Shown here piece after piece: positions 1 to 64,000 of a stretch of DNA of 64,000 nt; the stretch's first letter is position 1; every line of letters begins with the position of its first letter. The DNA is taken from the IMG/VR virus record IMGVR_UViG_3300040801_002923, positions 1 through 64,000 of that record; one strand, 5' to 3'. This stretch comes from a virus. The notes below the pieces were generated by a model that was given only the letters and a program-made list of their open reading frames with translations, ran no database searches and was not told the DNA's origin. The translations under genes were made by a program, and so were the position numbers.

Positions 1-168
1 CATCGTATGGATCGAAGAGTTGGGTTCGTTAGCAAGTGCGCGGGCAAAAACTCGTGCCATATTCTGTGGATGAATGGCGTTGTCCTTATCAACAAGGACA
101 TTACCTAGATCATCTTCAATGTGGAGGTGACCGTGAATCTTCACTGGCATTACGTCGTGCAGCTGCAT
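1..168 (-). CDS. 5' part of a conserved phage structural protein, running off the window edge (MQLHDVMPVKIHGHLHIEDDLGNVLVDKDNAIHPQNMARVFARALAN...)
   Basis: Not in the ORF track. ATG at 168 with AGGAG Shine-Dalgarno (SD) and TAAATA upstream (192-197); frame is open to base 1. The GHxxIxD..G.VLVDKxNAIH pattern resembles jumbo-phage baseplate-region proteins. Confidence 0.7.
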   Translation of the reverse strand, partial: MQLHDVMPVKIHGHLHIEDDLGNVLVDKDNAIHPQNMARVFARALANEPNSSIHTM

Positions 169-194
169 TTACAAACTCCTGTTTATTCTACTAT

Positions 195-974
195 TTATGC
201 GAGTTTCTCTTGTTGACTGAATTGGTACCCGTACTTATTGATTATACCACCATCCTTAGCTGCAACCAACGCTGCTAGTTCGAAGTCGTAATGATCCTGA
301 TACGGAAACTTATCTTTACGCACACGCTCTGCCTGACCTTCTGTTGCATAGGTTATGTATTCTGGAGTCAGATCAACGTGCTTACCCACCAACCTTAAGA
401 AATCAGTTGTGAACTTCTCCATCTTCCCGATCGCGATTGAATCAGCTGGCTGCGGCTTAAAAATCCCGTACAGTACACTTCTAAACCACCAGGTGAAGTA
501 TCCTGCGCCGAACTCTCTAGCATAGCGCGTATAATTGTAAGGACACATGAACGACCGCTGTAGCGTTATTTGATCAACACGACTGTACATCGCTTCCATC
601 CGCTTGATTCTCCTAGTACTACCATCTGTACCATCGTCGATGGTAAGGAGACGCTTTATCGTATCGGTAAAGTAATGAGGAGTGCTAGGATCGAGTCCTT
701 CCGTGAACACAACACGTGTTGGTTGATCGCCAATGTGCATGCTCCAACTCAACCACGAAACATACCATGCCCATGGGTTACGCACGAAGCCGATTCTCGG
801 TAAATCAGCATATTGTTCCGGAAGAAACTGAATGTGCTTGTGGTATGTGTTTTCAAAACGCTTGAGATGCAAGCCGTATGCTCCACGCGACATGGCAGGA
901 AGCAGCTTTCGCATGACTGTTGTTCCAGCTGTTTTGGGGACATGAAGAAACACGAATTTATCTGTGACGTACAT
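195..974 (-). CDS. Sulfotransferase-family protein (Sulfotransfer_2-like)
   Basis: 5'-PSB motif FVFLHVPKTAGTT and 3'-PB motif FVRNPWAWYVSW. Start moved to ATG 974, 5 nt after TAAATA; the longer ORF start lies inside a terminator. Confidence 0.8.
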   Translation of the reverse strand: MYVTDKFVFLHVPKTAGTTVMRKLLPAMSRGAYGLHLKRFENTYHKHIQFLPEQYADLPRIGFVRNPWAWYVSWLSWSMHIGDQPTRVVFTEGLDPSTPHYFTDTIKRLLTIDDGTDGSTRRIKRMEAMYSRVDQITLQRSFMCPYNYTRYAREFGAGYFTWWFRSVLYGIFKPQPADSIAIGKMEKFTTDFLRLVGKHVDLTPEYITYATEGQAERVRKDKFPYQDHYDFELAALVAAKDGGIINKYGYQFSQQEKLA

Positions 975-991
975 AGCTTTATTTAGCGCAA

Positions 992-1022
992 ACGAAAAGG
1001 GGGCCAAAGGCCCCCTTTTCGT
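992..1022. terminator. Intrinsic terminator, potentially bidirectional
   Basis: ACGAAAAGGGGGCC-AAA-GGCCCCCTTTTCGT: perfect 14-bp inverted repeat with A/T tails, just after the tail fibre gene stop. Confidence 0.85.
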
Positions 1023-1041
1023 ATCTTACTCAGGCTATCGA

Positions 1042-4000
1042 TTAGACGCCTGGAACACCCGTCACAATTGCAGTGATGTTTGCCGAGGAGCTCAACGTCA
1101 CTGTTACTGTGTTAGCATCTGTGAACGTGATCGACTGTGGAATGATTACCTGGTCGGAAGTGTCCGCAATCGTTACGTTTACGTACTGCTGGTTGAGGTT
1201 GTGAGTGATCGTGTGGCTTGTTCCCGCAACCGCTGTTGTCTCCACGTAGTGGATTTGAACATCACGGAAGTCATTGTTGCCACCGTCCCAGACGAGAACG
1301 TCGCCTGCTGCCGACGCGCCGCTTAGCGTCACATCGTTCAGATCGCCAACCGAAGCGTTCAGGCTTACCGTTACCGTATCTGTTGCACCAGCAACGGTGT
1401 CAATGCCTGTGCCACCTGCGATCGTAACCGTGTCGACGCCCGTGGTGATCGTCTGAGGCGTACCTGTGTCGCCTGCGACATCAAACGTTGCTGTTACGCC
1501 TGTCAGGCCACCCTGCGTGTTGAGCATGGTAACCATCTGTGCTGGCGTGAAGTTGCGCCATGATTCAGTAGTCGTATCCCAACGTGCAAACACTGCGGTT
1601 GCGCCTTCTGCGCCTGACCAGGCAGCCCCTGTGTACGCATAGTGATCAGCTGCTGTTGGCGCAAAGTAGCTTCGGTTCGCTTCCCACTCATGGAATGCAC
1701 CCAAGCCAGAAGCATTTAGCAGAGAATCGGACCATGCAGACGTCCACTGACCATACTCATCATCAGCACCAGGTGTGCCCGTTGCTGCACTTGTGTCCCA
1801 CACGAGGATTTGTGCACCGCGATGGAGACCTGGCGTAACCAACCCTGCCGAGAACGGCGTTGGGTTAACATTGTATGGTACAAGGTTACCATCGGATGGA
1901 CGAACGAACCAGTCGTCGTATGCTGCGCCGATCAGGTCACGCGTGCTAACTGGTGCAGTAAACTCACCGCCGCCGTATGGTGCCAAATCACCACTAACAT
2001 CGTTGAGATCAGAAAGTACAGCATTCAAATCAATGTCGATTGTGGATGTGCCAACTGTACCAGCAACTGTCAGTGTTGTGGAGTTGATGTTCAGCGTGTC
2101 TGTCGTACCTGTGAGGACAATGTCGTCACCGGTGATTGGAGAGAACGTGAACGAAACGCTTTCCTGAACACCTACTGGGTTCAGTTCAACGAAGCCAGAC
2201 GTGACCGAGAAATCGGTGCCGAAGAACTCGGCAACACCAAGCGTACCCGCACCCTGCGATGCAGCTGTCGTTGCTGTTGCGACATCGATCTGAACATTGT
2301 TCGTTGTGACCGTTGTGCTGATAGCGTTTGCACCTGCGAACGTAATCGTCTCACCTGGCAGGACTGTTGCGTCGGATCCTGTGTCACCAGCAAATGTCGT
2401 TGCTGCAACAGACAGGCCACCTGCGCCCTGGACAAGGGATGCGTTGCTGTCTAGAAGTAGATGCAGCTGTGCACCCGTTCCTGATGTGCGAGCCGTTCCA
2501 TCTGTCGTGAGGATCAGAGCACCTGTTGCGGCATCGAACAGATCGATACCAACTTCGTCAGATGGTAGATCAACGATACCAGCACCAAGGTTGACGTTGA
2601 GTGTTGTGCCGGTTAGAGACAGACCAACGCCAGCGTTGATTGCGCCGGAACCGGAGAACTGCACCCAATCGATATCGTCTGTGCCAACAACGAACGTTGT
2701 TGGGTTATCGACAGATGCTGCCCAACCCGTGTTACCGTATGTTGTACCCTGCTGGACAAATACGAACGCAGAAGGAATCTCATCTGCTTCATCGCATGTG
2801 CCGCAACGTGTTAGTACCCATGGTGTACCAGCGGAACCGAGGTCAGAGATGAAGTAACGACCGTTCTCGAATGCGTTAGTCTGGTCCTTAACAAGAATGC
2901 CGTCGTTGAGAGCAAACCCTGTTGTTACACCGTCGAGGCCTGGCCATGCACCGTTTGCGGATGCTGTCAAAGTTGCACCAACACCGGAAGTTCCGTTGTC
3001 GTACGTTGCAGCAAGGTTAGCTGTCGTTGCTACTTTAACCGCAGCCTTAACGGACAGACCTGTTGCAATGTTGTCAACGTAAGCCTTGTTTACCGCATCA
3101 GCACCCGAAACCGGATCGCCAACGTTAACGATCAGGTTGGAATCCATGTTGAGGTTGCCAGACATCGTGTCGCCAGCTTTCTCAACCCAGATGTCGCCCG
3201 CACCGCCCGCGATCAGACCAAGGTTAGAACGTGCACCAGCTGGATCAACGTTGTGCCACTCGGGCGCAAGAGCCGTCAGGTTGTTGGTTCCTGGCGTCAG
3301 TGTGAAGCCCGTACCCACTCCAGACGTGGAAGCCTGGCTGCGTGTTACAGAATCACCTGTTGGGAAGTTGCTTGGTGTTGTAACCGTGAACTGTGTGATT
3401 ACACCACCGGAGACAGCATCAACGGTAACAACCGTTCCTGGGTTGGCGGAACCATCATCGTCCAGTACGATTGTGTCTGCCACCACATAGCCTGTACCAC
3501 CCGTGAATGTACCGTTTGAACCAACACCGTCAAAGTTAGTTTCATCCTGAGACGTGATGAACGCGGAGCCTGCCGAGACATACTGCAGCGTGTCGTTGGA
3601 TACTGGTGTAACGAGTGTCGTGTCTGTCAGCAGGTCGAGAGATGTTGCACCAACACCCGCAACGATCTGGTCGTCAACGTACTTCTTGTTAGGAATATCA
3701 TCGTCGTCTGTTACGAGGTTTTCGTAAGCGACGGTGTCGCCAACATTCAGTGTGCCGTTTTCCTCAACGTTCAGGCGAGTGGTGCCGTTCGTAACGAGCG
3801 ACAGCTGGTTAGCGAGTGAGCGGAACATACCTGTGTCAGGATCGACCGAGAACGAGAACGCTGGGTTAGCGGCAGAACCAGCTGGAGCCAGGATTTCCTG
3901 GGAAGCTGTGATTTCTGTTGCTGTGAGTGTCAGCAGCGCTGTACCACCTGCGGAGAGCACGAGCTCGTTAGCAACCGCTGCCGACATACCTGTATCAGTG

Positions 4001-5391
4001 TCACCTGTGAATGTAACAGACGGTAGAGCAGCTGTACCAAGCTCAGCCTGAATAACAGCGCTATTAGACATGACGAGATCACCCGTCATTGTGTCGCCTG
4101 CTTTCTCAACCCAGATGTCACCAACACCACCTGCGTTCAGGCCAAGTGCTGTGCGTGCTTCTGCAGGCGTAAAGTCTTGCCACTCGCCTGGCGTTGTGTT
4201 GTAAACGAGGAAGTTGTTGTTTGTTGGAGATGGTGTGTTTACATCACCGATTTCGTCTAGGTTGTTGATCGAAGCAGCTGCGATAGCGTTGTCAACGTAT
4301 AGCTTGTTAGGAATCGCATAATCTTCGCCGTTTGCAACATTGGTCTCGTACGTAAGTGCGTCCCAGATTCCGTTTCCGTTAGGATCGTTGTGCGCAAGGT
4401 AACCCGTTTCGCCACCAAATGCGCCGAAGATTACACCACCGTTGGCATCCTTGAAGCCCATGCCAACAGCTTCGCCTCCACCAAGGAAGTCGGAACCGTA
4501 GAATACACCTGCCGCATTGCCGGAAGAGTTACCAAATGATAGACCTGGTTGACCGTCTGCATTGGACAGCGGACCAACAATTTGACCACCATCGCCCGCG
4601 ACGACATAGCCATTAACACCAACGCCACCTACCTGGAGAATGTGGTCACCAAGAACGTCACCCCAGAAGTTGCCACCAGTATTACCGATACTAACACCGA
4701 TGGCGTTAGGACCGAGTTGGTAGAAACCTGTGTCTGTGTCGCCGCCAAAGTGGATAGCCGGATCCGCTGCTGTACCAGCCTTAGCTGCAATATCCTCGCT
4801 GAATGTAGCGACGGCAGAGAATGTCTTTGCACCGGAAATCGTTTGTGTGCCTGCTAGCGTGACAAGCCCAGCTGCGTTTGGCGTAGCGTTAACGAATGTG
4901 GAACCATCAGCGGAATAAAGAACGTCGCCAGCAGCAAGACCAGCAAGTGTGACGTCTGTTAGTTCACCAAGCGTATCAACACCTGCAGCGTTTGTGATGG
5001 CCGCGTCAAGTTGTGTTAGAGCATCAACGAGAGTATCGCCGCCCGTTAGGCCTGTAACATTTGATAGAGCGTTAAGAGTAGATGCGTTAAAGGTACCGTC
5101 AGTATTGACGTATCCCATCGACGCCTGTGTGTCATCTAGCTCTGCCTGGATACCAGCGGCACCACCGCCCGTTCCTACTTCCTGCCACGTCGTACCGTTG
5201 TAGAAGTAGAAAGCGTTGTCGTCTGTGTTGTAGACAAGACGACCGGCGCCTGCTGCCCCGGTTGCTGCACCACCGTTAAGTGGTAGACTTACACCACCTA
5301 CGCCGCCAGCTACGCGCTCGAAGAAAGCATTCTTGATAGAGTTAGCTGCTCCATCGATCGCAAAAAATTCTAAATCACCATTGATTCTCAT
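1042..5391 (-). CDS. Large tail fibre / virion fibre protein (1449 aa)
   Basis: G/T/A/D-rich. Fibre motifs GDTMTGDL, LDELTDV-type repeats, DAVNKAYVD, PxxxFxxDxDTG repeats and VKVATTANL...ILVKDQT...ENG. SD AGGAG; TAAATA at 5483-5488. Confidence 0.8.
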   Translation of the reverse strand: MRINGDLEFFAIDGAANSIKNAFFERVAGGVGGVSLPLNGGAATGAAGAGRLVYNTDDNAFYFYNGTTWQEVGTGGGAAGIQAELDDTQASMGYVNTDGTFNASTLNALSNVTGLTGGDTLVDALTQLDAAITNAAGVDTLGELTDVTLAGLAAGDVLYSADGSTFVNATPNAAGLVTLAGTQTISGAKTFSAVATFSEDIAAKAGTAADPAIHFGGDTDTGFYQLGPNAIGVSIGNTGGNFWGDVLGDHILQVGGVGVNGYVVAGDGGQIVGPLSNADGQPGLSFGNSSGNAAGVFYGSDFLGGGEAVGMGFKDANGGVIFGAFGGETGYLAHNDPNGNGIWDALTYETNVANGEDYAIPNKLYVDNAIAAASINNLDEIGDVNTPSPTNNNFLVYNTTPGEWQDFTPAEARTALGLNAGGVGDIWVEKAGDTMTGDLVMSNSAVIQAELGTAALPSVTFTGDTDTGMSAAVANELVLSAGGTALLTLTATEITASQEILAPAGSAANPAFSFSVDPDTGMFRSLANQLSLVTNGTTRLNVEENGTLNVGDTVAYENLVTDDDDIPNKKYVDDQIVAGVGATSLDLLTDTTLVTPVSNDTLQYVSAGSAFITSQDETNFDGVGSNGTFTGGTGYVVADTIVLDDDGSANPGTVVTVDAVSGGVITQFTVTTPSNFPTGDSVTRSQASTSGVGTGFTLTPGTNNLTALAPEWHNVDPAGARSNLGLIAGGAGDIWVEKAGDTMSGNLNMDSNLIVNVGDPVSGADAVNKAYVDNIATGLSVKAAVKVATTANLAATYDNGTSGVGATLTASANGAWPGLDGVTTGFALNDGILVKDQTNAFENGRYFISDLGSAGTPWVLTRCGTCDEADEIPSAFVFVQQGTTYGNTGWAASVDNPTTFVVGTDDIDWVQFSGSGAINAGVGLSLTGTTLNVNLGAGIVDLPSDEVGIDLFDAATGALILTTDGTARTSGTGAQLHLLLDSNASLVQGAGGLSVAATTFAGDTGSDATVLPGETITFAGANAISTTVTTNNVQIDVATATTAASQGAGTLGVAEFFGTDFSVTSGFVELNPVGVQESVSFTFSPITGDDIVLTGTTDTLNINSTTLTVAGTVGTSTIDIDLNAVLSDLNDVSGDLAPYGGGEFTAPVSTRDLIGAAYDDWFVRPSDGNLVPYNVNPTPFSAGLVTPGLHRGAQILVWDTSAATGTPGADDEYGQWTSAWSDSLLNASGLGAFHEWEANRSYFAPTAADHYAYTGAAWSGAEGATAVFARWDTTTESWRNFTPAQMVTMLNTQGGLTGVTATFDVAGDTGTPQTITTGVDTVTIAGGTGIDTVAGATDTVTVSLNASVGDLNDVTLSGASAAGDVLVWDGGNNDFRDVQIHYVETTAVAGTSHTITHNLNQQYVNVTIADTSDQVIIPQSITFTDANTVTVTLSSSANITAIVTGVPGV

Positions 5392-5521
5392 TGGTAACTC
5401 CTTTGATCAAAGTTGTTGTCGTTTGTTCGTAAAACTCGAGTTTATATGTAGCCCGGCGGCTGTATTGATATCTGTTGATTGGTATTTATGGGGTGATGTA
5501 ATTTTTGGGTGAACCGCGCGA

Positions 5522-5755
5522 TTACGCGGCCGGGATTCTGCGAACGCTGGTTGTTAGTTGACGAATAGTATTGTTGAAAGCAACAGGCTCGACGCGTGCA
5601 TTACCGAGGTCGTAGTCATTAACGGCTTCGTCCGTCACGCTGCTAAACACGAACGTTCCTTTGTTGCCATCTTTTGTGATTTCTGTCAGGGTGAAACCAG
5701 ACAGACGGAGGTAGGAAGCAAGTACAATATCGCTAGTCTTGAATACTGGTGTCAC
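5522..5755 (-). CDS. Small protein, DUF5659-like
   Basis: Pattern FKTSDIVLASYLRLSGF...KGTFVF recalls DUF5659 proteins; contiguous with the upstream genes. Confidence 0.55.
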   Translation of the reverse strand: MTPVFKTSDIVLASYLRLSGFTLTEITKDGNKGTFVFSSVTDEAVNDYDLGNARVEPVAFNNTIRQLTTSVRRIPAA

Positions 5756-5764
5756 TCGTAATCC

Positions 5765-6091
5765 TTACGACGCATCAAAGAAGATAATGTGTGCGCGTCC
5801 TGTTGTTGGTGTACCAAAAGTAATCTCGACAGTATTTATATCGATGATCGAGATTTCGTCAGGAATAACAACGTCATTAGTTGCCGTAAACACCTGAACG
5901 AGCAGAAGATCTGAACCCTGACCGTGCGTGATTGTCCATACGTCCGTTGCTAGACCTTGGATGTGTAGGTATCCAGCTGCCCCGTCACCGCCACCGCCGC
6001 CAGGCGGCGCGCCGCCGCCAATCCCCGGATTGCGTGTTGCAACAAGCTCGCCTGTATCTTTATCAATGTGAAGTGGTACTAGGTTAGCCAT
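5765..6091 (-). CDS. Small beta-rich virion protein, homologous to the tail fibre C-terminal domain
   Basis: WTITHGQG...VQVF..NDVVIPDEISIIDINTVEITF matches the fibre C-terminus HTITHNLN...DQVIIPQSITFTDANTVTVTL. Confidence 0.65.
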   Translation of the reverse strand: MANLVPLHIDKDTGELVATRNPGIGGGAPPGGGGGDGAAGYLHIQGLATDVWTITHGQGSDLLLVQVFTATNDVVIPDEISIIDINTVEITFGTPTTGRAHIIFFDAS

Positions 6092-6095
6092 GCGT

Positions 6096-7064
6096 TCATC
6101 CCTGGTATCGAATCAACGACTTAACGTCAACGTAAATTGAATTTCTTGTAACAACTTCACCAACTTGCTGAATGGAAAACTGTTGCGGTGGAATTGTTGT
6201 GAGGTTTCCTGTGGTACCGACAAATACCGGATCACCTGGCTCAGCGTTTCCGAAGTCAATAGAAGATGAAGTAAAAAAGCCACTGGTGATAATACGAACC
6301 ACCTCACCCGGAACAGCATCTTCGTTAATGAGGCCCACGGCAGGAGCGCTTGGAACAGAGTTAGACGCTAGACCAATTTGACGAGGTCCCTTGATTGCTA
6401 CGGCGTGCCACGCGGGCACGTTTTCAATAGCTTCGGCACGCGAGAGCAAACCTTCGATCTGGAATTCAGCAGAGCCGCTAAATTGCGTAGCTAGCGCGCT
6501 GGCCGTTGTCAAGAAGCGCCGTTGGCGTAGAGGTCCCTGGCGCTGTACAGCTAGGTCATTCTCATCGAAGACGATGAAACCAGATTCTGTTGGCGTCCAC
6601 AGACCTGCCTGAGAACCGATAGCGTATGCTTGTGGATTCGACGTAGACCCTGACGGTAGGAGTGCTGTGAACACTCTTAGTACACGAACCCATCTATTGT
6701 TGGTGCGAACCTTTTGAACGTTTTCGTTTCTATCAAACCAATGCTGACCCTCAACGGCCGGTGGAGGGTTGAAACTGACAACAGGTTCGATCGTTGTTTG
6801 ACCAAATGTGCGAACACCCGTCTGTGTGTCGATGTCGATGTATAGCCAGTAGTTTGTTCCATTGATGAATGGCCCTGGCCACGCTGCGGGAACCGTCTGA
6901 CGCTCTTCAATTGTGTAATCTTCTGTACCGTCAGCGAACGTCGCTATGGTTGGATCAGGTGAAACAACCAGATCGATATCACCGTTGGATCCTCGAATGA
7001 ACGTCGGAGTTCCTGCTGTATCGGTTTGATATCGTACTAGGCCTTGTCGAAAATCTATGCGCAT
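6096..7064 (-). CDS. Putative structural protein (322 aa)
   Basis: Long ORF after TAAATA (7089-7094). PPxxxGQHWFD repeat unit; C-terminal AVGL..EDA..GE.V...GDPVFVGTTG segment resembles capsid-decoration/fibre domains. Confidence 0.6.
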   Translation of the reverse strand: MRIDFRQGLVRYQTDTAGTPTFIRGSNGDIDLVVSPDPTIATFADGTEDYTIEERQTVPAAWPGPFINGTNYWLYIDIDTQTGVRTFGQTTIEPVVSFNPPPAVEGQHWFDRNENVQKVRTNNRWVRVLRVFTALLPSGSTSNPQAYAIGSQAGLWTPTESGFIVFDENDLAVQRQGPLRQRRFLTTASALATQFSGSAEFQIEGLLSRAEAIENVPAWHAVAIKGPRQIGLASNSVPSAPAVGLINEDAVPGEVVRIITSGFFTSSSIDFGNAEPGDPVFVGTTGNLTTIPPQQFSIQQVGEVVTRNSIYVDVKSLIRYQG

Positions 7065-7108
7065 AGTGAGTCCCTTCGGTCTTTATCCTATTTATTCGTG
7101 GGTCAAAG

Positions 7109-8584
7109 TTAGGAAGGGACGATCCAGCCGGTACGACTCGTTAAAGGAACGTTTGCCACTCCAATAATTGTTCTATTGGTAACTGGGTTAAACGTGGCAC
7201 TAGTGGCCGTATAAGATCCATTATTTCCATCAACCAACGGATCACCAACGTTCTGCGCGCGTGGAACTAGTGCGAATCCAGTACCGCCGCCTGACGTAGC
7301 TTGTTGTTCAACTGACGTATAGACCGACACACCATCACCAGCGCTGGTGATGGTGAATTCCGTTACCTCACCAGCGTTGACAGCGTCCACAGTGATTACA
7401 GCTCCAGATCCCCCCTCACCTGTGTTGTTCAGAGTGATTGTGTCAGATACAGCATACCCACTGCCGCCAGTGAAAAAATTGAGAAGAATGGGTGAACTCA
7501 CATTTGTTGTTGCCCCCGGGGGGAGAGGAGGGCTGAGTGGTACCTCAAACTCGTCAATGTAAGCGCTCTGATCTTGGAGTTGCAGAGGCGTTGGCGCATG
7601 AATGACATTAAATGCTTGACCGTTGATGAAGGTTGCGTTACCTTCAACGGTAAACGTATTTCCGATACTGTCGGCCTCTAGTATGAAGTATTGGAACAAC
7701 TCTGTTGTATTAGTCTGATCGAATGTACGAATGCTTAGTTTGTCTAGTACCGCAGGTCGAACAACTGTTGGATCGCCAGTGTTACAGAACGTTGGCTCAT
7801 CATAACCATATCCTGCCGTCAACAATTCCGCTGGTGCCGCAAGCGTTTCATCCGCTGTGATGATGGTCGTCGTAAGCAATAGCACTTCTGTACCAGACAA
7901 CTGCTGCGAAAGAATGATACGGTACTGGTTGTTTACCGAAGCTGGTGCGTCTCGAATCTCGAGAGCTAGACCCGAAATAAAGTATTCTGCGAGCGGCGGA
8001 TTTGCGGCGATTCCTTGTCGAATCACAATCGTGTTGCTGGACTCCGTCAGTTCGACTTCGTACCCATCCGTCAATCTGTAGAGCGCGTATGCTTCTCCAG
8101 CTGTGTTCGTGTTGTCTACAGGAGGTGCGTTGGGAATCCATAGCACCGGTGCAAACGGATCAACCGTGACAGCTGTGCGATCCGTCACCGCATCGTATAC
8201 GGAAGACTGAACTGTGAGCGTGAGCAGACCCGGTCCACCATCCGGCTCCTGCACTTCGAACACAGCACCATTAATCAGAATTTCTGTCACATCACCACGA
8301 ATGTAAACAACGTTGCCAGAGTTCCAGATTACTTGGAACTGGCCTGGTTGATCCCACAGTTCACCGAAAGCGCGCGGACACAGTTCAACAATCGACTCCA
8401 AGTCTCCTGAATCGTCAGACAGCTTCGTATCGAATACCAGACCAATCTGAAACGCAACCTGTTCCAGCACACTAGCATCAATCTGGTCTTCGTGCACGTA
8501 GTTGACCAGAACATCCAGAATCTTTGTGTGATAAGGCTTCTGCGCTAGAACAAAGTCTAGCAAACCCTGGATTGGATTAGCCAT
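7109..8584 (-). CDS. Putative baseplate-associated structural protein (491 aa)
   Basis: Overlaps the stop of the giant gene. N-terminal KPYHTKI motif; GGSGY..DTITL beta module. Confidence 0.65.
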   Translation of the reverse strand: MANPIQGLLDFVLAQKPYHTKILDVLVNYVHEDQIDASVLEQVAFQIGLVFDTKLSDDSGDLESIVELCPRAFGELWDQPGQFQVIWNSGNVVYIRGDVTEILINGAVFEVQEPDGGPGLLTLTVQSSVYDAVTDRTAVTVDPFAPVLWIPNAPPVDNTNTAGEAYALYRLTDGYEVELTESSNTIVIRQGIAANPPLAEYFISGLALEIRDAPASVNNQYRIILSQQLSGTEVLLLTTTIITADETLAAPAELLTAGYGYDEPTFCNTGDPTVVRPAVLDKLSIRTFDQTNTTELFQYFILEADSIGNTFTVEGNATFINGQAFNVIHAPTPLQLQDQSAYIDEFEVPLSPPLPPGATTNVSSPILLNFFTGGSGYAVSDTITLNNTGEGGSGAVITVDAVNAGEVTEFTITSAGDGVSVYTSVEQQATSGGGTGFALVPRAQNVGDPLVDGNNGSYTATSATFNPVTNRTIIGVANVPLTSRTGWIVPS

Positions 8585-11500
8585 TAATCAGTGCCTCCGT
8601 CTGCAAACGCTGTCTTCCTTCAAGTGTTACGAACGATGTTTTGAACACACCCGGATATCTATCTTTCGTTGACAAAGCGTCGAGCAAGACTTTGAAGAAG
8701 ATTCGATTGACAGTCTTGACCGTAAACGTGTTGTAGATAGTATCGAAGAACGATATCAAGCCACCTTCCGTCAGCGTTTCGTTGTTCTGGAAGAACACGT
8801 TGATATCAATCGGAGCAAAATCATTCGTCGGATCTGTTAGATCGTCAAGTACCGTCGCCAAAGCTAGTCTTCCATTAACAAACGCCTGCTGATCTTCCAG
8901 ACCAAAGCGCGTCTGTGTGCCAAATTCAGCATCGTATGCTTCGCGTGCAAACGAAGGTACACGGATAGTAGGATCGTTGAGCTTACGTCCAATAACAGCT
9001 TCAGTGATCTTATCCCACAAGCTTCGAGGAATCTTTGTTGGCTGTCCCGGTCGTAGAAGCGTCCACTCCGAGTGCAGTGTTTTGAGATCGAGAGGTTGCT
9101 GACCGATCACCGGCGCAGCAGCTGGCAACTCCGCTGGATTACTACGCGGGAAGAACTCATCACGCAATGTGAAGTCATGAGTGAACCTCAACACGTACCT
9201 GTCGTCATCATCAACGATGCCCGCAAGTCCGCGAATGATACATTGTGTATATCGCCGCGGGAAGTACACATTGGGTGTTCCGTTGATTGTTTTGGTTTCC
9301 TGATCAACGTATCCCGCCGGAACAATAAATGGCGTTGGAATCTCACGCAGCGTTTGCTCGGCGCTGGCCAGTGATGGGTTTGTCCCACTGCGTGTAGTTT
9401 TGCGACGAACCCAGAAGTAGTAGCGCTGCGCCGTCTGGTTAAATTCATCGACAACATTTCGAACAGTATAGTTGTAATCGCGGCGCTTCTGCGTCAAAGT
9501 AGAACTTGACGGAGTAACGGTAGGATCAAAATCCTGCTCATCATCTGTTGGTTCCACAATCTCCTTAACGATTGTTACGAGATCTGTGTCTTGCGTCGCA
9601 GGGATGACAACATTTCCGGCGCCATTAACAGTGTAAGTGCCTACTGAGAAACCGTTAACATAAACACCCACACTGTCGCCAACAGCGATGTTGTTAGGCG
9701 CGATGCCAGTGATTGCAGCAAACGTTGTGTTGCCAACATTACCTGTGGCACCGGGGGTATGTTTTGTGATCACACGCTCTAATTGCACCCAAAGACCGTC
9801 GTCAAATGGTGGAATTAGTGTGCTGCTCGTGCCTGTGGTTGTTATGTTGACCGCAGGACCATTCTCCACGGAGGCCACACGAAGACGACGGTTGGCGCTT
9901 GGCGCATCGATGTCAATAACGTAGTAGAACGTGTCTTCCTGAAGAGGAGCTGCTAGGTCGTCCCCTGCAAACAATACCTGGTCACCAAGAGAAATCACAC
10001 CGGCGCTATCATTGATGAAGATATCGTTGGTGGATGTGCTTTCGCTGACCACTGTCAGAGGCGCGCGAGTGCGAGTGAACACATCTGCTTTTGCTGTGCC
10101 GGATTTGCGAATCCGCGGATCACGCGTGATGTCAACCCCTTCGCGCTCGGCGGCCGCATCGTATTCTTCGGGCGGAACATCCGATTCTGTCCACTGATAG
10201 AGGACAATATCTGCCCACTCTGACAATTGACCCCAACGACGCGAGCGTGTATCTACGTCTGGAAAAATCACTGTATCGTGGTATGGTACGTATTCACGCG
10301 CAGAGGTGTCCCACCACGTCTCGCCCACCTGCGGCTCTACCCATGGACCATTGCTGACATTGGCAGGATCAAGCGATGTGCCGTAAGTCGCCGGATCGTT
10401 CGGCGACTCAATTGTAACTACATTTTCCGCAACGGCATAGTGACTGTTGCGTCGAGGATCCCACAACGGAACGTCGCTGATTACGATGTTGTCAACCGTA
10501 TCAATTACCTTAGCAGGATTCTGCGCATTTTTATGCGGGTTGATTGCGTAGAGGCGGAATACCGCACCCGGATCCAGCGCAAGCTCGGCAGCCGGATCTG
10601 TTGAGCTCACAACATGCTGACTATTGAAGTATGTGAATGCAGTCGTAGGCGTCTGTGGAGTACCATCCGAGGCGATCTTGATTACAACAGCTGCGTCGAA
10701 GAATACATCATCTTCGAATCGAATGAAGTACTGTCCACTTGTGCCCAAGAAACCAGTAGTGAATTCGTGTACGCCTGTGATGTCCGTGTCAAAGTAGAAC
10801 GTCGTACCGTTGTCCGCAAGCGAAACTACTTGATCAGGCTGATCAGCCCAGCGCGCTTGATCTGAGAGGAAGATCCCTTCAAACGTCGCAGGTGTATCAG
10901 CCACACGGTCCTGTGTTGGATCAAGAAACTGGATACGCTTCTCAACGCGGCGACCATCGCTTTCGATTAATCGAAGTGGAATGTACTCCTGCTCGCGGTT
11001 TGAACCAAACTCAGCAATCTTAAACGCCCACACCTCATCCACTTCAGCGCCATCAAACGTGCGAGAGTTCGCGAACGCATTCAAACCTTGCACAGCACCC
11101 TTAGAAGCAATGAATCCTGTCCAGAACGCAAACTGAGACTTAGGACTTACGTTAAGTTCCGTCAGGTATGGTTGAGTACCCGCACCAGGATATCCGATTG
11201 ATTTCCGACCTTCGCGGATCATGTCTGTGGATTCAAGAGAGCGATACTTATCGTAAGCATTCTGCAAATCTAGCGTAGACGATTCAATGTTGCGAAGCAG
11301 CTGCTGGTCTTGAGTTAGATAATAGCCACCAACTACCGGACGCTGTGTGAACTCTCGCTGCCTGAAGAACAGCAGCTCAAAGCGCGAGGTGTTCAACCCG
11401 ACGAACGGATCGTAGATTAGGAAGCCTTCGACTGAATTATCGTTAAACAGTACAACATGTTCCGTACCGTTGACAAAGAGGTTCGCACTTGCAATGTGTA

Positions 11501-14500
11501 GCGAGTCTCTCGTTGGATTCTGCGTTGCGGCCGGAAGCTCTGGATTGCGCTGTTGTTTCTGTACGTTGATTCTCGCGAGGCGATCAAGGCGGAATACCGC
11601 TAGCTGCTCCGTTGTTAGTTGGTTGCCGTTCTGGTCAGTGATTAACTGAATACCTCGAAGATCAGCAGCCGTAGCTTTGGAAATATCCGCCAGAATCCCT
11701 CGAGGCGTTTCCACCCAGAGATTCGTACGAGCTGGGTTAATCTCATACGAAGGAATTGTGTACTTACCACGCGTGAACTCTGCAAGATACTGTGGACCCG
11801 ATCCACCCGCCGTCAGCGCAATCGCATTACCAAGCAAAGCATCAGTGCGCGTTAGTGCCAACTTAACACGCGTCGGATCGTCTGTTGTGATCAAGAAGTA
11901 AGGGTTGTTTGGCAACAACGGCGTTGGGACAGTGCCGTTCAGCACGCCTGGTTGCACCAGTTGTCCTGTAACCCAGTTAGGTACATCTCCGGAGAACACA
12001 TACTCATCGGTCAAGATATCAACACTAGCTTGGAACGTTTCAGGCTGTGCCTGACGGAAAGACCGCAACCGGAAGATGCTGTCAATAAAGCGCTCGGTTT
12101 CCGTCTCCCACGAAATTGGAGTACGAAGATCCGGATCTAGCTCAACATGATCACTGTTGAATACGAAGCCCTCTTCACGCTCGACCGCCGCATACCCATC
12201 CACAATATTGATTAGGTTCTGGACACCATTGATCGAAGTTGGTGGCGTAATCGTTAGTAGACTATCGTGGTCGAGGACGAAGTGCTTCCACTCACGGTCT
12301 GTCGCTTCGCCGTCGAGAGCCACGAATCGATAGCTAATCTGACCGACTTCAATGCGACCTTGCCCGCGTGTAGTTACGTCAAGGGCCACACCCTCGTGTG
12401 CCAAGTGCTGGGACTCTGCCAGCTGGAAAGATGTATCCGACACCGGGATCACGTAGTATGTTGTGTTCGCCTGCAGTGGTACCGGAACGCCGATCGTTGA
12501 TGAAATCTCGACAGGATCACCCACCTGCCACTGCAGTTTACGGTAGTCGGCAACCAACACCCCGTCAACAGCAGGACTTGGGAATGATGTGCCTATCGAC
12601 ACGTATGTTACATCGTTACCTGAATCATACACGACGTTTGTAGCCGTGTATGAACCGTTATTACCTGCCGACTGTGTGATTGTAAAGTCGTTGTTCAGAG
12701 AGAATGCTTCCGTCTGATTACCGAGGAGCGTAATCACACCGGTGATCTGATCAAGTGCTGTAATGTTGTACTCGTAGATCGAAAAGATACTACTTCCTGT
12801 CGTTGGTGTGGTTGCTACACGAACCGGATAGTTGCGTACGTTATAGTACGAAAGCTGGCGTACATCCGGTGCGAACGTATCAAGCTGGAAGTTCCACAGC
12901 GACTCCGTATCTTGGCTGATCAAGCGATTAGGAACTCTCAGAACGCTAACTTTTAGGGCATCAAACGTTAGATTGTCAATCCCGATAGAATTCTTTAGAA
13001 CAACACGATAATCGCGAGCATTAACATCAAAGTTTGGCGTATCGACAGTAAACGTGTTGGTGTCGATCACGGAGCCGAACTGATACGCCAGCAGTGGATT
13101 CCAGTTTGTCCACAGTGGTCGGAAGTTCGATGCAACTGTATCGAAGCCCGAGCTACGATTGAAGTTCACATACCACTGGTTCAACCCCTCGAAGCTCAGA
13201 ACTTGGTTAACGTTCTGGATATCACCATGAAAGCGTACATCCTTATGGCTATACACCTTCTCAAGATCGACGTTGATGTTCAGACCACCAACGTCGATAA
13301 ACTCTTCACCGAACGTTGCATGGAAAAATCTCACAGGGTCCATGCGGAAGCCAACAGTGAGATCATCATATAGACGCTGTGCTGTTTGTGTCCATTCAAA
13401 CTCCACCGGTCCACGATCACCGAAAGCGTAATCTGCAGACGGTGCTACAATTTCGCTGATAGATTGGTACAGAGAACGAACCACAGCAGAACCACCGTTT
13501 GCAACATAATCCCAATATGGTGGGAACACATCGTCCGGTGCATAGCCGTCCAGAACACTGTCGTCAATGTTGACAGAGAAATAGTTGTATGTAAATGGCA
13601 CATCACCAGCAAGACCCGTACCAACGCTTACGCCGTCTGGAAGCAGCTGACCGGCGGGAACGGCCCCAACGCGGATATTTTCCCACATACCGGATGCAGT
13701 TGCATGATCATAGATCCATCGGCGGGCACCAGATGTGTCGAGATACTCATCGTCCCACCACGCAGGCTTTTCATCATATCCCTGCAAGCGCCATGGCTCC
13801 AGGTGCGGGTAAGGAGTGTTGTAGAGGCGGTTGTACAGATCTAGCCACCATCCACCGGTTCCCGTCTGGCCTGTTCGCGGATACTGTATTGGAATCGATT
13901 GCTTATAGTTCCACGTAAACGGATCCGCTGGATCGTAGAATTGAGCCGAAGAGAACGCTTCGTCAATTTCTTGCGTTCGCAGCCACGCAACAAATGCGTC
14001 CTGCAGATACTGATTAAACGTGTCCGCTTCAGTAATTGTCGGGTTGACATCAGGGCATGAGATTTCACTTGTTGCGAGAGCTGGTACATCGAAAGCAAGC
14101 TCTTCGAGCTCTGGCGCGAAATCATACAAGCGTGTTTCGACCTCAAGTAGCAGCTGCGCAAGTGTTCGATCTAGATCAACTTCCTCCCATGCATCACCAA
14201 TCAGACCGTCCCCAACAGCTGTAACCGGCTGCCATACTGATGATGTGTCGAGACGACGCAAGGTATTCGTCGAAGTATCATACCACAGGGCGCCGACGCC
14301 AACATCGATTGGAGCCAGCGCGCTGACAGCTGTTGCCGCAAAGCGGAACAGCGTACGGTTAGACCCGACTGCTTGATACCAATAGATGCCCGCGCGCGGC
14401 GTAGTAGCATTGCTCAGGTCCACAAACGTAGTAGGTGGAGCCGACGACGACTGAATCCCCCAACGCTCATTTTCCAGAGAGCGTGGGTCGAATGCATTGA

Positions 14501-17500
14501 TTGTCGTTTGAATTAATGCTTCGCGGGTGGTCTGCGTCAAAGCTGGCGCTGATCTGTGCCCATCGTGGTGAATCAGCTGCAGCAGGCTTAATTCAGTATC
14601 CTCTATCAGATGCGGGCGACGCGCAAATGCCATTCGAACAAAAGGAAGCGTAGCTGGCCAATTGCGCACACCTTGATCAGTTGCAGCATCGTATGCGTTG
14701 CTATCGCCGTACAGTACTGCGAGATAATCATTCGTTTCATAACGTCGGATAACGTCCTCGGTGATCGATGCACCAAGCTCACTAATGAACCCCACGTCTG
14801 GGTTTGTGAGGTACGAGACCACATTATCACGGTAAATCTCTTTCAGAGTGCTGAGAGAGTTGAGATACTGTTGGTGTGCGAAATCAATAACACCACGCGG
14901 CGTGACATTGTCAACAAACAGAGCCGACAGTAACGTATCGTAGCTGAAATTATGCTCCTTGATCAGTCCACCGAGACCGTAGTTAGGGTTAAGCAGCAGA
15001 TAGAAAGTGTTGCCTGGGTTAACGATACCCGGTAGAGATGCCTGCTCTGCGATGATCGAAGAGAAGTGTGACACTATCTCTCTAAGATTTATTTCACGGC
15101 GATTCTCGTGCTCGCTGTTAAAATACAACTGATCAGGAATCTCCCAGAATCCCTCGGGATCATTAACAGGAAGTGGGTTACGGTTGGTGTCAACATATTC
15201 AGGAACATACACCTCTCCATTAAGACCTTCGCGCCATATCGTTTGCGGAGTACCGTTCAAGAGGAAGGCTAGCATACGTTCGCCGTCATCTTTTAGCAGC
15301 AGCTGTTCAAAAACGTAATTACCGTTAGGTCCAATTTCCAAACGAAAGCCTGTCAGCGGGTTGACAGGAGAATCTTGTGATGTCTTAAACCTGAACAACG
15401 AGTTTGCTTGGAAAGCGTCAGTGCCGTCGACGTTGACTACATCGAACAACGGATACTGGGTTGTTGCTGTTTTCACTTGCTCACTGCGACGATACTCGAC
15501 CAGCGACCGAAGCTCAGGACCGTCAGTGCCAAACTGCGTCTCGTCTTCAATCGTTCGAACTTCAATGGAATCAAATCCAAGATCAAGAGCACTAGGTGGA
15601 CCGACTTCAATCCGAACGTTGGAATTTGCGGGGATATCATTATCGAAGATCACACCCACTACGTAGCTGCTTGTACCCCCGTTATCATCCTCAACGAACT
15701 GACCGTACTGACGGATGCCGTCGACAAACACACGAATATCATTCTGACCAACCACTGCCCGTTGGTCCATGTAGATGTTCTGCACTGTTAGCGTAGGATC
15801 TGCAAAAACAGAATCTATAGGGAACGATGTGCCTGCAGGTACGCCCCCAGGCTGTGTGATTGTGTACTCAACGGCGTATCGATACACCGAATCACCAAAT
15901 GCCGTTGGGTCAACGAGTGAGCTCAGCAGCATCTGTGCCGAATACACGGAGTCGATAAGAATTGGCGTTACCGTCGATGTAGGATCAATATTCACATCTG
16001 GATTCGGTAGCTTAGGTGTTACAGGCACTGTATCGAGCGTATCCGATAGCAACCAGTGCTCATTGTAGTTGCGCCACGGATCACCGAAAGATGTGAACAC
16101 CGGGATAATGCGACCTGGTCCCGCAAGCGTTGGGAAGGTAGCAAACGTACCATTGATCGTAATTTTAGTGACGGCTTGGCCAGTAGGGACCAGACCTGGG
16201 TCAGATACAAATTCTGACGAGGACACTACGTAATCAATATTGTTCCCAGCGGCTGGACTACCTTCGATCGCAAACTCAAAACCAGGGACGAACGTTGCTG
16301 TTTGATCACCAAGTTCCGGCGGAAGAACTATTGTGGTCGAATCGGTAATGAGATACTTGAGAGGCTCAAGCTCAACGATCGACGGCTTCAGCGTCGATTC
16401 TGCAAATGCTGTGAACTGACTGGCACGATACTTCCAGACGTACTGACGGAAGTTCCACTCGTTAAGCTGCACCTGCGCGCTGTATTCAATAATTGGTTGC
16501 GTCGCCTGACGCGCTGTTGCTGTATTGTTGACAGCATTCTTGTGTACCCAGCGATTCTGCTCGATCCACTGGTTTGTCTCTGTCTCGCAGCTTCCAGCAC
16601 GATCCCAGAACAGTTCACCGAACTCCGATCGTGACTGTATGTAATCGAGGATATCTTGGAAGTTCGCAACGACTACAACCCAGTTTGCTCCGTCGAACTG
16701 CTTCAGTGATCCATCCGTCAGGTCATACCAAATGTCTGTCAGCTCAGGCGGCTGACCACCATTACCTGCAGTTACCCAGTCCCCGTCCAGTCTACCTGGT
16801 GCGGATTCGCCCGCGGCATTCTGATTCTGACTGATCGCATTAAAAGTACCGGTAGGAGCTCCAACGAGGAAGCCGAGGAAGCCCAAGTTGTTGCCGTCCC
16901 AAACGCCCTGATCCCAACCAATGTCACCGTCACATAGACACGTGCGCTCGAGGAAGAATAGCGTGAGAAGCTCTGTGAGAGAAACTACACCGTCGACTGG
17001 CGACGCGGAAGCAATCGCTTGATCCACAACGATTATCGTCGTTTCCGTATCCGGGTCAAAGGATGAGGAAAGGGTGGTAAAGAATGTGTTGTTGATTGAG
17101 CTGTTAGTTGACCCACGAACGAAAAATCTGAACTGCGAACGGAACAACTCCGTTTGATCTCCACCAACAGTAATCGTATTATCTGCGGCGCTCAAATCTA
17201 CAACGTCAAACTCAGTGCCGAAGAGATCGAGCGTTTCTTGGTACGCAGCCACAAACTGTTGTGCTCGAGTGCAACGATTTTCGATCGTGACATATTGCTG
17301 CGGTGACGAAGGATCTACCGGATCAACCCAGAAGTAGTCACGGAAGTTGATTAGCTTGTCAAGATCGATAGGTGGAATCCAATTGAAGCTCTTGGCACTA
17401 CCCCAAATCTTTTGGCGACACAGGTCTACACCTAGCCGGTCGAGCTCGTTGAGGAGATCTACGTAGGAAGCAGTGAAATTCTGACCGCCAATGCGTGTGT

Positions 17501-17741
17501 TGAGCAACGGCTGCAGCTGGAACGCCTGACGGTGCGGCGTCGGCTCTTCGATTTGTCGATTCTGAAGCGCTGGCGGAATGTTACCAACTAGACCATTGGC
17601 GCGCTCGATCTCAGGCTTCGAAAATAGACGGTTGAAAGCGTTGTTAAACACACTTTCATTCGTCGAGGACCGAAAAACCTCTGGTAGGAATTCAAATAGA
17701 TCCGAAAACTCTTGACTGAAGTCACTGTTTTTGTTAGGCAC
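8577..17741 (-). CDS. Giant baseplate wedge-like structural protein (3054 aa)
   Basis: Uninterrupted 9.1-kb ORF directly after the gp6-like gene. N-terminal LFEFLPEVFRS motif; repeated beta modules (PxPL...YYVI; GNNGSYT). TAAATA at 17766-17771. Confidence 0.75.
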   Translation of the reverse strand: MPNKNSDFSQEFSDLFEFLPEVFRSSTNESVFNNAFNRLFSKPEIERANGLVGNIPPALQNRQIEEPTPHRQAFQLQPLLNTRIGGQNFTASYVDLLNELDRLGVDLCRQKIWGSAKSFNWIPPIDLDKLINFRDYFWVDPVDPSSPQQYVTIENRCTRAQQFVAAYQETLDLFGTEFDVVDLSAADNTITVGGDQTELFRSQFRFFVRGSTNSSINNTFFTTLSSSFDPDTETTIIVVDQAIASASPVDGVVSLTELLTLFFLERTCLCDGDIGWDQGVWDGNNLGFLGFLVGAPTGTFNAISQNQNAAGESAPGRLDGDWVTAGNGGQPPELTDIWYDLTDGSLKQFDGANWVVVVANFQDILDYIQSRSEFGELFWDRAGSCETETNQWIEQNRWVHKNAVNNTATARQATQPIIEYSAQVQLNEWNFRQYVWKYRASQFTAFAESTLKPSIVELEPLKYLITDSTTIVLPPELGDQTATFVPGFEFAIEGSPAAGNNIDYVVSSSEFVSDPGLVPTGQAVTKITINGTFATFPTLAGPGRIIPVFTSFGDPWRNYNEHWLLSDTLDTVPVTPKLPNPDVNIDPTSTVTPILIDSVYSAQMLLSSLVDPTAFGDSVYRYAVEYTITQPGGVPAGTSFPIDSVFADPTLTVQNIYMDQRAVVGQNDIRVFVDGIRQYGQFVEDDNGGTSSYVVGVIFDNDIPANSNVRIEVGPPSALDLGFDSIEVRTIEDETQFGTDGPELRSLVEYRRSEQVKTATTQYPLFDVVNVDGTDAFQANSLFRFKTSQDSPVNPLTGFRLEIGPNGNYVFEQLLLKDDGERMLAFLLNGTPQTIWREGLNGEVYVPEYVDTNRNPLPVNDPEGFWEIPDQLYFNSEHENRREINLREIVSHFSSIIAEQASLPGIVNPGNTFYLLLNPNYGLGGLIKEHNFSYDTLLSALFVDNVTPRGVIDFAHQQYLNSLSTLKEIYRDNVVSYLTNPDVGFISELGASITEDVIRRYETNDYLAVLYGDSNAYDAATDQGVRNWPATLPFVRMAFARRPHLIEDTELSLLQLIHHDGHRSAPALTQTTREALIQTTINAFDPRSLENERWGIQSSSAPPTTFVDLSNATTPRAGIYWYQAVGSNRTLFRFAATAVSALAPIDVGVGALWYDTSTNTLRRLDTSSVWQPVTAVGDGLIGDAWEEVDLDRTLAQLLLEVETRLYDFAPELEELAFDVPALATSEISCPDVNPTITEADTFNQYLQDAFVAWLRTQEIDEAFSSAQFYDPADPFTWNYKQSIPIQYPRTGQTGTGGWWLDLYNRLYNTPYPHLEPWRLQGYDEKPAWWDDEYLDTSGARRWIYDHATASGMWENIRVGAVPAGQLLPDGVSVGTGLAGDVPFTYNYFSVNIDDSVLDGYAPDDVFPPYWDYVANGGSAVVRSLYQSISEIVAPSADYAFGDRGPVEFEWTQTAQRLYDDLTVGFRMDPVRFFHATFGEEFIDVGGLNINVDLEKVYSHKDVRFHGDIQNVNQVLSFEGLNQWYVNFNRSSGFDTVASNFRPLWTNWNPLLAYQFGSVIDTNTFTVDTPNFDVNARDYRVVLKNSIGIDNLTFDALKVSVLRVPNRLISQDTESLWNFQLDTFAPDVRQLSYYNVRNYPVRVATTPTTGSSIFSIYEYNITALDQITGVITLLGNQTEAFSLNNDFTITQSAGNNGSYTATNVVYDSGNDVTYVSIGTSFPSPAVDGVLVADYRKLQWQVGDPVEISSTIGVPVPLQANTTYYVIPVSDTSFQLAESQHLAHEGVALDVTTRGQGRIEVGQISYRFVALDGEATDREWKHFVLDHDSLLTITPPTSINGVQNLINIVDGYAAVEREEGFVFNSDHVELDPDLRTPISWETETERFIDSIFRLRSFRQAQPETFQASVDILTDEYVFSGDVPNWVTGQLVQPGVLNGTVPTPLLPNNPYFLITTDDPTRVKLALTRTDALLGNAIALTAGGSGPQYLAEFTRGKYTIPSYEINPARTNLWVETPRGILADISKATAADLRGIQLITDQNGNQLTTEQLAVFRLDRLARINVQKQQRNPELPAATQNPTRDSLHIASANLFVNGTEHVVLFNDNSVEGFLIYDPFVGLNTSRFELLFFRQREFTQRPVVGGYYLTQDQQLLRNIESSTLDLQNAYDKYRSLESTDMIREGRKSIGYPGAGTQPYLTELNVSPKSQFAFWTGFIASKGAVQGLNAFANSRTFDGAEVDEVWAFKIAEFGSNREQEYIPLRLIESDGRRVEKRIQFLDPTQDRVADTPATFEGIFLSDQARWADQPDQVVSLADNGTTFYFDTDITGVHEFTTGFLGTSGQYFIRFEDDVFFDAAVVIKIASDGTPQTPTTAFTYFNSQHVVSSTDPAAELALDPGAVFRLYAINPHKNAQNPAKVIDTVDNIVISDVPLWDPRRNSHYAVAENVVTIESPNDPATYGTSLDPANVSNGPWVEPQVGETWWDTSAREYVPYHDTVIFPDVDTRSRRWGQLSEWADIVLYQWTESDVPPEEYDAAAEREGVDITRDPRIRKSGTAKADVFTRTRAPLTVVSESTSTNDIFINDSAGVISLGDQVLFAGDDLAAPLQEDTFYYVIDIDAPSANRRLRVASVENGPAVNITTTGTSSTLIPPFDDGLWVQLERVITKHTPGATGNVGNTTFAAITGIAPNNIAVGDSVGVYVNGFSVGTYTVNGAGNVVIPATQDTDLVTIVKEIVEPTDDEQDFDPTVTPSSSTLTQKRRDYNYTVRNVVDEFNQTAQRYYFWVRRKTTRSGTNPSLASAEQTLREIPTPFIVPAGYVDQETKTINGTPNVYFPRRYTQCIIRGLAGIVDDDDRYVLRFTHDFTLRDEFFPRSNPAELPAAAPVIGQQPLDLKTLHSEWTLLRPGQPTKIPRSLWDKITEAVIGRKLNDPTIRVPSFAREAYDAEFGTQTRFGLEDQQAFVNGRLALATVLDDLTDPTNDFAPIDINVFFQNNETLTEGGLISFFDTIYNTFTVKTVNRIFFKVLLDALSTKDRYPGVFKTSFVTLEGRQRLQTEALING

Positions 17742-17805
17742 TTGCTGATATCTCCGCGTTCGAGATATTTATCGCGGGCGTTCAGGGGTCAACTACCGGA
17801 CCCCT

Positions 17806-20619
17806 TTATGGATCGAGGCGAAGGTTTTCGTCCGTGTAAGCAGCTACAATCACAATGTCGTCAACAGTCACATCCGGCTGCACCACTTCATCTTCGCGAA
17901 CGGCTACCTGGAACAGATCACCAAATTGATTATCCGTTAGCGTTGGAACCACAACAACTGACGAGATGTCAGCAGGTAGACGCTGGTGGATAGCAGCCGC
18001 AAGTTCTGTAAAGTAGAACGTCTCGCCGAACTCCCAAAGATCAATCGCAAAGAATTCATTAACAACATCGACGATCTCTGTCTTGATGCGGTTATCTGTC
18101 AATGTCGAATTGGGCGACTTGATCACCTTGAGCTGGGCCTGAAGCTCTGGAGCTGCCTTGTCCCCAAACAACAAACGAATAAGGCCTGGGCGCAATACTA
18201 CCGTGTCGGAGATCATCTTCTTAGTTAGAATATCTCCATACGATCGGCGCAGATCCAGGGGTGTAGGAGCAACCGGTTCGATAGCTGTGTCACCGGCAAC
18301 CCAGTCCGCCACCGCACTAATATACCCCTGCGTAAGAATAAACATGTCAATAATGTTGGAGGCCGCCGGATCCACAAGGTTGAGTCGTGGCGTGTAATGG
18401 AACCAGGCGAAGTTGAAAGGAGTCGACCCCGCTACTCCACCAGTTGGTGCCTGTGTTGGATCCAGCGCTTCACTACGGTTTCGGGCAATGATGTTATTGA
18501 CGCTCATATCAGGGTTGCCATCATTGTCAAAATCGATGTCGAAATCTGGAACACCATCACCATTACGGTCCTCTGGGATCACCACCAGCTTAGTGATATC
18601 TGGTAGCCCGCTAGCGTCGTTGGCTTGCTGGAGGACACGAAATGTAACGTTACCCTGCAAGATGCCCGCTGGAGACGGCGAACCATCAAACTGCGGATTA
18701 ACATTGGCGTTCAAGATCACAATTTCATCTTGAAGTGTTGTAAGCGTTTCGAGGGACACAACGTTATCACCGCCATTTGTGTTCCAGAAGCGCGTCGATG
18801 GACTTTCGGCAATAATCCGACGAGTGTCTCGTGTAATGGTCCAGATGTTGTCTTGGAACCTAGCATCAATCTGATACTGGAACACCGGTGGTGGTGTTCC
18901 AGTACTGAGAATAGCTGTCCACGTATCAGTGTTTGCATCGTAGTACAACGACGCTGTTTCTGGTGGGAACGCTGCTACGTCACCAAGAACTGCCAAAATA
19001 TCTGAGCGCTCCGTAGGCGTGAATTCCGTTCGAACGGATTCCAGAGGTACAATGCCAGCGATCGACAACGCAAAATCTGATGTCGACAAAATTGGTTCAA
19101 TATACGTATCGAGAATCTGAGTAGTCGTTACAGATTGGGTTACCGTTTGAAACACTGTGTCTGTGTCGTAGTACAGTAGAAGGTCGTTACCAAAGATTTT
19201 GACATTCTCGTACGTCTCACTTGGGTCATACCATGGAATGTACTTACTGTCTCCTGCAAATGTGCGATTGAGTGCTCGGAGTTTAGCAATTGAAGGATCT
19301 TGCAGCGGGAATGTGTTGTAGTCTTCACCGCTAACCATTCTATCCTGGGCGAAGTACGTCGATGGTGCTGTACGACGGATATGATCAATCGATTCAGAAG
19401 CAGCAGCATTCTGAAGAGAGTTGATGAGCGAGAACGTAAACGTCACGGTTTGAACGTTGCCAGCGACGTCAAGATAGTTGAACGATACGGGACGGTTAAC
19501 AACCGAGTTCTGAGGAATGACTAGCGGATCTTCCAAAGATACACGATGCCAGATATCAAACGTGCCCGATGGAATATTCGCAAACTCCCCGTCGCCAAAG
19601 ATTAGACGAACACCATCTCGATCCAACGTTTCAATTTCGTACTTGTTGCGCTGGTTAAGTGTGTTGAATACGATGTTTTCTGTGGCAACGGTGTCAACTT
19701 CTGCCCAACGACCTTCAGCGTTAACAAGCTCACCGGTGTCCGGATCGACGTTGTTTAGATATACGTCCGTATTGTTGATGCCTGTGTTAGCGAGGTCAAA
19801 CGTTTGGTTGGGTGTGATGCCATCAAACGCTGCACGTTGAATGTTCATCGTACCTTGCTTGGTGAACATTAAGAAACCGGTGGTGCTCGACCCATCGCCT
19901 AGACCATCGTTCGCAAATACAAGCGAGAACGGGCGGTTGCGCTCAGGGTGACGCTCGACCGGACCAAGCAGTTCATCTAGAACCACGGGCACAAGTTCCA
20001 TCTGTACATTCGTACCTGAAACGTTTGTGCTGTATCCTTGCACACCGAGAGCGGTCGGCGTGTTCTCAAGCTGATACAGCTCGAATACCACATCTTCAAC
20101 CTGAATGCGATCCTCTGGTGAAACGGAACCAAATGGCTGCTCAAGCAGCCGATTCATAATCAGTAGGAACTGCGTTTTCCAGTTTACATTGTTTGGATCA
20201 TTCCAACGAATTTGACGATTCGCAAGGTTTGTGCCATTGGTGTCAAATACGTTTTCTGTAGTGCGGATGCTACCGATCTTAACAAAGCCACGTGCGGGAA
20301 TGTTGCGAGAGGCCTTGTACGAAATTAGTTTGGCGAGACGAAGGACAGATTCTTTTCTCTGCGCTTGGGTAATGAAGTTCTCGTGAGCATTGATATCCAA
20401 ACGATACGAAATAAGCTCAGCCATATAGGCGAACAGCTCGAGGACCGCAATGAACTCCGACGACTCGATGTAGTCGTTGAAGTCTTCTGGGAAGTAGGCC
20501 TTAACATACTCGATCATACTTTCTTTGACAGTGACGAAGTCAAAGGCTGAGAAGTTCACCTGTTGGAAGACTTCGTATGCTCTCTCGAAAGATTCAGCTC
20601 GTGATACAATGCGGCTCAT
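17806..20619 (-). CDS. Baseplate wedge subunit, T4 gp6-like
   Basis: DF..VKESMIEY, FNDYIESSE, ENFITQAQRKESVLRLAKLISY, LIFGDGEFANIP, ESIDHIRRTAP...QDRMVSGEDY. Confidence 0.88.
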   Translation of the reverse strand: MSRIVSRAESFERAYEVFQQVNFSAFDFVTVKESMIEYVKAYFPEDFNDYIESSEFIAVLELFAYMAELISYRLDINAHENFITQAQRKESVLRLAKLISYKASRNIPARGFVKIGSIRTTENVFDTNGTNLANRQIRWNDPNNVNWKTQFLLIMNRLLEQPFGSVSPEDRIQVEDVVFELYQLENTPTALGVQGYSTNVSGTNVQMELVPVVLDELLGPVERHPERNRPFSLVFANDGLGDGSSTTGFLMFTKQGTMNIQRAAFDGITPNQTFDLANTGINNTDVYLNNVDPDTGELVNAEGRWAEVDTVATENIVFNTLNQRNKYEIETLDRDGVRLIFGDGEFANIPSGTFDIWHRVSLEDPLVIPQNSVVNRPVSFNYLDVAGNVQTVTFTFSLINSLQNAAASESIDHIRRTAPSTYFAQDRMVSGEDYNTFPLQDPSIAKLRALNRTFAGDSKYIPWYDPSETYENVKIFGNDLLLYYDTDTVFQTVTQSVTTTQILDTYIEPILSTSDFALSIAGIVPLESVRTEFTPTERSDILAVLGDVAAFPPETASLYYDANTDTWTAILSTGTPPPVFQYQIDARFQDNIWTITRDTRRIIAESPSTRFWNTNGGDNVVSLETLTTLQDEIVILNANVNPQFDGSPSPAGILQGNVTFRVLQQANDASGLPDITKLVVIPEDRNGDGVPDFDIDFDNDGNPDMSVNNIIARNRSEALDPTQAPTGGVAGSTPFNFAWFHYTPRLNLVDPAASNIIDMFILTQGYISAVADWVAGDTAIEPVAPTPLDLRRSYGDILTKKMISDTVVLRPGLIRLLFGDKAAPELQAQLKVIKSPNSTLTDNRIKTEIVDVVNEFFAIDLWEFGETFYFTELAAAIHQRLPADISSVVVVPTLTDNQFGDLFQVAVREDEVVQPDVTVDDIVIVAAYTDENLRLDP

Positions 20620-21008
20620 TACAGACTACCTTCCCCAAATTGGATGTTCAGATTCATTAGATCTGTTACGTCAAGTTCGATGTAGCGTAGTAGTGCGGAC
20701 GCTACTACTGTCCCCTCGTCTGGCGTTGGTATGACGGTTAGACTGATCAACTCAACACGAGGATCAAAGTCAAATACGCCGCGCAGCTCCGATTCCAACG
20801 TGTCGAGTGTGTCCTCATCAAGCGGCTCAAACGCCAGATCTGGGATAATCGTACCAAAACGTGGAAGGCGCAGACGTTCTCCGCGACGCGTGAAGATGTG
20901 GTTGAGGAGGTCCATCTTCACGAGTTCTACGTCGCGGAGTTGGAATGTTCCGTTACGCTCGTATTCGAACGATGAGTAGCCTCTGTACAAGTTTTGGCGC
21001 GTTGTCAT
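20619..21008 (-). CDS. Baseplate wedge protein, gp25-like
   Basis: DLLNHIFTRRGERLRLPRFGTIIPDLAFEP...DPRV signature. Confidence 0.92.
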   Translation of the reverse strand: MTTRQNLYRGYSSFEYERNGTFQLRDVELVKMDLLNHIFTRRGERLRLPRFGTIIPDLAFEPLDEDTLDTLESELRGVFDFDPRVELISLTVIPTPDEGTVVASALLRYIELDVTDLMNLNIQFGEGSL

Positions 21009-21039
21009 AACCGATATTTATCAGGGGGTCGGGGAACCG

Positions 21040-22596
21040 TTAGCGGCGCCACCGTGGATTGCGTTGAACCTCAAACGTATCACTCGTAAGGCCATCATCG
21101 CCAGTCGCTGCGAACTGAATACCGACCTGCTCATTATCATACGGAATCAGCACAGGCTCACCGGTGTCATTCAGGTCTATACGAGCCCACGGCTCGTGAG
21201 CCGGCTGACGGTTGGGGACGTGAGCTGGATCTGTAACTGGATTAGCTCCCAACCCCTCATCGTTGATTTCGAGGACAGCGGGCGTGTCAGCTTCCGCGCC
21301 TGGGAAAGGCGGTGGGACTGATCCACTATAATGGTGGTGACTGTTGTACTTGTCGCGGAACTGATTAACTTCTCCAACGAACTCATCGAGGAAGTCCATG
21401 AGATCATTTACAGTGGTGTCTTTACCCGAAACACGGAAATCTACGTTCGGAGCATCATTGAAGATACCTGTGCCAGACGTTGCTCGAACATCACTGGCAG
21501 CGTCGACGCGAACGCTCCCCACTGTCTTGACCTGAATGTCCTCTGATGCCTGAACCCGCATCTCCTTACCACTCTTCAAGTGAATGCCTTTTTTGGCTTC
21601 AACTCGGAAAGAACCGTTGGTCTTAAAGTTTACATCACGGTCTGCCGTTGCGCTTAGTTTTCCCGACGTATAGATGTCAATGTTACCAGCTTCATCAATC
21701 TCAATCCAATTGTTACCTTTTGCCGTGCTGATGTAAATCCGCTCGTTTGTGTCATCGAGAATCACCTGATGTCCCGCAGCAGTCCTGAAGCGCATGCGAG
21801 AATTCTCAGGGCGGTCATCCATCGACATAGCATGGAAACCTGGTGAAACGATCGACGTGACCATGTTGTCAAGGTTTGGCTTAGTCGTTTGTTCACGGTC
21901 ATCTGTCTGGATGTTTGGATCCTGAAGAATGATGTCTTCAGGACAGATCAAACTGGTGCGGTAACCTTGATCCGCATCATCAGCTAGCGCCGAGAAGGCA
22001 TCGATCTGCAGTTGATTTTCCCGCACTCGTGCAACCTGGTAATCAGCCGCGCGTGTTAGGAATTCGAAGTTGATGTTGCCCGATGGCGGTTCACCGAATG
22101 CCTGCTGCTGATTGGTGTGCAGTGGTTCAATTGAAGATTCAAACGTGTCAAACGGGCCAGCGATTGACTTCTGATCGTCGTCAGCTCGTGCTCCGGATTC
22201 TTCGTTGTAGCGACCGTGCGGCATTGTGTGAGCTGTGAGTGGAGTGTATACACAACCAAGCCACAACCTATGCGAGGGATTACCATCGAGACACATCACA
22301 AGAACTTGCGCGCCGACCTTGGGAATCGCCCACATACCGTATGAAGTAGGTCCTCTTACAGGAGAATCGTTGGGACCGCGTGTGCCGACCTGAACATTGC
22401 CACCGAACGGGGAAACATACTCCGCCCATGGAATGTCGGCGAGTGCAATATCGTCGCGATCACCGAACGCAGGGCATTGCACTCGGAGGCGACCACTCTG
22501 CATGGGATCGGCTGTATCCACAACCACACCCTGAGTGATACCCGTGTTGAATGGTTGCTGAGGTGTTAACTGCTTTTGTCGCTCATCGCTGGCCAT
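21040..22596 (-). CDS. Baseplate central spike, gp5/VgrG-like (OB-fold plus beta-helix, no lysozyme domain recognised)
   Basis: GVVVDTADPMQSGRLRVQCP, WAIPKVGAQVLV, RTAAGHQVILDD, beta-helix repeats and an HHH tip motif. Confidence 0.85.
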   Translation of the reverse strand: MASDERQKQLTPQQPFNTGITQGVVVDTADPMQSGRLRVQCPAFGDRDDIALADIPWAEYVSPFGGNVQVGTRGPNDSPVRGPTSYGMWAIPKVGAQVLVMCLDGNPSHRLWLGCVYTPLTAHTMPHGRYNEESGARADDDQKSIAGPFDTFESSIEPLHTNQQQAFGEPPSGNINFEFLTRAADYQVARVRENQLQIDAFSALADDADQGYRTSLICPEDIILQDPNIQTDDREQTTKPNLDNMVTSIVSPGFHAMSMDDRPENSRMRFRTAAGHQVILDDTNERIYISTAKGNNWIEIDEAGNIDIYTSGKLSATADRDVNFKTNGSFRVEAKKGIHLKSGKEMRVQASEDIQVKTVGSVRVDAASDVRATSGTGIFNDAPNVDFRVSGKDTTVNDLMDFLDEFVGEVNQFRDKYNSHHHYSGSVPPPFPGAEADTPAVLEINDEGLGANPVTDPAHVPNRQPAHEPWARIDLNDTGEPVLIPYDNEQVGIQFAATGDDGLTSDTFEVQRNPRWRR

Positions 22597-24761
22597 TACT
22601 CTTGTTCCTCTTGCGGTGGCGCCTGCCGCTCCCTATCCGCGGGGCGCGGAACCACTGCTTTTGTTTTAGTTCTCATATCTAACGCCGTTCTCGGTTGGTT
22701 AGAAGCCCTGGGAGTCGAGCTCTCTGCAGATGCCGTCTCACCACTAAGTGCTTCCGTTTCAGCCGTCGTTGTAGACGCATCTACAACCTGCGGCTGTGCC
22801 GCAACCTCTCGAGATGAGTTCTCCCCACTCTGTTGGAATAGATCATCTGAAGGGGTTGCAATCGCACCAATATCCTGCGTAAACAACCCACCTTCAAATC
22901 TATGCACAATCTTGACGATGTTGTAAAACCCCGTGTACCAGAAATCGATCAAGCGCGCCTGGTCGCCTTGGTTGATTAGTGCTGCGGACGGTGAGTTGTT
23001 GTCAATTGGCATCTTGATGTTCACCTTCGCAATTGCGGGAGTTCTATCCCAGTTCAATAGCACACGGCGTTCGTCCGGGGGTTGATCATTTCCCTCGTCG
23101 GTCTTGTCGGAGATTGGAGTGTTAGTTACGGCCAACAGATACGGGTTACCTCGAATGGTGAAGTTTGTCTCTATCTGCTCGTAGGCAGCAAATCTTGCCA
23201 GTGCAGCGTTGAATGCCATAGTAGATAGCGGGTTACCAATGTTTCGCACCAACGGGTTTTGTACATCCGTCGATGGGAATATAGGCGTACGGGCGCGCCG
23301 TGAAAGCTCGCTGGCGGGGCGTTGCGTTACACCTGTAACAGCCAGCTCTGTATTGGCGGAACCGCCCGCAACTTGGTCTTCTGCTGCTCCCGGTGAATTG
23401 TTTGTGGTTCGCAGAATCTGCAGAAACGCCAAGCCCTGTTGCATATTGATGTCGAATTTCACGATATCAATGCTGCGGCCGGTAAAGAAATAATCGAACT
23501 CGATGATGCTATTTCGTAGATCGCCTACCCCCTCAACAGATGTTTCTATAGGCTCTTCGGTGGACTCCTGTGTTAGATCTCGATTGATAAACTCAAGAAG
23601 TTCCTCGTTGGTCGTTTCTAGGCTGCGTTTAATCGTGTAACGGAACAAAACACCATCGTTATCGCCCGTTGCTGTATCACTCCCCGGCTGTTCGGTAGAC
23701 TTATCTACCATCGTCATCTCGGAATGAATCTTGTACCGGTACCTGTTTCCGATAGCATCGGGTTTCAGAAGATCATCCTGGATCTTCTGACAGCGCTGAA
23801 GAATCTCTTGGAGCGCCTGATCGACAGTGTACTGGCGACCAAAGTCAAATGCTGCAGCTTCCCCTGAGTCGTTCCGCAGTCTCGGATTGTACAGGTTAAC
23901 CAAGTAATCGTCGGATTGATATGGCTCCGCTAATACGATGTCAAAACTGATCTTGCGGAACAGCTCGTCAACGTTAACATTGTTTGTAGGATCAGCCTCT
24001 ACGCGTCGCCTCGCGGCTTCACGAACGTCACGAAACGTTTGACTAGATTTGTTGTTAAGTGCATCCTTGAACGCATTCATCACGTCCTTGAGAATCAACG
24101 TACGCGGCGTGAACTTCACATTCTGCGCTGCACGTGCGACCTGTGGTAACCTTGTCGCACCGTTTGTAAGTGACACAAAGTCAAGGTTGTATATTCCACC
24201 TTCAGGACTAAAAGATCCCTTGACATCAAGCAGAAGGAACTGAAGAGGCTTCAAGTCTGCAATGATCGTTGGTGATTCGGGTGTGCCTTGAGCAGTGTTC
24301 GCCGTATGCCCAACAAAGAACGTCTTGAGTAGGAATACTATACCGGTCGGCTCTGTTCGAAACTCATCAGCGATCCGATCCAGCGTGTTCAAGAACAGAA
24401 AGCCGCGTGCTTCGCGAATCTTCATGCTACCTGTCACGGAGATCGAATTAGAGTTGTCCGTGAGGTTCACAGAGCCTGACAATAGCGTCTCCCACTGTAC
24501 CGTTTCCACGGTATAGACGGAGTCCTTGAATCCATTAACAACAACATAGTACTTGCCCGCTGAATCATCATCCGACTCTACACCATCGCTTTCTTGATCA
24601 ATCGGAATTGATCCGAACGAACGGATGTCTTCATAGCGCGAAAGATCGTTTCCGTACTCAGAAGTCAGTTTGTTAACTACAGCTTGGTTGCTGCAGGCTA
24701 TCAAGACGTGGTGGTAGCTATAAGTGTTAAATCTATCGAGTATGTTAGGAGGTGTTGACAT
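22596..24761 (-). CDS. Baseplate hub protein, gp27-like (putative)
   Basis: Lies between the gp53-like and gp5-like genes. NILDRFNTYSY N-terminus, IRGNPY, and C-terminal GFYNIVKIVHRFEGGLFTQ. Confidence 0.65.
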   Translation of the reverse strand: MSTPPNILDRFNTYSYHHVLIACSNQAVVNKLTSEYGNDLSRYEDIRSFGSIPIDQESDGVESDDDSAGKYYVVVNGFKDSVYTVETVQWETLLSGSVNLTDNSNSISVTGSMKIREARGFLFLNTLDRIADEFRTEPTGIVFLLKTFFVGHTANTAQGTPESPTIIADLKPLQFLLLDVKGSFSPEGGIYNLDFVSLTNGATRLPQVARAAQNVKFTPRTLILKDVMNAFKDALNNKSSQTFRDVREAARRRVEADPTNNVNVDELFRKISFDIVLAEPYQSDDYLVNLYNPRLRNDSGEAAAFDFGRQYTVDQALQEILQRCQKIQDDLLKPDAIGNRYRYKIHSEMTMVDKSTEQPGSDTATGDNDGVLFRYTIKRSLETTNEELLEFINRDLTQESTEEPIETSVEGVGDLRNSIIEFDYFFTGRSIDIVKFDINMQQGLAFLQILRTTNNSPGAAEDQVAGGSANTELAVTGVTQRPASELSRRARTPIFPSTDVQNPLVRNIGNPLSTMAFNAALARFAAYEQIETNFTIRGNPYLLAVTNTPISDKTDEGNDQPPDERRVLLNWDRTPAIAKVNIKMPIDNNSPSAALINQGDQARLIDFWYTGFYNIVKIVHRFEGGLFTQDIGAIATPSDDLFQQSGENSSREVAAQPQVVDASTTTAETEALSGETASAESSTPRASNQPRTALDMRTKTKAVVPRPADRERQAPPQEEQE

Positions 24762-24770
24762 GAGTCCCTC

Positions 24771-25124
24771 TTATCGTGGTGCTGGGACTCCACCTGTCGA
24801 ATTCGTCAGAATTGATAGAAGAACGCGTTGCGGCGCCGGGAGTCTAATTTCTGCTCCCTCGAGGAGTTCCACATTGTCATCAACGATGTTGTTGTATTGT
24901 AATACAAGCCAGGCAAGATCGGAGTTGCGGAAATAGTCGAACGCAATCAGATCTGGACGCTTAGCTTGTCGCGCGTTGACAGTAATAAACAGGTCATCGT
25001 CGCGTTGGTTGATTGTACGACGTTCCCACCACCCAAGTCTACGGGGGAATCGGACCGTCGCACCACCTTGTGTGTATCTGGAGGTCTCTTTATCCGTGGA
25101 GCGAGGTCGTAGTTGCCTAGCCAT
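24771..25124 (-). CDS. Baseplate wedge protein, gp53/LysM-like
   Basis: RPDLIAFDYF...LAWLVLQYNNI.D...L..G.EIRLP signature. Confidence 0.85.
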   Translation of the reverse strand: MARQLRPRSTDKETSRYTQGGATVRFPRRLGWWERRTINQRDDDLFITVNARQAKRPDLIAFDYFRNSDLAWLVLQYNNIVDDNVELLEGAEIRLPAPQRVLLSILTNSTGGVPAPR

Positions 25125-25816
25125 TAGAATCCTCCCAGCTTGCCAGAGCGATAATCCGCAAGGGAGAAGCGATTGAAGTCTGCCGGCGACTGCGTCTCGA
25201 ACAACTGGATATCAACCGTCATTACAGTCGGAAACGGTTCCCCCGCATTCACAACGATCGAATCACCTGAATCGCCAATAGGAAATTCATCCGCGGCCGT
25301 AGGAATGTAGTCGATATCACTTGGGTAGGTGATCTGCAGGTTGTTGATCACCGTAGGAATGTTGTGGAGATTTGTGATACCCGCCGGCGTTCGGCGGATT
25401 TCATCAGCTGACGTTAGTGTCTGAGGACCAGGCGTTGTCGACTTGGAGTCCGATGACTGACTACGGACAGAAGGTCCACGCGCAAACGCAAAAAATGATA
25501 GCACATCGGGTGGTAGACCGAGATAGTTTGCTTGAGCGTTGCCGAAGTACGGCAACGTCCAGCTGCGTAGAATCTGGAGTTTCGCTAGGTTTCGCGCTGC
25601 TTCTTGTGGTGTGCGTGAGATCAGGCGCGCGTTGTTAACAGCGATTACACGCGATGCGCTGTGTGAGAACGTATAGATCGTACCTGGACCGTGAATTGGA
25701 TTGTACGCCTTGTATTCAACGTTCCGTTGTTCAGATACGTCAGGCACAATGTCAAACGTCACGGTGACATTTGTCAACCGTGACCGCAATTTGACCTTGT
25801 ATAGATTCTCAGCCAT
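25124..25816 (-). CDS. Tail tube initiator / baseplate-tube junction protein (gp48/gp54-like, putative)
   Basis: Tube-like pattern (LRSWTLPYFG, PPDVL, PTVINNLQITYPSDIDY) and position next to the gp53-like gene. Confidence 0.6.
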   Translation of the reverse strand: MAENLYKVKLRSRLTNVTVTFDIVPDVSEQRNVEYKAYNPIHGPGTIYTFSHSASRVIAVNNARLISRTPQEAARNLAKLQILRSWTLPYFGNAQANYLGLPPDVLSFFAFARGPSVRSQSSDSKSTTPGPQTLTSADEIRRTPAGITNLHNIPTVINNLQITYPSDIDYIPTAADEFPIGDSGDSIVVNAGEPFPTVMTVDIQLFETQSPADFNRFSLADYRSGKLGGF

Positions 25817-26409
25817 TAGTTGAGATGTTCCTTCATCAGCGCAATCATCTCACGGGCATCCTCATCGTTGAGGCCCGTCATCGCACGCACTTTTGTGACG
25901 TTGTCGTCCGCGGCGGCCTCGCGCACTTTAGTTGCGCTAACACCAGCTACATCCGATGAGTCAGAGTCGCGAAACAACACTACAGCTTCGTATCCGTCTT
26001 CAACGTCCTTACCATAGATGCGACCTACCATGCTCTTATAAGAGCCAGCTCGATCTGAACCACAACAACCGCCAACTGGGACATACCCACTTTCCTTGAG
26101 TTGCTCGACAGCATCATACGGATTCTTCGCAATACACATGCGAACCCCTGGTTGCATCTGCTGTAAATACTTCTTACGGACTTCCCCATCAAGAGGGTTC
26201 TTTTCGTTCCTTTTACCCGAATCGACAATTACGACAACTGGCTCAGCGCCTTTGCGCTCTGCGAGCTTTTTCAGCTCGTTGATCATCGATTTGTGGCCAA
26301 GGTGGGGCGGATTGAAGCGTCCAGGACTTATCACCACCGGCTTAAGGTCGGATGCATTAACTTGCTCAGCGTCTTTCGACTCTGCAACGAACTGACTAAA
26401 ACCTGCCAC
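25816..26409 (-). CDS. HxGH nucleotidyltransferase (cytidylyltransferase-like)
   Basis: GRFNPPHLGH, KNPL, GSDR and SATKVREAA motifs. Start reassigned to GTG 26409 (SD AGGAG; TAAATA 26433-26438). Confidence 0.85.
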   Translation of the reverse strand: MAGFSQFVAESKDAEQVNASDLKPVVISPGRFNPPHLGHKSMINELKKLAERKGAEPVVVIVDSGKRNEKNPLDGEVRKKYLQQMQPGVRMCIAKNPYDAVEQLKESGYVPVGGCCGSDRAGSYKSMVGRIYGKDVEDGYEAVVLFRDSDSSDVAGVSATKVREAAADDNVTKVRAMTGLNDEDAREMIALMKEHLN

Positions 26410-26499
26410 GTATGTATCTCCTGACGTCCATATATTTACATAGGTGTGGACCTTGGGGGATCTGGTTGGGTATACTGTAACCCTCACTATGGAGTAACT

Positions 26500-26985
26500 A
26501 TGTCTACCACACCAACTAAAAAGCCACGCAAGACCAACTACCTGAATAACCGCGATCTTCTAGCTGAAACAATCAAAAGCAAAGAGCAGGGTCGGATGAC
26601 TGACAAGCTCGCACGAATGCTTCAGATGCTGTGTAAGCGCTACGGAAGTCGCGCGAACTTTGCAAACTACACCTACAACGAAGACATGCAAGCATACGCA
26701 ATGATGTCCTTGGCGAAAACGTGGAGTGCATTTAACCCCGAAAAAAGCAGTAACGCTTTTGCGTTCTTTACTCAGTGCGTTAAGAACTCATTCATCCAAT
26801 ACCTAAAGCAAGAGAAAAATCAACGTAAAATTCGCGACAAAGCCCTTGTTGAAGCTGGACTCAATCCATCATATACTTACCAACTGGAGTACGCAACTGA
26901 GCATGGGTATGGTGGCGAGGGGAGCGATTACGCACACCAATCATCAGTACCTGCTGACGAGGAAGCCGATTCCGTAGAACAATAA
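26500..26985 (+). CDS. Late transcription sigma factor, T4 gp55-like
   Basis: NYLNNRDLL, NFANYTYNEDM, FNPEKSSNAFAFFTQCVKNSFIQYLKQEK. ATG 26500 with GGAG SD; TATACT -10-like box at 26471. Confidence 0.9.
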   Translation: MSTTPTKKPRKTNYLNNRDLLAETIKSKEQGRMTDKLARMLQMLCKRYGSRANFANYTYNEDMQAYAMMSLAKTWSAFNPEKSSNAFAFFTQCVKNSFIQYLKQEKNQRKIRDKALVEAGLNPSYTYQLEYATEHGYGGEGSDYAHQSSVPADEEADSVEQ

Positions 26986-26999
26986 CAAAAAGGATAGGT

Positions 27000-28058
27000 A
27001 TGGCCGAGCTGAATAAAGGTGCCTTCTGCACCGACATCCACTTCGGCAAGAAATCCAACTCCAAGCTTCACAACGAAGACTGCATTCGCTACCTAAAATG
27101 GTTCCGCGATCAGGTTGAAGAGCTTGGTGATGTTGATCACATTGGATTTCTTGGCGATTGGCACGAAAACCGCGCTGCAATCCACATCGAAACACTAAAC
27201 TACTCGTACGACGGGGCTAGAATCCTCGACGGTATGGGTAAGCCCGTCTATTTTGTGGTTGGTAACCACGATCTGGGTCGTCGACACACAAGAGACGTGC
27301 ATTCAATTGTGCCTTACAGTGAACTCAAGCATTTCCAGATCATCGATGAACCTACGGTGTCCGAGAACATCGGGAATGGGATGCTATGGTCTCCATACCT
27401 ATTCCATCCGGAATATCCGGATCTGCAGAAGTATCTTGACATCCCAATTTGGGCGGGTCATTTTGAATTTCGCGGTTTTGTGATCACCGGCTATTCAATC
27501 ACAATGAACGTCGGACCCGACCCGAAAGATTATCAAGGACCCAAGCATATCTTCTCAGGGCATTTTCACAAGCGCCAAGCACACGATCAAGTAATTTATA
27601 TGGGCAACTGCTTTCCCATGGACTTTGGTGATGCTGGTGATTCGCAGGGTCGCGGAATGATGACGTATGACCACGAAAAGGACGAGGTTGTATTCATTGA
27701 CTGGCCAGATGCTCCCAAGTACATCAAAACCACCCTTTCAGCTCTGCTTGAGGATGAATCGCAATTAGCACCCGGCGCAAACGTCAAGTGCGTAGTTGAC
27801 ATCCCAATTTCGTATCAGGAGAGTCAACAGCTGCGCAACATCTTCCTTGAACGTTACGAGCTGCGTGAGTTCAAAATGGAAGAGTCGCGAGAGATTGTTG
27901 AAGCCCTTACCGGTACTGATTCATCAGTCACTTGGGACGAAGCTACGAAACTCAAGAGCGTTAACGAGCTTGTGGTGGACATGCTTGCGGACATCGACAG
28001 TCAGCATATCAACAACGATATGTTGGTGGAAATTTACAGAGGTCTAAAGGTTAGCTAA
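27000..28058 (+). CDS. Recombination endonuclease, gp47/Mre11/SbcD-like
   Basis: Metallophosphoesterase motifs DIHFG, GDWH, GNHD, GHF and SGHFH. Confidence 0.92.
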   Translation: MAELNKGAFCTDIHFGKKSNSKLHNEDCIRYLKWFRDQVEELGDVDHIGFLGDWHENRAAIHIETLNYSYDGARILDGMGKPVYFVVGNHDLGRRHTRDVHSIVPYSELKHFQIIDEPTVSENIGNGMLWSPYLFHPEYPDLQKYLDIPIWAGHFEFRGFVITGYSITMNVGPDPKDYQGPKHIFSGHFHKRQAHDQVIYMGNCFPMDFGDAGDSQGRGMMTYDHEKDEVVFIDWPDAPKYIKTTLSALLEDESQLAPGANVKCVVDIPISYQESQQLRNIFLERYELREFKMEESREIVEALTGTDSSVTWDEATKLKSVNELVVDMLADIDSQHINNDMLVEIYRGLKVS

Positions 28059-28096
28059 CCATAACGCACCACTTTGAAAAAGTTGAACAACAGGGT

Positions 28097-30910
28097 ATGA
28101 TTCGATTTACATCGCTCACAGTCAGAAACTTCCTCTCGTATGGGGCGGAGCCTACGGTTATTCCGCTCGAGCGCGTCGGAACGACTCTGATCCTTGGTGA
28201 GGACCTCGATAACACATCAGGAGGCACAGGAGCGAATGGCGTAGGGAAAGCACAACCTCTATACTCAAGAATCAAAACCCCTCGCGGCTGGACCACAATG
28301 GGTGAGATTGCTGTTGGTGATCTAATTACAACCCCCAGCGGCGACGTAGCGGCTGTATCTGGTATCTTTCCTCAAGGAAAGCGACCTGTATATCGGTTAA
28401 CGTTTGCAGATGGGAGAACCGTGGACGCCGATGAAAACCACATTTGGAAAGTCCAATCGCACCGGTGGGGCGGACAAGACACCCGCGGCGAGAAGTTTCT
28501 TACTACAAAACAGCTGATTCGTTTTGTTGAAGAGGCTAAAGAAAAGAAAAAGGCTTGGTACAACATCTCTGTACCGCGGATCAAGCATTGTGATGTACTT
28601 GGAGATGCCGAGCTACCACTCGATCCTTACGTCCTCGGAGCATTACTGGGCGACGGCTGCCTCAGCACACAACAACCCAGATTTTCTACCATGGACCCTA
28701 GCATAGTACAGCTCATGAAGGAGGGGTTAGCTGATACCGATGCGAGTTTCTACAAAGAACAGGCTCAAGCTGATTACAGAATCAACGGCATCGATCTGAT
28801 CGAGATATTGGAAGACCTGTCTCTTCGAGGGACCAAAAGCAACACGAAGTTCATTCCCAGCACATACCTTGAAGGTCCTTCGCTCCAGCAGAAACTTCGC
28901 TTACTTCAAGGATTGTTAGATACCGATGGTACTGTCGGTAAAACCAAAAACATTAGCTTCTCGACGGTCAGTAAACAGCTTGCCGAAGATGTTCAGTACT
29001 TAGTTCGAAGCATTGGTGGGGCAGCGAAGATTACAACACGAGCGCCTCGCTACACGTATAAAGGAGAAGTCAAGCAGGGACAGCTCGCGTATAACGTATC
29101 GATCGACTACCGGTCACCACGGGATCTGTTTACCTTAGATCGCAAGCTTGAGCGGCTAAGTGAAGTCAGTCAGTATGCTGATGCGGGTTTGCGCATCACC
29201 GACATTCAACGCGTCGATGATGTGGAGTGCCAGTGTATTATGATCAATCACCCTGATCATCTATACATCACCGATGAGTTTGTTACGACACACAACACCG
29301 TAATTATCAATGCTCTCACTTATGGTGTATACGATCGACCCGTTTCCAACATCTCCAAAGACAACCTCGTCAATAACGTTAACAAAAAGCACATGGAGGT
29401 GGTTGTTGAGTTCTACAAAGGCGATACCCACTACCTGATCCGTCGCGTCCGTAAAGCTAAGAGCTACGCCGCTGGTAACTATGTAGAACTGTTCGAAAAC
29501 GGCGAGGATATCACTCCCGACAGCGTTGCAAACACAAACAAGCACATTGAGTCGATCATCGGTCTCCCCTATGAACTGTTTGTGCGGATCGTTGTGTTTT
29601 CTGCAACGAATGTTCCTTTTCTCGATCTGCCGGTTCGCAGCCAGACCGGTCCGAACCAGATGGATATCATCGAAGAGCTATTCGACCTGAAGCAACTTGC
29701 TGCACAAGCGAAGGTGCTTAAGGATCAGATCAAAGCCGTCGAGACAACCATCACAACTAAGCAGGAACGTAACGATCTGCTTGAGGCGGAAAAGGCCCGC
29801 CACGATAAACAGCTGCAGTCAGCTAAGACACGCGTCGAGAATTGGGAGAAGGGGCGAACCGCTGATATCGCCGAGCTGCAGCGAAAGCTAGCACGGGTCT
29901 CCCAGGTAGATGTGGACGAGCAGCGACAGCTCCACGAACAACTAATCGAAATTGACGATGAGCTTGAACAAGCCCTGAAGCGTCAACGGGAGCTCGAACG
30001 TGAATTCAAAAAGGTTAGAAAGACCAAATCAACCGCCGAGCATGAGCTTGATCACTATCGCGATGATCGCTGCCCAACGTGTTTGCAGCAGTATGACGGT
30101 GCTAAGGAAAAGATCCACGTCTGTGAAGAGCAGTTAACACACGCCAATGCTGATCTAGAAGGTCTCACAGAGCAGATCGCCAACATCGATCAGCTTGTGG
30201 CAGAATGGGAAGCTAAGCGGACAGAAGTCAAGAATCAGATCACCGTAAGTGATCTGCAGGAGCTGATGGAAACTAAGAGCAAGAGCTCTGAATATCTACG
30301 CCGAATCGAAGAACTTCACAGCGCCGGTAATCCATTTGAAGAACCACTACAGGAACTCCAGGAGGTCGAACTACCCCCTGTAGATCACGACGAAGTCGAT
30401 AAACTAATCACCCAGCGTGATCACATGAAGTTCTTGCTCAAACTGCTAACGCGGAATGATAGCTTCGTGCGTAAGGTCCTACTCAACAAGACTCTACCGT
30501 TCCTCAACAAGCGGCTGCAGCACTATCTGACCAGTCTGGGTCTTGCACATCAGGTTGAGTTTACACACGACATGACTGCGAAGATTACGGAGTTCGGTAG
30601 AGAGATGGACTTCGGTAACCTCTCGAATGGACAACGAGCACGGGTTAATATTGCGTTGTCGTTTGCTTTCAGAGACGTAGTGCAGAGTATGCATACCCGA
30701 ATTAATATCTGTATGCTAGACGAAGTACTAGATGTAGGTTTGGATTCTGTTGGGGTTACAGCTGCAGCTAGGATGATTAAACGAAAGGCACGCGACGAAC
30801 AAATGAGCCTATATATCATCAGCCATAGAGATGAGATTGATAGTGCGTTCGACAGCGTGATGACTGTACAAAAACGAGACGGATTTAGCAGGATTTTTGA
30901 CAATGAATAA
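28097..30910 (+). CDS. Recombination ATPase, gp46/Rad50/SbcC-like, intein-containing
   Basis: RNFLSYG, Walker A GANGVGK|T split by an intein, coiled coil with CPTC zinc hook, LSNGQ signature, LDEVLD Walker B and ISH. Confidence 0.93.
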   Translation: MIRFTSLTVRNFLSYGAEPTVIPLERVGTTLILGEDLDNTSGGTGANGVGKAQPLYSRIKTPRGWTTMGEIAVGDLITTPSGDVAAVSGIFPQGKRPVYRLTFADGRTVDADENHIWKVQSHRWGGQDTRGEKFLTTKQLIRFVEEAKEKKKAWYNISVPRIKHCDVLGDAELPLDPYVLGALLGDGCLSTQQPRFSTMDPSIVQLMKEGLADTDASFYKEQAQADYRINGIDLIEILEDLSLRGTKSNTKFIPSTYLEGPSLQQKLRLLQGLLDTDGTVGKTKNISFSTVSKQLAEDVQYLVRSIGGAAKITTRAPRYTYKGEVKQGQLAYNVSIDYRSPRDLFTLDRKLERLSEVSQYADAGLRITDIQRVDDVECQCIMINHPDHLYITDEFVTTHNTVIINALTYGVYDRPVSNISKDNLVNNVNKKHMEVVVEFYKGDTHYLIRRVRKAKSYAAGNYVELFENGEDITPDSVANTNKHIESIIGLPYELFVRIVVFSATNVPFLDLPVRSQTGPNQMDIIEELFDLKQLAAQAKVLKDQIKAVETTITTKQERNDLLEAEKARHDKQLQSAKTRVENWEKGRTADIAELQRKLARVSQVDVDEQRQLHEQLIEIDDELEQALKRQRELEREFKKVRKTKSTAEHELDHYRDDRCPTCLQQYDGAKEKIHVCEEQLTHANADLEGLTEQIANIDQLVAEWEAKRTEVKNQITVSDLQELMETKSKSSEYLRRIEELHSAGNPFEEPLQELQEVELPPVDHDEVDKLITQRDHMKFLLKLLTRNDSFVRKVLLNKTLPFLNKRLQHYLTSLGLAHQVEFTHDMTAKITEFGREMDFGNLSNGQRARVNIALSFAFRDVVQSMHTRINICMLDEVLDVGLDSVGVTAAARMIKRKARDEQMSLYIISHRDEIDSAFDSVMTVQKRDGFSRIFDNE
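28250..29296 (+). mobile_element. Intein (349 aa) with LAGLIDADG homing endonuclease
   Basis: Starts AQPLYSRIKTP.GW..MGEI.VGD. Block B ADENHIW; LAGLIDADG motifs YVLGALLGDG and LLQGLLDTDG; ends HLYITDEFVTTHN followed by Thr+1. Confidence 0.93.
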
Positions 30911-31238
30911 GAACGCACGCAAAATTGTGTATCGTGATATCAACCAGGGCGATATCCTTCCCGGTGACGAGATCCTCGAAGGCAAACGGTACAAACAAAC
31001 CGGGTTCATGTACGCTGGTCTCGATAAAAATGAGTATTGGCTAGAGCGAATACCAGGCACCGAAACTCGCCAGGAGTTTTGGAACTACAACAGTTTCACC
31101 CTCGAAGAACACGACGCTGCGTTGTTTGAGATTCACATCAAGAACCCCACAACAGGTGATTGGGAACTGATAGCTGCAGGACCTCTGCCAACCGATGCGC
31201 AGGTGTGGCGTGACATGGGTGAGTATTTCCTGCCGTGA
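30903..31238 (+). CDS. Hypothetical protein
   Basis: ORF overlapping the gp46 stop and translationally coupled to the next gene (GTGA overlap). Confidence 0.6.
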   Translation: MNKNARKIVYRDINQGDILPGDEILEGKRYKQTGFMYAGLDKNEYWLERIPGTETRQEFWNYNSFTLEEHDAALFEIHIKNPTTGDWELIAAGPLPTDAQVWRDMGEYFLP

Positions 31239-31465
31239 GCGATAGCGAACAGCCCATCCTAATCGATAGAGATAAAGAGCTGCTCGATCATGTTATCGAG
31301 CACATCAATATCGATCATGTCAAGTACTATGAGACGGATGAGGATGGTAGGATCAAGATAGTCGTCGAAGGAACATTCGACGACGAAGAACAAGCCGAAG
31401 CATTTTTGAACGGCACAGATAAAGAAGCGCTCGATGCATACGATCGAGCGATGAAGGGGATCTAA
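31235..31465 (+). CDS. Small acidic protein, C-terminal YDRAMKGI
   Basis: Coupled ORF carrying the shared C-terminal motif. Confidence 0.7.
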   Translation: MSDSEQPILIDRDKELLDHVIEHINIDHVKYYETDEDGRIKIVVEGTFDDEEQAEAFLNGTDKEALDAYDRAMKGI

Positions 31466-31872
31466 TGGATACGACTACACTAGGACATCCAAACATTCAA
31501 CAGTACTGCGTCGACGATTTGAAGGACCATCTCGACAAAAACCGCACATATGAAGCAACACAAGAATTGAACTACATGTTGCAGCAAGCAGTGCACAGCA
31601 TGCTGTCTACTCTACCGGATCCAGAAGCGCAAAGTGCTGTGCAAGCTATTGAACTCAGCGAGCGCATCGACAAACTAGAGCATTGGGTTGAAAGCATGCA
31701 GAACGTACTTTCGATTCTCCAAGACATGCACCGTACCGACGGTAACCACGTTCCGACGATTGTCACGACCCCAGCAGAGTTAGAAGCACTCGCGGTTAAA
31801 GAAGAGCTGAGTGGCTCCAGTCGTGTCGTCGTCGAAACGTCTTATGAAAGAGCCATGAGAGCTCTAGTGTAA
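31465..31872 (+). CDS. Hypothetical protein, C-terminal YERAMRALV
   Basis: TAATG overlap with the previous gene; shared motif. Confidence 0.7.
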   Translation: MDTTTLGHPNIQQYCVDDLKDHLDKNRTYEATQELNYMLQQAVHSMLSTLPDPEAQSAVQAIELSERIDKLEHWVESMQNVLSILQDMHRTDGNHVPTIVTTPAELEALAVKEELSGSSRVVVETSYERAMRALV

Positions 31873-32054
31873 TGGCGTTTATTGACAACACCACCGATTG
31901 GGGGACTGAAGGCCCTCCAAAAGGTGAGCTTCGTGACGAGGTAGAATTCCAACCCTATACGGTTGCTGAATTTGTATTTCTTACTGTGTCGGTTGTCAAC
32001 GATTCGCATGAGCGCTACCTGCGCGCGATGGAGGTAGTTCATGCGAAGCCTTGA
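31872..32054 (+). CDS. Small protein, C-terminal RYLRAMEVV
   Basis: TAATG overlap; shared motif. Confidence 0.65.
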   Translation: MAFIDNTTDWGTEGPPKGELRDEVEFQPYTVAEFVFLTVSVVNDSHERYLRAMEVVHAKP

Positions 32055-32244
32055 GGAGCTCGGTCAGCTCGAAAGTATGGACCAAATGACTGACGAAGAG
32101 CGCGCTTGGGCTGAACAAGAAACACGCGAGTGGTTCGCAGCGATTGGGAAGCTATTCAATAACGATGAGCGCTCTCGATCAATCGATCTCTCGCCTAAAG
32201 CGTTCGTGAAACACATAAGGACGAAAAATGAACAGCGAAGTTAA
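32041..32244 (+). CDS. Small hypothetical protein
   Basis: GGAGG SD before ATG; overlaps both neighbours. Confidence 0.6.
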   Translation: MRSLEELGQLESMDQMTDEERAWAEQETREWFAAIGKLFNNDERSRSIDLSPKAFVKHIRTKNEQRS

Positions 32245-32515
32245 AAAGCTACCGAACGGTGACTTTGAAGTAGTGAACCCCATAAGCAAGATGAGTGATC
32301 TGAGGTATTTTCAGTACAGGGTACAGAACGCCGCTGATCGTACATCTCGCGCGAAAGCTAAAAAGCAACAAGCACTGATGCAGGATGCCATCGAACTCTA
32401 CCGCATCGCACGTCTTCCGGAAACAAATCCGTTTCTTGAGGAGCTCAAGCGAGCCGACCGCGCAATTGCTAACGAGCGCTATGAGCGCGCAATGATGGTG
32501 GTGGACCGTGTCTGA
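32228..32515 (+). CDS. Small protein, C-terminal RYERAMMVV
   Basis: AGGA SD; shared motif. Confidence 0.7.
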   Translation: MNSEVKKLPNGDFEVVNPISKMSDLRYFQYRVQNAADRTSRAKAKKQQALMQDAIELYRIARLPETNPFLEELKRADRAIANERYERAMMVVDRV

Positions 32516-32795
32516 AGATAACTGGGTCGATCCCAGCCTCGCCGAGGACTATATGTCAGCGCTGATCGCTGAGGTCAACAAATCTCGCAACGAGCAGCAC
32601 ACCATCGATACAGGACGAGTCGAGATCGTAAAGTCCCTGGCCGATGCTCTGGCTGACGAAATCAGCAAACTTACAACGTTCGAGCTCACAGCTGTCACGA
32701 AGAGCGATTGCTTCGCGGCGGTCATGCTCGCACACTCAGAACTTCATCGACGATTCGAGGAAGCCACAAATGTACTATACATCGGGAACGACTGA
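32508..32795 (+). CDS. Small hypothetical protein
   Basis: GTG start overlapping the previous stop. The C-terminal RRFEEATNVL may be a degenerate copy of the motif. Confidence 0.6.
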   Translation: MSEDNWVDPSLAEDYMSALIAEVNKSRNEQHTIDTGRVEIVKSLADALADEISKLTTFELTAVTKSDCFAAVMLAHSELHRRFEEATNVLYIGND

Positions 32796-32925
32796 CCCAT
32801 ATAAACGGAAAAATAAAAAGGGCGGAGATTGGGGTGACTTCGAGTCAAGTCTAATCGCCGAAGAGATCAACAATGCCAAGCAGAAGCAAGACGAAAGGAA
32901 ACAAGTTCGAGAACGACATCGTTAA
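32770..32925 (+). CDS. Small basic hypothetical protein (51 aa)
   Basis: ATG 32770 with GAGGA SD; fills the gap before the resolvase gene. Confidence 0.4.
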   Translation: MYYTSGTTDPYKRKNKKGGDWGDFESSLIAEEINNAKQKQDERKQVRERHR

Positions 32926-33493
32926 GGCGTTCAACGACCTACACGAGACCGAAGAGTTTCGTCGCACACCAAACTCCGGTGCAATGATGGGACGCTCGAA
33001 TGCAGCGAAGTACGCAGGCCTCTCTGAGGGTGTGCAGCGCACACTGAGCTCGGACATCATCACGCCCGAATGGTATCCTTTCGCTATTGAGTGCAAGCAT
33101 TACGGCGACAAACCCAACTACGCCGCGATCATCAAAGAGAATGATACGAAACTAGATCATTGGTTAGCTGAAGCTGTTTTTGATGCTGTCAATCAAGACT
33201 TGCATCCGATGCTTTGCTTCAAGACTGACCGAAAAGGAGCTCACGTTGCAATCCCTCAGTACTGGATTAGCGAGCTTCAGATTTATCCGACGTACTATCT
33301 TCAATACGCCAACTCGTTCACAATCATGGGGCTCGAGCAATGGTTGCGCTTCGGTCCTTCGATGATCGAAGAGTCTGGTTATCGTGAGCAAACGCAGCTA
33401 AACAAGCTGACGTGGAAACGACTAGAAGAACTGCGAATGGGGTTCACCGACGTGCATAACGTTGCGGTGATGCTCCAACAACTAGAGAAGTAA
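32873..33493 (+). CDS. Holliday junction resolvase, PD-(D/E)xK (Hjc-like)
   Basis: SKTKGNKFE, RTPNSGA, SDII.P and AIECKH motifs. Confidence 0.85.
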   Translation: MPSRSKTKGNKFENDIVKAFNDLHETEEFRRTPNSGAMMGRSNAAKYAGLSEGVQRTLSSDIITPEWYPFAIECKHYGDKPNYAAIIKENDTKLDHWLAEAVFDAVNQDLHPMLCFKTDRKGAHVAIPQYWISELQIYPTYYLQYANSFTIMGLEQWLRFGPSMIEESGYREQTQLNKLTWKRLEELRMGFTDVHNVAVMLQQLEK

Positions 33494-33860
33494 TACGGAC
33501 CGACTCCCCGGCTATTCAATTAGCGGGGTTGCGAAACTGGGTAGCGCCAGATAGGGCAGTGATGTCCTGGGATCCGTGAGCCTTGAAGCTGCTCGAAAGG
33601 TAACGCGTAAACCGCCCACACTACGAGGTGATGCCTGTAGTTCCATAGTAGTTGTGTGGGAAGCCAAAGGGTGACCGTTTCCTTCAGTACTCGAAGTGTG
33701 TCTGTAAAATAGGGTTTTAATGCGGTACCTCACCGTTAAAGTTTCCCGGTTCTCTGAACCAAAAACTGGGGGGAATTAGAACTGTGTCTGTATTAAGCAA
33801 ATTTTGAAAGACATCCGGATATGCGTATCAAGTGAACGAAGTGAACTGGTACGCATATCG
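33494..33860 (+). ncRNA. Putative structured non-coding RNA or replication-origin element of unknown class
   Basis: Longest intergenic gap in the window. Serial hairpins with G-T wobbles, a GTGA tetraloop stem, a multibranch closing helix and a terminal 13-bp stem. Confidence 0.5.
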
Positions 33861-33871
33861 CGAAGCTACTG

Positions 33872-33901
33872 TTGCTTTGTCCACCCGATTGGCGTTATAA
33901 T
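33872..33901 (+). promoter_or_regulatory. Sigma70-type promoter giving a leaderless helicase mRNA
   Basis: TTGCTT-N18-TATAAT, then 6 nt to ATG 33908; no SD. Confidence 0.7.
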
Positions 33902-33907
33902 CTCTCT

Positions 33908-35518
33908 ATGTCTGATATCCTCTCGTACTGGCCTATGCCAGAATTTACCCCTCGTCCTAACCAGGTTCGTGCACTCGAATGGCTGGCGGAGAACCATGAC
34001 AAGAAATACTTGTTTCTCCAAGCACCGGTTGGTGCAGGTAAATCCCTAATTGGTACCACATACGCTGCCTATCTGCAGGCACAGGCTGGAACCAATCACG
34101 GTAGCTTTATCCTGACACCACAACGGATTCTGCAAGAGCAATATGAGAAGACGTTTGAACGACACTTCGCCGCATCCCTTTACGGTAAAGGGAACTACCC
34201 TTGCAGCAAGGTGAAGTCGACATGTGATGTTGGATCCGTATTGGACAAAGCATGCCCTTCATGTCCGTACAAGCTGGCTAGGGAACAAGCGAAAGCATCA
34301 CAGAACGTCATTCTCAATTACAAGATTGCATTGTTGATGTTCCATTACACAGACGTATGGAAGCCACGCCCTCTCTGTGTACTCGATGAATGCCACACCG
34401 TCGAAGAGTACCTCACCGAGCTAGATGCAGCTGACATTAACCAACACCGTGCAGAGAAATATGGTGTTAAGTGGGCACCACAGACAGATATGCTCGAAGC
34501 AATGGCATGGGTCAAATCGGAATACATTCCGAGAGCTCAGACGTACTACGATGAGCTGTACGGTGAAGTCCAACACCTAATCGAAGGGTATGGAGACGCA
34601 CCGTCAGCTACAGAGGCACGTAAGCTCAAAGAGCTTGGCAGTCTTGGTGAACACCTCGACAACATGCGCGGTATTGTGTATCTCAGTCCGGAAGCTGTCA
34701 AGGACACTTTCGTCATGGTGGCCGACAAGGTATCATTGAAATTCAAACGCATCCACGGCGGCCCTACTTTCCACCAGATCCTAGCACCACAGGCAGATAA
34801 GTTCTTGTTCATGTCGTCGACGATCCTCAACTACAGAGGGTTCTGTAACGATTTGATGATTGACGAGGAGGATGCAGCTTATCTCGACCTCACATCTGAA
34901 TTCCCGGTGGAAAGTAGACCTGTATTCTACATGCCGCAGATGAAGATGAACGCTAAGTGGAAGGATCCCGAAAACGCAAACAACCGCAACAAGATGCTTA
35001 CGCAGATCATCGATCTGTGCAAGATGCACACTGACGAAGATGGTACTCCCCAAAACGGAATCATCCACAGTGGTAACTTCCAGATTGCACAGTGGCTGGT
35101 AGAAGGCCTTGAAGGGAACATTCCTCAGAGAATCTGGCACCATAACCCGGGTAGTGACTTCGATCGGAATGACATCATTAATGGCTTCCAGCGCGCTAGC
35201 GAGCCTTCGCTTCTAATATCGCCGTCCATCACGGAAGGCCTCGACTTGAAGCATGACCTAGCTCGATTTGCTATCTTCGTTAAGATTCCGTTTGGATTCC
35301 TAGGAGATCAGTGGATCAAGAGACGGCTCGAGATGTCACAAGAGTGGTATCAGCGACGGGCACTGATTGATGTTATTCAGGGCGCAGGCCGTGTGGTGCG
35401 CGCCGATGACGACTGGGGGCAGACGTTCATCCTCGACGCATCGTGGGGTTATCTATATCGCTCGACGTCGAAGTACATCCCCGACTGGTGGAAGGATGCA
35501 TATCTCGTTCAAGGCTAA
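33908..35518 (+). CDS. DinG/Rad3-like SF2 helicase with Fe-S cysteines
   Basis: Q motif PRPNQ, APVGAGKS, C..C..CPSCPY, LDECH, SPSITEGLDL and IQGAGRVVR. Confidence 0.9.
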   Translation: MSDILSYWPMPEFTPRPNQVRALEWLAENHDKKYLFLQAPVGAGKSLIGTTYAAYLQAQAGTNHGSFILTPQRILQEQYEKTFERHFAASLYGKGNYPCSKVKSTCDVGSVLDKACPSCPYKLAREQAKASQNVILNYKIALLMFHYTDVWKPRPLCVLDECHTVEEYLTELDAADINQHRAEKYGVKWAPQTDMLEAMAWVKSEYIPRAQTYYDELYGEVQHLIEGYGDAPSATEARKLKELGSLGEHLDNMRGIVYLSPEAVKDTFVMVADKVSLKFKRIHGGPTFHQILAPQADKFLFMSSTILNYRGFCNDLMIDEEDAAYLDLTSEFPVESRPVFYMPQMKMNAKWKDPENANNRNKMLTQIIDLCKMHTDEDGTPQNGIIHSGNFQIAQWLVEGLEGNIPQRIWHHNPGSDFDRNDIINGFQRASEPSLLISPSITEGLDLKHDLARFAIFVKIPFGFLGDQWIKRRLEMSQEWYQRRALIDVIQGAGRVVRADDDWGQTFILDASWGYLYRSTSKYIPDWWKDAYLVQG

Positions 35519-35793
35519 CGCTTCTTGTTGACCTGTTGAACAGCCTTCTTTTCAGCCTCGTAGTGACGCTCGAGGAAGCGTGTGATAATATCGCGCTCGG
35601 CAGGACACAGGTCCAACGCTTCCTCGTACGTCAGACCACCTTTCATGTGAAATGCTAGCTCGACGGCTGAATTCAACATCGCCTCAGCCTCGCGCTGCAT
35701 GTCTTCCACTGCTTTCCTGAAGGCTTGTGGGTCGCCTGACTTCAGGATTACGTAAAAAACGTGATTGGGTTCGTAGGAACGTCGATTTGCCAC
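35515..35793 (-). CDS. Tail/baseplate assembly chaperone C-terminal ORF (gp51-like; possibly reached by frameshift)
   Basis: FHMKGGLTYEEALDLCPAER motif; overlaps the end of the gp26-like gene in the -1 frame. Confidence 0.65.
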   Translation of the reverse strand: MANRRSYEPNHVFYVILKSGDPQAFRKAVEDMQREAEAMLNSAVELAFHMKGGLTYEEALDLCPAERDIITRFLERHYEAEKKAVQQVNKKR

Positions 35794-36521
35794 TCAGTAC
35801 CGCAGTCGGGGCATTCAACGGCTTTCTTCGGCATCATACCCCAGTCGCTGAGATCAATCATTTGATCAGCGAGAAGCGTGATCCAGCCGGCTGGAATCTC
35901 CGATACCCACTCTTCAATCATCTCGCGATCGTCGACGTCGTCGACCTTGAGAATCATGCTAGCAACGTTGCGAATCACAATTGTAGCTGCTTCTTCGTTT
36001 GTCATCTCTGAGAAGTCATCACGCGCCTGGAACATCGCCACAACGTCTCGATACTTCGGTGGACGCATCTCTACGACCTGCTCGTTCGGAAGATTGACGA
36101 TGAACTTCTTGGTTGGGTCCATCTCTTTTGTTGCACGAAGAATCTCACGAGGATGAATCAGGTACTTGTGTGGTTCTGCGTTCTCGCAGTCGTGGGTGAT
36201 CGTCAGCTCCATGTTCTCCCCGTACGACACCAGTCTCAAGCACATCAGTAGATAGTCGACGTCCTTCGATAGAAGATCCATTGGCTTTTCAATCTGAGGG
36301 ATTCGTCTACGAAAGACCTCTTCCACTGCTTTACCTGTGTACAGCTTATCTGGGGACTTCATCACAAGCTCATCAATCGTTGTGATTGGTGTCACTTGTA
36401 CCTCGCCGTCGACGACGTCTTCACTAAGCTCACCGTTGGTGTAGTACTTTCCGCGCGAAGGTAGTCGAAACGTTTCGCCGGGGATTTTTATCCGGCCAAG
36501 CAAAGGGTTTACGTTGTTCAT
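35748..36521 (-). CDS. Baseplate hub assembly chaperone, T4 gp26-like
   Basis: NPL...LPSRG.YY, TTIDELVMKSPD, DVDYLLMCLRLVSYG, C-terminal CPDC...NPITFF. ATG 36521 with GGAGA SD. Confidence 0.8.
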   Translation of the reverse strand: MNNVNPLLGRIKIPGETFRLPSRGKYYTNGELSEDVVDGEVQVTPITTIDELVMKSPDKLYTGKAVEEVFRRRIPQIEKPMDLLSKDVDYLLMCLRLVSYGENMELTITHDCENAEPHKYLIHPREILRATKEMDPTKKFIVNLPNEQVVEMRPPKYRDVVAMFQARDDFSEMTNEEAATIVIRNVASMILKVDDVDDREMIEEWVSEIPAGWITLLADQMIDLSDWGMMPKKAVECPDCGTEWQIDVPTNPITFFT

Positions 36522-36638
36522 ATGATTCTCCATGATGATCGCGAACTATTTAGAAACTAACCTAAACCGGGAGGTTCACTGGGCCCCATCGCGCGAGGAA
36601 CCACAGAGTAAATACATCGTCCGCGCGGATAGAGAGCT

Positions 36639-38849
36639 ATGGCTGAAAATATCGACTACGTAAAGATTGGCAGAGAGATTGTACGGGGCATGCAAGAAGC
36701 GGGCCTCGGCTCCTCATTTGGCAATTCTTTTTCTCCTGCCAATCCAACCGCATCTGGTGGTAGCGATGGCGTACAGGAGATGTCAGATAAAGCAGCCATC
36801 GCAGCATCTCGAATGGAGAAGTTCGAAAAGGCTGTCGCCGGCACGCAGACGGGGCTTACGCGTGCAGAACGAGCACAGATTAAGCGCTATAGAGACCTTG
36901 AACTGGAACAGCGCCGTGCTGCTGCTACAATGCAGAACGCACGCAAGATATCTATGCAGTACCAAGAGGGTACTGAGGAAGGAATTAAAGCCCAACAGAG
37001 GTATCTCGACACGCAACGCGAGCTCGAAAAGGCTACTGAAAACTTAGCACACGCGACCAACGAATTTATCGATCTCCAGGAGAAAGCAAACGATCAGCAA
37101 CGCCGAGAGTTGTTCCCGACGTTTGGTAAGTTTGGTACTCTTCTCAAAAAGAACGCTGCGGCACTTGGAATGCTTGCCGTCAGTATCGGCACCGTTCTGA
37201 CTGAAGCGCTTGCAAAAGATGTAGTGCAACAGCTGAAAGCCGGATCGCAGCTAGCAGCGCTGGAGATGCAAGGGTTTAGTACTGTTCTTGGTATCTCTAC
37301 CGAAGAGATGCTGCAACTCGAAACCGCAAACCGTCAAGCAATCAACGCAATGGGTGGTTCGAGTGTCGTGTTCGGAGATCTCCGCTCGGAGATCATGTCC
37401 ACGATCCCCAACATCAACGGCCTTGCGAGAACTGTAGGTGGAATCGATGAAGCGTTCAAGTTCGTCGTCAACAGTACGGGTGACCTTGCGAAAGCTGGTA
37501 TCTCTGGTGATCAGGCTATTGGAAACTTCACAGCTCAGATGGATGAGTTCCGAACAATTTTTGGAACATCTCCGGAGCAATTCAGAGAGCTAAACAATCA
37601 GCTAGCACAAAACGTTGACATCAGACAATCGCTGCGCGGTCTTGACCGCGACGAACGTCGCCGCCGCATGGAATCGCTTCGTCTGCAGATCCAGCTGAAC
37701 GGCGCCATGGGTATGACTGCCGAACAGGCGGTCGCAGCTGCAACAAGACTGCAAGAACTTGCGGGCGGTAGCGCTAAGGATCGTATCGGGCAAGCAGCTC
37801 GACTACAGACAATGGCCGCCGCGTTTGGTATTCAAGGCGGAGCTGAAGCCGCCTCCGCTCTAAGAGCGGGTCGCCGAGCTTCGCCTGAGCAACAACGTAT
37901 CCTACAACAAGTACTCGACCAGCTATCACAAACAGGGGCGAGATTAGAGACAGGCGGCTCAATCGGTCAAGAGATACTATTTCAACAGATGGCTGAGTCG
38001 CTCAACCTGACAGATCTTGTTGGGAAAGGTTCCGACTTTAACAGCGCACTAACGGACGCGTCGCGTGTTCAGCAAGATGCGAATCTCACTGAAATGGAAC
38101 GTCGTGATATTCTTCTCAAGACCAACAGTGAGTTCTCAACACTGAACAATAACGCAAAAAAGTTGAGTGAGCGCGCGGGTGCTGCCGCAGTCGCCATTGA
38201 TGGTCTTTCAAACTCTTTAAGTGAGAAGTTTGGACAAATTCTAAGATCATCGGCGGGTCAAATATTTGGAGCCTTGGGAGGAGCGGCCATCCTTAGAGGC
38301 GGTCTTCGCGGTCTACCAGCAGCGGCGGGAGCAGCAGGAGCTCAGGGTGCAGGTGCCGCGGGCGCCGCTGCAGCGGGAGCTCGGGGTGCAGGTGCCGCGG
38401 GAAGATTAGCAGGCGCGGGGTCTCGATTGCTCGGCGCAGGCATGGGAGCTCTTCGATTTGCAGGCCCAATAGGTCTAGCGGCGGGGGCTCTGTATGGTGG
38501 ATACAATCTCTACAAGGATTGGGACAACATCGATAGCTTTGGTGACGGTGTGAAATCATTCTTTGGCTTCGGACCGGATGGAGACAATCTATCGGATGCA
38601 GCTTCAGTACCTACATTCCAGCCAATGTTTGCTGGTATGGAAATGATGGAAACCAATATTCCAATCATTACAGAGAACCTCACCAACCAAACATCACTAG
38701 CAGAAGCTGGCCTCGCTGTAATGCGCGAGCAGCGCGATCTTCTTCAGCAACTGGTTGAAATCCAGCGTAGTCTTCAAACAGCAGGACCAACGCCAACTGC
38801 GTCTGTAGACACGCCGCCCGCCAGTGGGGTGTATCCATTGTTCGCCTAA
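36639..38849 (+). CDS. Tape measure-like protein (736 aa)
   Basis: Helical and A/Q/G-rich, with a hydrophobic Gly/Ala stretch. Divergent from the chaperone genes; follows TAAATA 36609. Confidence 0.65.
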   Translation: MAENIDYVKIGREIVRGMQEAGLGSSFGNSFSPANPTASGGSDGVQEMSDKAAIAASRMEKFEKAVAGTQTGLTRAERAQIKRYRDLELEQRRAAATMQNARKISMQYQEGTEEGIKAQQRYLDTQRELEKATENLAHATNEFIDLQEKANDQQRRELFPTFGKFGTLLKKNAAALGMLAVSIGTVLTEALAKDVVQQLKAGSQLAALEMQGFSTVLGISTEEMLQLETANRQAINAMGGSSVVFGDLRSEIMSTIPNINGLARTVGGIDEAFKFVVNSTGDLAKAGISGDQAIGNFTAQMDEFRTIFGTSPEQFRELNNQLAQNVDIRQSLRGLDRDERRRRMESLRLQIQLNGAMGMTAEQAVAAATRLQELAGGSAKDRIGQAARLQTMAAAFGIQGGAEAASALRAGRRASPEQQRILQQVLDQLSQTGARLETGGSIGQEILFQQMAESLNLTDLVGKGSDFNSALTDASRVQQDANLTEMERRDILLKTNSEFSTLNNNAKKLSERAGAAAVAIDGLSNSLSEKFGQILRSSAGQIFGALGGAAILRGGLRGLPAAAGAAGAQGAGAAGAAAAGARGAGAAGRLAGAGSRLLGAGMGALRFAGPIGLAAGALYGGYNLYKDWDNIDSFGDGVKSFFGFGPDGDNLSDAASVPTFQPMFAGMEMMETNIPIITENLTNQTSLAEAGLAVMREQRDLLQQLVEIQRSLQTAGPTPTASVDTPPASGVYPLFA

Positions 38850-38911
38850 TCCGGGGGAGCTGGTTCTGGTACGTCAATAAATAGAATTTAGACGTATATG
38901 GATCACTTTAC

Positions 38912-40570
38912 ATGGCTGATACACCAAAATTCAAGGGGTTCTACAAAGTAGTACAACCCTCTCCGGAGACTGCTAGACTCACCGACAGTCAATCCCTATC
39001 GGATGCTGGCATCTATGGTAACTACTCTTGGTACCAGAGACTAATCCAGGGATCCGGCTCTCGGATCACGCGATACCGTGAGTATGACCTCATGGATAAT
39101 GACGTTGACGTCTCGCGAGCTCTCGACACGATCGCCGAAGAGATATGCGGTAACGACGAGTACACCGACGAACCGCTGATCGTGAACGTTGTCGCTGAAG
39201 ATGACTCGATGATATCTGATACGGAAGTGTTTACACTCCGCACAGCTCTTCGATCTTGGATCGATCTACACAATCTGCGTACACGCCTGTTCAATATCGT
39301 GCGCATGACTATCAAGTATGGAGATGTATTTTTCCGTAAGCGCAAAGAGCACGGTGGTTGGGAATTCATTCATCCTAAGCACGTTGTTGGTGCCATCGTA
39401 GATCGCGAAGATATCACAAAGATTGTCGCGTGGCAGGTGCGTACGCAAATCAAGCACGCTAAGCAGACGTACGGCGTTGCTTTGACCTCTAGCAATGCAC
39501 AAGACGCTACAGAAATCATTCCTGTAAACGAAATCGTTCGGTTCTCGCTAAACGACGACATGTCCGATACCGCTCCTTTCGGTGAGTCGGTGCTCCGCCC
39601 TGTGTACCGCTCTCACAAGCAAAAGGAACTGCTCGAAGATTCTGTCGTCATCTATCGCATCCAACGTGCGCCCGAGCGCCGTGTATTTTACATCGATGTT
39701 GGTAAGATGCCACCGCAACGTACCAAGCAGTATCTCGAGCAGATTAAGAACGAGATCAAGCAGAAGAAGGTGCCAACGTTTAACGGTGGAACTAGCGAGG
39801 TTGACTCCGTGTATAACCCGCAGTCCATGTCTGAAGACTTCTTCTTCGCTCAGCGCGCAGACGGCCGCGGTTCCCGCGTAGATACGCTTCCTGGTGGAGC
39901 TGGTCTTGGCGAACTATCGGACCTCGAGTACTTTATGGACAAAGTACTCCGTGGTCTTCGTATTCCTTTGTCGTACATGTACCAGGATCAAGATCAACCA
40001 GGCGGTATCTTTAATGATGGTAGAACTGGTGTCGCTTACATTCAGGAGCTTCGCTTTGCCCTGTATGTTGAGCGTCTCCAGCGCTTCTTCGAAACAGTTC
40101 TTGACGTTGAGTTCAAGAAGTATCTGCGATTCTGTGGAATCATCATTAAAGATGAAGACTGGGAAGTCAAGCTACCCGCACCGCAGAACTTCGGTAAGTA
40201 TCGCCAGCAAGAGCTCGACGCCGCCCTACTCAACGGCTTTGCGCAGGCAGATCAGATTCCTTATCTGTCGAAGCGCTTTATCATGGAACGCTACCTGCAG
40301 CTTGAGGATGAGGAAATCATTCGCAACGAGCAGCTTCTCCGTGAAGAGAAAAATCTACCACCGGACGAGAAGAATCTTGATCCAGATCTTCAGCAGCTTT
40401 ACCGCCCCGAAGACGCAGCGATGGGTATGGAAGGTGACATGGGCGGTGGAGATCTCAGCGGGATGACAGCTGGAACACTTGGTGCTGACGACCCACTAGG
40501 TGGCGGTGACGCTGCGGGAGATGCCGACGGTGATACAGGTGCCGATGCAGCAGCAACCGCCGAAACATAA
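38912..40570 (+). CDS. Portal protein, T4 gp20-like
   Basis: LLEDSVVIYRIQRAPERRVFYIDVGKMP, EDFFF...RGSRVDTLPGG and LRIPLS motifs. Confidence 0.95.
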   Translation: MADTPKFKGFYKVVQPSPETARLTDSQSLSDAGIYGNYSWYQRLIQGSGSRITRYREYDLMDNDVDVSRALDTIAEEICGNDEYTDEPLIVNVVAEDDSMISDTEVFTLRTALRSWIDLHNLRTRLFNIVRMTIKYGDVFFRKRKEHGGWEFIHPKHVVGAIVDREDITKIVAWQVRTQIKHAKQTYGVALTSSNAQDATEIIPVNEIVRFSLNDDMSDTAPFGESVLRPVYRSHKQKELLEDSVVIYRIQRAPERRVFYIDVGKMPPQRTKQYLEQIKNEIKQKKVPTFNGGTSEVDSVYNPQSMSEDFFFAQRADGRGSRVDTLPGGAGLGELSDLEYFMDKVLRGLRIPLSYMYQDQDQPGGIFNDGRTGVAYIQELRFALYVERLQRFFETVLDVEFKKYLRFCGIIIKDEDWEVKLPAPQNFGKYRQQELDAALLNGFAQADQIPYLSKRFIMERYLQLEDEEIIRNEQLLREEKNLPPDEKNLDPDLQQLYRPEDAAMGMEGDMGGGDLSGMTAGTLGADDPLGGGDAAGDADGDTGADAAATAET

Positions 40571-40609
40571 CAGACTATATACATAGCCCCATAAATAGAA
40601 GGAGAAACC

Positions 40610-40774
40610 ATGTCAGATCGTACAGAAGAACTCAAGCAGTTCCTTGATAACATGATCGACGGCAACGCTGAACAGGCTGAAGTGCATCTGCACTCATATG
40701 TTGCAGACAAGATGCGGTCTATTGTTAAACCGCCTGTCGAGCCTGATCAGGAAGCTAACACAGACGACGAATAA
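40610..40774 (+). CDS. Small acidic prohead core-like protein (54 aa)
   Basis: Not in the ORF track. TAAATA plus AAGGAG SD, then MSDRTEELKQFLDNMIDG...; occupies the gp67/gp68 position between portal and protease. Confidence 0.7.
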   Translation: MSDRTEELKQFLDNMIDGNAEQAEVHLHSYVADKMRSIVKPPVEPDQEANTDDE

Positions 40775-40784
40775 CGGAGGCAGT

Positions 40785-41426
40785 ATGAGCGGCGACATTG
40801 TTCTACTCGAAGAAGAGCTGAGCCCAGCAACGGCAAACCTGATTGAAGAATCATCTCGCGACGGTAAGAACGTCTGGCTGAGTGGTGTCTACATGCAGGC
40901 TGAGCTCAAGAATCGCAATGGCCGCGTTTACCCGCTCCAAGAAATTGCAAACGCCGTAAATGTAGCGAACGAACGCATCAAAGATTCCAATGGGATCCTG
41001 GGTGAGCTTGATCACCCACAGACACTCACAATTAACCTGGATCGTGTGTCCCACGTGATCACCGAGATGCGCATGGAAGGAAACAACGCATATGGTAAGG
41101 CGCGCCTGATGGACACCCCAATGGGTAACATCGCTCGTGAGCTTGTCAATGCAGGTGTTCGTCTTGGTGTTTCCAGCCGCGGAGCTGGATCGGTAGGGAC
41201 AGATGGCGGTGTTCAAAGCTTCCAGTTTGTCACTGTTGACATCGTTGCCCAACCATCGGCTCCGGGTGCCGTTCCTGACAGCATTTACGAATCTCTGATG
41301 CATAATCGCCACGGAGCTGAAGCTGTTTCACTAGCTGAGCAAGTGCGTCATGACCCCGCTGCTCAGAAGTATTTCAAACGCGAATTTCAAAGATTTCTCT
41401 CCGAGAATCTGTTCGTTAAGAAGTAA
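40785..41426 (+). CDS. Prohead protease, gp21-like
   Basis: NRNGRVYP, GELDHP, VSH, LGVSSRGAGS, DIVAQPSAPGA; GGAGG SD before ATG 40785. Confidence 0.95.
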   Translation: MSGDIVLLEEELSPATANLIEESSRDGKNVWLSGVYMQAELKNRNGRVYPLQEIANAVNVANERIKDSNGILGELDHPQTLTINLDRVSHVITEMRMEGNNAYGKARLMDTPMGNIARELVNAGVRLGVSSRGAGSVGTDGGVQSFQFVTVDIVAQPSAPGAVPDSIYESLMHNRHGAEAVSLAEQVRHDPAAQKYFKREFQRFLSENLFVKK

Positions 41427-41540
41427 CGGTTCATAAAAAGTCCAAAAATTATGTAAAAGGACATCGATGTGTAACCCCGCATAAACTGCGGGGGCCCACT
41501 CACACCGCTCTAAAAGTGTCCCGCATCAATCAAACCACCA

Positions 41541-41548
41541 TATAAATA
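41541..41548 (+). promoter_or_regulatory. T4-type late promoter TATAAATA (scaffold/capsid operon)
   Basis: Exact T4 late consensus in intergenic DNA; gp55 is encoded in the window. Confidence 0.8.
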
Positions 41549-41618
41549 TCTTTATCGGGTAATACCGAGTTTTGGCGTACCCGTAAACACAAACGTGAGC
41601 ATTAAGGAGAAATCACCA

Positions 41619-42548
41619 ATGGATGAACTGCTTCAAAAGCTGTTCGAAGCAAACGTTCTTTCTGAGGACACAAAGAAAGAACTGCAGGAAGCATTCGGTC
41701 AGCACCTATCTGAGGCTGTTGAAGCAGCGAAGGCAGAAGCCACAGCGGATGTTCGTGCCGAGCTGACTGAACAGTGGGTTAATGAACGCGATGCTCTACT
41801 TGAGGCTATTGACAACAAAGTTGGCGATGTCCTTGATGCAGAGATGAGCGAACTCAAGGAAGACATTGAAGGCTTCCGCGATCTCAAGGCTGAGTTCGCA
41901 GAGAAGGAAGTTGAGCTGAAGGCAGCTCTCGCAGAGGAAGTCAAGCAGGACCTAGCACAACTGGTCGAGCAACTTGACGCATTCCTTGAGATCCGCCTGA
42001 CAGCAGAGCTGGATGAGCTCATGGAAGACATCCAGGAAGTCAAGAAGAACGATCTCGGTCGCCGCATCTTCGACGCAGTTGTTGAGGAGTATCAGGCTGA
42101 GTTCGCTGATGACGAGTCCGTCGCCGGCTCACTTCGTGAGACAGAGGCCCGACTCGAAGATACAACAGCACAACTCGAGGAAGCGGTTGCACGTGTAGCC
42201 GAACTTGAGCGTGCACAAAAGCTTGACGAGGTTCTTGCACCACTATCTGGCCGTCAGCGCGAGGTAATGGAAGCAATCCTTAAGCACGTAGACACAGCAC
42301 ACCTCGAAGAGGGTTACAAAACCTTCATCGGTCGTGTTCTAAAAGAATCTGATGGAGCTGAATCAGAGAAGGAAGATTCAGTACTGGCTGAAAACGCTTC
42401 GGAAGATGGTAAAGAAGAGGTCCAGGGCAACCTGGTAACAGGTGACGACGAGACACGTCTCGACGAAGAAGCAAAAGCTGATCAGCAGGCAGGTAACACA
42501 CTGACTGAATCTCAGCGTGAGCGTCTAAAGCGCCTGGCAGGTATCTAA
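41619..42548 (+). CDS. Prohead scaffold/core protein, gp22-like
   Basis: Acidic coiled coil between protease and capsid genes; ends RLKRLAGI; AAGGAG SD. Confidence 0.88.
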   Translation: MDELLQKLFEANVLSEDTKKELQEAFGQHLSEAVEAAKAEATADVRAELTEQWVNERDALLEAIDNKVGDVLDAEMSELKEDIEGFRDLKAEFAEKEVELKAALAEEVKQDLAQLVEQLDAFLEIRLTAELDELMEDIQEVKKNDLGRRIFDAVVEEYQAEFADDESVAGSLRETEARLEDTTAQLEEAVARVAELERAQKLDEVLAPLSGRQREVMEAILKHVDTAHLEEGYKTFIGRVLKESDGAESEKEDSVLAENASEDGKEEVQGNLVTGDDETRLDEEAKADQQAGNTLTESQRERLKRLAGI

Positions 42549-42607
42549 GCCTTAGGTATCTAAGGACTACCATTTAACCATTCCATTATTCAAACAAGGA
42601 GAAAACA

Positions 42608-43996
42608 ATGGAAGAGATGTTTGAAAACTGGGGCGAAGCGAAAGAAGCACTGATGGAAGGCCTAACGCCTCGTCAGCGCAAGGTCGTAGCTCCTATTCTG
42701 GAGAACCAGAAAGAGTATTCGATGCTCGGTGAGACAGCTGCAGCTGGTGCTACACAGGCTCACGACATCGCAGGATTCCGTAAGATCCTGATCCCAATGA
42801 TCCGTCGTATCATTCCTGGTACAATCGCTATGGAGCTGGTTGGTGTTCAGCCAATGCAAGGTCCAGTCGCGCAGATCTACTCCCTCCGCTACCGTTACCG
42901 TGAGGCAATGACTCACAACGCTGCGAACTCGCCATTCGGTGGTTTCGACATCGCAGACGGTGACGAGGCATTCGGTAACCAGGAGAACGATCCAACGTCC
43001 AAGCCAATCCGTGCATTCTACTCCGGTGGTGTCGGTGGCCCACAGAACCCAGGCGCATCCGGTATCGGTGCAGGCTTCGACTCCACAACTGACATCGCTG
43101 CTGCTACTGCAGATGGTGAAGCATTCGGTTCCTCTCAGTCTGCTCTGTCTGGCTGCACAACAGGCGGTTCCGGTTCGCACATCGAAGGTTCCGGTGGTCG
43201 TAAGATGTCTCTTGACGTCGTCGCGCAGGTTGTTGAGTCCAAGACTCGTAAGCTGCAGGCAGGTTGGACAGTCGAAGCAATGCAAGACTTCCAGTCCCAG
43301 CACGGCATGGACATCGAAGGTGAGATGACTCAGGCTCTGTCCGCAGAGATCGTTCAGAACATCGACGCAGAGATCATCACAGACCTTCTGACACTTGCAG
43401 GTACGGTTCAGACCTTCGACGGTTCCTCCCCAGGTACCTACGGTGGTCCTACATACCAGCCAGCATATGTCGGTGATCGTCTTGCAAACCTCGGCGTAAT
43501 CATCAACTACGTTGCTAACGAGATCGCACGTCGTACTCGTCGCGGCCAGGGTAACTTCATCGTGGTGTCTCCACTGGTTGTTTCTGTTCTGCAGACAGCA
43601 GCTAAGTCGGTCTTCGCACCAGCTGTTGAAGGTTCCTTCCGTGGTCCTAACAACACAGCTCTCGTCGGTACACTCGGCGGCCAGATCAAGGTCTACAGCT
43701 ACCTGTGGAACACAGCTGGTTCCGGCATCGACATGGGTGTTGCAGCACCTGGTACGGATGACGTCATCCTCGTCGGCTACAAGGGCGGCAACGGTGAAAC
43801 GGATACGGGTTACTTCTACTGCCCATACATCCCACTGATGTCCTCTGGTGTGGTCATGGATCCACAGACGTTCCAGCCTGTCTTCTCTCTGATGACTCGC
43901 TACGGTAAGACGTTCTTCACAGACGTCAACACGTCTCTGGGCAACTCCGGTGACTACTACGGTAAGATCAACGTGACGGACCTGTCCTTCGCGTAA
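42608..43996 (+). CDS. Major capsid protein, gp23-like
   Basis: LENQ, IPMIRRIIP, LVGVQPMQGP, TRKLQAGWTVEAMQD, RRGQGNF, YCPYIPL and MTRYG motifs. Confidence 0.97.
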   Translation: MEEMFENWGEAKEALMEGLTPRQRKVVAPILENQKEYSMLGETAAAGATQAHDIAGFRKILIPMIRRIIPGTIAMELVGVQPMQGPVAQIYSLRYRYREAMTHNAANSPFGGFDIADGDEAFGNQENDPTSKPIRAFYSGGVGGPQNPGASGIGAGFDSTTDIAAATADGEAFGSSQSALSGCTTGGSGSHIEGSGGRKMSLDVVAQVVESKTRKLQAGWTVEAMQDFQSQHGMDIEGEMTQALSAEIVQNIDAEIITDLLTLAGTVQTFDGSSPGTYGGPTYQPAYVGDRLANLGVIINYVANEIARRTRRGQGNFIVVSPLVVSVLQTAAKSVFAPAVEGSFRGPNNTALVGTLGGQIKVYSYLWNTAGSGIDMGVAAPGTDDVILVGYKGGNGETDTGYFYCPYIPLMSSGVVMDPQTFQPVFSLMTRYGKTFFTDVNTSLGNSGDYYGKINVTDLSFA

Positions 43997-44020
43997 TCGA
44001 AACCGAAGTCAGCAGTATCG

Positions 44021-44048
44021 AAAAACCCGGCCTAGGCCGGGTTTTTTG
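44021..44048 (+). terminator. Intrinsic terminator after the capsid gene
   Basis: AAAAACCCGGCCTAGGCCGGGTTTTTTG palindrome. Confidence 0.9.
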
Positions 44049-44119
44049 TTGCCTTACGAAAAGTGACCCAGTATTATAGTTAATTCCTTGCGTTTTAGTA
44101 CGGCCCAATAGTAAGACCG

Positions 44120-44127
44120 TATAAATA
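44120..44127 (+). promoter_or_regulatory. Late promoter TATAAATA
   Basis: Exact consensus upstream of 44153. Confidence 0.8.
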
Positions 44128-44152
44128 TTCATAAACGTCAAGTAAGGAACCA

Positions 44153-44482
44153 ATGGAAAAGCTCACATTCAAACGGTATCTAGAGACTAAGGCAGAACTC
44201 GTTGAAGCACTTCAGCGTACGCCTGAACAGGAGATCAGCTATGTTGTGCGTAAGTACTGCAAACTGCCTCTTGGTGAGTCTAAAGATTCTCGCGAGTATG
44301 TTTCGCTGAAACCAAAGCAGCGCATTGTCGTTCGTTGGTTGTATGAAGACATTGAAAACCCAACCCCTTTGAGGGTTCGGTTCGAAGGTCTTGGTGAACA
44401 AGACGAGCATGTGTTCGAAACATTCTGGTCTGGTGAAAAACTTGATGGGTGGCTATCACGTAACGCAAGGGAGTTGATTTAA
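44153..44482 (+). CDS. Putative internal head protein
   Basis: Late promoter, AAGGA SD, N-terminus MEKLTFKRYLE. Confidence 0.6.
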   Translation: MEKLTFKRYLETKAELVEALQRTPEQEISYVVRKYCKLPLGESKDSREYVSLKPKQRIVVRWLYEDIENPTPLRVRFEGLGEQDEHVFETFWSGEKLDGWLSRNARELI

Positions 44483-44946
44483 TGTTTACCCTGATTAACG
44501 AAATTCAAGGGGATGTTGAGCATCAACGTCGCCTTCAAGAGAATATCTCTGTAATCTTCGACAACGAAGAGCAGGCAGCTCTGTTCGAACGCGCTGACAA
44601 GTATATTGGCAAAGCGATTGCAAGTCTCCGTGCTTCGAAGAACCCCGTCGAGCAGGGTACTGTAGATCCAGATATCCTTGCAGCGCTTGATGGTCTTGGG
44701 GATCCAGATCTTCAAGATGCTCTTGTTCCGAACGAACGCAAGCGAGCTCGGGCACTAAGTGTTCTCGATCGTAATGCACAGGTGCAAAAGGCTCTCAAGG
44801 ATATGGGTGCAACCCGCATGAAGAGCCGTGCTGCCGCAATTCGCAAACAAGCTGCAGAAAACCCAAAGGAGCTAGCGAGCCATCTCGAAAAGCTCCAGAT
44901 GCGTATGAGCCAGGCGCAGCAAGCTGCTGCGGGTAACCAGGAGTAA
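44482..44946 (+). CDS. Hypothetical late protein
   Basis: TAATG coupling; GGGAG SD. Confidence 0.65.
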   Translation: MFTLINEIQGDVEHQRRLQENISVIFDNEEQAALFERADKYIGKAIASLRASKNPVEQGTVDPDILAALDGLGDPDLQDALVPNERKRARALSVLDRNAQVQKALKDMGATRMKSRAAAIRKQAAENPKELASHLEKLQMRMSQAQQAAAGNQE

Positions 44947-44949
44947 CAC

Positions 44950-45564
44950 ATGATCACTTTCACCGAACATCTAATTCTCGAAAGCACGGCTTCCGACCCT
45001 AAGCAGCTGATTCGAAGCAATCTCAACAAGATCATGCGCCTCGACACAGGAGGTAAGCGCGATCTGGATGCTTTTGACTTGATCGAAGCTCTTGAGGTGC
45101 TCCGCAAGATGTTTGCTCAAGCGGTGAAAACTTCTCAAACAACCGTGGTAACTGATCGTGGTGATGAAGTGGATCTCAGCAACGGTCACCGTAAGGGCGA
45201 AGACAAGTTTGATATGGTCGCTGATGTTAAAGGTGCCGTTGAAAGCTATTTCATGGACGGCAAAACAGAAACTGAGAGCATGCTCAATCGTCGCAAATAT
45301 CGTGCTCTAGTTACACTGATCCTCAAACCTATCGCAAACTCTTTCCGTGGTATGTCGCACGAAGAGATCGCTGAAACCTACAACAACAGAATCGATCAGC
45401 TGATTGAATACATCAAAGACAGTAACATCGTCGCAAGCTCGTCAGAGGCTGATGTTGCCAAAGAAGCCATCGCTCGCTCGGTTCGACAAGCTACTCAAGT
45501 GCAGAAAGCAGCTGATGCAATCATGAAGCTGCGCAAGAAAGCCAAGAAGAAAAGAAGCAACTAA
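44950..45564 (+). CDS. Putative internal head protein
   Basis: AGGAG SD, N-terminus MITFTEHLILES, basic C-terminus. Confidence 0.6.
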   Translation: MITFTEHLILESTASDPKQLIRSNLNKIMRLDTGGKRDLDAFDLIEALEVLRKMFAQAVKTSQTTVVTDRGDEVDLSNGHRKGEDKFDMVADVKGAVESYFMDGKTETESMLNRRKYRALVTLILKPIANSFRGMSHEEIAETYNNRIDQLIEYIKDSNIVASSSEADVAKEAIARSVRQATQVQKAADAIMKLRKKAKKKRSN

Positions 45565-45587
45565 CCCTCCCGGGAGTACCTCACCTC

Positions 45588-45621
45588 TATAAATACCTCC
45601 ACATTCGTGTGGAGGTATTTA
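45588..45621 (+). promoter_or_regulatory. Late promoter overlapping an SD-sequestering hairpin
   Basis: TATAAATA at 45588; TAAATACCTCCACA-TTCG-TGTGGAGGTATTTA is a 14-bp inverted repeat containing the GGAGG SD. Confidence 0.8.
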
Positions 45622-45624
45622 AGT

Positions 45625-48621
45625 ATGGGTGTTTTCGATCCCCATGGTGATTCGCCGGAACGCATTCTTCGTGAAGGCGAGACAATCAGTCTCAAGGTAG
45701 AACGACTAACCGAGTCGACGGCACGGGTTAGCTGGAATATCCCAACGCCTGCAGATGGCTGCAATTCCAGTAACCAAGCGTACAACGGCATGGTTGTTGT
45801 TCTAAACACCGTCGCTAACAAACCAACTGATCGTCCAGTCAACGGCATCCGATACACTGCAGATCCAACTGGCAACGCAGACCTCCACGCCGGCGACCGC
45901 GTTGGTGACGCCCTCATTGTTGGTGCGTTCTACAACGACAAGACAACCAACTCGTTCACGATTACCGATCTTGTTGACGGCGCAGCGTACTTTATCACAG
46001 GTCACGCCGTCGATGCGCAAAATCGGTACCACGGCAACGGTGCTAGTGGTTACTCACTCCCGTTGACTCTGAACGAAAAGCAGCCTGACACACAGGCGTT
46101 CCACGAAATCACTCTAAGTGCAAGTGGTGCTGATATCATCGGTAGCGATGCTACCGAGCTTGTGGTCGGCGAGATCTACAATTTCTTCATTGTCATTGAC
46201 GGCGCTAAGCACGAAATTCTAATCGATGGTGGCGTCGCGCAGACATACGACGAGCTGGTGGCTGAAATCGACCGCCAGCTGCAGCAGATCGGTGGACCAT
46301 TTACAGGTCCTCTAGCCCCAAACACTGGCGGATATTTCTACAATTCAACAACCAATCAGCTGTTCCAGTGGGATGGCACTCAGAACGTTGAACTACCTGT
46401 AATCAATCACCCCACGGATCCTTCAGCTGTTGCAGCTGGTGATTTTTGGCTAGACAGCGACTCGGGGCTGAATGAGCTAAATCTTCGAGATGCGACAAAC
46501 ACGACCTGGAATATCCAGACTCCGCAGATTGAGACAGGGTATGATGTAACTAATCCGCCGTGCGATGCCTATTGGTACAACGATGGCCCATGCTTGATGT
46601 GGAAGTGGAACGGGTCCACGTGGTGTTCCAAGTCACCGGTGTTTGTACAAGAAACTGATCCATCGATACCACCTTTGCTGTCCTGTGGAACATACTGGCT
46701 GGATCAGGACGGCCAGTTGTTTGTGTGGAGTACTGTAAACGGGTGCAGTCAGTGGGTACAAGTCGAAGCAATCTCATGGGATCAAGCTCCTACACTGATC
46801 GTAAACGGTACATACTGGTTCAATGACAGTACAAATGAGCTCAATCTTCGCATTGGTGGAGCATGGGTTGTACAAACTGATGTGTTTGTACAGGATGAAC
46901 AGCCAATCACTAATATTGTCGGTGCACAATGGTACGTGCCGACAACAGGTCAGCTATTTGTACTGAACAATCAGGACATCTGGGAAGAGCAGCCTGTCCT
47001 AATCTTCGGTACAGATCCAACCTCTGTTGAATCGTGCGATCTTTGGTTTAACACTGCCAACGATCAGCTGTACACGTGGGATGCTGTTAACGGTGAGTGG
47101 GACCTCGTTGCGCAATTCTTCGATCAGGAAGCAGATCCGTCGGAGGCATCAGTCCTGGACGTCGGTGCAATCTGGGTCGATTCTGTAAACGAAACATATT
47201 ACGAATGGGATGGTGGTCAGTTCGTACTGATTAGCCAAGATACTCTAGTGGTGTGGCCGTCGGACCCAACGCAAATTCCGATTGATACAATATGGCTCCA
47301 AACCACATCGGGTGCGTACTTCCTGTGGGACGGCACGATGTGGAATATCATCGATCAGATTGTTGCTCCAAACGATCCGGCACTACCACAGCCCGGTGAT
47401 TTTTGGTTCAACACCTCGACGCAAATTCTCAACCAGTGGAATGGTGTCGCATGGATTCCGGTTGCCTACAGTAGCACACCATTAGCTCCAGCTGTTGGTG
47501 ATGTGTGGTACAGCACGGTAGATCAAACGCTTCTTACATGGAACGGTTCAGAGTGGGTGCAAGCTGATCGACAGGTCACCATAGCACTCAATCAATCAGA
47601 ACCGGCAGCAAACATCTGCGAACCTGACAGCAACATTGTTTTCACTCGTACTGCAGCTGGCAGTGAGAGATCCGTACGGATCGGCCAACAAACCGCCACA
47701 GCGTTTGCAACCAACTTCCCGACAGTTCAGTACCAGTTCGAGGGCACTCTGTTTAACAGCCTTGGGGCAACAGCTTCCCTAAAGCCTCCTGTGTTGGGTG
47801 GCGACGGACTCGAGGCTACGCCGATGTACGAGCAATTGGGTGTCGGCACTGACGGTACTCCCGACGAGCGCCGAGAGTTGGCTGACAGTATTCGCCGCCA
47901 GCTTGGCTATCCAACAATTGAAATCGAGTTAGACACGCGTCAGCTGGACGAAGCAATTCAGAGCGCTATCGAAGAGTTGCGCCTTCGAAGTTCTTCGGCG
48001 GTTCGTCGTGTGTACTTCATGATGGATTTGCAACCAGGCAAGCAGCGTTATGTCATGACTAGCAAAGCAACTGGATTCAATACGATTGTCAGTATCATGG
48101 GGATCTGGCGCGTAACATCAGCTTTCCAAAGCACCGCCTATGCATCGGGAGTGTACGGCCAGACAGTACTCCAGCACCTGTACCACATGGGTACGTTTGA
48201 TTTGGTGAGCTACCACCTGATATCGCAGTACATCGAGGAGCTCGAGCAGCTATTCGCAACCCGCGTAACATACACGTTTGACGAGGCGCGCCGGCAGCTT
48301 GACATTTTCCAATCTGTGACTCGACAAGAACGAGTATTGCTCGATGCTGTTGTTGAGCGCACAGAACAAGAGCTTCTGACCAATCGTTATACGAAGAACT
48401 GGATCGAGCGCTGGGCTCTGGCACAGGCGCAGCTTACTCTCGCATCAATTCGAGGTAAGTTTGCAACTCTACCTGGCGCCGGTGGTGGTGTATCGCTGAA
48501 TGCGGCTGACCTGGAAAACCTCGCTCGCGAGAACATTCAATGGTGCCTCGATGACATCGACAACTTTGTTGTGAACGATATCGAAAACCTAGGCATCGGT
48601 TCGGAGTTGATCATTGGCTAA
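45625..48621 (+). CDS. Neck protein gp13-like, with a large N-terminal Trp-rich repeat extension
   Basis: C-terminal RRQLGYPTIEIELDTRQLDEAI...RGKFATLPGAGGGVSLNA is gp13-like; upstream are many P..P..GxxW/L..W.G..W repeats. Confidence 0.8.
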   Translation: MGVFDPHGDSPERILREGETISLKVERLTESTARVSWNIPTPADGCNSSNQAYNGMVVVLNTVANKPTDRPVNGIRYTADPTGNADLHAGDRVGDALIVGAFYNDKTTNSFTITDLVDGAAYFITGHAVDAQNRYHGNGASGYSLPLTLNEKQPDTQAFHEITLSASGADIIGSDATELVVGEIYNFFIVIDGAKHEILIDGGVAQTYDELVAEIDRQLQQIGGPFTGPLAPNTGGYFYNSTTNQLFQWDGTQNVELPVINHPTDPSAVAAGDFWLDSDSGLNELNLRDATNTTWNIQTPQIETGYDVTNPPCDAYWYNDGPCLMWKWNGSTWCSKSPVFVQETDPSIPPLLSCGTYWLDQDGQLFVWSTVNGCSQWVQVEAISWDQAPTLIVNGTYWFNDSTNELNLRIGGAWVVQTDVFVQDEQPITNIVGAQWYVPTTGQLFVLNNQDIWEEQPVLIFGTDPTSVESCDLWFNTANDQLYTWDAVNGEWDLVAQFFDQEADPSEASVLDVGAIWVDSVNETYYEWDGGQFVLISQDTLVVWPSDPTQIPIDTIWLQTTSGAYFLWDGTMWNIIDQIVAPNDPALPQPGDFWFNTSTQILNQWNGVAWIPVAYSSTPLAPAVGDVWYSTVDQTLLTWNGSEWVQADRQVTIALNQSEPAANICEPDSNIVFTRTAAGSERSVRIGQQTATAFATNFPTVQYQFEGTLFNSLGATASLKPPVLGGDGLEATPMYEQLGVGTDGTPDERRELADSIRRQLGYPTIEIELDTRQLDEAIQSAIEELRLRSSSAVRRVYFMMDLQPGKQRYVMTSKATGFNTIVSIMGIWRVTSAFQSTAYASGVYGQTVLQHLYHMGTFDLVSYHLISQYIEELEQLFATRVTYTFDEARRQLDIFQSVTRQERVLLDAVVERTEQELLTNRYTKNWIERWALAQAQLTLASIRGKFATLPGAGGGVSLNAADLENLARENIQWCLDDIDNFVVNDIENLGIGSELIIG

Positions 48622-50242
48622 CGAAACAACAACAGCATCAACGGATACAACAGTTGCAACTGTACCGTCGGGTTGCATTCTCCTTGGCGACGGTACGATC
48701 AAGTGCCCCGACACAGCTGCATCGGAGGTATGTAAGCCGTGGAAGCTCCAAGAGTCGCGTGATGCATGTATTCAAGAGGATTACGCCAACGAGGCTCTTA
48801 ACATTGGTGGTGCCACGGCGAACGTATTCAAACTACTTGGTGTTCACGAACAAACCAAGCTAGTCGATCAGACAGGTCGCGGTGTCGCGATCTCCGGTGG
48901 CGATATGGGCCAATTCTCTGCCGCAAACGCATTTACGAGCGAATGCACGGTGTGGAGATCAAAGCAACGTGGAGCAAATGTAGTCAGTAAGGCGTACATC
49001 GGCTATGACTTTGGTCCAATTAAAATCACAACAGGTCGTCAGCGCCATGGCGATGCTCGCCCGGAGACCCAGGATGTTTAGACGATCCGCATCAAACAGT
49101 TATCCTCTGCAGCAAACCGTGCGACGCGGATTCGTGTTGAACGATCGCAGGACGGAGAGAGCTGGTTTGGAGTTGAAATTGTGGACCTTGATGATAACGA
49201 TTCGCTACAGACTGTCCACATTCGTCGATCCGTGCCATCACGATTCTGGCGCATTCGTCCTCTGGCGTTTAACGGAGGCGATGGGGACTTTTGGGGTGTT
49301 ACTGCATTAGAACTATCCGACTATGAAGCGACGCGCCTCGACAATATTCAAGATCGTTTGCTGCTAGAAAACCGCAATCGTGATTACAACACCAGTCCCA
49401 TTGTGGTTAAGGTATTCTACGATCTAATCGACGTGCAAACGGAACTGTCGCGATTTGGTATTGAGTTGCCTAGCCAGTCGTACTTCATGACAGCAGGCTT
49501 CAATTCAGTTGTTGAAGCCCTTGGCCGTCCTTTTGTGATTGGTGATATCATTGAGCTACCAAGTGAAACGCAATATTCGGCATCACTTGAACCTGTCAAG
49601 AAGTATCTTGAGGTAATCGACGTTGGTTGGAGCACGGAGGGGTATACGCCAGGGTGGCGCCCAACTCTTCTCAGAATTGTTGCTCAGCCTATGCTGGCAT
49701 CTCAGGAGACGCAGGATATCGTTGGCGACTTTGTGCGCCGGGTCGACGGTGATGGACTATTCAACATCGACGATGGCAACCATCCAATCTTTCAAGATTA
49801 CTCCGAATCGGCTCAGACGATTGATGCTATCTCACGCAACGAACACAACGTACCACAGCGCGGTGCTGATGCGAGTAACGAGCTTCGACAATTTAGTCAA
49901 GAAGAGCTCCAAAAAGCTGAGGATGCTGGCATTAACATTCAGAAGCTTTCATACAACCCGAACAGTGTGTACATCGAAGATGCGGTCCCACCAAATAACG
50001 AAGATTTCACCATGGGGGACACATTTCCGGAAAATCCTTCCGATGGTGATTATCACCGCCTAACTTTCAGCGGGGTTGAGGATCCACCTCCCGCGCAACT
50101 TTGGCGGTATTCAGCACAGAAGATGCGCTGGGGTTGGCTCGAGACAGATCGCCGTGCAGAGTTTGATGGTACGCGTAAAAAGCTCCAGGAGTTTATCACC
50201 CACCCGAATGCGGTTCCTGTAAACAAGAATCTTGAAGACTAA
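48614..50242 (+). CDS. Neck protein gp14-like with an inserted F5/8 (discoidin)-like domain, interrupted by one in-frame TAG at 49079-49081
   Basis: ORFs 48614-49081 and 49181-50242 share a frame and only one TAG separates them. YIGYDFG...TIRIKQ...VERSQDGESW...RFWRIRP spans the stop. IQDRLLLENRNRDY, ELSRFGI and GDIIELP are gp14-like. Confidence 0.75.
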
Positions 50243-50251
50243 ATAGTCTTC

Positions 50252-51028
50252 ATGACAAACGTTGCACAAGACCCAACATTCTTCTACGACGAGCAGATTC
50301 GCCGTAATGTACTGCAGTTCATGGCGATCTTCTCCAACATGTACGTTGAGTTCGGCGCCAAGGGCGATCGCGAACCTGGACTAGTTCCTGTATTCCTCAC
50401 ATACGGCCACCGCGATCGGGTTGTCGCTCATATCAAAAGTGACAACACTCAGAACAAACCTTTACGTTTGCCAGCTATGGCTGCAAATCTAACTTCAATC
50501 AGCATGGCACCTGATCGAGCTAAGGGGCAGCAGTCAACAAGACGAGATACGTATCTCAAGAATCAGGGTGTACTTCCTGATGATGTCAGAACGATATACC
50601 AGCGCATGCCTGTTCCGTATGATTTCAACTTTGAGTTGTCCATCTACACAACGAACTACGACGAGCACTGGCAAATACTAGAACAGATTCTAACGATTTT
50701 CGATCCCTCGCTTTCGATTCAGACCAGCACCGATACGTTCGACTGGACGAAGATCAAACAGGTTGATCTCGTTGGAATTGGTCCAGAGCAAAATTACCCA
50801 TCAGGACCAGAACGTCGAATTATCGTGACGACACTTGCGTTTGTTGTGAAAGGTTGGCTGTCGTTGCCTTCGAATGTTCGTGATAACGTTATCCGAAGTA
50901 TTCAACTTCGTGTTGGAATCGTTAGCGATCTTGATGCTCCATCATCCGATATCATAGCGGAAATCGATGCTGGTGGCTTTGACTACAACAGCCAATTCGA
51001 TTTCAGCGAAGACGTTGATTTGCAGTAA
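50252..51028 (+). CDS. Tail terminator / sheath stabiliser, gp15-like
   Basis: FFYDEQIRR..QF..IFSN, RLPAM and MPVPYDFNFELSIYT...QILEQILTIFDP motifs. Confidence 0.88.
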   Translation: MTNVAQDPTFFYDEQIRRNVLQFMAIFSNMYVEFGAKGDREPGLVPVFLTYGHRDRVVAHIKSDNTQNKPLRLPAMAANLTSISMAPDRAKGQQSTRRDTYLKNQGVLPDDVRTIYQRMPVPYDFNFELSIYTTNYDEHWQILEQILTIFDPSLSIQTSTDTFDWTKIKQVDLVGIGPEQNYPSGPERRIIVTTLAFVVKGWLSLPSNVRDNVIRSIQLRVGIVSDLDAPSSDIIAEIDAGGFDYNSQFDFSEDVDLQ

Positions 51029-51104
51029 GTTTTGTATGGTGGCATAAATACTCACGTTATACAGTCGCAGTATACAGTTTTGGAAGTAACCAGGAGAAAC
51101 AAAG

Positions 51105-53897
51105 ATGGCTCTAGTTAGTGCAGGTGTAGAAGTTACGATCATCGATGAGAGTTTCTTCGTCCCAGCTCAGGCTGCAACAGTACCGCTGATCTTCGTAGCT
51201 ACGGCTGACGAAAAGACACAGCCAGATGGTACTACACCAGCCGCTGGTACGTATGAAAGCAACGTCGTCCGCACCGTGACCTCTCTTAACCAAAGTCAGG
51301 CACTTTATGGTAACCCACGATTCCTCGAGGATTCTAGTGGAAACCAGCAACATGGCGATGCTCGTAATGAATATGGACTGCTCGCGCTTAACTCATTCCT
51401 CGGCGTCGGTAACCTCGCGTACGTAGTACGTGCAAACGTTAACCTCAACGATGACCTTGAGGACATCCGCGCAATCTGGGATCGCAAGATGGAAGAAGCA
51501 GCGATTGTTCTCGAAGCAAACGTTACGTCGTTTATCACAGAATACAACGAAGTGAACAACCTGGTTCCTTCAAACCCGAACTTCAAGATCACGGTAACTA
51601 AAGACGAGTTCCTCTCTTTGGCTCGCGAATCGACAGATCCTGTGTTTGCTGCGTTCTCCTTCCAGAACTCCGAAGAAAACTTCTACGATGACAACACAAC
51701 GCCTGTATCTGCGACGGCTGGTTACCAAGTCATCGACATGGACGGATCGGTAAACCAAGGTCAGCAATTCCTAGACTTTGGGGGTTCGATCGCTTCCGCA
51801 TCCCAAGTAATCAACGTTGGTGGTACGATTTCTGGTGCTTCCGCAACAGGACTTGCGCCCGACGCTACAGTTTACGATTTCCGCGTGTTTGTCGAAGGCA
51901 CACTGAACACCATTCAAGTAACTGGATCCAATGCGCAGACGTACGCAGACCTCATCACAGAGATCAATGCTGACCTAACAGGGGCAACAGCTGAACTACT
52001 CGGCGGCAATGTGCGTATCATCTCTGATGATACTTCAGCGACGTCCTCTATTAGTGTTACTGAAGGTACTCTAACAGATCCTCTACTGGCCGCGTTGACG
52101 GACTTCGTTGGCATCGAATCAGCTACGAAGAACGGTGCAAACCCAACCGGACTGCTCGACGACTCGACCTCGTATACGGTAAACGTTGCAGTGAATGGTG
52201 GAGCTCCACAAGCACTAACCGTTCAGGGGCAAAATGCACAAACGTTTGGTGAGCTGGTAGTTCAACTCAACTCGCTGCTAACCGGCGGCACGGTTGAACT
52301 GTTTGAAGACGGTAACATCCGCATCTTCTCATCACTATCTGACGCGTCGTTGTCAGCCATTGCGACAACCGACACTACGCTGCTGGCTGCTCTATCAGGC
52401 TTTGTTGCAGCCGTACCAGCGACAAACAACATCACAAATCCAACGGGTCTGCCTAACACAGGCACACTGTTGCAAGCGACGGTCACAGTTGATGGTGTCC
52501 CTAACTCCGTGCAGATTGCTGGTAACGCAGCTCAAACTTTCGGAACGCTGGTTGCTGAGCTTAACACCGACCTCGGCCCAGTGGCGACGGCGGCAATCGG
52601 CGATGGTGTTACGACAACAAACGGCTACGTTGTTCCAAACGGTCAGCTCGCAATTGTCAGTGCAACCACAGGCGCGGCATCTACGGTTTCTATCGCCGAT
52701 GTGAACATCTTCTCAGGCCTTCGCGGCTTTGTTACGCTGGAGACGCCGGTTGTTGGTCTACCAGCAAACGCAAACCTGCAGGTGTTCGGTAATGGCTACG
52801 ATCAGCCATCAACAGGTACGTACCTTGGGCTGGAAGGTATCGCATCCGAGTGGGAAAACAACGCCCTCGGTTCTCTGGTTGCGGGTGAGTTTACCGCCGA
52901 AGAGGCTGCTGCTACACTTCTAGCAGCAGCCGACGATTACAAGTTCACGGTTGAGTTCCTAAACGAAACAAGCCTTGGTGCAAACGACGCAGCGCGTCGT
53001 GTTGCAATCACAACAGCGCTGCAGGCTTCAATCAACAGCAACACGGAAGTTCGATCCGAGAACTTCGAATTCAACCTGATTCTCTGCCCAGGATATCACG
53101 AATGTGTAGATGAGCTGATTGCTCTGTCCGTTGATATCAACGAAGAAGCTTTTGTCATCGCTGACACCCCAGTCAACCTTGGCGCCGACGAGGTTGTGAA
53201 CTGGTCTGCAACCACGCAGCGATTCCGCTCTCCGGGTGTGGCTTACTACTACCCGTGGGCTCTGCAGTCGAATCTTGACGGTACAAACGTGGTGGGAGCG
53301 CCTTCCGGTGTAGCCCTGCGTACGTATGCATTCAGCGACAACACTGCTGAGCTATGGTTTGCACCAGCTGGTACACGCCGCGGACTGGTTTCAGGCGTGT
53401 CGCGTCTCGGCCACGTTCGCGGAACGCTTGGCACCGCAACCACATTTGTTGAGACAAACCTGAACCAAGGTCAGCGCGACAACATGTACAAAGATCTGAC
53501 AAACCTGAACCCTATTGCGTTCTTTGTTGGTCGTGGGTTCGTGATCTGGGGTCAGAAAACGTCTTCACCAGACATCAGTGCACGCAACCGTGTAAACGTT
53601 GAGCGTCTGCTTCGCTTCATGAAACGTCAGTTCCGTAAGAGTCTGCTGTCGTTTGTGTTCGAGCCAAACGATACGCTCACACGGGACAACGTCAAGGCTC
53701 TGGCTGATAACTTCCTCGGCGATCTCGTTGTTCGTCGAGCACTGTTCGACTTCGCTACGGTGTGTGATGAGTCCAACAACACACCAGACCGTATCGATCG
53801 TAACGAGCTGTATCTTGATATCGCAATCAAGCCTACGCGCGCCGCAGAATTCATCTTCGTGCCAATTCGTGTAGTTGCAACGGATGCAGATATCTAA
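51105..53897 (+). CDS. Tail sheath protein, gp18-like, with inserted repeat domains
   Basis: LVSAGVEVTIIDES, YYPW, WFAPAGTRRG, RVNVERL and FEPND...CDESNNTP..IDRNEL..DIAIKP motifs. Confidence 0.95.
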   Translation: MALVSAGVEVTIIDESFFVPAQAATVPLIFVATADEKTQPDGTTPAAGTYESNVVRTVTSLNQSQALYGNPRFLEDSSGNQQHGDARNEYGLLALNSFLGVGNLAYVVRANVNLNDDLEDIRAIWDRKMEEAAIVLEANVTSFITEYNEVNNLVPSNPNFKITVTKDEFLSLARESTDPVFAAFSFQNSEENFYDDNTTPVSATAGYQVIDMDGSVNQGQQFLDFGGSIASASQVINVGGTISGASATGLAPDATVYDFRVFVEGTLNTIQVTGSNAQTYADLITEINADLTGATAELLGGNVRIISDDTSATSSISVTEGTLTDPLLAALTDFVGIESATKNGANPTGLLDDSTSYTVNVAVNGGAPQALTVQGQNAQTFGELVVQLNSLLTGGTVELFEDGNIRIFSSLSDASLSAIATTDTTLLAALSGFVAAVPATNNITNPTGLPNTGTLLQATVTVDGVPNSVQIAGNAAQTFGTLVAELNTDLGPVATAAIGDGVTTTNGYVVPNGQLAIVSATTGAASTVSIADVNIFSGLRGFVTLETPVVGLPANANLQVFGNGYDQPSTGTYLGLEGIASEWENNALGSLVAGEFTAEEAAATLLAAADDYKFTVEFLNETSLGANDAARRVAITTALQASINSNTEVRSENFEFNLILCPGYHECVDELIALSVDINEEAFVIADTPVNLGADEVVNWSATTQRFRSPGVAYYYPWALQSNLDGTNVVGAPSGVALRTYAFSDNTAELWFAPAGTRRGLVSGVSRLGHVRGTLGTATTFVETNLNQGQRDNMYKDLTNLNPIAFFVGRGFVIWGQKTSSPDISARNRVNVERLLRFMKRQFRKSLLSFVFEPNDTLTRDNVKALADNFLGDLVVRRALFDFATVCDESNNTPDRIDRNELYLDIAIKPTRAAEFIFVPIRVVATDADI

Positions 53898-53932
53898 GGT
53901 CTAACGCAAGCGTAACTTAAAGGGAAAGTAAT

Positions 53933-54520
53933 ATGGCAACCATTAACGACATCGGAATTCCTGGAGTAGGTACAGGTATCCTGCAGCCAAAGCAGAAGAA
54001 CAAGTGGCGCGTCACTTTCGCTAATATTGGCGGCGGTGCTGACTCCCAGCCTCTTTCGCTTCAGGCTGTGACGGTAACCCGTCCATCCATTACATTCGAT
54101 GAGATTCAGCTCGATCGTTACGTCTCGCGCGCGTTCGTGGCTGGTAAGTACACGTTCGAACCGATGACAATTTCCTTTGAGGATGATGTTACTGGTCTCG
54201 CTTCTCAGGTACTGCAGGATCAAATTCAGTCGCAACAATTCCTGACGGGTGCTGAAGGCGCTTTCCTTGCTACATCTGGCGAAGGTTCGTTGTACAAGTT
54301 CATCACGTATCTCGACATGCTGGACGGTAACGATCAGCAGATTGAGCGCTGGACGGTCGAAGGCTGCTTCATCTCTGGCATTGACTACACAGATCTAGAT
54401 TTTGCGACAGCAGATCAGGTCCTTATCACAGTGACAATCCGTTACGACCACGCGCGTCAAGTTCTCGGTGGCTACGACCAGGGTCAGGGTGTTGCACTTG
54501 GTGGTGCTGGTCGAGAGTAA
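53933..54520 (+). CDS. Tail tube protein, gp19-like
   Basis: Follows the sheath gene; PKQKNKWRVTF, AGKYTFEPMTISFEDD, W..EGCF and IRYDHA motifs. Confidence 0.88.
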   Translation: MATINDIGIPGVGTGILQPKQKNKWRVTFANIGGGADSQPLSLQAVTVTRPSITFDEIQLDRYVSRAFVAGKYTFEPMTISFEDDVTGLASQVLQDQIQSQQFLTGAEGAFLATSGEGSLYKFITYLDMLDGNDQQIERWTVEGCFISGIDYTDLDFATADQVLITVTIRYDHARQVLGGYDQGQGVALGGAGRE

Positions 54521-54585
54521 GGTTAGCGTCCGTCGGAAGACAAGGAAGTCTAACACATCTAACAGGAAGTTTACTTTCTGGACGC

Positions 54586-54612
54586 AGGGGGGCCTTTTGG
54601 CCCCCTTTCTTT
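54586..54612 (+). terminator. Intrinsic terminator after the tube gene
   Basis: AGGGGGCC-TTTT-GGCCCCCT followed by TTCTTT. Confidence 0.85.
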
Positions 54613-54654
54613 ATTTGTTAGAACACGCTTTTTTACTGAACACTAAATAACCGC

Positions 54655-55773
54655 ATGGCTCTAGATCCTCGCTCATTTCTCACTAATCCTGTGGTCCGCC
54701 AGGTAGCCAACGCTGTGCCTGGCGGTGACCTAGTTATTCAAGCCGTAGACACAGTCCAGGACTTCCGTGATAACGGGGTGGACTTTAAGAACGGACGCCT
54801 GACAATCGGCAGTCCGTCACCATACGCAGTTGATTTAGTGGCTAGAGCTCCTAAGCACAAGTTCATGTTCGTACTGCAAGTGGTTATCGATGGGCCGTTT
54901 CAGCAACTGTTCCCTGAATCGCTGCTTGAAGAGATGGCCTTCGTGGTTAAGCGAGCAGGTCGTCCTAATGTTTCGTTCGACTACGAGGAAGTAAACTTCT
55001 ACAACCATCGATCCAAAGTACTGAAGCGGATTGAATACCAACCAATCACAATCGGCTTCTACGATGACATGAACAGCAACGTTCTTTCGTTTCTTGAGCG
55101 GTATCTTGCAGTAACGTCTCCGATTTCACGTCTTGGCGATAAAGGGCAAGTATACAAGCTGTTTGAAGAGAGCGGTATGAACTCACCGAACGACTTTGCG
55201 TCCGCATCTACGGATGGCTTCGCTCGTGTGCCCGGCGTTACGGATACTGACACATCGATCATCAGCTATATCAATCTCTTTCATATCTATAACGGTGGCT
55301 CGCTAGTGGATCAATACACGTTCGCTAAACCCAAGATCACAGAAATTCAGTTGGATGATGTTGATATGACAATGTCTGGAGACGGCACAGAGGCTGCGTT
55401 TACCTTCTCATACGAAGCACTTGGAATCCAGACACGCATTCGAGCTGCTGAGCTTCGCAATCGAATTCAAGATTACACGGATGCAGGCCTACATACGCTC
55501 AATCTACCACGCTCGCTCAACACACCCCTATCTACTGGTGGTGTATTCGGTGCAGCTGGTCCTGGTGACGTCATTCGCGAAACCGCCCGTGATATTGCTT
55601 CTGATGCGCTATCCGGTGCGGCGCTAGGAGGTGCAATTGGCGGCGCTATTGGAGGTGTCGGTGGTGCTATCCAGGCTGGGGTTGGTACAGCAACCAACGT
55701 CGTAGGAAACGCTGTTTCAGATCTTCTTGGTATTGGTGGCGACGATCAAGCCAACTCGGATAATTTCGACTAA
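54655..55773 (+). CDS. Tube-fold protein (gp19/gp54-like)
   Basis: PKHKFMF, VKRAGRPNVSF...NFYN...IEYQPITIGFYDD and TFSYE motifs; Gly-rich tail. Confidence 0.7.
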   Translation: MALDPRSFLTNPVVRQVANAVPGGDLVIQAVDTVQDFRDNGVDFKNGRLTIGSPSPYAVDLVARAPKHKFMFVLQVVIDGPFQQLFPESLLEEMAFVVKRAGRPNVSFDYEEVNFYNHRSKVLKRIEYQPITIGFYDDMNSNVLSFLERYLAVTSPISRLGDKGQVYKLFEESGMNSPNDFASASTDGFARVPGVTDTDTSIISYINLFHIYNGGSLVDQYTFAKPKITEIQLDDVDMTMSGDGTEAAFTFSYEALGIQTRIRAAELRNRIQDYTDAGLHTLNLPRSLNTPLSTGGVFGAAGPGDVIRETARDIASDALSGAALGGAIGGAIGGVGGAIQAGVGTATNVVGNAVSDLLGIGGDDQANSDNFD

Positions 55774-55784
55774 ATAGACTCGCT

Positions 55785-56219
55785 ATGGCGAGATCATATA
55801 AGCAAGGTGTATTCACACCGCGACATCCAGAGAAATATGTAGGCAACGCGAATAATATCGTGTTCCGCAGTTCATGGGAGCTTTCCATGAACCAGTTTCT
55901 AGATAACAACCCCAACATTCTTCGCTGGAGTTCCGAAGAGATCGCCATACCGTACGTTAAACCTACCACCGGACGCGTGCACCGCTACTTCCCTGACTAT
56001 TGGATCGAGTATAAGGACCGTGATGGCAATTTGCTTCAGGAAATACTCGAGGTAAAGCCAAGTACGGAAGTTAACCCTAATCTCAAGAAACGCAAATCCA
56101 ACTACGATAAGCTCACCTATGCAATCAACCTTGCAAAGTGGAAAGCAGCCTCTCAGTTTTGCGAGAAGCGGAACATGAAGTTTAGAATCCTAACCGAAAA
56201 CCAGTTGTTCAGCCGCTAG
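55785..56219 (+). CDS. Head completion nuclease, T4 gp4-like
   Basis: FTPRHPEKYVG, FRSSWE, WSSEEIAIPY, RYFPD, EVKP and KWKAA...FRILTE motifs. Confidence 0.92.
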   Translation: MARSYKQGVFTPRHPEKYVGNANNIVFRSSWELSMNQFLDNNPNILRWSSEEIAIPYVKPTTGRVHRYFPDYWIEYKDRDGNLLQEILEVKPSTEVNPNLKKRKSNYDKLTYAINLAKWKAASQFCEKRNMKFRILTENQLFSR

Positions 56220-56229
56220 TAAATACAAC

Positions 56230-56706
56230 ATGAGCAGCAAAAAAGAAATCGAAGTACCTACATCGCATCCTCTAGAGGCTGTACTTAACGTAGAGGAGGG
56301 GACTACTATGGTCCCTAAAACCATCATCCAGGGTGATGTTGAGCCGCACCAAACCTATGACGAGAAAGACATTGAGATCGATAAGCAGTTTCAAGAGATT
56401 TACGATCTAGCGTTGACTGCGTTCGAAGATCAAACAGAAACGGCTGAAATTGTAGACCCCCAGTACAAGGCCCGCACAGCTGAAGTTGCAGCAGCTTATC
56501 TAACCACCGCTCTCAACGCCGCGAATTCCAAAATGGCACTCAAGCAACAACGCGAGAAGCTAGAGGTGTCCAAGTCTCGTATTACCGGTGGCATCACAAA
56601 CAATGGCAACATGATTGTCACCAATCGTAATGACCTCCTGCGATTGATGGAAGAAAGGGACGGCGAGCGCGACGCAATCGAAGGTGAGTTTTCCTCCGAC
56701 GAGTAA
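56230..56706 (+). CDS. Terminase small subunit (putative)
   Basis: Directly upstream of terL; ARTAEVAA..L..AL.A and TNN...NRNDLL pattern. Confidence 0.75.
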   Translation: MSSKKEIEVPTSHPLEAVLNVEEGTTMVPKTIIQGDVEPHQTYDEKDIEIDKQFQEIYDLALTAFEDQTETAEIVDPQYKARTAEVAAAYLTTALNAANSKMALKQQREKLEVSKSRITGGITNNGNMIVTNRNDLLRLMEERDGERDAIEGEFSSDE

Positions 56707-56736
56707 CCCCTTGGTTTTGGGTATGTAAATACTCAC

Positions 56737-58290
56737 ATGTCACGAGCATTCAAAGATCCGCAAATCAAACGCGCCGGAACCGAGACGGAATATACCGTCG
56801 AGCAGATCCGTGAGTTAAAGAAGTGCATGAACGATCCGGTGTACTTTATCCGGACATACTGCCGAATTCAGCACCCCGTCGAAGGCGCTATTCCGTTTGA
56901 GCTCTACGACTATCAAATTGAGATGGTCGAGAACTTCCACAATCACAGAAACAACATCGTTCTTAGTGCACGGCAGACTGGTAAGTCGACTGTCTCTTCG
57001 ATGTACCTGCTGTGGTTTGCTATGTTCAATTTCGACAAGACAATTCTCATTGCGTCGAATAAGAACAAAGGTGCGATGGAAATGATCGCTCGTATTCAGT
57101 ATGCATACAAGAACCTCCCGCACTGGCTAAAGCCGGGAGTAACTGACGATGGTTGGAACAAGCACTCACTAAAGTTTGACAACGACAGTGAAATTCAGTC
57201 TGAAGCGACGTCGGAGAATTCTGGTCGTGGTATGTCTATCTCCCTACTCTACCTCGATGAGTTTGCGTTTGTTCCCCCAGCTGTAGCTCAAGAATTCTGG
57301 ACAGCCATTGCGCCTACGTTGTCTACAGGTGGTGCTTGTATCATTTCTTCTACACCAAACGGCGATCAAAACATCTTCTCTGAGCTGTGGAACGGTGCTG
57401 AAATGGGAGTAAACAACTTCCATCCTTCTCATGTGCGCTGGGATCAACCACCGGGGCGCACTAAAGCGTTCAAGGAAGACATGATTGCGCAGATTGGTGA
57501 AACGGCCTGGCTGCAAGAATACGAGTGTGAGTTCCTATCATCCGATGCGCTGCTGATCGACACACTTGTTCTTCAGAACTTGACGCCTGGCATATCCAAG
57601 ATCAAACCAGACTTCGAGATCAATGATGTTAAGTTCTGGAAAAGACCACAGAGTGGTGTGCAATACCTTGTTGGAGTTGATCCAGCTACTGGTACCGGCG
57701 AAGACTTCACTGTGATTACTGTTTGGGAATTTCCAGCGATGGAACAAGTGGCTATGTATCGTTCGAATACGATGTCGTCGGCCAAAGTGTATCCGATTCT
57801 CAAGAACCTACTGAAGTTCTTGGAGCGCACTGGGTCGCAGGTCTACTTCTCAATCGAAAACAATGGTGTTGGTGAGGGCCTTCTAGCACTGTATGAAGCA
57901 GACGAAAACCCACCTCTGATGTCCGAAATGATTTCTGAAACGGGCAAGAATCGTCAAGGCGTAACTACGACGGGCAAGTCTAAGATGCGTTGCTGTCTCA
58001 ATCTCAAGGAATTGATTGAGAAGCGAACGATGACAATTAAAAGCGAGCTGATGCTCAAAGAGTTGAAGAAATTCGTTCGTCGCGCGGCTGGGTATTCAGC
58101 ACAAAACGGGGCAACCGACGACATCATTTCTTCAACACTAATCGTCCTTCGAATTCTCGAAGAAATCTCCTCGTATGACCAAGCGGCCTTTGATACGCTC
58201 CGTGCAGTTGAGGACAGTCCGTGGTCCGAAGCTGACGTCATTCACTACGACGAAGAAGACCCTGATCACGGACCTATGCCTTTCATCTAG
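56737..58290 (+). CDS. terL: Terminase large subunit, gp17-like
   Basis: ARQTGKS Walker A, LLYLDEFAFV Walker B, SSTPNG, QEYECEF, GVDPATGTGED, IENN and DD motifs. Confidence 0.96.
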   Translation: MSRAFKDPQIKRAGTETEYTVEQIRELKKCMNDPVYFIRTYCRIQHPVEGAIPFELYDYQIEMVENFHNHRNNIVLSARQTGKSTVSSMYLLWFAMFNFDKTILIASNKNKGAMEMIARIQYAYKNLPHWLKPGVTDDGWNKHSLKFDNDSEIQSEATSENSGRGMSISLLYLDEFAFVPPAVAQEFWTAIAPTLSTGGACIISSTPNGDQNIFSELWNGAEMGVNNFHPSHVRWDQPPGRTKAFKEDMIAQIGETAWLQEYECEFLSSDALLIDTLVLQNLTPGISKIKPDFEINDVKFWKRPQSGVQYLVGVDPATGTGEDFTVITVWEFPAMEQVAMYRSNTMSSAKVYPILKNLLKFLERTGSQVYFSIENNGVGEGLLALYEADENPPLMSEMISETGKNRQGVTTTGKSKMRCCLNLKELIEKRTMTIKSELMLKELKKFVRRAAGYSAQNGATDDIISSTLIVLRILEEISSYDQAAFDTLRAVEDSPWSEADVIHYDEEDPDHGPMPFI

Positions 58291-58346
58291 CGTTGATCTT
58301 CCTGTTGAGCTCAGTGATAACTAAGACTCACAGGAGGAAAATAGCA

Positions 58347-58550
58347 ATGGCTGACCCTAGATATCGATGGCGCGTTGACATCTTCGAATATGAGCGTGGG
58401 TGGGGCAGACGTCACGAAGGCGCGAAGTTTTTCGACGATGAAAACGAAGCGTACCAATTTGTCCGAGACTACAATTCTGAAAACACAGAAACGGTAGTCC
58501 CTGATTGGTATATGGCTGCTTCTGCCCCCCAAAAGGTGCAGGTGGCCTAG
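58347..58550 (+). CDS. Small hypothetical protein (EYERGWG motif)
   Basis: AGGAGG SD; possible sigma70 promoter TTGATC-N17-GATAAC at 58293. Confidence 0.7.
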   Translation: MADPRYRWRVDIFEYERGWGRRHEGAKFFDDENEAYQFVRDYNSENTETVVPDWYMAASAPQKVQVA

Positions 58551-59488
58551 TGGGTATAGATGTTGTAGTTGCGTTCTTCGTATTGGGCGCTGTTTCTGTA
58601 CTCATTCGTTCACCAATCAATTTCCCCGAGGGGCTCTACCAAGGGTTGAGCCTCTTCCTGATGTTGGCTATTGGTCTGAAGGGCGGCGTGGCTTTAGCTG
58701 ACCACTTTACAGCAAATGTCCTGCTCCAATCAGCCGGAGTGCTGACCTTGGGGCTGGTGATACCCATCATAGCCTTTCTGATACTGCGAGGGGTCGGAAA
58801 CTTTGATCGCATAAATGCTGGATCGATAGCGGCACATTATGGCTCTGTTAGTGTCGGAACTTATGCTGTTGCTATGTCTGTGTTGCAGAGTATGAACATC
58901 TCTTACGAAGAGTACTTCCCGATGTTTGTTGTTCTGCTGGAGATGCCGGCAATATTGGTGGGGTTGTGGCTTGCAAACCTGGGTGCTGGTGAGCTCAATA
59001 AGAAAGCGCTCCTACACGAAATGACTTGCAATCAGGGCGTTACGTTGATGCTCGGTGGTCTCATTATTGGTGCAATGGCCGGGCATGAAGGTACGGAATC
59101 AATTATGCCCCTGTTCAAAACCCTATTCAGCGGCGCACTAGCGTTATTCCTCCTCGAAATGGGGATCGTCGCAGCCAAGCGGGCTAGAGACATCGGTAAC
59201 CGTCTGATGTTCTTGTTACCGTTCGGGATGACGATGCCAGTGATAGGCGCCGTGTTGGGGATGTGGATGGGTGATGTGTTGCACTTCTCTCAAGGTGGCG
59301 TGGTTCTACTCACTGTTTTGGCGGCAAGTTGTTCTTACATAGCGGTACCTGCTGTAATGCGCGCTGCTCTGCCTACAGCGGATCATGGGATGGCGATAGC
59401 CACATCGCTTGCAATCACATTCCCATTCAACGTAATTGTTGGAATTCCAATGTACATCTGGTTCATTCAACGCTTGCACTTGGGTTAA
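58550..59488 (+). CDS. sbtA: Sodium-dependent bicarbonate transport family permease (SbtA-like)
   Basis: About 10 hydrophobic segments; FFVLG, LMLAIGLKGG, AAHYGSVSVGT, LFLLEMG, ASCSYIAVPA and ITFPFNVIVGIP motifs. GTG start overlaps the upstream TAG. Confidence 0.88.
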   Translation: MGIDVVVAFFVLGAVSVLIRSPINFPEGLYQGLSLFLMLAIGLKGGVALADHFTANVLLQSAGVLTLGLVIPIIAFLILRGVGNFDRINAGSIAAHYGSVSVGTYAVAMSVLQSMNISYEEYFPMFVVLLEMPAILVGLWLANLGAGELNKKALLHEMTCNQGVTLMLGGLIIGAMAGHEGTESIMPLFKTLFSGALALFLLEMGIVAAKRARDIGNRLMFLLPFGMTMPVIGAVLGMWMGDVLHFSQGGVVLLTVLAASCSYIAVPAVMRAALPTADHGMAIATSLAITFPFNVIVGIPMYIWFIQRLHLG

Positions 59489-59528
59489 ATCCTCTGTATC
59501 ATGCGACTCAACTTCTGAGGATAGAAAC

Positions 59529-60653
59529 ATGTACACAGATCAAGACAAATTCATTCACTGGTACAATGAAGTGTTCCGGTACGATCCACTCTACGCAGCT
59601 ATGTGGGAGACGGTCGAGGGTTCACCGTGGCACCGTGAGGCCAACGTCGGCGTTCACACCGATATGGTAGTCAGTCAATATCTAATGCTGTCCAACAGCG
59701 AAGGGCCGGGCATGCTGGATAGTGAGTGCTTTAACGTCCGCGGCGCTCTCGGATGTGCTTTCCACGACGTTGGTAAGCCGCCCGCTATGCAGATCAAATT
59801 CAAGGAAGATCGTGGGGAGTACAAAGCATTCCATGGTCATGAATTGATTTCAGCCCGCATGTGGGAAAATTGGGCTGTTGGTAACTGGAGCTTTTTGCAA
59901 CGTGAGTTCGGCTTCGAACCCATCGACATCTACACTGTGGGTTGGATGATCGAACATCATGTACCCTGGGCAACCAAGAAGGATGAAAAGCTCGACGCAT
60001 TTGCTGCAACAGCTTACACGACGCTGGGGCATTCATGTGCATGGACCGATATGTTAATGGCTGATCAGCGTGGACGAATCTCTGATTCGAGCCACCAGCG
60101 GTTTGAAGAGGCGCAGATCTGGATTTACGATCATGAAGAGCGTCGTGCTAAGGCTGAGTGGGGGTTCGAGCTGGTCACCGACAAGACGGTGTACATGCTT
60201 ATCGGCGCCCCAGGAGCTGGCAAATCGACGTACCGCCAGAAGCTGCTAGCGGAAAATCCCGGTGCAGCGGTTCTAAGCATGGACGATCTTCGGATCGAGT
60301 TCTATGGTGAGCCGTATGAGAATGCGTTTGCCAAAGCCTCGAAGGACAGCTCTTTCAACGCCAAAGTGGATGCACGGTACATCGACACACTTCGCCAGAA
60401 TGAAGTTGTGATTCTCGACAATACCAATACGGCGGCACGCGCACGTAAGCGCTGGCTCGCTCCGGCACGGGCTCGTGACTTTCGAATTGTTGCGGTGTTG
60501 TTCCCTGTGCAATTGCAGACGGTGCTTGACCGACAGCGGTCGCGAACCGACAAGACAATCCCGGATCAGGTTGTATCCGATATGTACAACCGTATGTCGT
60601 TGCCTATGATCGGCGATTTCGATGAGATTATCGTTCACGACGGCAACCTCTGA
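59529..60653 (+). CDS. HD-domain phosphohydrolase fused to a P-loop (polynucleotide kinase/AAA_33-like) kinase
   Basis: SPWHRE.NV..HT, FHDVGKP, FHGHE and HH..AD..GR; then LIGAPGAGKST, SMDDLR, LDNTN..R and R.K.IP motifs. Confidence 0.85.
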   Translation: MYTDQDKFIHWYNEVFRYDPLYAAMWETVEGSPWHREANVGVHTDMVVSQYLMLSNSEGPGMLDSECFNVRGALGCAFHDVGKPPAMQIKFKEDRGEYKAFHGHELISARMWENWAVGNWSFLQREFGFEPIDIYTVGWMIEHHVPWATKKDEKLDAFAATAYTTLGHSCAWTDMLMADQRGRISDSSHQRFEEAQIWIYDHEERRAKAEWGFELVTDKTVYMLIGAPGAGKSTYRQKLLAENPGAAVLSMDDLRIEFYGEPYENAFAKASKDSSFNAKVDARYIDTLRQNEVVILDNTNTAARARKRWLAPARARDFRIVAVLFPVQLQTVLDRQRSRTDKTIPDQVVSDMYNRMSLPMIGDFDEIIVHDGNL

Positions 60654-60655
60654 GC

Positions 60656-60677
60656 AAGCCCCCTTCTGGGGGCTTTG
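60656..60677 (+). terminator. Intrinsic terminator
   Basis: AAGCCCCC-TTCT-GGGGGCTTT. Confidence 0.7.
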
Positions 60678-60692
60678 CGCTAAATACGATCC

Positions 60693-61241
60693 ATGGAACT
60701 CAAAGTAATCCGTGGTGACCGTCTACTGACTCAATTCAACGAAGACTCTACGTACAACCAACTATACACTGGGATTGTTCAGGCTTTCCCCAACACACGA
60801 AAGCGGCAGAATGCCACAGCTCCGGTTGTGGTTAGTCGTATTGAATATGTCCCGTATGTGAACAACGGTGTGCTACGGGTTGAAGCCGAAGCCCGCAATG
60901 GTCCCGGTCGATATCAACCCGTTATACAGTTTCGTGAAGTGAGCTTTGCAGAACAGGGAGCTAGTAACACCGTCACATTTAGAGCAGCAGACGGTCAGGA
61001 GTATGGCATCGTACCTATCCGTCTAGCGGGGTCAAATATCAAAGTTCGTTGCACGTGTCTCGACTTCTATCACAGATTCAGCATGCACAACCACTCTGAC
61101 GGTAGTTTAGCGGGCAATCCCCCACCTCCGTACGTTCCGAAGGGTGGGCGGCCATCGGTTAATCCAACGCAAACGCCCGGTGTGTGCAAACACATAATTA
61201 AGCTAGTAGAGCAGCTCAAGCGAGCTAGAATCGTTACTTAA
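60693..61241 (+). CDS. Phage protein with a SWIM-like zinc-binding motif
   Basis: VRCTCLDF...PGVCKHI; TAAATA 6 nt upstream. Confidence 0.7.
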   Translation: MELKVIRGDRLLTQFNEDSTYNQLYTGIVQAFPNTRKRQNATAPVVVSRIEYVPYVNNGVLRVEAEARNGPGRYQPVIQFREVSFAEQGASNTVTFRAADGQEYGIVPIRLAGSNIKVRCTCLDFYHRFSMHNHSDGSLAGNPPPPYVPKGGRPSVNPTQTPGVCKHIIKLVEQLKRARIVT

Positions 61242-62169
61242 CGACCTTACCGCCTTTCTTAAACGCGGCAGTGCTGGGCTTCGCAGGTTCTGCTTTGAAA
61301 CTCTCGAGAACAGCCTTCGCGCGCGCGTCAGCTTCCGCATCAATTTGAACTGAGGCGGCCTTGGGGGCACCTTCGGTAATTACAGGTTTGGCTGGAGCAG
61401 CCTTTTTGGCTTCTGCATTTTTCCGCTCAAGTTGAATCTCGCGGCGCTTTTTCTTCTCAGCTTCCTGTCGCTTGTGCTCACGAATAATTTGCTTAACGTC
61501 TTTATCGCTAGTTTTGGCTAGGGCAGAATCACCTGTCTTCTCTTCAGCAGCTAGCAGCTTCTTGGCAACGCGGCGCGCTTCCGTTAGAGCATCTTGATCC
61601 GCAAGCGGTTTAACATCTACCGGCTTTTTAGCTGGTGCTGGTTTGGCGTCCTCAATAATAGTCTCCGAAGACGTCAGACGAGAGATAATGTCCTTGACTT
61701 GATCTTCTGTGACATTATCTCCTGGTCGCGCTGGCCGCTGTACTACCCGCTTCTCAGGCACATGATCTTTGGCCTTTGGTTTCACCGGTGTGGTTGGCGC
61801 CGGCTCTTCGGTTACAGGCTTCGGTGCATCCGCCGCCCGCGACTCGACACGCATTTGCATGTCTTCGCGCTTTACGTAAATCTCCGGGGACTTACTAACG
61901 GTGATTTCGCCTCTATGGGCTTCGAAATAGTAGCCCGTGATCACAGCCGTCACAGTGAATGTGTATGTGGTAGGTACAAGGTATTGCATCTTCGGTAGGT
62001 CAACGCCCCATTTGCCGGGCTTCACACGCTTACACTCAAAACACATGTCAAATGGCTGAGACAAGATGTTGAAGCACACTTTAGCGTCACTATCATCTAG
62101 ACCTTCAACAACAAGGTCGAATTCAAAATAGTGCTCGCGGCTGTTGACGATAATCAGTTGTTCGCTCAT
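61234..62169 (-). CDS. Hypothetical late protein (beta N-domain plus P/K/A-rich tail)
   Basis: AGAGGA SD; TAAATA at 62191-62196. Confidence 0.7.
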   Translation of the reverse strand: MSEQLIIVNSREHYFEFDLVVEGLDDSDAKVCFNILSQPFDMCFECKRVKPGKWGVDLPKMQYLVPTTYTFTVTAVITGYYFEAHRGEITVSKSPEIYVKREDMQMRVESRAADAPKPVTEEPAPTTPVKPKAKDHVPEKRVVQRPARPGDNVTEDQVKDIISRLTSSETIIEDAKPAPAKKPVDVKPLADQDALTEARRVAKKLLAAEEKTGDSALAKTSDKDVKQIIREHKRQEAEKKKRREIQLERKNAEAKKAAPAKPVITEGAPKAASVQIDAEADARAKAVLESFKAEPAKPSTAAFKKGGKVVK

Positions 62170-62204
62170 GAGATCCTCTTGTACAGAGCGTATTTATGGG
62201 AGCC

Positions 62205-62660
62205 TTACCTCTTCTTCCTGAAGTTGAGGGCCTTAACGATGTTCTTGGAGATGCGTTGGATGTTCTGAGCAGCCACTCTCATTCGTTCTTCTGTCATATT
62301 CATGAAATTGGCCACACGAACAATCGTCTTCGCACGCTTAGCAGAAACAATGTATTCCTTTTCTGTGGTGGTTTCACCTATCGTGATTCGAAGGGTAACA
62401 TGATTCTTTTCACGGAAGATGTCAGGATACTCGGGGCGAACGTACCCTGGGTGATCCACAGGCTGATACAGGTTGCCAATCTCCCCAGGCGCCATGGGGT
62501 GGCTACCACCGCCGCCCGGGCGGACAATAACTTCGATCTTACCCGCTAGATGGAAAATGTGAGCTGTAATCAGTCCACCACTACATGCAGGTAAGCAACT
62601 GATGCCGCCTGTAATGATTTGGGTACAAACCTGCGACTCGGTAAGGGTCGTTTCTGACAT
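62205..62660 (-). CDS. Hypothetical protein
   Basis: TAATG coupling with the upstream gene. Confidence 0.65.
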   Translation of the reverse strand: MSETTLTESQVCTQIITGGISCLPACSGGLITAHIFHLAGKIEVIVRPGGGGSHPMAPGEIGNLYQPVDHPGYVRPEYPDIFREKNHVTLRITIGETTTEKEYIVSAKRAKTIVRVANFMNMTEERMRVAAQNIQRISKNIVKALNFRKKR

Positions 62661-63238
62661 TACGGTTGTGGATCTCTCTCACAAACCTCAGCTGTGCTTG
62701 GTGTTCCGGTGCGATCTCTGAGCGTGAAGACAGTCAGAGGTGTCACCCCATCATCGTCAAACACAGTCAGGGTTTTAGCAGTGGTGTCAATGCGAGTACG
62801 GTTTGTGTGGTATTTGCGAACAAGATCAATTAGAGCTTCTATGTCCACAAGATCCAGCAAAATCTGTTCAGTATTCGAGAAAGTCGCGTTCGCCCGCCCG
62901 CCCATCGTAAAGACATCTGTATAAGCAGATTGATCAGCTTCCCATACGCCATCGGCAATCACCTCCGGCTCCGAGGCACAGCAGGCACCCTCTTGAAAGC
63001 GCTCAAATGGGCTGGAAATGCTACTGCCTCCGTCGGCGTCATATACGAAATCCTCACGAGGGTCAAAACCATCTACGTCAGTGAATTCATATTTGTACCA
63101 GCCGTTCGCTACCTCAACCATGGCACCATCATTTACAACTAGCGCATCGTCACTGAGTCGATAGATGTCGATAGTTGGTGTAAGACCTGTTTGTGGCGTG
63201 CCATTGTTTCGAAATCTGGCAGCGATGACTTTTGCCAT
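62660..63238 (-). CDS. Putative virion structural protein (Ig-like N-terminus)
   Basis: Start MAKVIAA at 63238 (AGGAG SD; TATAAATA 63271-63278); PQTGLTPTIDIY..GWYKY and LTVFDDDGVTPL patterns. Confidence 0.65.
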   Translation of the reverse strand: MAKVIAARFRNNGTPQTGLTPTIDIYRLSDDALVVNDGAMVEVANGWYKYEFTDVDGFDPREDFVYDADGGSSISSPFERFQEGACCASEPEVIADGVWEADQSAYTDVFTMGGRANATFSNTEQILLDLVDIEALIDLVRKYHTNRTRIDTTAKTLTVFDDDGVTPLTVFTLRDRTGTPSTAEVCERDPQP

Positions 63239-63340
63239 AACCCTTTGTGCTCCTGACGACGTTCGACTCGTATTTATATCACCTTCCAAACGCGCTTCAT
63301 AAATAAGGCAAACACGTATACACAGGTTTCGGAGCGCTGA

Positions 63341-63586
63341 ATGAGCATGTTTTCCCTTCTTTCGGGTCTAGATCGAGACGCTAAAGCTGCAGCGGCGCTC
63401 GACCCCAATGCACCCAGTATCACATATCAGCAGTACGATATTCCGGTGAGCGGTGAGGAGACATGTGTCCTTATTCCAGAGCGAGAATGTAATAACTTTG
63501 AGAACGCCGTGATAGAAGCCGGTGAGCTCTCACAAATCAAACTGAAGAAGCTGGTGAGGGAACACCGCGGCATCTTCTCACAATAA
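63341..63586 (+). CDS. Small hypothetical protein
   Basis: GGAG SD; TAAATA at 63300. Confidence 0.6.
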   Translation: MSMFSLLSGLDRDAKAAAALDPNAPSITYQQYDIPVSGEETCVLIPERECNNFENAVIEAGELSQIKLKKLVREHRGIFSQ

Positions 63587-63600
63587 CCATAAGGTAGAAT

Positions 63601-64000
63601 ATGTCAGGAGTAGTCCTACTAAGACCAGTTGGTGGCGGCGGATCAGGAACGTCAAATATCACGATCAGTACGATTAACGGCCAGCTGGTACCTACATTTC
63701 AGGACACCACACGTTCAAAGCAGCTTAGCGTTACAGATCACCCAGTTGTGTGGTCTGAAAATAGGCTACGCGACCGCGATTGGCTAAATATTGGTAATGC
63801 CGTCGATGCTGTGAGTGGTTATATTGCTGACCTCAATGGAACAATTGTGAGTGCCGTTGCACAATGTGAGAGCACAGGAGTTGCGGAAAAGGAAATCCAC
63901 GTGTTCGTAAATGGCACAGATCAGGGAAGTTTGGGTATTTTAGGTCCGGGAACTGGAGTGACCTTTATAAATACATCAACAGACATTGACTTTAACCAAG
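63601..64000 (+). CDS. 5' part of a hypothetical beta-rich protein, truncated by the window edge
   Basis: AAGG SD, ATG 63601, frame open to the end (MSGVVLLRPVGGGGSG...). Confidence 0.65.
   Translation, partial: MSGVVLLRPVGGGGSGTSNITISTINGQLVPTFQDTTRSKQLSVTDHPVVWSENRLRDRDWLNIGNAVDAVSGYIADLNGTIVSAVAQCESTGVAEKEIHVFVNGTDQGSLGILGPGTGVTFINTSTDIDFNQ

Follow-up and report, generated by a model that had tools for sequence, protein, structure and literature searches.

The 64,000-nt stretch of viral DNA analysed here (the window) holds, between a junction-resolvase gene and the predicted promoter of a helicase gene, a non-coding element that is conserved in place and strand in related loci, and in which at least eight predicted helices are kept by compensatory changes. 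Because its hairpins are maintained by compensating mutations and no known family was matched, the element is probably a new non-coding RNA, belonging to a new family of structured RNA tied to the resolvase–helicase module. The first-pass annotation had offered an unclassified phage ncRNA as one reading, and this description holds as far as can be judged from sequence, the element being conserved, covarying, non-coding and absent from Rfam, with pairing that favours the + strand. Its parts and neighbours, from 5′ to 3′, are:

32873..33493, + strand: upstream gene, 206 aa, PDDEXK_15 nuclease (Pfam PF24608, E 1.3e-23; phrog_244, E 1.5e-19)
33494-33866 (~370 nt), + strand: structured element, non-coding, with the PDDEXK nuclease gene on one side and the DinG/XPD-like helicase gene on the other
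33495..33577, + strand: domain 1, closing stem P2 (33495-33499 with 33573-33577) around three hairpins
33506..33528, + strand: hairpin H1, lower stem CCCC/GGGG, bulged G at 33510, upper stem GCTA/TAGC, loop TTCAAT
33537..33550, + strand: hairpin H2, CTGG/CCAG, limited to the window's subgroup, 90% paired
33553..33568, + strand: hairpin H3, AGGGCA-GTGA-TGTCCT, limited to the window's subgroup
33578..33594, + strand: hairpin Px, GAGC/GCTC, 81% paired in the 5-sequence alignment; 7/7 pairs changed on both sides in the family model
33595..33704, + strand: middle region with a weak predicted stem, 33615-33621/33654-33660, 63.6% paired
33705..33760, + strand: 3′ core hairpins, 33705-33710/33714-33719 (weak), GCGGT-ACCTC-ACCGT at 33722-33736 and GGTTC-TCT-GAACC at 33748-33760
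33768..33792, + strand: G-run block GGGGGGAATTAG and tail ACTGTGTCTGTA, conserved, G columns invariant
33793..33817, + strand: A+T-rich linker between the G block and the long hairpin, poorly conserved in the alignment
33818..33859, + strand: long 3′ hairpin, 13 bp, C-GAA-G apex at 33837-33841, arms 33818-33830/33847-33859, 92% complementary
33860..33866, + strand: mini-hairpin GCGAAGC, the family motif N-CGAAG-N′, closing pair 100% paired (5 sequences)
33872..33901, + strand: promoter-like site, TTGCTT-18 nt-TATAAT, with the helicase ATG 6 nt 3′ of TATAAT
33908..35518, + strand: DinG/XPD-like helicase gene (Pfam Helicase_C_2, ResIII, DEAD, DEAD_2; phrog_2488, E 8e-103)

The distinguishing trait of the element is its single fixed place, between a Holliday-junction resolvase gene and the predicted promoter of an iron-sulphur-type helicase gene. 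The neighbours had been named as a resolvase and a DinG-like helicase, which is reasonable given the Pfam and PHROG matches and the four invariant cysteines of the helicase (C99, C106, C116 and C119); the PHROG label of the 206-aa gene is RusA-like Holliday junction resolvase, and an SbcC-like gene is also among the neighbours. The gap extends from the upstream stop codon, which ends 1 nt 5′ of the element, as far as the helicase ATG at 33908. In relatives the upstream position is taken by PDDEXK_15, as in the window, or by RuvC, and a resolvase-type gene of one kind or the other lies one to three genes 5′ of the element in 11 of the 18 relatives' loci tested; the resolvase is swapped between two unrelated nuclease folds with the place unchanged. 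The gap is indeed non-coding, but its earlier ranking as the longest gene-free gap depends on the ORF cut-off: at ≥100 aa it is the second largest uncovered stretch in the window (378 nt), at ≥80 aa the third largest, and at ≥60 aa it is mostly covered by a mechanical 73-aa minus-strand ORF and an 81-aa plus-strand ORF that starts with TTG.

No conserved ORF was found among 14 members, whose longest frames (38–114 codons) vary in strand and frame. The 85 differences between the window and its closest relative, L003, are spread over the codon phases as 28/32/25, without codon periodicity. The minus-strand 73-aa ORF, singled out in the first pass as a potential conserved protein, is not conserved even in L003, where the DNA is 79% identical, and has no Pfam or PHROG match; the minus-strand ORFs of relatives are unlike it, with a common stretch of only 10 aa (E 0.027).

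The Infernal search against Rfam that had been suggested was run and matched no family. We used the 4227 models of Rfam 15, which include GOLLD, ROOL, T-box, RNase P, tmRNA, 6S, group I/II introns and small ribozymes; none matched the window at gathering score, and with E up to 10 the sole match in 33300-34000 was snoZ163 (E 6, minus strand). ARAGORN found no tRNA or tmRNA genes in the window, in agreement with the earlier remark that hallmarks of tRNA, tmRNA, RNase P and introns are absent. There was no relevant Rfam match in 11 member loci, nor in the cultured phages XacN1, Xoo-sp13 and RAS14. Resemblances to the T-box core, 5S rRNA, the 11-nt tetraloop receptor and the T-loop were considered and dropped, since the Rfam models fail or the columns covary as ordinary helices. 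A blastn search of 33000-34400 against 50,697 phage records gave no match. Among public sequencing runs, those listed with the sequence are three DNA runs from one microbial-mat study (shares ≤0.22), and none is an RNA run. A literature search found nothing on the element, and in the main text of the XacN1 paper the words helicase, non-coding, ncRNA, intergenic and promoter do not occur.

Searches with blastn, nhmmer and two covariance models turned up recognisable versions of the element at 18 further loci, viral or metagenomic, with position and strand unchanged; the window included, there are 19 distinct loci. Model R1 has 15 matches, every one of them on the strand of the helicase. When the RNA motif alone was used for scanning, with the G-run block as pattern, 37 places were returned, of which three were on contigs already known; when the 34 new ones were compared with the models, one proved a true member (L180), and its neighbour is a helicase, 46% identical. 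The window itself matches the 3′ core model weakly (E 0.42) and the domain-1 model only locally (E 0.0018). The check on related intergenic regions proposed in the first pass shows the element to be conserved and its stems to covary beyond all shuffles.

The individual stems were assessed on a 5-sequence MAFFT alignment not fitted to any model. All 59 pairs, comprising the stems of the first pass and those added here, are standard pairs in the window. Six of the first-pass stems show compensatory changes, one is weak, and one is displaced by a better-supported local hairpin. Within domain 1, TACGGA/TCCGTG is paired in 94.7% of cells with three of five pairs changed on both sides, and the P2-type helix of the wider family has five of six pairs so changed; the CCCCGGCTA/TAGCGGGG and CTGG/CCAG stems are 92.5% and 90% paired, CTGA/TCAG standing in place of H2 in L040 and L080. 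By columns AGGGCA/TGTCCT reaches 63.6%, L040 and L080 being one column off yet pairing when read directly; their H3 has another stem that still pairs, with the loops GTTG and ATTG, so the GNRA loop ascribed to this hairpin is not conserved. Further 3′, GCGGT/ACCGT is 80% paired with two pairs changed on both sides, and the 13-bp stem is 69–80% paired, both partners being changed in 9 of 11 pairs. The stem CCCACAC/GTGTGGG is present but weak (63.6% paired). CCCGGTT/AACTGGG had to be given up: it is 64.3% paired compared with 58.9% when shuffled, and 77 of 500 shuffles were as good. It is replaced by GGTTC/GAACC (33748-33760), with 94.4% of cells paired and all five pairs changed on both sides.

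Hairpin H1 is the most conserved feature of the family; across 20 model matches its upper stem and loop are nearly invariant and its lower stem covaries. It occurs as a single copy in the 118-kb record, and by pattern in 8 of 37 upstream regions scanned, counting the window. The middle region contains a conserved block, TAGTTCCATAGTAG (33638-33651), and the pyrimidine block GTTTCCTTCAG (33677-33687). The long 3′ hairpin is present at the 3′ position in all 16 members folded, and in L003 its stem sequence is wholly different with pairing kept; the segment 33818..33859 of the window gives z -3.02 in folding energy. The tandem AGTGAAC noted in its loop is there in the window and is not kept in L003. 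TGTGTCTGTA occurs, as had been stated, in exactly two copies (33697 and 33783), which are not general in the family, and AAGTGAAC stands in tandem in the window. Several further pairings were rejected. For the pyrimidine block with the G block, duplexes are plausible in most of 16 members, with z from -2.4 to +1.0 relative to shuffles, which is no improvement on chance; subgroup B moreover has a competing local hairpin, in which five pairs are compensated between L002 and L028. The 5′ end can instead pair over 10 bp with 33786-33795, with partial compensation in L003, but this pairing is not family-wide, and P2 was kept for this reason. The motif CTRTGTCTG, considered as a mimic of the helicase start, is confined to the window and L003.

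Covariation was counted on three alignments, with 500 shuffles for each, and in no case did a shuffle score as high. In the 3′ core (three hairpins, 15 sequences), 92.5% of cells are paired compared with 69.7% in shuffles, 14 of 18 pairs are changed on both sides, and the covariation score is 0.615 against 0.216, with slid controls at ≤0.128; in domain 1 (20 matches) the values are 85.9% compared with 70.4%, 19 of 22 pairs, and 0.250 against 0.097, both of these alignments being fitted to their model with a possible bias. For the window's own stems on the 5-sequence MAFFT alignment, 79.1% of cells are paired compared with 68.0%, 27 of 59 pairs are changed on both sides and the score is 0.346 against 0.185, the structure here being read from one of the alignment's own rows. 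The sequences behind these counts are few and related.

The + strand is also indicated by the kind of non-Watson–Crick pair. The 3′ core has 195 Watson–Crick cells, 39 G-U and 7 A-C, and this excess of G-U over A-C favours the + strand, bearing out the argument made in the first pass from G-T pairs. G-U makes up 15% of pairs, two such pairs being nearly invariant. Folding energies, also proposed as a check, are modestly better than shuffles on the + strand of the window, by about 2 sd (z -2.13, 3/100 shuffles as good; z -2.57, 0/30), and not on the minus strand (z 0.00 and -0.42). As a family signal, whole-element folding energy was set aside as weak and mixed: among 11 members, four have z < -2 on the + strand and three on the minus strand. 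The 3′ module has a mean z of -2.46, with 8 of 16 members below -2.

The promoter-like site next to the element would give a leaderless helicase mRNA. TATAAT-N5-8-ATG occurs once in the window, at the helicase start; a -10-like hexamer 6–9 nt 5′ of the ATG, without a Shine–Dalgarno sequence, is found in 15 of 16 members, and most have -35 hexamers of the TTGAT type. A consensus scan for sigma-70-type promoters (-35 and -10 hexamers spaced by 16–18 nt) did not call the site, though its TATAAT is exact, because the first hexamer is weak. AACAAYTAGA was rejected as a general promoter motif, being not enriched (10 found, 7 expected). For the RNA itself no promoter or terminator was found, and 33000-34200 contains no intrinsic terminator (a G+C-rich hairpin followed by a T run).

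Our preferred reading, a new family of structured RNA, can be put as follows. The RNA would be co-transcribed with the upstream resolvase operon, as there is no room for a promoter after the stop codon in the window and L003, and the long hairpin and mini-hairpin may set or protect its 3′ end. The helicase would be expressed separately from its own promoter as a leaderless mRNA. We envisage the RNA as a stable, protein-binding ncRNA of the replication–recombination module, with the H1 loop TTNRAT, the GTTACCG loop of other subgroups and the G-run block as candidate contact sites; its function is our guess, proposed from gene order only.

In the main rival reading the element acts as DNA, in the manner of a replication origin or priming element. 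Its + strand would become single-stranded, either when it is the template for lagging-strand synthesis or when an R-loop displaces it, and would then fold. The long hairpin and the C-GNA-G mini-hairpins would then form an initiation signal for a phage primase or helicase, and the A+T-rich linker would be an unwinding region. We regard this as unlikely, although most of the 16 folded members do carry a C-GNA-G triloop (GCGAAGC, CCGAAGG or ACGAAGT type) at the tip of the hairpin, the closing pair of N-CGAAG-N′ covaries (G-C in three of five sequences, A-U in two), an A+T-rich stretch lies between G block and hairpin, SbcC-like, resolvase and helicase genes adjoin, the 3′ module folds well, and compensatory changes with a G-T excess suit a folded + strand of DNA as well as RNA. 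The length of over 300 nt, the ten or more helices, the invariant loops and the 15% G-U make up the usual picture of an RNA, whereas known single-strand initiation signals are short. In addition, the element is always oriented like the flanking genes, and iterons are absent; direct repeats amount to two 10–14-nt copies and a tandem 8-mer and, like the two copies of TGTGTCTGTA, are not general in the family. The GC-skew check suggested for an origin, a weak test on a phage fragment, showed no switch near 33.5 kb. GCGAAGC is barely enriched in the window (16 copies, 9.7 expected); as many are seen in 4 of 100 shuffles, and this slight excess was rejected as a window-wide signal.

The mini-hairpins in question are of the GCGNAGC type, in which a short stem carries a GNA triloop with a C-G closing pair, and they are described as having exceptional stability in DNA form and far less as RNA (PMC13037366). 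The sequence is found here as GCGAAGC at 33860-33866 and as the C-GAA-G apex at 33837-33841. Hairpins of the GCGAAGC/CCGAAGG type lie, as here, near replication genes at the G4 complementary-strand origin with its primase site, at RSF1010 ssiA and at the N4 early promoters (PMC13037366). Only the last 50–70 nt of the element are like these signals, the other 300 nt being without a counterpart in those described. No N4-like virion RNA polymerase was seen among the eight large window proteins scanned. If the DNA reading were true, the element would be the first structured priming or origin signal for this phage group in the literature found.

A cis-acting role within the operon mRNA is distinctly unlikely in our view. 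As a structured 3′ UTR the element might terminate, process or stabilise the mRNA of the resolvase while insulating the promoter of the helicase; as a long leader it might block translation of read-through transcripts. Its start 0–25 nt past the upstream stop codon would fit, as would the strong 3′-end hairpin in 16 of 16 members and, in subgroups B and C, H1 followed by three or four U, which is suggestive of a terminator only and resembles the isolated, terminator-like hairpins seen in other phages. The helicase gene has a promoter-like site of its own and lacks a Shine–Dalgarno sequence, and an internal AUG on read-through RNA would therefore be translated poorly. However, no terminator-like site was called in the window, and a stabiliser or insulator needs no 300 nt or more with loops invariant across helicases that are 46–57% identical. 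No conserved helix contains the start codon of the helicase, and a 13-nt complement between 33483-33495 and 33896-33908, at the helicase start, was discarded as it is lost in L003. Finally, that the gap has no functional element, its stems being chance products of a spacer or its true content a small unrecognised protein gene, is very improbable and close to refuted. The window's fold is only about 2 sd beyond shuffles, and mechanical 73- and 81-aa ORFs overlap the gap; yet 19 loci share its sequence blocks and helices, the compensatory changes exceed those of all shuffles, and neither a conserved ORF nor codon periodicity in the substitutions is seen.

Returning to a structured RNA, few large ones are known to us in phages, and none with a settled function. 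GOLLD and ROOL are large phage-associated structured RNAs of unknown function; like the present element they combine many helices over several hundred nt with conserved loops and have no known job. The element differs in being smaller, in being fixed beside a helicase gene and in matching no Rfam model, and we know of no description of GOLLD or ROOL in a fixed position next to one gene. ColE1 RNA II and T4 oriF/oriG are primer or R-loop RNAs at origins, structured or promoter-driven and, like the element, beside replication–recombination genes. The G-run of the element and the A+T-rich stretch downstream could favour a stable RNA–DNA hybrid, as in those RNAs; there is no sequence likeness.

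In the Xanthomonas phages XacN1 and Xoo-sp13 and the Stenotrophomonas phage RAS14, an unannotated region of 700–870 nt lies 5′ of the helicase gene, in the same place and strand. It is conserved, both partners being changed in 27 of the 97 pairs predicted, and contains a 13-bp long-range helix of a C-run with a G-run. A promoter-like site is next to it, as in the window, and its GCG-AGTTAC-CGC hairpin resembles the GTTACCG loop of the window's relatives; GCG-N0-2-GTTACCG is found in the element of all three cultured phages and in four other matches (three distinct places) in 0.99 Mb, both strands. Unlike the element of the window, the region is about twice as long and lacks H1, and the helicase has a leader with a Shine–Dalgarno sequence. 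With filters off, neither covariance model gave a match at E <0.01 in the three phages or in 10–12 other gap-bearing loci; L045 has a match at E 0.017 in the right place. From motif order only, the region is probably related to the element.

A bolder and rather doubtful proposal is a new large structured RNA class common to a jumbo myovirus clade, from uncultured microbial-mat phages to XacN1, Xoo-sp13 and RAS14, that takes part in replication–recombination. In one version the RNA would define an origin, with the G-run and 3′ hairpins setting an R-loop or priming site that is processed by the neighbouring XPD/DinG-like helicase and the junction resolvase; in another it would be an RNA subunit bound by the helicase. 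That an RNA, or a folded strand of DNA, takes part in how jumbo phages replicate or recombine is a testable hypothesis, and the probable larger counterpart in cultured phages opens it to bench work. For a new family entry, the alignments and both covariance models can serve as a seed.

H1 also has counterparts away from the element. Six loci (L061, L083, L095, L108, L129 and L134) carry stand-alone intergenic hairpins with the same 17-nt upper hairpin, bulged G and TTNAAT loop; their lower stem covaries and model R2 matches them at E 1e-4 to 1e-2. These hairpins follow stop codons in other viral contigs and are sometimes repeated within a contig; as kin of an RNA kind they count in favour of the RNA reading. 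They differ from the element in being about 45 nt long and in leading into a U-rich tail and then the ribosome-binding site of the gene that comes next, with the helicase and the rest of the element absent. Scanning viral contigs for the H1 pattern gave at least 118 places, mostly chance or coding matches (for example those reading Met-Ala-Ile-Glu-Leu-Ala); among the matches listed, what was left comprised six contigs already known as members and nine loci with a stand-alone hairpin.

The element, a putative structured RNA, is bordered by a resolvase-type gene and a helicase gene:

32873–33493, + strand: upstream gene, 206 aa, Pfam PDDEXK_15, PHROG label RusA-like resolvase; its stop codon borders the gap
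33494–33866, + strand: the element
ATG at 33908, + strand: DinG/XPD-like helicase, 536 aa, Helicase_C_2, DEAD_2 and phrog_2488, with four invariant cysteines

The element is present as a single copy in its own record, which carries myovirus genes (baseplate, portal, major head and sheath; Pfam/PHROG). This record, whose initial 64 kb form the window, is 118,481 bases long and is rated 34% complete by CheckV, which points to a jumbo phage. The description of the gap as the longest gene-free stretch, made in the first-pass annotation, holds only loosely, as the largest stretch free of ORFs ≥80 aa is 5392–5764 (373 nt). ARAGORN found no tRNA or tmRNA in the window, Rfam 15 gave no matches over the whole window at gathering scores, and a search of 33300–34000 with E up to 10 returned solely a snoRNA model (E 6).

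A total of 44 loci came from scanning contigs of viral and metagenomic origin. The closest cultured relatives of the helicase (41–43% identity) belong to the Xanthomonas phages Xoo-sp13 and XacN1 and the Stenotrophomonas phages CM1 and RAS14. Among the 31 rows with sufficient upstream DNA and a helicase ≥38% identical, 28 have more than 300 nt ahead of the helicase without + strand ORFs ≥70 aa; where the helicase is 28–30% identical the gap is ≤134 nt (7/7 loci). L003 is the nearest relative, with a helicase 72% identical and gap DNA 79% identical over 405 nt. With a profile made from ten gap sequences, together with the covariance models R1 for the 3′ core and R2 for domain 1 (P2, which is the closing stem, plus hairpins H1 and Px), we recognised the element in 19 distinct loci, the window included, a count of loci in which ten are seeds and so match by construction and some records possibly come from one virus. 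The other 18 are L003, L040, L080, L015, L012, L001, L002, L007, L025, L028, L029, L033, L131, L016, L017, L019, L023 and L180. All 15 R1 matches lie on the helicase strand. Searching viral contigs for nothing but the G-block motif returned 37 places; when the 34 new ones were put to R1 and R2, one was a true member (L180), with a helicase 46% identical directly behind.

Every stem originally named can be written on the window sequence, and both copies of the reported repeat TGTGTCTGTA are exact. Against dinucleotide shuffles, the + strand fold gave z −2.13 (3/100 shuffles as good) and, in a second run, −2.57 (0/30), and the − strand fold 0.00 and −0.42. Folding is thus better than shuffles by about 2 sd on the + strand but not on the − strand, which taken alone is weak; z fell below −2 in 4/11 members on the + strand and 3/11 on the − strand. 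A structure drawn on 8 sequences aligned with MAFFT was the basis of R1, to which its 15 matches were then realigned. In these model-fitted alignments, whose counts lean towards the structure, 92.5% of 253 cells in the 3′ core were paired compared with 69.7% in shuffles, both sides had changed in 14 of 18 pairs, and the covariation score was 0.615 against 0.216 (0/500 shuffles as high; slid controls ≤0.128); domain 1 (20 R2 matches) gave 85.9% against 70.4%, changes on both sides in 19/22 pairs, and a score of 0.250 compared with 0.097 in shuffles (0/500 as high). Because of this fitting, an unfitted count was made on the window's subgroup, five sequences simply aligned with MAFFT, with the structure read from one row. 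The window's stems were 79.1% paired against 68.0% shuffled, both sides had changed in 27 of 59 pairs against 12.5, and the score was 0.346 against 0.185 (0/500 as high; slid controls ≤0.083). Of the stems originally named, TACGGA/TCCGTG, the H1 hairpin, CTGG/CCAG, AGGGCA/TGTCCT, GCGGT/ACCGT and the 13-bp stem were supported; CCCACAC/GTGTGGG was weakly supported in the unfitted count, and CCCGGTT/AACTGGG found no support and gives way to GGTTC/GAACC, with 5/5 pairs compensated.

Pair cells of the 3′ core comprise 195 Watson–Crick, 39 G-U and 7 A-C, and the fold is therefore assigned to the + strand, as had been preferred from the sequence. The 3′ module at the end of the element (long hairpin and mini-hairpin) folded better than shuffles, with a mean z of −2.46 on the + strand and −1.81 on the − strand. 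No conserved ORF was found across the element. Substitutions between the window and L003 fall 28/32/25 by codon phase, with no codon periodicity, and the minus-strand ORF that might have indicated a protein is not conserved, those of the window and L003 being unrelated. The parts of the family run 5′ to 3′ as follows:

1, + strand: two small 5′ hairpins, in some subgroups only
2, + strand: P2 (33495–33499/33573–33577) enclosing H1 (33506–33528), with two additional hairpins inside in the window's subgroup; in H1 the lower stem covaries, a G is bulged, the upper stem is GCTA/TAGC and the loop TTNRAT
3, + strand: Px (33578–33594)
4, + strand: variable middle region, containing the block TTCCGTAGTAG
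5, + strand: three hairpins (3′ core, 33705–33760), one with a TAGR loop and one with a GTTACCG loop
6, + strand: A-rich joint, then the G-run block (33768–33792)
7, + strand: A+T-rich linker
8, + strand: long hairpin of 8–22 bp (16/16 members folded), apex mostly C-GAA-G or C-GCA-G
9, + strand: N-CGAAG-N′ mini-hairpin, closing pair covarying

In the window, the counterpart of the GTTACCG-loop hairpin is short and its loop reads ACCTC. CTRTGTCTG-like words stand at 33696–33704, 33782–33790 and 33906–33914, the third spanning the helicase start codon; L003 has an identical G-to-A change in both internal copies, and the words are absent from the other members examined.

With covarying stems, no Rfam match and no conserved ORF, the 'unclassified phage ncRNA' of the first-pass annotation is the best-fitting reading, and we consider it fairly probable that the element is a structured RNA, read from the + strand, that belongs to a new family. 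It is rated a putative new family: no known RNA family fits, and literature searches found no description. The sequence occurred in no RNA run among public sequencing runs. Such an RNA would be transcribed together with the resolvase operon, since in the window and L003 P2 follows the upstream stop codon too closely to leave space for a promoter; it may end at the 3′ hairpins or be protected by them, and its loops, being near-invariant, may be recognised by a protein or tertiary contact. That the element instead acts at the DNA level, as an origin or priming element, is the main rival and seems to us unlikely. In its favour, displaced or lagging + strand DNA would give an identical compensatory pattern, and GCGNAGC-type mini-hairpins, according to PMC13037366 extraordinarily stable as DNA, much weaker as RNA, and known at the G4 primase site, RSF1010 ssiA and N4 hairpin promoters, are present and adjoined by an A+T-rich stretch. 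The element's size, its invariant G-U pairs, its constant co-orientation with the genes and the lack of a GC-skew turn speak against this rival.

A third reading, a cis-acting messenger element, we hold to be less likely still.

A promoter-like site directly follows the element. Since a −10-like hexamer stands 6–9 nt 5′ of the helicase ATG, without a Shine–Dalgarno sequence, in 15/16 members (window 33872–33910 included), the helicase is probably made from its own leaderless mRNA, and the element is probably not its normal leader. TATAAT-N5-8-ATG occurs at one place in the window, ahead of the helicase. XacN1-type phages instead have a helicase leader with a Shine–Dalgarno sequence. The pattern TAAATA-N4-9-ATG was found nine times in the window against 1.4 expected (0/100 shuffles reach 9):

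972–985, − strand
21006–21020, − strand
50240–50254
54644–54657
55771–55787
56220–56232
56726–56739
60681–60695
63785–63799

In at least five of the nine, the ATG is where a long ORF starts, in some cases a structural gene. The sites resemble the −10 element of T4-like late promoters, and their placement looks as if it would make late mRNAs leaderless or nearly so.

For the structured RNA, we infer a link to the helicase and resolvase from gene order only. We surveyed 23 upstream ORFs from the loci of 18 relatives. PDDEXK_15 lies upstream of the element in the window, L003 and L015, and RuvC in L001, L002, L028, L033, L016, L017, L039, L013 and L030; no family was found for the remaining 12 of the 23, two of which are zinc ribbons. 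As read from these sequences, the order resolvase–element–helicase is conserved despite an exchanged resolvase fold, and with either RuvC or PDDEXK_15 at one place, the putative junction resolvase has undergone non-orthologous replacement. An SbcC-like gene (28097–30910, + strand) has a LAGLIDADG/homing-endonuclease domain at residues 265–338, and the splitting of its PHROG hits around this domain suggests an intein. In L023:810–2000 the helicase frame is open for ~400 codons 5′ of the point where the alignment begins (query residue 42), which suggests an insertion near the N-terminus, perhaps an intein.

Three cultured phages have 700–870 unannotated bases 5′ of the helicase:

L004:1747–2450, Xoo-sp13
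L005:1760–2450, XacN1
L006:1636–2460, RAS14

R1 and R2 were not found in these regions, Rfam gave nothing on them, and the XacN1 paper leaves its region unmentioned. Aligned together, they have a large conserved fold (97 predicted pairs, 27 compensated) in which a C-run and a G-run separated by ~450 nt form a 13-bp helix. It also has GAAA tetraloops and a GCG-AGTTAC-CGC hairpin, and a TTGAC-type promoter-like site is present. The GCG-N0-2-GTTACCG motif is present in the window's relatives and 3/3 cultured phages; in the rest of 0.99 Mb, both strands, it is limited to 4 rows, which represent 3 distinct places. We infer that the cultured-phage region may be a distant, larger homologue of the element. 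XacN1's annotated ORF313 (53 aa, opposite strand) falls inside the structured region.

Among the matches listed, the 17-nt H1 hairpin also recurs by itself at intergenic sites of other viral contigs:

L061:701
L083:701
L095:701 and ~975
L108:701
L129:301
L134:301, − strand

It caps a covarying G+C stem, is preceded by a C-rich run and followed by a U-rich tail and GGGT; it may represent a hairpin module in common use, either terminator-like or protein-binding. In the second copy in L095 the upper stem is compensated.
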